This document shows positions 1 through 64,000 of a stretch of 64,000 nt of DNA, one piece after another. How positions within the stretch are numbered: the first letter of the stretch is position 1; every line of letters begins with the position of its first letter. A program made the position numbers and the translations under genes. Source of the stretch: Eledone cirrhosa (lineage: Eukaryota); contig OZ024741.1 of assembly GCA_964016885.1 (NCBI GenBank), positions 84,196,001 to 84,260,000 of the forward strand. The letters are read 5' to 3'. A model generated the notes under the pieces. That model did no database searches and was not told the origin of the DNA. It saw only the letters and a list, made by a program, of their open reading frames with translations.

Positions 1-30200: not shown

Positions 30201-32336
30201 TGCTGCAAAACATTACCAAATATTATCTTCGAAATGGTTGGGATCATTATCAAATGAAGGTAAATGAAACTGTTTAACCTTACTTATAAGACTGAATTCA
30301 GTAAAAATATTTTCTCAAATATTTTTATTCACATTTTTAGGGGGACAAATTCTCAGCGATAGTGGAATCTCAAATCTGAAACGGAATCCAAATTTTCATA
30401 TATTACAATTTTTTTTTTCATTTCAGATCTTAACAGTATTTGTGATCCTATTGTTTAAATTATTTAATAAAATAGGAAACGTGCATAATAGATATATTTC
30501 CAGAACATATGTTTTTGTGGAAATATCTATCAATATATTTCTTTGCTAATATAGATACTCAAGGATCAATCAATAAGTGTTGGTGGGAAGAATTTGGAAG
30601 AGGGTTGAGACAAAAACAAATCCAATCTAAATTTTCCAATTGGTTAAATATGGCAACGAGGAGCCTCGATTGTTGCGAAAGGAAATGAATATAAACCCAA
30701 TGAATTTTAGTTATGAAATACTTCTTTTCTACAGTGTTATGATGAATGAAATTAAATATTTTGTTTTTACAAGTAATTTGCTTTTTGATTTAGATTAAGT
30801 AAATTTGTTTTCAAAATTTGGTGAAGATATCTGCCATTTATTTGCATGTGATAAAACATGGAAATTTCATTTTATTTCTCTGTTAAAACTATCTATAATA
30901 CAATTAATTCCCTATTACCCATGAAATACAAGAAAATGGGATTTATCAAATGTAAAAGCGGGAAACGTTGCTTGTACTAAACGTAAAAACAGAATTAAAG
31001 AAGCTTTTAAAATGGTAAATTTACCCTCTACATATTCTAATAATTCACATATCCCATTTACCATCATATGCGTATTTATCTTTATTAGAAAACTTGAAAC
31101 TGCTGGTAATGAGACACCCAACCCCCCAATCTAACTTTTGACTTTCTTCTTCAGGACGTAATTGCCCTTTCGAATCCTTAAATTTGAGATCCTTGGAATA
31201 GGGTGTCATGAAACGAGGGTTTACATGTGTATCAACAGCTAAAAACTGTTACCAAGAAGAATACAATACAACAGCATGTCGAGTATATTATGTGATGAGG
31301 ATTATAAAACTTTTGTCGGTCGATAAGCACTCAACATTTTTACCAACTGATTGCCTGACTCATGAAGTACAGTACTAGTGGCTGAATATTCGATACACAC
31401 GTGCATTGTTAAATTTACCCTCAAGCTAAATCACCGTTACACAATATGTGACAAGGTTGAACCATTACGTAAAATCAATCTGATCGATTCCACTGTTTCC
31501 ATTTACTCAATTTCACTCACTAGAGTGGGTCAAACCGAGGGTATGCTATCCTGCCCAGTATTTCACGCAGTCGGATCAAACCCATGACCTGAATATCAAA
31601 AAGCGAAATTTTTAATATTTGACCATACCTGCATTCATTATATCGGACATATTTCAGAGATGCGTGATTTACATAGGAATCTACGATGAAAATGAAATTA
31701 GGATCAAAATAAATATTTCCAAACGTCTTCCAACCAAAAAGGCGTCGATGAGGAGCGTCTACGTGGTTAAAGAAGCTACTGGCATTAGAAGCCCTATCTC
31801 TCGAAAATGACAAAGAGAGATAAGACAATGTAGTCCCGTTTATCCCTAAATAATATAAAGGGCATGGCAGCTAAGCTTTTCATCGTAAGTCTACTGGAAA
31901 TCAGCGATGATCTGAGGCTAAACAAGAAGATCAAGACAAATAACAAGATCACTGGAACCTTAACATAAAACCAGGCATATTTACAAAATAAAGCCAATAT
32001 AAGCGGATCTATTCTTCAAAGACAGCCGGGGAAAGCAACATAAGCTGGCATGAATGAAAGAATGATTCCCAGAAAAAATGAAATGCCTCGTGATGAGAAA
32101 AGGAAATGCTTGGAAATGGAAATGCGTTGGGAAACTGAAATTCAAGATTTTAAAGTATTTCTTTACATACTCCTGCATCATACAATATCTAAATCTTCTC
32201 AAGTCAAACTAATTTAAAGCAGTGCAACTGTGCAAATGGCAACTGAGAGATTAACAGCTCCAACAATTTGACGACACTTTCATCGGGAGTGAGAAAAAAC
32301 TTATAACGTGCATGTCAGAAATCACCTTCTGACAAG

Positions 32337-32640
32337 TTATGCAGTACCATCGTTCACTGGTCCTACAACCCTGCTGTGTACGTCAGTTATGGCTATGAGG
32401 ATTATGAGTAGGAGAGGTGACATTGCGCACTCTTGTCGTAGACCGACAACCATATTGAATTGTTTCGGTCTAGCACCATTTAACCGCTCACAAATACTAC
32501 GGCATTCGTAGAGCGACATTAGGGAAATAAGACGATGCCATCCGAGCAAAGAAAGAGGCTTACAAAGCATGGTTTGGATATACGTTCTCCCCTTGCACTT
32601 GTGGTACAAGCATGTGCGAACTGTCGTAGAAGACACAGTA
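32337..32640 (-). pseudogene. RTE-like reverse transcriptase fragment
   Basis: RLNGARPKQFNMVVGLRQECAMSPLLLII resembles the non-LTR RT motif GxRQGCxxSPLLF. Confidence 0.65.
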
Positions 32641-33545
32641 AAGGCGTCCTAAGTTAAAACAGGGGTGCACTGTTCTTTGGGGTTAAGCTGGAATCTGACT
32701 ATTCGTGACCATCCTGATTTTTTGTTTTTTAATTTTTTACATTTGAGACAATGTCTTATTTTACTGCATAACAAGGTGTGTGTTAGGTAGACGATCACAC
32801 TCTCAATAATTATGTAAATACAATTTTGTAATCATTTTTCGTAATGCGATATAAGAAACAATTTCATATTTTACATTAATATATAACTACAACACCTAAA
32901 TGGTATCGCATCTATGTGTCAAAGGACAATGTGCTAAATTCGTTTCTTGGTGACACAAGCAATTTACAATAAAAACTTTCGGAATCGGTGCAGAGATCTA
33001 TATAAACGTCTAATTTGAGGCGCTAATGCTGCTGACAGTATGTTAAAATTATGTATGTTGTGATTAGCTATACTATAACCTAGCTGGATTTTATACAGGT
33101 GCGTCTGAAATAATGCACCATAACCATGCCCAGAAGACAACAGAGAGATTGACATACTTTAGATATACATTTCACTTACCGATGCATGATACCTATTCAC
33201 AACGCTTCAAATATTTTTTATCAATAAACACTGAAATCTTACGTGAATAGATAACAGAAAATAAATTCAATTTGTCTTGGTAATAATCTTTGTTTGAATA
33301 CAAGTGCGTCTCGGATAATTAGAATATTAAAGAAAAAATGAATATTAAAGAACGTTAATATACTTATGTGCAATAGATCTGGTGGAAGTGAGCATCATAT
33401 CAGTAAACAATTTCACATATTCTGAGGATGATTAAAGTAGACTAAGAACATACCAATATGTGAATTCGGCATTTCTCTTAATATTAATCTGTGTGAGCAC
33501 TCGTGCTTTGGACCTCCGTGTGAAATTTCGGTAATCTAAACTAAA

Positions 33546-33613
<68 letters not shown>

Positions 33614-33650
33614 ATTAAATAAATGGAAACTATATTTATAAAACCATATT

Positions 33651-33716
33651 TATTTCATTATATATATTTCAGGGATATCATATTAACAATATGCTATGCC
33701 TTCCTCAGACAAAATA
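33651..33716 (-). ncRNA. Hammerhead ribozyme in 3' pLTR
   Basis: Same sequence as 38928-38993. Confidence 0.8.
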
Positions 33717-35087
33717 CAATATAAACAGTTTTATAGATAAATAGATTCGACATACCGTAACAACATCGACTTGTATTTGAAAAGGTTGATTTGGCAGTGA
33801 AAAAATTGTACACAGAGAGAAAGAAAGAGAGAAAAAAAAAAAAAAAAAGAAAGTAAGACAGAAAACGAAGAAAAAGAAGAAAAAGAAGAAATGCATGGAA
33901 CAAAATAGAGAGATGGAAAGATAGATAAAGAGAAGAACTTCATGTAAAGAAACAGAAAGAGATATATATATATATATAGAGAGAGAGAGGAAATAGAGAT
34001 AGATACATATATATATAGAAAATTAGGTAGTGGGACGTCTGTTGAGTAAACGTATCAATGATACATTTATTTATTTATTTATTTATTTAGCTCTAGTATT
34101 AATGTAAGGGAGATATATATAGAGAGAAAAAATATAGAGAGAGAAAAAATATAGAGAGAGAAAAAATTTAAAAATAACCAGATATAGGCGAGGCGTAAAA
34201 AACCCTATGTTTTAATGTAGAGGTATTAGTATTTATAAAAACAGCCACTATATTGTAAATATCAGTATTCCTGAATGAGACAAGTATCCATAATGTGTGA
34301 AAATTAATGATCTTATGTTTAGTTTTTTAAAAAAATTCATATGTTTATGTGATAGCTACAAACATCCATGTGAATCTACATGATCAACTCTGCAAACCCT
34401 AGGTTCACGGAAAACATTCTCAATGTGGTATAAACATTTAAGTATACATATATGTGTATTACTATTCCTGTCTTTACTCTACAAGATTATCTATCAAGCA
34501 GAAATAGAGAGCAGATTTCAGTATACTAATAAAAATATATATTAGAAACAAAACTAAAAAATAACAATAATAATAATAAGTAATAATAAAATAGAAAACT
34601 AAAAAATATTACGAAAGAATATTACATATTAAAAAATATTACATATTAAAAAATTTACATATTAAAAATATTAAAAATAAAAATATTAGAAAATACTACA
34701 ATAATAAAAATAAAAATAAACCACAAAGATCAACCCTTCAAAATTAATTGACAATATATTGCCAAGTTCATTATAAGCATCAGAGTCGAAAAACAGATAA
34801 AGCCAAAACATTATCTATCAAATCATCTCTAGCAAAGATCATTTCAAAAAAGATCATTTCAAAAAGTTTAGGATGCCCAATTTGGTCTACATGTGTTCTT
34901 ATATTTAATATAGAAGTTTATCTAGTGTAACGTTTATTCGAAATATTTGGAGCATCAGCTTTTAGGGTAGTTAATTTTTCATGAGGAATGTTTAAATAAA
35001 AATAAAATAAAAATAAAAAGAATAAAAAGAAGGAATCAAAGATTTATCGGCTAGTTTCCCATATAATTATAAATCAAACTAAATATA

Positions 35088-35753
35088 CTACATTTTAAAT
35101 TTAAATTTATATTTAAACGTTGAGTTTAATCTATGTTTGCAAAAACTGAATAAATTTGTCCGTAGATTAAGGGAATTTTTAGATTTTAGTATAAAGAATA
35201 TCTCCTCTGCGCAGAGGTCACATGTCTCAGAGGATGAATTAAAAGGAATCCCTCTTGAGACTATATTCCAAGCCGTCGAATATCTAACGTTATCTAGCTT
35301 AAGTTGCCAGAGTACGCCTGATAGTGCCGTTGAAGATTTTTTGCTTGGATCTGTGAAAGAATTCTTGTGGTTATTATAGCGAAGTTTAAATTCCGTCGAT
35401 GTGGAACCGACGTAGTTAAAAGAATTAGAGTCAGTATTAACATTACAATTGTATACTATATTTTTAACTAAGCAGTTGTTATTTAACGGACATTTAGATC
35501 TATCTCTACAGTTACATTTGTTAACTTGTATATTATTTATGCTATTATCACTAGGTTTTAAGTTCCTATTATTTATTCTATTAATATTTTGTGCTAAATT
35601 TTTGGTGGATGAGTAGGTTAATTTTATTGTATGTCTATTGAAAATTGAGTGATACCTATGTGTTCTAGGGAAGCGATTATCAAGAGCTTTGAAAAATAGT
35701 TTAGCGATGTGGGTTTTAATGTTTAGTGAGAAAGGGGGGGGGGGGCAAACCAA
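35088..35753 (-). CDS. PLE protein C-terminal part: thumb, linker and GIY-YIG endonuclease (out of frame with RT at a G12 run)
   Basis: PPFSLNIKTHIAK, IFNRHTIKLTYSS, CNCRDRSKCPL, NIVYNC...YVGST...RYNNH, CDLCAEE, CKH. Confidence 0.9.
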   Translation of the reverse strand: MVCPPPPFSLNIKTHIAKLFFKALDNRFPRTHRYHSIFNRHTIKLTYSSTKNLAQNINRINNRNLKPSDNSINNIQVNKCNCRDRSKCPLNNNCLVKNIVYNCNVNTDSNSFNYVGSTSTEFKLRYNNHKNSFTDPSKKSSTALSGVLWQLKLDNVRYSTAWNIVSRGIPFNSSSETCDLCAEEIFFILKSKNSLNLRTNLFSFCKHRLNSTFKYKFKFKM

Positions 35754-37306
35754 ATTATGTTCCTAGTTCTATTTCTTTTTTGGCCTTTGGAATTATTGTA
35801 ATGCTTTCTATTATAGTTGTTAAGGTTGTTGCCGTAATTAAAAAAGTTGTTACTTTGTTTAGTTTGTCTATCATTATCTATGTACACAATCTTATCAGCA
35901 TATCCTGCTCTAGCTAATGCTTCATTATAGTATTGGGCTTTTTCGTCGAAAATCTTTCTATTCGACGAGATCCTAGAGATACGTTTTTGAACAGAGTTTA
36001 CTATAGTGTTTTTGACAGATCTGGGGTGGTTAGAGTTAAAGTTGACATAGTTTAAGTTTTCATTCAACTTGTGAAAAAGATAGTGAAGACATGTGTTGAG
36101 ATTTAATGTTATATCTAGGAAATTGACTATTCTATGGTTGTTCTCAATTTCTATTTTAAGATTAAAGTAATTAAAAAATTGTGTAATTTGTTTACATTTT
36201 CTATTTAGTTCAGAGTTATTATTATCAATAAGTAAAAGCATGTCATCTCTATATAAACCTCCGGTAGTACCAGGTATTTTCCTATGTAGCGAATTGATTA
36301 AAAATAAGCCCACAAGGTCAGTTACCTGAGCTGAGTCGGATGATCCCATAGTTATGTCAAAATTGCTATCTCTATCTGCTCTGGTCCATAGTTGGTCATT
36401 AAATTCTATCAAAGTTTTCCTAGCCGATAATATAATATGCATTTCATTGCTAGTTAGGTCAGTATGTTTGAATGCGTAATTTAGTGCCTTATTTAGTAGA
36501 TTAGGGGTAATAGAAGAATAATAGTTAGCTATATCAAGTTGAATAAACTTATTATTATTGTTATATTTAATTTGCTTAAACCACTCAACAACCTCTCCAG
36601 TTCCCTTCCACAAGCTCAGGTTAGATAAACAATCCAAGTTCTTAATTTGCTGTATCACCCTGTCAAGAATGTTTTTGCTTAATTTGCCCAGGTCCGATTT
36701 TGATGGTGCGATCAATCTAACTGGCAGGTCATTTTCAAAATTCCTCTTGTGATCTTTCATATTGATCTTCGGTTTCCTGGGCACGAAAGGTTGTGTTCTG
36801 TTCTCAATTTCCAACTCGTGCATTATACAAGATGCTTCGACATTCATTTTCTCAAGTTCGGCCTTATCTGCTACCTTGTACTTTTTCCTCAGCTCTTTCA
36901 GTATCAGGCCATTATACATGTCTTTCTGCACTCCATAGAGGTTGTTGGTCTTGTCAGATTTCACCAAGATCTTCTCAGTTTTCTCTAAGCTCTCAATGTT
37001 ATCCTTAATGCCTTTCAGATATTCCTGGCCTTTGAAGTTTCTCTTGAATTTGACCCCTTGTATTATAGAAATTATATCGTTTTCAAAGTCAGATAAAAGT
37101 TTGTTAGGGGGTGGATTTCTTTTAGATTTGAAAACTTTGTTTAAGTCCGAGACATTTTCGTTTGTATTAGATTTATCAAAGTGGAATGCTCGCCACCTGA
37201 TTCTCCTTATAAAAGAGTCAGATTTATCTATTAATTGTTTTATAAAGTCTTTGTTTCTAGGTAGAGGTATGTCTTTTAAAGAGGAAGTAATCTTAAAGAA
37301 TTCCAT
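35723..37306 (-). CDS. PLE reverse transcriptase, 527 aa
   Basis: FIRRIRWRA, KSDKTNNLY, KDHK, LDIANYYSSI, TMGSSDSAQVTDLVG, LYRDD, VNFLDITLNL, SNHP. Confidence 0.93.
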   Translation of the reverse strand: MEFFKITSSLKDIPLPRNKDFIKQLIDKSDSFIRRIRWRAFHFDKSNTNENVSDLNKVFKSKRNPPPNKLLSDFENDIISIIQGVKFKRNFKGQEYLKGIKDNIESLEKTEKILVKSDKTNNLYGVQKDMYNGLILKELRKKYKVADKAELEKMNVEASCIMHELEIENRTQPFVPRKPKINMKDHKRNFENDLPVRLIAPSKSDLGKLSKNILDRVIQQIKNLDCLSNLSLWKGTGEVVEWFKQIKYNNNNKFIQLDIANYYSSITPNLLNKALNYAFKHTDLTSNEMHIILSARKTLIEFNDQLWTRADRDSNFDITMGSSDSAQVTDLVGLFLINSLHRKIPGTTGGLYRDDMLLLIDNNNSELNRKCKQITQFFNYFNLKIEIENNHRIVNFLDITLNLNTCLHYLFHKLNENLNYVNFNSNHPRSVKNTIVNSVQKRISRISSNRKIFDEKAQYYNEALARAGYADKIVYIDNDRQTKQSNNFFNYGNNLNNYNRKHYNNSKGQKRNRTRNIIWFAPPPLSH

Positions 37307-37320
37307 TTTTCCAGTTATAA

Positions 37321-37441
37321 TATAAAGCGCTCAACAGTATTGGAGCAAGATACATGGAAAGTTATATTTAAATTGTTGGGTTACAACTAGTAAATATTTA
37401 TAACTGATATAAAAGCACTCGACAAGTATTTGGAGTATATT
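37321..37441 (-). promoter_or_regulatory. Duplicated hairpin motif RCTC-CA...GAGY-GCTTT(T)ATAT in the PLE 5' UTR (candidate RT positioning signal)
   Basis: Copies at 37408-37437 and 37321-37347, each a few nt from an observed arm endpoint; function is inferred. Confidence 0.55.
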
Positions 37442-37484
37442 TACAATATTAAATAAATGGAAACTTTATTTATAAAACCATATT

Positions 37485-37550
37485 TATTTCATTATATATA
37501 TTTCAGGGATATCATATTAACAATATGCTATGCCTTCCTCAGACAAAATA
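37485..37550 (-). ncRNA. Hammerhead ribozyme in 5' pLTR
   Basis: Same sequence as 33651-33716, 3834 bp away. Confidence 0.8.
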
Positions 37551-38927
37551 CAATATAAACAGTTTTATAGATAAATAGATTCGACATACCGTAACAACAT
37601 CGACTTGTATTTGAAAAGGTTGATTTGGCAGTGAAAAAATTGTACACAGAGAGAAAGAAAGAGAGAAAAAAAAAAAAAAAAAGAAAGAAAGACAGAAAAC
37701 GAAGAAAAAGAAGAAAAAGAAGAAATGCATGGAACAAAATAGAGAGATGGAAAGATAGATAAAGAGAAGAACTTCATGTAAAGAAACAGAAAGAGATATA
37801 TATATATAGAGAGAGAGGAAATAGAGATAGATACATATATATGTTTTTCGACTCTGATGCTTATAATGAACTTGGCAATATATTGTCAATTAATTTTGAA
37901 GGGTTGATCTTTGTGGTTTATTTTTATTTTTATTATTGTAGTATTTTCTAATATTTTTATTTTTAATATTTTTAATATGTAAATTTTTTAATATGTAATA
38001 TTTTTTAATATGTAATATTCTTTCGTAATATTTTTTAGTTTTCTATTTTATTATTACTTATTATTATTATTGTTATTTTTTAGTTTTGTTTCTGATATAT
38101 ATTTTTATTAGTATATTGAAATCTGCTCTCTATTTCTGCTTGATAGATAATCTTGTAGAGTAAAGACAGGAATAGTAATACACATATATGTATACTTAAA
38201 TTTGTATACCACATTGAGAATGTTTTCCGTGAATTTAGGGTTTGCAGAGTTGATCATGTAGATTCACATGGATGTTTGTAGCTATCACATAAACATATGA
38301 ATTTTTTTAAAAAACTAAACATAAGATCATTAATTTTCACACATTATGGATACTTGTCTCATTCAGGAATACTGATATTTACAATATAGTGGCTGTTTTT
38401 ATAAATACTAATACCTCTACATTAAAACATAGGGTTTTTTACGCCTCGCCTATATCTGGTTATTTTTAAATTTTTTCTCTCTCTATATTTTTTCTCTCTC
38501 TATATTTTTTCTCTCTCTATATATCTCCCTTACATTAATACTAGAGCTAAATAAATAAATAAATAAATAAATGTATCATTGATACGTTTACTCAACAGAC
38601 GTCCCACTACCTAATTTTCTATATATATATGTATCTATCTCTATTTCCTCTCTCTCTATATATATATATCTCTTTCTGTTTCTTTACATGAAGTTCTTCT
38701 CTTTATCTATCTTTCCATCTCTCTATTTTGTTCCATGCATTTCTTCTTTTTCTTCTTTTTCTTCTTTTTCTTCGTTTTCTGTCTTTCTTTCTTTTTTTTT
38801 CTCTCTTTTTTTCTCTCTTTCTTTCTCTCTGTGTACAATTTTTTCACTGCCAAATCAACCTTTTCAAATACAAGTCGATGTTGTTACGGTATGTCGAATC
38901 TATTTATCTATAAAACAGTTTATATTG

Positions 38928-38993
38928 TATTTTGTCTGAGGAAGGCATAGCATATTGTTAATATGATATCCCTGAAATATATATAATGAAATA
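38928..38993 (+). ncRNA. Hammerhead ribozyme in the inverted arm
   Basis: UAUUUUGU-CUGAGGA-AGGCAUAGCAUAUUguuAAUAUGAUAUCCCU-GAAAU-AUAU-AUA-AUGAAAUA. Confidence 0.8.
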
Positions 38994-39120
38994 AATATGG
39001 TTTTATAAATATAGTTTCCATTTATTTAATATTGTAAATATACTCCAAATATTTGTCGAGTGCTTTTATATCAGTTATAAATATTTACTAGTTGTAACCC
39101 AACAATTTAAATATAACTTT

Positions 39121-39190
<70 letters not shown>

Positions 39191-40618
39191 GTGTGTGTGT
39201 GTATGTATGTATGTTTGTGTGTGTATGTGTGTGTGTGTGTGCATATGTGTGTGTGTATGTGGGTGTGTGCGTGTGTGTAGGGATGTGTACGTGCGTGTGC
39301 ATGTGCGTACATATGCTGGTGCGTCTGTGCTCATGCGTGCCTATTTGTTTTTATGTCCTATATCTCAGCAGTTCGTCAATACGATTTCGATGTAAGATAT
39401 AATGCATTTGGAAGACATAGATTCTGGTGTGGCTATGATCGACTAAAATACATTTAAGGTCGTACACGAGCACGGCCTTGGTATAATAGCAGTTACAGGT
39501 AAAGTAGTATCAGAATTTATATGTTTGAAAACATAGTGACACATGATAGTTGATATTACAGAAAATATAAATCAAGTATATATGTGTGTTCGAGGTACGG
39601 CGGATCCGAAAACGGATCATAGAATTGCCATGAATGTGACAGAATAATTCACAAATGCAAGGAGATTTAGCGTGACACCGTGTATATCAATGCTGTCTCT
39701 ATGAGTTGTAGGTAGTAGTTATTTTTGGAACTGTGTATACTGCCAAAAGAGAATATAATACTTATTTCAAGGACACGATACTTTCGTCTAGAATAGAAAT
39801 ACTGATGTTATGATTGTGAGCGCCGCTTTGGAATTACGAGTATTCAAATGTATAAACTATAATATTTTTCTGAACACATTTTAGTAATACACCTTACTTA
39901 ATATCTTATTGTTTTCAGAAAACAGCTGTGTTAAAATCATGGTCTGGGAATTTGATTTAACGGTTATTCGAAAGATATTCATTGACACATTCGACACAGA
40001 GGCGGAAAACAGGAGACTAACGCTAAAGGCACTGGCTGCCCAATTATCTGTCGAAATAAAACTCTATGAGATTGTTCTATATATGTTTACATAATTCTCT
40101 AAATGATATCTTTAGCTATCATTTATTGAGATCTTAAATGTATCAGTGACAAATAATTTTCTCTTTGATATTTGCTACTCCTTTATTGTTCAGTTGATCG
40201 ACGTGATATATAGGTACTACACCTAGCGGCGTTTATACTCGCCATTGTACTCATCTACAAATATTTACTTCTTTCACCTATGCATGCGTGAAAACATATG
40301 CCATGCTGGTAAAGCAGATAATCACCTCCTTTGAATAATAGGTGAGTTTTAAATATACATCCAAGGAATGCCATCTAACGAAGCTGAATTTTTCAATGCT
40401 GGTTTATTTTATGTAAATGGAATGGCAAATGTTGTCTTATCAGTGGAAACTACAGTAATTAATGGTAGACCAGGCTTGTTTCAGATTACTCTACTGCGAA
40501 TCTCCCCATAGCTAACTGTGTATGACTTATACATGACTAGACCTATTTCGTATTGAATATCTTTTTTAACTGAAGCCGCCGCCCGATAAACATTTGTGAA
40601 TACTTTACATATATATAA

Positions 40619-40733
<115 letters not shown>

Positions 40734-40774
40734 CGAAACATAAGTCAGTTGCATGAACTCAGAATCCTTTATTT

Positions 40775-40830
40775 ACTGCTATATATATTTCGATGAGAGC
40801 TATTGTATGGCTATGACCTCATCAGGCAGT
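40775..40830 (-). ncRNA. Minimal type I hammerhead ribozyme
   Basis: ACUGC-CUGAUGA-GGUcauAGC...GCUcucAUC-GAAAU-AUAU-AUA-GCAGU; the element ends at (TA)n about 50 nt downstream. Confidence 0.78.
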
Positions 40831-41774
40831 TAGTAAGTTCTTAGATATGCCAGCTCTGGGTTTTTGGTGCTGATGGTTTTAGAGCCTTGGGACATATGAG
40901 CTTGTTATGGATAATTTAATGTTGTCAGCAGGAATAATCTTAATTCTCATCGGTCAGTTTGTAGATGCTAGTAGGATTGGTATTTGACCTCAAAGAGGTC
41001 GGTGGTGTTGTAAAGTTCAGACCGCCAGGCAAGATGACAATATTTCCATATAACCGATTTTCACAAAAAGCATTCCTGGTCAGATATATATTCAATTGAC
41101 GTTTATAGTATGAAATTCGATACTACAGGGCATTCTTAAATTGAGGAATTTATGTGGGATGGTAATACTGAAAATTATGGTTAGAGTCAAATATTTTGAA
41201 AGTTTAAATATAAAAAGATTATGTTGGTTGACTTGTACATACACTCACAGCCACCCCCACAGACACAGCCACACATCTATACATACAAATCCATACAGAT
41301 GCGTATATATATGTATGTACACTAAAAGTGCTTATATATATACAAAAGAGGCACCCAAATCCAAGTATATGGCTGACATAAAATGAGGTGGGTGTTATTT
41401 TTAAAGAAAAGTAAAGTGGGTGTTTGGAAAAATTAAAAATTATTGTTTAGACTAGACAAAAGTAGAGTGTGATATACATCTTCCCAGCTTAGGGGCTTTG
41501 GAGCTTAGGCGAATCCCTTAGTACAGACATATACACGCACCCACTCACACTTGTATACCTCTGGATGCGTGTGTGTCTATATACACATGTGCATTCCTAC
41601 AAGAGAGCATACACAAATATACTCTTAAGCATACACTCGAGCATTTTTCAAATGCAACCTGGGGTATTAGTATTTCGTTGCGTTCACATAAGTGCGTACA
41701 TTCACCTAATCCCGGTATACACACACAACGTACGGTTGCGGGCATGCATTCATGCGTATAGGGTTAGTACCTTA

Positions 41775-42182
41775 GGATAATCGCTCTTCCTGTGTGGGCC
41801 AAGCTATGTGGATAAACCCCGGTTACAGCCTCCCACAACGCCCTTTTCCTCCCCTACCCCCTCTGACCACCCCTCAGTAGTAATTTCGGCACCCCTATAA
41901 TAACCGTCCCGTACTTTTTGTCATACACCGCCCCCATAGGCCCACCCCCGTAGCTCCTCACATATTGAAATTAGCAGGGTTTCTCCCCTGTAGGGCTCCC
42001 TACACCCCGTACCGATGACCAATGGGCAACAACACCCACCCATATTGTGTCGTCCCCAAAGTGGATTGTCCACCGGATCCTCTACTGGTTAGGAGACAGC
42101 AAAACCACGTTTTTTTTAACCTGATGAATTCTCCCCCCCCCCCTCCCCCGGGGAGTGGCCCACACAGGAAGAGCGATTATCC
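41775..42182. mobile_element. MITE-like element with 27-bp TIRs and TA duplication
   Basis: GGATAATCGCTCTTCCTGTGTGGGCCA at 41775-41801 and its inverse at 42156-42182, flanked by TA. Confidence 0.75.
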
Positions 42183-42184
42183 TA

Positions 42185-43110
42185 CCGCTGCATTAAGTGT
42201 GGCCGAAACTCGAGTCGGGCGAATAACTATGTGTATACTCTGGGAATATTTCCTGCATTACCTATTGTATACGCTGAGATACAACCGTTTCTGGCATTGA
42301 TAAATATGCTGGGTCCTTCAACTCCTTATTATTATTGTTTTGACATGCGCTCTAATTCCTGCTATTAATTTTATCTCTCACACTTCTAAGTTGTGAAATA
42401 GACTGGTTTACGCACGTGGCTGCGGCAATCCAGCTCGATACTATATATCGCTGTATAATGGATACTGGCATTTAATGTCCGTTAAGGTTCTTGCCACTAC
42501 CATTGTTACTATCACTTTCCTCTAGCCATGGGACTTGGAGACATGAGCTGAATGCTACCATTCTAATATACATCGATGTGGGACTGCTCTTTCTAATAAG
42601 CATCTTTTCACTTATTATTAATTTATGTCAGAGACACGTTGGCTGAGACATTTGACGGGACGAAAAGATTTGTTTTCTATTCTCCCGCCACCACGCAAAC
42701 TTTGTAAATCGGTGGCTGGTCGAGAGACAGAATTTTATCCGATTCCAGTTGCTAATCACTTTAATATGTCGGCCGTCACAAACAGTCATAGCCGGCATCG
42801 GCTGTAGTTTGGATTCTGTCGATCGATTGGTTATTGATTAGGCGATACCCGCTGATGAAGCCACATGCGCCGATTATGAATTGTTGCATAATATATGCAG
42901 ACAGAGGGTGCAGTGCACCCTACTGCTGAATAGAATTTGGCCAAAAGTCGAGTCCGGAACCTGTTATAGGCACCCGTTTTACGCGTGCTGTATTGAAGCG
43001 AATAACTATGTGTATACTCTGGGAATATACCCTACATTACCTATTGAGTATGCTGAGATACAACCGGTTCTAGCATTGATAAATATGCTGGGTTCGTCAA
43101 GTCCTTATTA
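42185..43110 (+). mobile_element. Decayed tandem HHR-bearing repeat
   Basis: Direct repeat at 42219-42330 and 42998-43109; GAAAC-TCGA-GTC near 42205; CCG-CTGATGA-AGCCA...TGGCC-aaaag-TCGA-GTC-CGG at 42849-42957. Confidence 0.6.
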
Positions 43111-43117
43111 TATATAC

Positions 43118-44070
<953 letters not shown>

Positions 44071-44071
<1 letters not shown>

Positions 44072-44822
44072 TAGCATTAAAGCCCGCAATGGCTCGGGTT
44101 CAGTAAGTTACCTGGACTGCCGAAGCAGGAGCTGCGCCAGCAGTGACAATTGTAGTTTCGCCTATGGTTATTATCTCTGTGCAAAGAAGTGCTGGAATTT
44201 ATTGTTTCACAGTACTTGCGCAACACGCGCGTAGTCGATGCCAGCCGAACAATAGAGCCGCGATGGAGTTTTTCTGCATGGTTGTCTAATGTGTGTTTCT
44301 AAATTTAAGACAGTAGGGATGGGTGTGATATGGGGGAGAGTTAGCTGCTGTTTCTAGCAGGTTTAGTGACCTCATAGAGGATATTATTGTGTATAGTAAA
44401 TAAACTGATACTTCTTTCTTCCAAGTTCGTTGAGAGATGTTTTAAAAACGATTTATCGCTATTTGTGTTGTTGTTGAATAAATGTATATGTTGCTTTCCT
44501 CTCTTCTTTCTTCGGCGTTCCTAAAGGAAGTTTGTAAGTTTAAGCGTATATAAGAGAAAGTTGCAGCATGTATGTATTTTTATCGAATTTTAAGGAGACA
44601 GGTAATCAGATTGTATTAGAGGGGTAAAGCGTCATGTATTTAGTTTTATCGATTATTTCCGTAATTGTGGGTGAGTTTGAAATAAATAAATGGTGGTTGC
44701 CCTAAATTATGATATTTACAACATTCTTACAGAGGTTGTGTGGAATCGGTTTGAAATTGTGCAAATGTATAAAAATGAAACATGCACAAACACACACACA
44801 ACAACAATCTGCCTTTTATAGA
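44071..44822 (-). mobile_element. Non-autonomous Helitron-like element
   Basis: Minus strand starts TCTATAAAAGGCAG and ends with hairpin CCCGagccattgCGGG followed by CTAG. Confidence 0.65.
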
Positions 44823-45004
44823 TAATTGTTTCTACTTTTGGCACAAGGCCAGCAATTATACCAGTGTATTACTGATACTTTATTTTATCGACCCTATAAG
44901 GATGAAAGGCAAAGTTAACCTAGGCGGGATTTGAACTCAGTCCGTAAAGGGACGTAACCGTGCTGCAAAGCGTCCGACCCTCTACCGATAATACCAATCC
45001 ACCG
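44823..45004 (-). mobile_element. tRNA-derived SINE
   Basis: Same family as 2209-2398. Confidence 0.85.
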
Positions 45005-45006
45005 AA

Positions 45007-45069
<63 letters not shown>

Positions 45070-45077
<8 letters not shown>

Positions 45078-45505
45078 TAAATAGAAACTATATTTATTAA
45101 ACCATAATTATTTTATTATATATATTTCAAGGACAACCAAGGCAAATTATGGTGCGCTTTCATCAGACAAAATACAGATTTATTTCATGAATAAATATTG
45201 ACATACCCGGAGAAAAGACAACATTAGCGGTTGAAGCTTCCTGGTTAGCTTCAACCGTTAAGGTTGCCTTTTTACCGGATATGTCAATATTTATTTATAA
45301 ATCAAATATGTATTTTATGTGATGAAAACGCACCATAATTTGCCTTGGTTGCACTTGAAATATATCTAATAAAATAATTATGGTTTTATAAATATAGTTT
45401 ACATTTAATAATATATTGAATATTTACTCCACTCCTGTTGAGTGCTTTATATAAGTTATAAACAGTTTTAAGGTCGTTGAATCCCAACAAATTAAATATA
45501 ACCTC

Positions 45506-45510
<5 letters not shown>
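45070..45510. mobile_element. Older fold-back insert, Naiad-like pLTR subfamily, with HHR at 45109-45174 (-)
   Basis: Diverged arms at about 45070-45238 and 45248-45415; tail to 45510. Confidence 0.8.
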
Positions 45511-45556
<46 letters not shown>

Positions 45557-45561
<5 letters not shown>

Positions 45562-45994
45562 GAAGTTATATTTAATTTGTTAGGATACAACAAGCAAATA
45601 TTTTTATAACTGATATAAAGCACTCAATAAATTATTGGAGTAAAAATACAATATATTAACAAATGGAAACTATATTTATAAAACCATATTTATTTCATTA
45701 TACGTATTTCAAGGACACAAAGCAAATTATGGTGCGCTTTCATCAGATAAAATATAATATAGATCAGTTTTATAAACAAATATTGACATACCCATAAAAA
45801 ATGCGACCATGTCGGTTGGAAGCTGCCGGATAGTGGGGTTACTCAATATTTGTCAATATTTGTTTATAAAACTGATCTATATTATATTTTATCTGATGAA
45901 AGCGCACCATAATTTGCTTTAGTGTCCTTGAAATATGTATAATGAAATAAATATGTTTTTATAAATATAGTTTCCATTTGTTAATATATTGTAT
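45557..45994. mobile_element. Fold-back insert, Naiad-like pLTR subfamily, with HHRs at 45691-45754 (-) and 45885-45949 (+)
   Basis: Tail 45557-45645; arms within 45646-45994. Confidence 0.82.
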
Positions 45995-46019
45995 ATATAT
46001 ATAAATATATATATATATA

Positions 46020-46828
46020 TTTGTTTTGCGAGGTTTTGATGGTCTATCCTTTCACCTATGCTACGTAGCATAGGTGAAAGGATACACCAACACTGGGGGG
46101 AACTAAAAGGACGAAAAAACGGTTCAGTACTATACGAACACGCCACACAACAACATGGTGGTAACATAGACAACATAGAAATTAAAATAATATCTAAACA
46201 TAGAAAAGACCCAGCAGATAGGCAAATCAGAGAGGCAGGTGAAATAGGACTTAGAAGGCCAAAGCTAAACAGAAAAAATGAATGGAATAACAGCAACACA
46301 GAAACAAACTATACTGACCTAAGAGAAATATAAATAAATAAATAAATATATACAGAAGCACAATAACAACAAACACATATAAACACACACTAGTAAACTA
46401 ACATAGAATACAAAAACCAAAACACACTCACCCAAACGCGAACACACACCACACACTATACACATACGCAAACGCATGCGCAGAGAAGAAGACAAAAATA
46501 AATAAATAAATAAATAAAAAATAAATAAATAAATAAACAGATTAAATAAAGATGGCGTAGACATACAATACAACAGGATGAAACATAATAGCACCACTGA
46601 CGATGTTGCAGATGTGGAACGAAAGAAGTTTGTTAGACTACATATATGTGTTTGTGTCTATATTATATCTGTATTTTTGACCGTTGGTCAGTCAATGGTA
46701 AACATTGAGGACCGAATAAATTAACTAATATAAAAGATACAGAAGCAAAAACCAACCAAAGAGTGAGTATGTTCTGTTATTAATTCTGGCAATATTATTA
46801 CAACAATATGACCCCCTCCCCCAAGTAT

Positions 46829-46836
<8 letters not shown>
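46020..46836 (+). mobile_element. 3' fragment of the 13.8-kb PLE family (end of GIY-YIG plus 3' UTR) with an inverted tail stub
   Basis: ORF 46058-46333 SIGERIHQHW...LNRKNEW; 46020-46037 is the inverted tail; local palindrome at 46041-46089. Confidence 0.85.
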
Positions 46837-46866
<30 letters not shown>

Positions 46867-46868
<2 letters not shown>

Positions 46869-47074
46869 CGAAGGAAATGTGGTAAGGAACTAGGTGGACC
46901 ATAACGCACCAAAGTACTCAATACTTAGGGTAGTAGAATGGGTAATAGGAACGAGTAGGACCCCGACGGCTGAGCTCTAGCCGTTTCGACGGCTAATTCT
47001 GGACGGCTAATTCAGTCCAGAATTAGCCGTCGAAACGGTTTGAGCTCAGCCGTCGGGGTCATACTCATTCCTAT
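46867..47074. mobile_element. Family A fold-back insert, second copy
   Basis: Tail 46867-46944, palindrome 46945-47074. Confidence 0.8.
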
Positions 47075-49022
47075 ATATATACAAATATAAATTTAGCGAG
47101 AATACCATTTCGGCGGGTAGAAATTAGCGAAACGCAACTTCCGTAATGTGTAGACAAGTTCTCCATGGATATGAAGAAGATACCAGAGCTATAAACATAA
47201 GTTAAAAAGGTCATACATACTGAGACGATGGTTAAGAAGCCATTAACCACCAGAGCCAAATAAGTGCACAAGCTAAACGGGTCAAACAAAATAAGATATG
47301 ATTGAAATAGTTACCCGGACCCTCGGGGAAGATGGAATACTCCGAATTTCGGTTTCTGCAACACCTAAATCAATAATACTGTCTGCTTATAAAGAATAAG
47401 CTTTTGGTATAATGATCGAACAAGGCATTGCTTTCTCAAACAGGCATTTTGTTTTTCGTGGTCTGGAAACTCTCAGGTTATGAAAGCATATTTGAGGTTC
47501 TAAGGGGAGGAAACCCCTATTTTGGCCAGTGAAATCAGCATGTGTAGTTATTGCAAAAATTTGCAAAAATAGCACAAAACGAATAAAGCTCTGGACCGAG
47601 TTGTTTTTAAAATAAACTTAAGCGATTAATCAGTCAATAGAATTAAATAAAGAGCCCCCAAAATTAACTGGTTAATCGCTTGACATGGGAGTAATTTATG
47701 TTCAAGTTTATGTACAATTTTCCATTATAGTTCGCCGTTTAATATTCAAAATATTTAATCTAAGTTATTTCAGAGTAATGTATAATATTTTTGGTTTTAA
47801 AATTTAATAGGTATTTTTATTAATATTATAATTATGTTTAATTTTTAAATTTCAAATTTTATGAAAAGAAGTTTAAAGGATTTACGAAACACAAGAAAGA
47901 AAATATATAATGCCTTTATACCCTTACGAAGGTAACCTTTACCAAAATTATTTATAATATTGACAACAGTTTATATAATACAATTCATAAAATAATTCTA
48001 GTTATAATGATTAAAGAATTTATTGTTAAATAGTTTGAGTGCCTAAAGGATCAACCGGCCTTTTAACTAAACTTAAAGAAGTCTGAATTTTTAATTATAT
48101 ATATGTGTTGATCAAAACATATACATGGATTATAGTTTATTATTTGTTTATAATTGAGGTGAAACGTTTCAAATATATATAATATAATACAATAATATAA
48201 TATATTAAATAAGTTACTGAAAATATTGTTCACAAAATATATATAGTTAAGAAATATTGTTAAAAATATTGTTAAAAAATTAATGTTTGATATCAATTAT
48301 TTTCATTTAGTCAAAACTACATGAATCCTAATGATAGGGCTAGATGTAAAGTAAATATACAAATAAAAGATAATGAATTGTTTGCGAAACTTGAAATATG
48401 CCAAATATTAAAAATATATTATAAATGTAATAGGGTTTTAATATAGTAGACAAAAGATACATCTAAAATATTTTAGCGAATGTGATAGAAAGAGAAGCTA
48501 AGTATTTGAAAAAGCCGAAGGTAATCTATATTTAATTAAAATAAAATAAGATAGATTAAATTATATTATATTAAGTAAAAATCATTATATAAATTCGAAC
48601 TTCCAGGGAATATCAAACACTTATAACAATCTACAGTCATTTGAGTGTCTAAAATATTTTATAAATGTAGCTACGATTAAGTTATTACACTAGATAAAGA
48701 TATTTGTACAACTATATAGAGATATTATTATAGGTATTAATGAAACGGTATACATTTAATAAATAAATAATTATAATCATTATTAGTAATGCTATAATTG
48801 TAGTTTTACCTCCAGTTCAGTGGAGAGAGAGACCAATATTTGTCGACCATTATGGTTTGATATATTTATACCTAGACATATATAAAAATGCAAATCTAAC
48901 ATTCTGAGAAAACCTTTACCGTTGAGTGCTTCCAATCTATTGTAAATCTCATTCTTTGATGTATTCATTAAACGTTGTTTAACTTTTAAATATATATATA
49001 TATATATAATATATATATATAT

Positions 49023-49402
49023 ATATTGTTATACTTTGGGAGGGTCATGTTGCCAATAAGAAACACACGCACCAGTTGCTTTCACTTCAATTTATTATAT
49101 ATTTATAAATTTATAAATTTACAAATCTACAAACCTATAAATTTCTGGTTGGTTGGTTGGTTCCACAACCAGATAGTTGTTTATATATAGTCATAGTCCT
49201 TTCGTCACCAACCAACCAACCAGAAATTTATAGGTTTGTAGATTTGTAAATTTATAAATTTATAAATATATAATAAATTGAAGTGAAAGCAACTGGTGCG
49301 TGTGTTTCTTATTGGCAACATGACCCTCCCAAAGTATAACAATATCGGTTTCAACACACGATTTCAGATGAAGAATCTTGCTAAACAAATTCAGAAACGA
49401 AA
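49023..49402. mobile_element. Fold-back insert related to the 13.8-kb PLE terminus
   Basis: Arms 49023-49162 and about 49209-49345; tail 49346-49402 resembles 16694-16750; shared terminus ATGACCCTCCCMAAGTATAACAATAT. Confidence 0.8.
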
Positions 49403-49434
49403 TATATATATATATTATATATATAATATATATA

Positions 49435-49465
<31 letters not shown>

Positions 49466-49534
49466 ATATTATATATATAATATATATAATATATATAATA
49501 TATATATATATATAATATATATATAATATATATA

Positions 49535-49595
<61 letters not shown>

Positions 49596-49623
49596 ATATA
49601 TGTAATATATATATAATATATAT

Positions 49624-49713
<90 letters not shown>

Positions 49714-49811
49714 TGTTACCTACATAGAGCACTCTTTTTTCCTGGACTTTTCCGACGGAATTACTTCATTCACACATATATATATATAAATATATATATG
49801 TATAGAAAACA

Positions 49812-49859
<48 letters not shown>

Positions 49860-49896
49860 AACCATATATGTATATATATATATTTATATATATAAA

Positions 49897-49983
<87 letters not shown>

Positions 49984-49996
49984 ATATAAATATATG

Positions 49997-50028
<32 letters not shown>

Positions 50029-50048
50029 AATATATATATATATAAAAC

Positions 50049-50396
<348 letters not shown>

Positions 50397-51263
50397 TTAT
50401 ATATAGGTGTGTGTATATGTGTGTGAGTAAAGTAAGAAATAATGGAAACATCACGGAAGAATATTTAAAAAATGTTTCGTTCTTTAATCCGACAAAGTGT
50501 TATATTTTTGGTAAAAGAGGAACACATTTTATATAAAGGGTTTTATGAAATATATAAAATATTACTGGTTTCGATGTAATTCATCTTCTCAATTATTGAA
50601 ATTAGAATTACAGGTTGAAGAAGGTCTGTTCATATTTTGTATTGTGAAAATGACTGAGGCACTTCAGAGAAATACTTTTCACATATACACTATGTAGGTA
50701 CGTAGTTTAACAGGTCAACGTTAATAGAATGATTTCTATATGTGAAGAAATTGTTTAAACAAACATATTTTTAACCCTTTTGTGTTTCTTGAAATCATAG
50801 CACGATGATATATGACCTGTACAGTTTTCCAATTTAAAACTTGCAGTGATATGGATCACATTTGCTTTGATATGGATCACATTTGTACAAACAAGCATTC
50901 GGCACCTCCCATGAGTCACAAACGAGTAATAAATGTTATTTTAAAGAGTTTTTCTTCTTTGGAAATTGTTTATACACTTAAAATATGTCCACCGTTTCCT
51001 GTTGATCGTGACAATAACAACTCATTAAAATAACGTTCACCCGCTGTAATTCAATGATCCATTGTCTAATGTATTATATTCAATTTGAAAGGAAGTTGTG
51101 TATGATGAGATGGTTTAATCAAGGTTCATCGCGCCACGTTGAACTTTGATTACACAAGCTTTCACCTACATCTATTTCGTCAGTAATTTTAAACAAATTA
51201 GATAGTCAATTCAATAAGTATGGAGTAAGTATTTTAACATTGGTGGCAATTTGTTATTAGAAT

Positions 51264-51449
51264 TGCGGTGGATTGGCAGTATCGGTAGAGGGTCGGACGC
51301 CATGCTTTCCAGCATAGTTACGTACCTTTACGATCTGAGTTCAAATCCGGCCGAGGTTGACTTTGCCTTTCATCCTTACGGGGTCGATAAAATAAAGTAC
51401 CAGTTATGTACTGGGTAATTGCTGGCCTTGTGCCAAAAGTAGAAACAGT
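51264..51449 (+). mobile_element. tRNA-derived SINE with TSD
   Basis: GTTATTAGAATT on both sides. Confidence 0.88.
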
Positions 51450-52267
51450 TATTAGAATTAGCATCACTTAATAAAAAAAATTATGATTATTTATTCAATT
51501 TTTACGAAAATTATAGTTTTTCTAGAAACAATTTCATATTGCATGTTTAAAAAACTAAGGTATTTTGTGCAATTCATTAAAAAATACCTTTATTATTTAC
51601 ATATTAGTGATTGCTTCAAGATGTACATTCTTCAGATTTAATGAAAGCGTTCCGGGTAAGTGAAGAATCAAAATAATATTATTATTATCTATAAAAATAC
51701 GTTTTTAACTTTGACTAGAAAGAAACTTTTCTCATGACGAAGAAAAATGGTAAGGGCTCAAACAAAAGATTTATATATATTTTTACTTTATATAAAATGC
51801 AAATGCGACTCAGCATATTCCACAACACTTTTGGCTAATATCATGGGTTTTAATATAAATATGTCCCTACAGTTCCACATGTCCTCTAAAAACACTTTCT
51901 AACACATTTCTGAATACTGTTTGGACGTTGGTGATAAATTTAGCAACCATAGTTCCAGTCACGCACTGCAGTCCATTTAATCGATGTTCCCCACACTCAA
52001 ATTTGCTGATCTTTTGCCTAAAACAGAAACCATTATTATTACTTGTCTTATGTTTATTGTACGTCGTCACTGTTTTACGAAGTACATCTCTGTGTTGCGC
52101 CTTGCATATCTGCAATGTGTGTTTCTTGTTTTAGCGTTGCTATTTCTATTGTATTAACAGTTCTCTTCGTACTATGTACTGTGCCTAGTATTGTTATTTT
52201 TTGTATGCTCTATATATATGTAAGTCCTGTTTTTCTTTTTGTTATATATCTAGAAGTGTTTTTCAAC

Positions 52268-52352
52268 TATTACTACTACTACTGCTGCTGCTTCTACTGT
52301 TGCTGCTAATACTATTACTACTTCTTCTACTACTACTGCTGCTGCTGCTGCT

Positions 52353-52401
<49 letters not shown>

Positions 52402-52474
52402 CACTACTTCTACTAAAACTAAAACTAATAATAATAATAATAATACTGCGACCACTACTACTAGTAGTAATAAT
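52268..52474. repeat. Compound (TAC/TGC/TAA)n trinucleotide repeat
   Basis: Direct reading. Confidence 0.95.
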
Positions 52475-55400
52475 GGTTTCTTTATTAACCACAAGGGTTT
52501 ACACAAAGTAGACATTAAGGACAGTACAGGACAATACAGGACGGTACAAAAGGGCATTTCTGCGTGTAAAAAAAACAAAATAACAGAGGATGTAATAACA
52601 GAACATTGAAAAAATTCCCCAATAGGGGGGAGACTTCCGGGGGACATTCGTGGAGAAAGCCCATTAAAAAGCCACAGTGACCCTGACCACCAGGGCAAGT
52701 GCCCTCTCCCAGTTTTCCACCTTTAAATTACAGACACACACTCAGAGTAGGCCCATTCACTCGAGCCATTCTTGCCTATCTCACCCATCTTTCAACAAAA
52801 TGCTGGGAAGAGAGCACTTCCCTCTCTACCCTGATTTTCCTTTTCAAATGAAATTTGAAAAAGTTAATCAGGGCATCACCGAAGAGGTAAGTGCTCGTCT
52901 TCAGCCCTTTCAAACGCGTTCACCATACTAACTCTTTCGCCATGGCCACCAGACAGCTAAAAATTGCTTGCCCTGCCTGGCTAAAGGAAGAGGGCGGGGC
53001 AATCATCACGATGGACTCAGCTGATAGCTGGATCCGTCCCACACGCGACAGCAGGTGTTCGACATAAACCCACAAGTCGGCAATGCTCGGACACTGGACG
53101 AGTGCGTGCAGGACGGTTTCGTCGCCCTGCGCGCATCTCGGACATGCCAGACCGACGGCAACTCCATGCCTGTAGAGTTTATCCCCAACTGGCAAAGCTC
53201 CTCGGTAGCACTGCCAGGTCAGGGATTTATGGAAGTTGTCCATAGGCCCCGACCCGAAAGTTCTTCCGAAGACATTGGCTAGTTGATTTTCGTCGACGCC
53301 TAGAGTTTCCCCAAGTACGTCGTCGCTCTTCTCCTCCACTAATCTTCTATAGAACGCCAAGGTGGAGTTTCCACCGATCACATTTCCCGATTGGTCTAGG
53401 GCTGTAAGCGCCTGAAGATATTCCAGTCTCCAAGCGCTCCCTCTCAGTCTTCGCTTGATCCAGGACTGCAGCTCCGTCTAGGAGACGAACTGGGGAGAGA
53501 CGCGTCTAGCAAACGGCGACCACACCTGATCACCGTCGAGAAAGAGGTGGATATGTCATAGCCGGAGCGCGTGTCTGCGCATCATCAGCCACGGCATGCC
53601 CAGCCCTCCACGTAGCGGGTGTTGACCGCAGATGCACCGCCTGACCATCGGAGCGCGTCCCTTCCACAAAAAGCGAAAGAGCAAACGCTCCAGCGCAGTC
53701 AGGCGAGGCTTAGGACAAGGCACGACGGTCAGGCGGTAGAATATGACGGACGCGATGTACGCGTTAGCCACCTCCGCTCGACCTTTCAGGGATAGCTTCC
53801 TCTCCGCCCATTTCTGGGTGAGGAGAGAAGCCACCCTGCTCGTCACCTCGTCCTAGTTTTTTACCTCTGGCGGTCCGAACCCAACCAGACCACTAGCAAT
53901 TTAACCGGTCCGTCCGTCCAGCACCCGACGACGCTGTTGGACGGCATGGCCCTGCCTCTCCAGGTGCCGAGCTGCAGGCCCACCGAATTTTTGGTTGATC
54001 ATTGCTCCTGTCACCGCTTTGTATTCTCTTAGTGTAGTGCCGATCGCCTCGATGTGTTTGGCGTTCGACCCCACTACGTTGACATCGTCCGCATATGATG
54101 ACACGGATCTTCCGCATCCTAGTTCGCACGGGACACCCATCAACGTCTCCAGTTTGTGCAGTAATGGCTCGAGAGTCAATACATACAAGAGGGACGAGAG
54201 GGGACATCCTTGGTGGACCGAGCGCATGATGATGAACGGTTCCGAAAGGTGACCGTTCATTCTCACCACAGAGCAGATGTCGCTGTGCATGGCAGTGATC
54301 CAGCCTCTAAAGACGGGCCCAAAGCCAGTCGGCTTCAGGACTACCGCCAGATAATGATGGTCGACCCTAACGAAAGCTTTCGACTTATCTAAATTGATCA
54401 AGGACCCACCCGTGCCAGGTTCCCTAAACACCCTCTCCACGATGTATCGCATGGGGTGGAGGTTGTCATGATGGATCTGTCGGGAATGGCGCAAGTCTGC
54501 GCCTCTCCCAACGACAAGCGCCAACCTCTCTGCTAGCACCTTGGCCAATATCTTGAACTCTGTGTTTAGCAGAGTTATGCGCCTGAAATTATCTATGTTA
54601 TCCCCCTTGTTCGGATTCTTTCTCAGCAGCGCCACTTCTCCTCGGCTCACAGAGCTGGAAATTCTCCCGTTCTGTTGCCAGTTGTAGTAGACGTCCGCCA
54701 AGAGGCCTCCGAACAAGTATGGCATCTGTACGTAAAGTTCATAGCGCAGACCATCCAAACCAGGCGATTTACCACTTGAGCAGCCAGTTATTGCCTCCCG
54801 TACTTCAGCTGCTGTTATCGGCTTTTCGCAACGCTCCGCCTCAGTGGCCGAGAGCCGCGGCAGTCCACCGAAGTAGACACTAAAGTTCATCCCTCGATCC
54901 GGCCCGCCACTGCTCCCGAACAGCGGAGCGAAGTGTCGCTGAATATCTTCAAACATTTGCTCGGAACCAAGTAGCATGCGCCCGTCCTGGTCCACCAAAG
55001 ACCGGGCGTTGCTTTGTTGCCACGACGCGCGTCCGCCACTCGAGCCCATTGAACGGTTTTCGTCACCTCGTGTCTGAGAGCACGCACCCTAGCTCTGACA
55101 AACGCAGCCTTCATGCTTTGCATTGAAGAATTGGTCAAGGGCCAATTTCGCCGCAAGTATGTCGGTCGCGATGCCTTTGCTAAGCGCCTCGTCTATTTTC
55201 TAACTATTTCTCCCTCCGCTCTATTTTTCTCTATTGCTAAAGCCTTACTAAACCTAATGGACTCTATTCTAATCGCTCTTTTCAGAGCAAACCAGCACTT
55301 GTTGTTGGCGATGGCCCCCGTCAACGCCCGCTTAACTAGTTCGCTAATCCGGTCTCTGTAGGCCTTGCGCGCTGGTAATCACGCGTTTAGCTTCCAGTAG

Positions 55401-55490
55401 CCGGGTCCTTGTCTATGAAGCCTATCTAAGTCAACCACACAGATCACGAATCTGTGGTCCATGTAGCTGACTATCTTGAATTGTGGACTA
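52475..55490 (-). mobile_element. 5'-truncated Tx1/L1-group LINE with frameshifted ORF2
   Basis: GPGYWKLN, KSPGLDG, RITLLNTEFKILAKVLAERL, QGCPLSSLLY, YADDV, LSLKGR, CPRC...ETVLHALVQC; TAGTAGTAATAAT at both flanks. Confidence 0.9.
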
Positions 55491-55995
55491 GTAGTAGTAA
55501 TAATATCTGATTTTTTGTGTAACGTATATTTCACTAGTGTCTCTAATGTATAAGTTAAGTGTTTGAAAGAGGCGACAGACTTTGAAAAAGAAATCCCCCA
55601 AAATAACATCAACAACCAAACCATAAAAACAAATATATCTAAAAAAATAACAAATAAATGATGACAAAAACTACCTGCTATATAGACATATTTTCTTCTC
55701 TACTTAAAAAAAAATATCTATCTCTTTATTATATTTTCCTTATATATTTGATTTTATTTTTTTTTTTCTTTTACCAGCGAAAATATATAAACATTAGTTT
55801 AGATGTCATCAATAATATAAACATATTACGTTTACTTTTTTTTTTTTTACTTTTATATATGGTGTATGTTTATTTTGGTCGATTTTATTTTATTTACGAT
55901 ACATTTATATTATTTTCCATCTGAATAATGATTCTACTGCATCAAATGTATAGTTAACTAGTTAAGGTAATGTATATATATATATATATATATAT

Positions 55996-56130
55996 AGTAA
56001 TAATAATAAATTTGAAGACTAAAATCCAAAGAGGGCTCGATAACGATAAATATATATCAAATATATAAGAACCGTAGAGCAAATATTTATTAAAATAACA
56101 GATTTAATAATCTGTTATTTTAATAAATAT
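55996..56130. mobile_element. Family B mini fold-back (22-bp arms plus 87-bp tail)
   Basis: Tail 55996-56082; arms 56083-56104 and 56109-56130. Confidence 0.8.
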
Positions 56131-56613
56131 ATATATATATATAATTGTTTCATTTATATACATGTATCGAGAATGACACTTCTTTTTTACTATTACACTC
56201 CCTTCCATCTTTATCTTCCGCATATAAGTGAGCGCGCGTGTGTGTGTGTTTACACGCGCGCTTTCATACTCGTATGTGTATTTAATACCTGTATCTGGAT
56301 GCATGTCAACTATATTATCATACAATTTTTTCAACTCATATTATATACGTATTTGTGGCCACATATACACAAATATACTTGCCCTCATATATGTACTTAC
56401 GCACACATTTTCACCATACACATGCATTTGTACATACAGACATATGTACATTTGTGAATGTATATACATACATATACACATACCCTAACTATATTTCCTT
56501 ATATTTTTTTCTTATATATATTTTTTATATTTTTTTATATATCTCTTGCATTACTTTTATTTATATATTTTTTGCATTTCTTGAGGAGACTTTCCAAATA
56601 TTTCACTGTTTTA

Positions 56614-56691
56614 AATTGCCTCGTCTGACGAACGAATGAGGACGTTTTTCGTATTCGTCTTATTCGGAAAAGCTCTGGTAATGAGGTAATT
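56614..56691 (+). ncRNA. Type I hammerhead ribozyme with damaged stem III
   Basis: AAUUGCCUCGU-CUGACGA-aCGAAUGAGGACG...CGUCUUAUUCG-GAAA-agcucug-GUA-AUGAGGUAAUU; 11-bp stem I. Confidence 0.75.
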
Positions 56692-56787
56692 ATATTGTAT
56701 TGTTTATTATACATTAAATTTTGCTCTGGTACTTACACAGAGCACTCTTCACTCCTATAACTTTTTCAATTTTCAACCGAAACTTCA

Positions 56788-56835
<48 letters not shown>

Positions 56836-57299
56836 GGAAGTCGTGGGTGTTGCAGGATACTCGCAGATACAAACCTAAGGAAAACATTGCTCAATCTAGT
56901 ATGAGAGAGCTTATTTAGTATATATAAAAATGTCATACAGTTAAAATATATGCGCCACCTTAGGTTTCGGGGTCCAGTTTTGGCCACCATTGTATATTGG
57001 AGGAGCCATTCCAAACCTCGTCACGCATATATGCTACGTGTATGAAATTTTAATATTTATTATATATAAATACATATATAATATAAGTGTAAACGATATA
57101 TGCATGGATATATTAATTAAAAACCAAACTCGGGTTTTGTACATATATAGAGAAGAAATGATATGTAGATTTAGATACCAAATGATATGTAGATTTAGAT
57201 ACCAAATCCAAATCAAATATATACTCTTAAAGGTTCAAATAATACTGTATTTACATAAAAATTGTATTTAACTTACATAGACAGATCTGTTTCTGAGAA

Positions 57300-59400
57300 T
57301 GGGGGAAATGAAATGTTTACCACCGATTACATTCCTTTGAATCCATCAACAACTATCAATTTTTGTTAGCATTAAGTTCTCAAAGCAGCAAAATTGTTTC
57401 GCACGATACAATTGAGAGCATAACTCTAAAGTGCTGGATCCATCAACAGAAAAACAAATCTATGTACCGGTACGGTGAGTGTGCGACAAAACAAACAATA
57501 CAGATAGATGGACGAAAGAAAATAAAGCGAAGGAAAATAATAGGAAATTGGAAACCAAGCCGCGGTGTTTGTCCTAAATAGAAAGCCAATCACAGCCACA
57601 ACAAAGTAAAAAAAAATAACAACGCTACCTCCAATCGAGACAATGCGAGAACGCATCTAAGTACATATAACAATGAGAAAATTCACCACCCCAGAGCAGC
57701 CTTCAAAACAGTCAAATGCCGCCAAAAACTGCGATGAGCAAAAATGTCCCAGAGGACAGGGACCAGCGGCCAGCAGCAAACAGAGAGACAATCGACAAGG
57801 TGGGCTACAGATGAAACACAGAAAAGACTGAAAGAAGAAGGCAACAACGAGAAGTATGCCGGTGCTGTGTTTCATCTACTTGTTTCCCACCTTGAGGATT
57901 GTCTTCCCAAAAAGCAACTCCACCAACTATGGAGGTCGAACCACCTGACCTCCAGAAGCCCCTCTAAGCTACGTAAGTCTGTCTTCTTTACCTTTACCTG
58001 CCAACATGGCCTTCCTAAGAATAGGATGTTTAGTGTTCATGGCCCGGGGTCGTCCTGGTGTAGGTCGCTTACTAAACGATCTCCGGTAACTAAATATGGA
58101 TGTGATTGCCATCAGCGAGACCAGGATTTCCAATACGCTCTATCCCCCATTTTCGACCACTATCATATCTTCGCATCTCTTAGTCGGGCGGAAATGGCGG
58201 ATGATGTGCAGTGCTGTTTAGGAAAGGCCTGGATCTCGAGGTAAGATGGATCATCTGAGACACGGATGGTAAGTTGGTGGTCCAGGACGTAAGCAATAGC
58301 GTAGGTGCTGCTTTACGACTGGTGGCCGTCTACACACCGACCGGGGCCGTACAGCCGGAATTTTGTAGATGACTGGAAGCCCTTCTCAGAACGTTTCGCC
58401 CATTGATGTTAGCAGGGGCTTGGATCGGCATCTTAGACAAACAATGGGATGGTGTGGGTGCAACACATAGAAGCGGGGGTGGAAATACGTAAAGTACGTC
58501 ATAGTCTGTTTGACAGAGATGCAGTCCTGGCTCAAGAAGAGACAGACACTGGGTTTCTGGCATCTGGAACGTTGCTGGACTCCCACCTCTCTCTACCAGG
58601 CGGACAATGCGGTCAATGGAACTTCCATTCTCGAGTTCTCTATAGAATTATGGGTGGGCAAGTGTGTCGACTCACTCAGAGAGGCTCTGCTCGTCGACAA
58701 AGTCGAACTGACCAGTCTGTTCCAGAAGACATTCGAGGCGGAGACTATGGATAACTTCCAGATATTCCTCGCTTGACAGTGCTATCGGCTAGAGATACAC
58801 TCTACAGGCACGGTAGTGTTGTCAGTGAATTACAGTGTCTGTTAATTACGGCCTTGTGGATTTATGTCGAACAGCTGCTGTAGCTTGTAGGATGGTGAAG
58901 ATCGCCATAGTGAAGATCGCCTCCACCGCCTTTCTTAGGACGGGAAGGGCACGCAGTTTTCCTTTATCTGATGAGGAAAGTGAAAGTGGTTGTATGGGCG
59001 GACCAGTGTGAAAATATTGAAGAGAAGCACTTTTCTCTTAGGTCAATCCCTCATCAACCTTTTCAAGTTTCATTTGGAAAGGAAGATTAGTGCCGAGAGA
59101 GAAGTGCTGCCGCCAAGTACATCTGCTAAAAGGTGGGTGAATATGGCGAGAATAGCCCGTGTGGATGCGTCTATTCTGAGCATGAGCCTGTAGATTGGCT
59201 GATTTGAGGGGGAGAGGGATGCTCTTCTCTTGTGCTCTCGAAGTGTCGGGTAGTTTAGGATTGGTAGAGCATCTGAGACGCCCTATTGAGGAATATAATT
59301 TGCTATCATTTATATTGTTATTTTATTACTGTTTTCTTCGATTTGCACTTGATTTGATTGTAGACCCCTACTGCCCCTGTCTTTGTATTGTCCCCATTCA
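57300..59400 (+). mobile_element. Internally deleted, decayed Tx1/L1-group LINE
   Basis: Endonuclease traces DVIAISETR and LRLVAVYTP at 58100-58340; 58740-59400 resembles 53240-52520 inverted; the RT core is missing; 5' boundary uncertain. Confidence 0.65.
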
Positions 59401-62400
59401 TGGGCGATACCGACTGTGAGGAAAAGTCTGTTAGAGGGCTAACTGCCCAGCTGTCATTAGTACTCATTTGAAACCGATGAAACTGGAGCTACGTGAAAAG
59501 CTGTGCATTGCTCGTAGAAAACACGTCACTACTTACTGTTCCGAATGTCGGAGACTCCTCTGAATCTTGAGATATGTAATAATTATTTGGTGAGGAATGC
59601 GTCCCTAGATCCCAGTTCTTTTGGCCAACGAAAATCACATCTTATAGTCACTGGTTGGATACAATTGATAGAGTCAATATACATGTATGTAAAGGTTTTC
59701 GCCTTTTTGACTTCATCAACATTTTAAAGTCTATTCAGGTCTACTTGATTAGTTGACAACATTTTTCATCACTATTACAAATGTGAAGACGTTTCCATTC
59801 AATAATCACAACCCAACAAGCCCATGTTCCCGATTATGTTCCAATCATTACACTCAAAATATACGCCAGCGAACTAGAAAAGTTGGGAGGTATCTCTAAT
59901 GTGCTATATTCACTTCAAAAAATGTTGATACTTTAAAGAAAAACTATAAAATAAGCATTGATTTATATCGACAAAGGAGATACAATGTCTCGTGCATTGT
60001 AGATTAGAATTGGATGACAGTTTGAAGTTACTGTCCACAATAGAGAAAATAACACGAGAAAATATTTAATCAATACAGAAACTATATTGATTAAATGTTT
60101 TTTCGCGTTATTTTAAGAAAAAAGAAAATAAGTAGTAATAGCAAGACAAATAATGGATAATATTTTGTACACAAGATTTTTCCAAGTTTTTAAAGTATTA
60201 TATAATTTTAGGAACTCATTAATTGCGATGTAATTCATCTTCAGAGAATAGCATTCGAAGGAAAGCAATATTATATAATTGTTCCATAGAGATTCTATAT
60301 ATGTAATGACTGTCTAAATACACAGAATGGCAAGTATATGAGCACATTGTGAACAATCAAGCAAATAATAACAGTCTTTCATAGGAAATAAAATCTCATT
60401 CAAGTCCATTTTAGAGTATTGTAAATTTAATTGGCTATGTGTTCATTTCGTGAAATCACTTATCCACCTAACTTTGTGCATTTGCAGTAAGTAATGATAA
60501 CATTATATTTCATCTGTTAAAGGCCTCAGCTATAATTACAATGTCAACGAAAGGAAAGACAGCAAATATAAATTATCTACTAGAGCGCATTAATAACTAA
60601 TAATACCAGTTTCGGGTGATTCTGGCTGCTAAAGTAAGACATTGAAAATGTTCCTTTATATAACATGCCATTTGATAAGACAAGGCTATAATAAAGGGCG
60701 GTGAACAACCACACAAATACATCTCAACATAAAGTAGCATTTATTTGAATAATGCCCGGAAAATCTCTCAGTGATTTCAAATTCTAACAACCACAGTTCA
60801 GATTCTGCTGCTTCTACGTTTGTTATTGTTTTTCTGCTATGTTAGCTTTTGTCAAGAAAGCGTATGATCAAAGGTAATCCACTGCAAACCTCCCAACTTA
60901 CTCCATACATCTAACACTACATCATACAGAATGTATTGCTTTTAAGATGATAACGTATAAGGCTAGAGAGATTTTGCCTTTATGTGCGAATCAACTTGTC
61001 GTGTTGTGCAATGTGCTTGATATATCAATATAACAGAGCTACTACCACAGTCACCAGGAATGATTAAAAGCAGTAGAATTGCATTAAAGTTTGTATTAAT
61101 AAATGCTATCTTCCTTGTGAAGGAGACTTCAACTATAGTTCTTAAGAATTATATTGACTTCCTTCTGTTTAATCTTCAATGTAAACCTCGGCAAAACGTA
61201 TAGCTTAAAGAAACAAATCAGAATATTGAAATTGTCAGCTGCGCTTCAAGTGCTCAGGTTTTCATAACAAGCATCACTCACAATCGAGTGTATCTCATAG
61301 TTAAATATACAAACATTTGTTTGGTAATTGAAAGGACATTTAGAGGGGAAATATTTTCCACGTTTAAATGTAACAACTGATTCACCTATGTGGATTTAGA
61401 ATGTTTTGATATTGTAATAATCATGTAAATACAGTATAATGCAGTAGGTGTGAGATAGGTAAGTGTATCAGCAATTAAAATGTCACAGCATGGATTTTGA
61501 GTTCAAATTTATTGTGTTTGGTTGTTCTTCAACGTAGAACCCTTCCTACTGTATTATTTCAGTCCATTTCATTCTAAAATGCCGAATAGCCAACGTTACT
61601 AGTGCGTTGGATAAATAAACCTTGTATGTATTCCAGCACTGTGTAACATGAGTTTAAAACTCATCATTCTCAACATTTTGTAATAACTTTAGTCATGTAT
61701 TCGAGTCATTTGCCTGTCTGTTGTTCTCTACACCTGTCCTGGAAACATTTTTATGTTATTGTATATAAGAGGCTGACAAGCTGTATTTTTCAATATCTCT
61801 TCCTACGACTCTGTCAAGCAACATGGACGTTACCACGAACTATCCGAGATTTATGGTGCAATACCATTAGTACAATTCCATTTCCATCACACTCGTTATG
61901 CTGTTGGAGGGAATCGTAGTATTCAGGTATAATTAGGATTACTCATTTAAAGGCGTTTGCCCTATCCATAAGGAACATTTTTTGGGGGGGGCACACTCTC
62001 CAGTTTGTGTATCACTTCTTTACCCTCATATCGATGTCCAGTACCAGCTATATATTGGACTTGGATAGTGGGTCTAGCAACAATATACAATATCACACTT
62101 CAACTTAAAGATATATGTACTGTCGTCCTCGACTGGCACATCCCTCCTTAATGATGATGCTCTTAATTTGCGTTTTGACCCAACGGTAATCCACTTTATA
62201 CTGGTTACACTCTAAAACCTCCGAGGAATTGATTAGAGAATATCAGATATGTATATATTTTTCAAACATACCAGATACGGGAAACTAAAAATACTTGTAT
62301 TTAATGCATCACAAAACTAGATAGAACAACCATATGCTATGTCGTCACCAACATTCCAATATTCCTAACGCAAAATTATACGAAGTATTTTGATGAACAT

Positions 62401-63722
62401 CCCATTGCTAAATAATATGAAAGCAATTAATGATACACAACCCCAATATAATTCCTAATATTAGATGTCCAGCCACAGATGAATATTATACAACCAAATT
62501 TTTCAGTGAACGCATGAAAGATGCTATCACGGTAGAAAATGTATGTGGTACCGAACAGATGATTATTTAAAATGTGATATTTAGAATGTCCTCTGAACAC
62601 ATCAATTTAGTTTGTAATAGAAATGTCCGAAAAATGGATTGGAACAGATGATTAAGTTGGGTTGATTAGAAAATGACAAATATATTTTGCAGTAAAGGTG
62701 CAAACACAGATCCAATAGAGGGCTTTTCAAAAACATGTTCGATTAAATAAGCATAGAAATTAAAAAAGAAAATGCTGAGGTCAACATGATAACTAACTCC
62801 GTTCAAGAAAGGGCGCATAATGGTGGCAGTTTAATGAGTGAAACATTAAATGGGATACTAGAATATATTAAAATATAGTGAATATATTGGCTTCTCATTT
62901 TGATTAGAAGCAATGTTTTGCTTTCTGCTCATGATTAGCAAACTATATGATATATTTGTATGAAGTGTAAAAGGGAAAACATGGCGGCACAAGTGTGAAA
63001 GCTAGATGCTGAGAAATACGGGCAGCCCGATAAGAGAGTCGAAGTGTAAATTTGCCCCCAAGAAATCGTAAGTTGTGAAAGCAGAAGACCTCACATGTAT
63101 CGGGTGAATTATGACAGATACACCAGTTCTGTTTGGGATATTAAATAAGATAAGATTATATATCATTTCTGAAACAATATTTAGAGTTAATGATGCCTTT
63201 TGCTCATGGGCGTCATTGGAAACAGATCAAATATCACAATGCTGCGTCACACAAATGAGATGCTTAAGGATGAAGGTGAGTGGAAAATCTTATATTACAC
63301 ACTGATGAAAACTGTAGAGTGAGAAATCAGTACGTCACTCTTGCTGATGATAATGACACAATTAAATCCGCAATTAATAAAATATTTCCCTTTTATTCTT
63401 TATATTATCAGAGATGAGAGGTTTTAAAAATAGTTTTGGATTTTATTGTTTTCCTCGTATTTAATGTTTAGATGGCATTTACATCAACAATATGTAGCTT
63501 GTCGAAAACAGTAAACTGAATTTGATTGACAAATATTCAAAATTTAAATTACTCAAAATGTTGTCATAATCAACTTCAACATTTTAGCTTTGATTCACAT
63601 CTGATTACATGACACCTTGCTGAAAAAAGCGTGTTTGTCTTACAAAAACAATATTGCAATCATGAAATATGTAAGAATACATTTCTTTGTTATGGACAAA
63701 CGTCCTATGACTGACAGCTCTG

Positions 63723-63869
<147 letters not shown>

Positions 63870-64000
63870 GGAGATAAATTTGAATTATCTACGTATATTA
63901 TATTAAGCTGAGGCAATAATAAATTTCTGTTGTTTCCTTTATTGGCAACTGTTTTATCATTGTCATGTCTGTAAACTGGATAGTTATATTAGTAACTTCT

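What the first reader, a model, noticed from the sequence alone, without database searches (positions are those of the whole stretch)
33608..39124. Both inferred cDNA starts lie downstream of the ribozyme cut, implying a circular RNA, template jump or uncleaved read-through
Seen: predicted cleavage after 38985, with arm ends about 51 and 139 nt downstream (39036 and 39124). The two same-strand HHRs are 3834 nt apart. In an HHR-to-HHR monomer both start sites would sit near the RNA 5' end, yet both arms continue through the cut into the 3' UTR and the long arm passes the HHR twice. Inference: rolling-circle or jump-based copying regenerates the partial tandem pLTR.
Basis: inference. Interest (0 to 1): 0.75.

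Follow-up and report, generated by a model that had tools for sequence, protein, structure and literature searches.

The report
Penelope retroelement copied from RNA circle
This is a two-armed insertion of a Penelope-type jumping gene; across its family each insertion has one short and one long end and repeats that match each other, and the long copies were likely made by copying round a predicted self-cut, re-joined RNA circle, whereas the short copies likely came from uncut RNA, which bears on an unsettled question about how these elements move.

Summary
Observation confirmed. The locus is a Hydra-type Penelope-like element (PLE) in (TA)n: a long arm ending 51 nt and an inverted arm ending 139 nt past the predicted hammerhead (HHR) cut. 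Two ends past the HHR are the published PLE 'tail', and the circle idea dates from 2014. The family data are new. 100 of 102 typed two-armed insertions have one end of each kind. All repeat copies within an insertion share alleles (268 variants in all three copies, 2 in the terminal copies only), so one RNA stretch was read twice; plain read-through fails. 5' ends pile up at an initiator-like site 138 nt upstream of the cut, not at the cut. Such arms never pair with long arms (0 observed, 13.6 expected), and long arms pass that site on the second lap (2 of 59 stop). Template-borne A>G changes in the HHR mark the short class. Best reading: uncut linear RNA gives short copies, an HHR-cut re-ligated 3.8-kb circle gives long ones (0.6); seamless jumps are not excluded. 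No RNA data. This scan earlier noted the two-end pattern on retrozymes in this genome.

The parts
33547..33607 (.). (TA)n target microsatellite, left flank
   Evidence: sequence
33608..37842 (-). Long arm: 349 nt of upstream repeat (pLTR), one 3834-nt cut-to-cut monomer, then 51 nt past the cut (inferred RT start +51)
33644..33725 (-). Type I minimal HHR in the 3' pLTR; core starts 33708, predicted cut after 33659; stem III is the palindrome AUAUAUAU (predicted to work as a dimer)
33755..33798 (-). Initiator-like TCACT (A at 33798) and candidate splice donor GTATGT (G at 33755), 3' pLTR copy
33799..35087 (-). Rest of the long AT- and pyrimidine-rich 3' UTR
35088..37306 (-). RT plus C-terminal GIY-YIG-type endonuclease ORF with Hydra-clade motifs (DKT, RWR, YRDD, CxCX5C, CxxC/CxH); out of frame at a G12 run, 35734-35745, in this copy
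   Evidence: motifs compared with PMC8557442
37307..37492 (-). 5' UTR downstream of the internal cut, holding both inferred RT start sites (+51 = 37442, +139 = 37354)
37478..37559 (-). Internal HHR copy; core starts 37542, predicted cut after 37493
37589..37632 (-). Initiator-like A (37632, inferred transcription start) and candidate splice donor (37589); the long arm runs about 210 nt beyond the start
37842..37844 (.). Head-to-head junction of the two arms, with at most 1-2 nt of overlap or filler
37844..39124 (+). Inverted short arm: 3' UTR from -1136, HHR (core 38936, cut after 38985), initiator-like A 38846, donor 38889, end at +139
39125..39155 (.). (TA)n target microsatellite, right flank
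   Evidence: sequence

Best explanation
This is a two-armed insertion of a Hydra-type Penelope-like element whose arms end 51 and 139 nt past the predicted ribozyme cut, likely made when two reverse transcriptases, primed from the two strands of a cut (TA)n target, copied one predicted circular RNA monomer of about 3.8 kb. Inferred cycle: transcription starts at the initiator-like site 138 nt upstream of the cut; an RNA carrying both pLTRs pairs its two hammerheads, cuts at both and is ligated into a circle; one RT starts at +51 and one at +139, both cross the ligated junction, and arms that exceed one lap rebuild the upstream pLTR, including sequence upstream of the start site; the two cDNA ends are then joined head-to-head. 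RNA that escapes cutting stays linear, so both RTs run off its 5' end and give the ~250-bp short class. Shown from sequence: the end pairing, allele sharing, stop positions and class structure. Inferred: RT starts, transcription start, cleavage, ligation, one RNA for both arms, editing.
For: (1) One short plus one long end in 100 of 102 fully typed two-armed insertions (p = 2e-27; 4 more had an odd end, 11 lacked one end). (2) In 45 insertions with three pLTR copies, 268 variants are in all three (39 rare or private), 20/15/28 in one copy only, 2 in the two terminal copies only: one template stretch copied twice. (3) First-pass 5' ends: 23 of 79 arms that reach -130 stop at -130..-139, mode -137, over at least 5 haplotypes; a diverged relative in the window stops at CACT 43 nt before the same donor motif; Penelope has its donor 46 nt after the mapped start (PMC2377424, passages). 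(4) Such arms pair with long arms 0 times in 48 pairs (13.6 expected). (5) On the second lap 2 of 59 arms stop there (p = 8e-5) and 57 go beyond; 1 of 75 stops within 6 nt of the cut; 3 real indels near the cut in 331 HHR copies, none internal. (6) Template-borne variants hit 0 of 11 catalytic positions; N7 varies; stem I variants keep pairing. (7) G at the cleavage nucleotide: 54 matches versus 7 (G two places upstream), 4 (C/T) and 5964 wild type; 12 of 12 such head-to-head pairs are short against 9 of 32 wild-type pairs. (8) +9 A>G is in both arms in 6 of 7 informative insertions and in both tandem copies of L160 and L246: consistent with one RNA molecule read by both RTs and twice by one. 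(9) Truncation rate over the same sequence is 3-fold higher on the second lap (0.0022 versus 0.0007 per nt), as expected when RT must displace its own cDNA.
Against: No RNA evidence for a circle, for cleavage or for the start site. In the anole element HHR mutants did not affect insertion in vitro, uncut RNA was the main substrate and no reads began at the cut (PMC11167929, main text read). The cleavage-site test is confounded: +9 A>G is also enriched in the short class (30 of 38 pairs) and 0G versus 9G is not significant (p = 0.17). Two template-borne 0G insertions pass the start site (L235 to -199; L246 full length), and G17 is partly tolerated in tertiary-stabilised HHRs (PMC3884650, abstract). 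Core invariance alone is weak (0 of 11 against 55 of 262 positions, about p = 0.08). No arm of two full laps was seen among 97 (longest about 1.5 laps), which a small circle would allow. L131 looks like a jump from the start site into the ORF, so 5'-end jumps probably occur. The single-copy fold does not give the active shape.
Confidence: 0.6

Rival explanations
1. Retrovirus-like strong-stop transfer: RT starts near the 5' end of an uncut RNA, runs off the start site and jumps by homology to the 3' pLTR of the same RNA; the short class comes from RNAs without an acceptor.
For: Explains allele sharing and extension beyond the start site; a real stop exists at -137; L131 suggests a jump from that point; L246 is full length with G at both cleavage sites; uncut RNA is the substrate in vitro.
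Against: Needs both arms always to jump together (0 mixed pairs, 13.6 expected) and a second jump that almost never fails (2 of 59 stops); gives no reason for core conservation or for the scarcity of cleavage-site G in long copies.
Confidence: 0.2
2. HHR-cut linear monomer whose ends are held together by stem I pairing (a nicked circle); RT jumps the gap precisely without ligation.
For: Predicts the same allele sharing, seam position and HHR dependence as the circle.
Against: No pile-up of stops at the cut (1 of 75) and no junction scars among internal copies; end-to-end jumps by non-LTR RTs usually leave added or lost bases (recalled, not from a call).
Confidence: 0.12
3. Plain read-through: uncleaved multi-copy RNA from tandem loci is copied once, the HHR plays no part, and pLTRs are equalised by gene conversion.
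For: Scenario proposed for the anole element; probably true for the short class here.
Against: 57 of 59 arms run past the second start site; no inherited donor junctions among long arms apart from a segmental duplicate; no excess of alleles shared by terminal copies only (2 versus 3); no array of two or more full monomers among the 100 long-arm matches fetched.
Confidence: 0.04
4. Only one end is an RT start; the other arm is a fold-back copy of the first cDNA whose end is set by the endonuclease.
For: 3 of 21 long pairs have near-symmetric centres (0.27 expected); a recurrent hairpin-like junction occurs 36 times; EN-mediated resolution and self-priming were proposed earlier (PMC8557442, PMC3846280, passages).
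Against: In 11 of 26 long-class pairs the +51 arm is longer than the +139 arm yet under one lap, so neither arm could template the other; both strands are extended and both sites are used in vitro; symmetric centres also follow from two RTs leaving one broken RNA end.
Confidence: 0.04

Closest known systems
Hydra clade of C-terminal EN+ Penelope-like elements (Craig et al. 2021, PMC8557442; passages read; supplements not seen)
   Same: RT plus C-terminal GIY-YIG, DKT, RW[K/R], CxCX5C linker, no CCHH, CxxC and CxH, HHR, (TA)n targets, partial tandem plus inverted 5'-truncated copy, tail at one end only
   Different: Monomer 3.8 kb with a long 3' UTR (Hydra elements generally under 3 kb); tail 88 nt rather than 30-40; placement by motifs only, no tree
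Anole Poseidon element PAc (Frangieh et al. 2024, PMC11167929; parts 1-3 of 4 read, supplements not seen)
   Same: Two RT start sites downstream of the HHR cut that match genomic ends; both target strands extended; uncut RNA usable
   Different: They saw no strand preference between start sites and proposed multi-copy linear RNA; here ends pair one of each, and long copies need one RNA stretch read twice
Circular-RNA model for PLEs (Cervera and de la Pena 2014, PMC4209133; passages read) and metazoan retrozymes (PMC7229834, passages; preprint 10.64898/2026.07.22.740005, part 1 of 5)
   Same: Minimal type I HHR predicted to act as a dimer; cleavage, ligation and more-than-unit reverse transcription proposed; circles and RtcB ligation shown for retrozymes
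   Different: For an autonomous PLE it was a proposal; here there is population-level genomic support plus a second, linear template class. No circle was detected here
Drosophila virilis Penelope (Schostak et al. 2008, PMC2377424; passages read)
   Same: Start site inside the pLTR with a splice donor about 45 nt downstream; intron retained in genomic copies
   Different: Start and intron mapped there, only inferred here; different clade

Membership tests
EN+ Penelope-like elements | Single ORF with RT and GIY-YIG endonuclease | tested here: met
   26 of 73 cut-to-cut stretches have a 744-750 aa stop-free frame; YRDD and IVY...YVG motifs; 149 homologues, one with PF00078. Pfam itself gave no match to the window's two pieces
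EN+ Penelope-like elements | pLTRs, partial tandem, inverted 5' copy, one-sided tail | tested here: met
Hydra clade | DKT, RWK, CxCX5C linker, no CCHH, CxxC and CxH | tested here: met
   KSDKTNN, RWR (variant), CNCRDRSKC, one C between IVY and YVG, CDLC, CKH
Hydra clade | (TA)n targeting and HHR | tested here: met
Hydra clade | Falls inside the clade in an RT tree | not tested
   no reference Hydra sequences in hand
Type I minimal hammerhead | CUGANGA, GAAA, UH core with stems I and II | tested here: met
   core present, N7 variable, stem I variants keep pairing; sister families change stem II but keep the core; below Rfam cut-off
Type I minimal hammerhead | Self-cleavage (as dimer) | not testable with these tools
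   indirect only; palindromic stem III duplex -3.2 kcal/mol
Retrozyme-type circular RNA cycle | Covalently closed monomeric RNA in cells | not testable with these tools
   no RNA holder listed
Retrozyme-type circular RNA cycle | More-than-unit copies with identical repeats and a seamless junction | tested here: met
   longest about 1.5 laps, no multimers
Retrozymes (membership) | Non-coding, 170-400 nt tandem units | tested here: not met
   3.8-kb coding monomer; not a retrozyme, may work like one

The most novel reading that the evidence does not exclude
An autonomous Penelope-like element propagates through a ribozyme-made 3.8-kb RNA circle read from two fixed sites by a pair of RTs, and host A-to-I editing of the ribozyme (about a quarter of short insertions carry +9 G, about 3% of long ones) blocks cutting and shunts the RNA into dead-end 250-bp insertions: editing as a switch against retrotransposition, fossilised in the genome.
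Probability: 0.25. Interest if true: 0.85.

Novelty: new member of a known kind. Interest (0 to 1): 0.62.

Why it matters
How PLEs rebuild their pLTRs and what their hammerheads do is stated as open in the papers read (PMC8557442, PMC11167929). This young, abundant family separates the options from sequence: long copies cannot come from plain read-through, and two template classes differ in 5' end and in A>G marks within the ribozyme. It gives exact, testable coordinates (start -138, cut 0, RT starts +51 and +139, 3.8-kb monomer) and could reconcile the 2014 circle proposal with the 2024 finding that uncut RNA is used in vitro, where templates had a single HHR. A circle needing an unspliced HHR region would also explain intron retention.

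Tried and rejected
Rfam, Pfam, PDB and phage searches gave nothing useful. No RNA holder listed; laying four contig sets of unknown kind showed no joints and says nothing on expression. A pattern for one predicted spliced junction (donor -96 to acceptor +89) had 0 matches: intron unproven. Donor-daughter tracing to place the seam found no informative donor. A general A>G excess among rare template-borne variants was not seen (12 A>G, 9 T>C of 51), so the editing reading rests on two sites. The short class as one non-autonomous subfamily: rejected, it spans many haplotypes and tails swap on the same junction. Short class as palindrome deletion: rejected, single-arm copies stop at the same place. 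Recurrent 5' ends at -438 and -478 are alignment breaks at microsatellites and were not counted as stops. L198-L202 share flanks and were counted once. The -137 stop as branch point or cleavage site instead of a start site was considered and not excluded. Literature searches found no paper showing a PLE circle, strict end pairing or an editing link; the library lacks most subscription journals.

Full report
Coordinates below are relative to the predicted cleavage nucleotide (0); + is downstream. In the family majority the monomer is 3790 nt and the initiator-like A is -138; in the window copy 3834 nt and -139.

The locus. A minus-strand arm 37842-33608 and a plus-strand arm 37844-39124 are joined head-to-head inside (TA)n. 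The long arm holds an RT-endonuclease ORF that is out of frame at a G run in this copy; 26 of 73 cut-to-cut stretches from other copies have an open frame of 744-750 aa (3 of the 73 were not true monomers). The motifs match the Hydra clade as described in PMC8557442. The best named homologues are 35-41% identical proteins labelled Argonauta hians; the host was not determined.

Samples. Sample A: the first 100 of 1910 exact HHR-core matches, 60 clusters on contig C1, unselected for length but requiring one intact core. Sample B: the first 100 of 213 matches to a 5' UTR pattern found only in arms that reach the ORF start (92 new regions, 5 from sample A, the window), unselected for the HHR. Three further loci (L213-L215) came and were left out of the second-lap count.

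Ends. 3' ends fall at about +49..51 or +138..143, next to TA that could pair with the target. Of 117 head-to-head insertions, 100 have one of each, 2 have two short ends, 4 have one odd end and 11 lack one end in the fetched DNA. Either arm can be the longer (14 versus 9, 3 equal, of 26). In 11 of 26 the layout excludes fold-back copying, so two cDNAs were made. This fits the two start sites and two-strand extension shown for the anole element and the one-sided tail; the strictness of the pairing was not found in the papers read.

One stretch read twice. In 45 insertions with an internal and two terminal pLTR copies (2 skipped as composite or decayed), over -140..+44: 268 variants in all three copies (229 common, 32 rare, 7 private), 20 internal only, 15 and 28 in one terminal copy, 2 in both terminal copies only, 3 in internal plus same-arm. 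Linear inheritance of two donor pLTRs predicts an excess of terminal-only sharing and no private all-copy variants. Long arms also pass the inferred start site of the upstream pLTR in 57 of 59 cases, up to about 1.5 laps, and no two independent long insertions share a junction. Plain read-through therefore fails for long arms.

Where templates end. In sample A, 23 of 79 arms reaching -130 stop at -130..-139, mostly -137, next to TCACT; none piles up at the cut. The stop spans at least five haplotypes, appears in single-arm copies, and one exact junction recurs 36 times genome-wide, 3 of them in one tandem. A GTATGT motif 42 nt downstream is kept in 52 of 53 internal copies, like the Penelope start-to-donor spacing. 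I infer a transcription start; a branch point or nuclease site is not excluded. Among 48 pairs: 10 stop-stop, 3 stop-shorter, 5 shorter-shorter, 26 long-long, 4 long-shorter, 0 stop-long (13.6 expected, 0 of 100000 shuffles; two borderline cases at -143 and -145 were counted as long). On the second lap 2 of 59 stop there (p = 8e-5). So the stop belongs to a class of RNA molecule, not to the sequence.

Does the HHR matter? Variants carried by all copies of an insertion avoid the 11 catalytic positions, while N7, loop and bulge positions vary and the three stem I variants keep pairing; by itself this is only suggestive. G at the cleavage nucleotide occurs 54 times against 7 and 4 for controls and 5964 wild type, on at least 8 backgrounds. 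All 54 were fetched: 40 insertions, 16 with G in both HHR copies, 14 of these confined by the start site, 2 not (L235, L246). By spacing, 12 of 12 pairs are short against 9 of 32 wild-type pairs from the first 100 listed (p = 1e-5). The control cuts both ways: +9 A>G (441 matches; first 100 listed) is also short-enriched, 30 of 38 pairs, and the difference between the two is not significant. Rough rates are 25% of short and 3% of long insertions for +9 G. Both changes are A>G on the sense strand, recur on many backgrounds, are rare in internal copies (1 and 0 of 53) and usually sit in both arms, which fits A-to-I editing of the template and one RNA for both arms. Whether editing blocks cutting or merely marks uncut RNA is open. 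That G17 impairs minimal HHRs, with exceptions, is from the abstract of PMC3884650.

Circle or jump. A circle predicts no stop at the cut, no scar, no stop at the start site on either lap, allele sharing, HHR conservation and a higher drop-off after one lap; all are seen. A nicked circle predicts nearly the same. Strong-stop transfer needs jumps that are coupled between arms and nearly never fail, but L131 and L246 keep it alive. Donor tracing failed. RNA circles and RtcB ligation are shown for metazoan retrozymes, not for PLEs in the searches made.

Verdict. Real feature; element a new member of a known clade; ends and circle idea published; genomic evidence for two template classes and against read-through appears new within the library searched. 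Earlier notes of this scan report the two-armed, two-end pattern for retrozymes and fossilised editing in this genome; I did not test those, and they are not independent support. Supplements of the cited papers were not read and may hold similar end tallies.

Noticed in passing
window 6505-6960, 45075-45530, 45560-46010: Three short two-armed insertions of older or sister families, each with one short and one long end; the sister family has a different stem II but the same core, and one arm ends at CACT 43 nt before the donor motif.
   Followed up: partly
L131:5660-6310 (G000:C1 near 271.046 Mb): Arm from +51 stops at the start site and continues from about +310 in the ORF: a probable template jump from the RNA 5' end, or a deletion with that breakpoint.
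   Followed up: partly
L246 (G000:C6:50912000-50921900): Full-length single-arm copy with G at 0 and +9 in both tandem pLTRs.
   Followed up: yes
L098:660-1330: Three tandem 223-nt units containing the recurrent -137/-130 hairpin junction with AT-rich filler.
   Followed up: no
L148:5500-6100: Tandem of a 169-nt unit (+30..+198) without the HHR, ends at +138 and about +50.
   Followed up: no
L198-L202 (G000:C6:26.5-26.8 Mb): One full-length insertion amplified five times with its flanks in a segmental array.
   Followed up: yes
window 35734-35745 and family: The homopolymer between RT and endonuclease varies from 6 to 16 nt across 91 copies, a frameshift hot spot.
   Followed up: partly
window 38889 onward (+): Candidate intron from the GTATGT donor would enclose the HHR and the +51 site, so spliced mRNA would escape cutting; acceptor unknown, no spliced copy found for one guess.
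   Followed up: partly
window 56625 (+): Another CTGA.GA...GAAA motif, unrelated to this family.
   Followed up: no
window 28583-28709 and 44822-44949: Two copies of a short dispersed repeat, SINE-like by recall.
   Followed up: no

Follow-up and report, generated by a model that had tools for sequence, protein, structure and literature searches.

The window, a 64,000-nt stretch of Eledone cirrhosa DNA (assembly GCA_964016885.1, contig OZ024741.1), carries two inverted arms of a retroelement inserted in (TA)n. From its sequence marks the element is assigned to the Hydra clade of Penelope-like elements (PLEs). The following features were located, with positions given in the window:

33553 to 33607, no strand: (TA)n target flank at the site-1 end
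33608 to 37842, minus strand: main arm (self-comparison), a 3,834-nt monomer plus about 400 nt of tandem repeat, terminating at site 1
33656 to 33708, minus strand: second (3') hammerhead copy, bracketing one monomer together with the 5' copy
35088 to 37306, minus strand: Hydra-clade ORF for a reverse transcriptase (RT) with a C-terminal GIY-YIG-type endonuclease, in two frames in the window copy
37327 to 37346, minus strand: hairpin 2, made up of GCUC, an upper stem, a UU bulge, and GAGC-GC; start site 2 lies 7 nt 5' of it
37347 to 37355, minus strand: UA-rich tract at site 2, likely a primer alignment box
37354 to 37441, minus strand: 88-nt tail between the two putative RT start sites, including hairpin 1
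37415 to 37436, minus strand: hairpin 1, made up of ACUC, an upper stem, a UC bulge, and GAGU-GC; start site 1 lies 5 nt 5' of it
37437 to 37443, minus strand: UA-rich tract at site 1, an imperfect (TA)n match and likely a primer alignment box
37485 to 37551, minus strand: type I hammerhead motif (CUGAGGA core at 37542-37536, GAAA at 37504-37501)
37838 to 37842, no strand: inversion joint, where the arms overlap by 5 nt
37838 to 39124, plus strand: inverted arm of about 1.29 kb (self-comparison), terminating at site 2, with a hammerhead copy at about 38936-38988 and a hairpin 1 copy at 39042-39063
39125 to 39154, no strand: (TA)n target flank at the site-2 end

The Hydra clade, defined in section 11 of Craig et al. 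(2021; PMC8557442), targets (TA)n and is "generally <3 kb", which is a tendency and no strict criterion. Insertion into (TA)n was found here, and the monomer exceeds 3 kb because of its long 3' UTR. The ORF contains RWR and DKT (an RWK-type N-terminal motif and DKT replacing DKG); R37, W38, D118, and K119 are invariant in our protein alignment A1. The second frame encodes CNCRDRSKC (CxCX5C linker), CDLC (CxxC), and CKH (CxH). A canonical hammerhead motif lies in the pLTR, its core and stems located by script. No Pfam domain matched either part of the ORF, and its named relatives are from Argonauta and Octopus. The element had been described in the first-pass annotation as an autonomous PLE; it is a PLE, but the window copy is not clearly autonomous, as its ORF is split over two frames (35723-37330 and 35088-35762) by a break within a run of C at about 35723-35762. 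In sister copies the frame stays open for about 745 aa. At least seven Hydra families coexist in this genome at roughly 50-76% mutual identity, some with thousands of candidate matches. Broken non-LTR RT fragments, L1/Tx1-like by eye, were also seen in the window at 52920-55088 (minus strand).

Identity between the arms is unbroken from 33608, equivalent to 37442, in the direct repeat, and from 39124, equivalent to 37354, in the inverted one, in agreement with the endpoints given in the first-pass annotation. (TA)n adjoins both arm ends and the junctions are placed to within a few nucleotides by self-comparison; past one mismatch, another 5 and 3 TA letters match at the two ends. The proposed distances from endpoint to repeat (5 nt for hairpin 1, 7 nt for hairpin 2) were recovered, as was the similarity between the spacing of the hairpins (90 nt) and the 88-nt tail. 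Hairpin 2 lies 20 nt upstream of the ATG.

Both repeats had been drawn as a stem with a plain loop. The stems were retained, while the loop is better described as an upper stem plus a 2-nt UC or UU bulge. The reported compensatory change of the outer pair, A-U in hairpin 1 and G-C in hairpin 2, is present as described; that pair varies little across the clade, and the informative clade-wide covariation lies instead above the bulge. Folding energies are weak (z of -2.3 for hairpin 1 and -1.5 for hairpin 2), and it is the comparison among relatives that argues for the hairpins. Thirteen weak Rfam matches fell on (TA)n/(GT)n flanks and none on the hairpins. An origin of the hairpin as a relic of hammerhead stem II was rejected: the flanks are the UA tract and AC-U or GC-U and not CUGANGA/GAAA, and the true hammerhead is a separate motif upstream of the hairpins. 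The fold of the window copy had suggested a lower stem between the UA tract and the 3' flank; as a general feature this was also rejected (best z for clade-wide covariation, 1.1). In the long 3' UTR (34936-34953, minus strand) the 5' half of hairpin 1 recurs a third time in degenerate form, lacking the GAGY arm; no arm ends were found at this position.

Sequence comparison indicates that the motif is clade-wide in Hydra. It reads RCUC, variable upper stem, UH bulge, and GAGY, followed by AC-U (GC-U in families A-C). The second repeat, for which the first-pass annotation had suggested a check in related PLEs, is kept in sister subfamilies, other families, and distant relatives. In sister subfamilies (75-97% protein identity) both stems are preserved while the loops have changed. 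Families B-E of the same genome (about 50-60% identity) have two copies each, and their hairpin 1 tolerates an insert of up to about 60 nt. The distant sample comprised 78 metagenome loci at 31-38% identity, 59 with an N-terminus anchor and 49 with at least 150 nt of UTR. The motif was found at least twice in 34 of these 49 5' UTRs (two copies in 31, and three, with one surplus match each, in 3), once in 9, and not at all in 6; some of the last 15 are truncated or degenerate. Two copies were found in none of 674 ORF control windows and none of the 49 reverse strands. The UTR is ordered as hammerhead, UA tract, hairpin 1, spacer, UA tract, hairpin 2, ATG. In relatives, TAYA peaks at positions -8 to -6 relative to the stem, and it is likely to be the primer alignment box. 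An apparent core variant at locus L148 was discarded as only a mutated copy, its family carrying the usual motif. In hairpin 2 of family H the 5' arm is seen in two copies, the 3' arm being unconfirmed.

The covariation test proposed in the first-pass annotation gave a real signal, carried by the pairs above the bulge. Pairs were counted on anchored motifs because MAFFT misaligned the variable loops, and the 76 distinct hairpins were anchored on GCTC and UH-GAGC only, those with no GCTC...GAGC being left out. With relatedness ignored in the shuffles, upper pair 1, directly above the bulge, is Watson-Crick in all 76 (54 C-G, 22 U-A; shuffle mean 44.7), upper pair 2 in 44 of 72 (shuffle, 20.6), and upper pair 3 in 33 of 45 (shuffle, 11.6). 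Six slid-register controls were at or below chance. Looser anchoring gave 75 of 82 paired, a rule that misplaced several 5' arms, and pairing with no bulge was rejected (2 of 82, below chance). The core stem is uninformative by itself because it is nearly invariant; the changes it does show are an outer A-U pair in hairpin 1 of families A-C and GCCC/GGGC in the published consensus Hydra-1_Crog (by eye). The pair above the bulge is nearly always C-G in hairpin 2 and often U-A in hairpin 1.

Ends of genomic insertions were mapped by BLAST, independently of the motif. Among 153 (TA)n junctions, 150 lie within -16 to +2 nt of a hairpin start and 3 elsewhere; the fetched loci include a few that overlap, so that some junctions may be counted twice. 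These positions amount to two 19-nt windows, the query regions upstream of the ATG being 200-340 nt long, and the coincidence of junctions with hairpins is not due to chance. Seventeen ends were readable in other organisms, contig ends excluded: 12 precede a hairpin by 0-4 nt, another 2 do so within about 8 nt, and 3 map to other places (L209, L239, L258). The published consensus sequences Hydra-1_Ajap and Hydra-1_Crog start 2 and 6 nt before the hairpin, respectively (by eye).

The first-pass annotation had also asked whether the spacing of the repeats predicts the length of the tail. In five families of the same genome it does so over a two-fold range: tails of 87, 104, 104, 171, and 164 nt correspond to 5'-arm spacings of 90, 100, 102, 172, and 164 (r=0.998, for five related families, with modal end positions entered by hand and only 2-4 ends for site 1 of B, for D, and for E). 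Correlation with 3'-arm spacing is lower (r=0.87), and therefore it is the foot of the 5' arm that sets the register. With the second repeat retained and the spacing tracking the tail, we consider the central proposal, that two hairpins position two RT starts and set tail length, to be supported.

Site-2 ends of family H (L288-L307) often carry (CA)n followed by (TA)n, and the internal sequence goes on with ACA; the (CA)n may be a product of reiterative synthesis at the start. Among L099-L188, 9 of 19 5' truncation points near the UTR fall in or just before a hairpin (27% expected, p of about 0.04, post hoc), a weak hint that bound hairpins stall the RT.

Pairing of the two sites is close to strict. 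Among 44 two-armed insertions (39 pairs in family A, 4 in C, 1 in E), 43 combine site 1 with site 2, for which independent choice of sites gives a probability of about 3e-12. The sole homotypic pair, L059, also has an internal deletion. In a further (sixth) family the partners of site-2 arms end near site 1 in 17 of 17 cases, with 4 junctions read. The long arm carries either site 1 or site 2, and 9 of 38 fetched copies had no second arm within the stretch taken. A tail on one end is a near-strict rule here. Arms diverge by 0.7% within an insertion versus 3.3% between insertions, and both arms of one insertion represent the same haplotype. Differences are spread evenly over the terminal, upstream, and inverted segments (17:15:20, from 5,934 sites of 23 insertions). 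At the inversion joints, 19 of 23 have an overlap or gap below 10 nt, 18 of those at most 5 nt.

Short MITE-like insertions in the window (6505-6953, 45069-45516, and 45553-45994) are truncated products with site 1 and site 2 from sister subfamilies. At locus L287 (G000:C7, about 80939100-80939780), about nine tandem 73-nt hairpin-1 units reach the site-2 (TA)n junction, and at L077 (1310-1653) three 39-nt hairpin-1 repeats are located at the inversion joint. The repeats of both loci could result from stuttering or jumping of the RT at hairpin 1.

We propose that the hairpins are two copies of a cis-acting RNA element predicted to be bound by the RT-endonuclease, and that two protein subunits, one docked on each hairpin of the same RNA, probably prime opposite target strands; we are fairly confident of this reading. 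The endonuclease would nick both (TA)n strands, and each 3'-OH would align on the UA-rich tract a few nucleotides 5' of a hairpin, where cDNA would start; the start position is observed in our data and the chemistry is that suggested by in vitro work on Poseidon. The two strands would start from different sites, one from site 1 and one from site 2, in either arrangement, as the site pairing indicates. Both cDNAs would copy one template, as the shared haplotype indicates, and stop at independent lengths. Their ends would then be joined with an overlap or gap of 0-5 nt, giving the inverted pair with a tail on a single arm; the length of that tail would equal the distance between the 5' feet of the hairpins, as observed.

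A different reading places recognition on DNA: the GIY-YIG endonuclease would read the motif in a longer cDNA or duplex, cut 5' of each copy, and trim the ends. This likewise predicts that spacing equals tail length. It has been suggested that the tails result from resolution by the endonuclease (Craig et al., 2021; PMC8557442), and the D. virilis endonuclease is cited as requiring tail sequence for DNA cutting (Frangieh et al., 2024; PMC11167929). The pairing data divide: G-U is absent from upper pair 1 in the 76 hairpins, which does not favor RNA, whereas upper pairs 2-3 have 8 G-U against 3 A-C/C-A, a weak lean toward the sense strand. In vitro, the Poseidon starts mark where the RT initiates on RNA (Frangieh et al., 2024; PMC11167929), and the ends studied here lie at target-matching UA tracts, an expectation of priming. 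We regard trimming of DNA as unlikely.

Less probable still is cleavage of the RNA 5' of each hairpin, by the element protein, a host nuclease, or self-cleavage, with the RT starting from the resulting 3' ends as in LINEs. Processing sites typically lie at a fixed distance from a bulged hairpin, and the sites described here share that geometry. Ends of RNA-seq reads for the Anolis Poseidon element PAc also coincide with its start sites, but its initiation is internal on uncut RNA (Frangieh et al., 2024; PMC11167929). Two separately cut RNAs would give about half homotypic insertions, against 1 of 44 observed, and arms that exceed one monomer need an uncut or circular template. That UA microhomology with the (TA)n primer alone sets the ends, the hairpins serving translation, packaging, or stability and adjoining the ends because an entire unit was duplicated, is a very improbable and largely refuted reading: it accords with the UA tract at both ends in most families and with a hairpin 2 near the ATG, but 25 TATA/ATAT starts in the 260-nt region of the window, including a perfect run in the hammerhead, are left unused, a perfect TATA is absent from site 2 of this family, and ends hold at 1-8 nt from the stem while the remaining sequence diverges.

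Returning to priming from two docked subunits, the form of the template can be considered. In the window the hammerhead has an 8-bp stem I with two G-U pairs and a long stem II, and its cut, predicted to follow 37493, would fall about 51 nt upstream of site 1; a Rfam scan gave no detection of it. Hairpin 2 is present solely upstream of the ORF in 37 of 38 fetched copies, and therefore a linear transcript of such a copy cannot template the ORF. The placement of the hairpins in a typical copy thus requires either a circle excised by the hammerhead or a rare longer tandem source. A circular RNA has been proposed for PLEs and retrozymes (Cervera and de la Pena, 2014; PMC4209133), and we somewhat favor it over the tandem. 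A young linear tandem source would leave the repeats equally diverged as well, and L034 (G000:C997) provides one example of such a tandem: the copy there extends about 300 nt beyond the usual end, with both hairpins downstream of an ORF. Gene conversion could alternatively homogenize the arms. It is possible, and we put it forward tentatively, that a dimer bound to both hairpins of the hammerhead-made circle primes both strands at once.

Frangieh et al. (2024; PMC11167929) already reported, in a Poseidon element, two start sites that define the tail. No description of the duplicated hairpin motif or of strict site pairing was found in the full-text literature, a coverage that leaves out most subscription papers and Repbase reports. 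The hairpin is thus a new candidate cis-acting RNA element in a known class of retroelements, for which binding and action as RNA are predicted. PLEs are the sister group of telomerase RTs, and their choice of start sites and tailed inverted insertions have been an open question. A duplicated, covarying 20-nt element at a fixed distance from the start would account for the tail on a single arm, and it bears on the circle. With the motif as a simple marker, Hydra elements can be located and their limits set, and the hairpin may offer a compact signal for RNA-templated insertion tools. If priming from both hairpins of a circle is indeed concerted, the hairpin and UA box would form a portable start signal that would let start position and tail length be chosen by design; a duplicated element of their own would be expected in other PLE clades.

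Initiation fixed by an RNA structure bound by the RT is a feature of hepadnavirus epsilon, the template-flanking elements of telomerase RNA, LINE 3' stem-loops, and the R2 3' UTR. Epsilon is likewise a bulged two-stem hairpin, and all of these elements give a single start per template. The likeness drawn here is functional, with no Rfam family matching the hairpins, and the Hydra element differs in being duplicated, in lying 3' of the start and so being omitted from that end, and in priming from nicked DNA. In L1 twin priming both target strands prime on one RNA, which yields an inversion; the second primer anneals at variable upstream sites and the inversion lacks duplication. In contrast, Hydra has two fixed starts near each other, and the same stretch of sequence is present in duplicate on its arms.

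Among PLEs, the Hydra clade was described by Craig et al. (2021; PMC8557442) as often having a tail at only one end, as is the case here. By eye, most of their six new consensus sequences show the motif at the curated ends; the passages of that paper compared here make no mention of a duplicated hairpin. The tails reported there are 30-40 nt in elements generally <3 kb, compared with 87-171 nt and a 3.8 kb monomer in the present study.

In PAc, the RT starts at two internal sites, on both strands, and RNA downstream of the start sites is needed (Frangieh et al., 2024; PMC11167929). A distance between starts equal to the tail, nicking and extension of both strands, an AT-rich target, and a predicted dimer are features of PAc that the reading proposed here for Hydra shares (PMC11167929), and genomic ends at two fixed sites, their distance equal to the tail, were observed for the elements studied here. 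PAc initiates inside its ORF, in an "AC-rich stem loop," whereas the Hydra hairpins lie upstream of the ATG; the parts of the PAc report compared here describe neither a defined duplicated positioning element nor an analysis of site pairing per insertion (PMC11167929). The Hydra motif is absent, by eye, from the 96 nt printed in Fig. S1 of that report, where two pentamers, GAAAG and ACAAC, are each repeated at a distance of 34-36 nt, close to the tail length of 30-40 nt, by a hand count on extracted text of possibly unreliable order (PMC11167929). Finally, the circular-RNA model (Cervera and de la Pena, 2014; PMC4209133) shares with ours a template for more-than-unit cDNA formed by hammerhead cleavage and ligation; as outlined there it is silent on where the RT starts, and the hairpin positions described here demand a circle or a long tandem if the ORF is to be copied.
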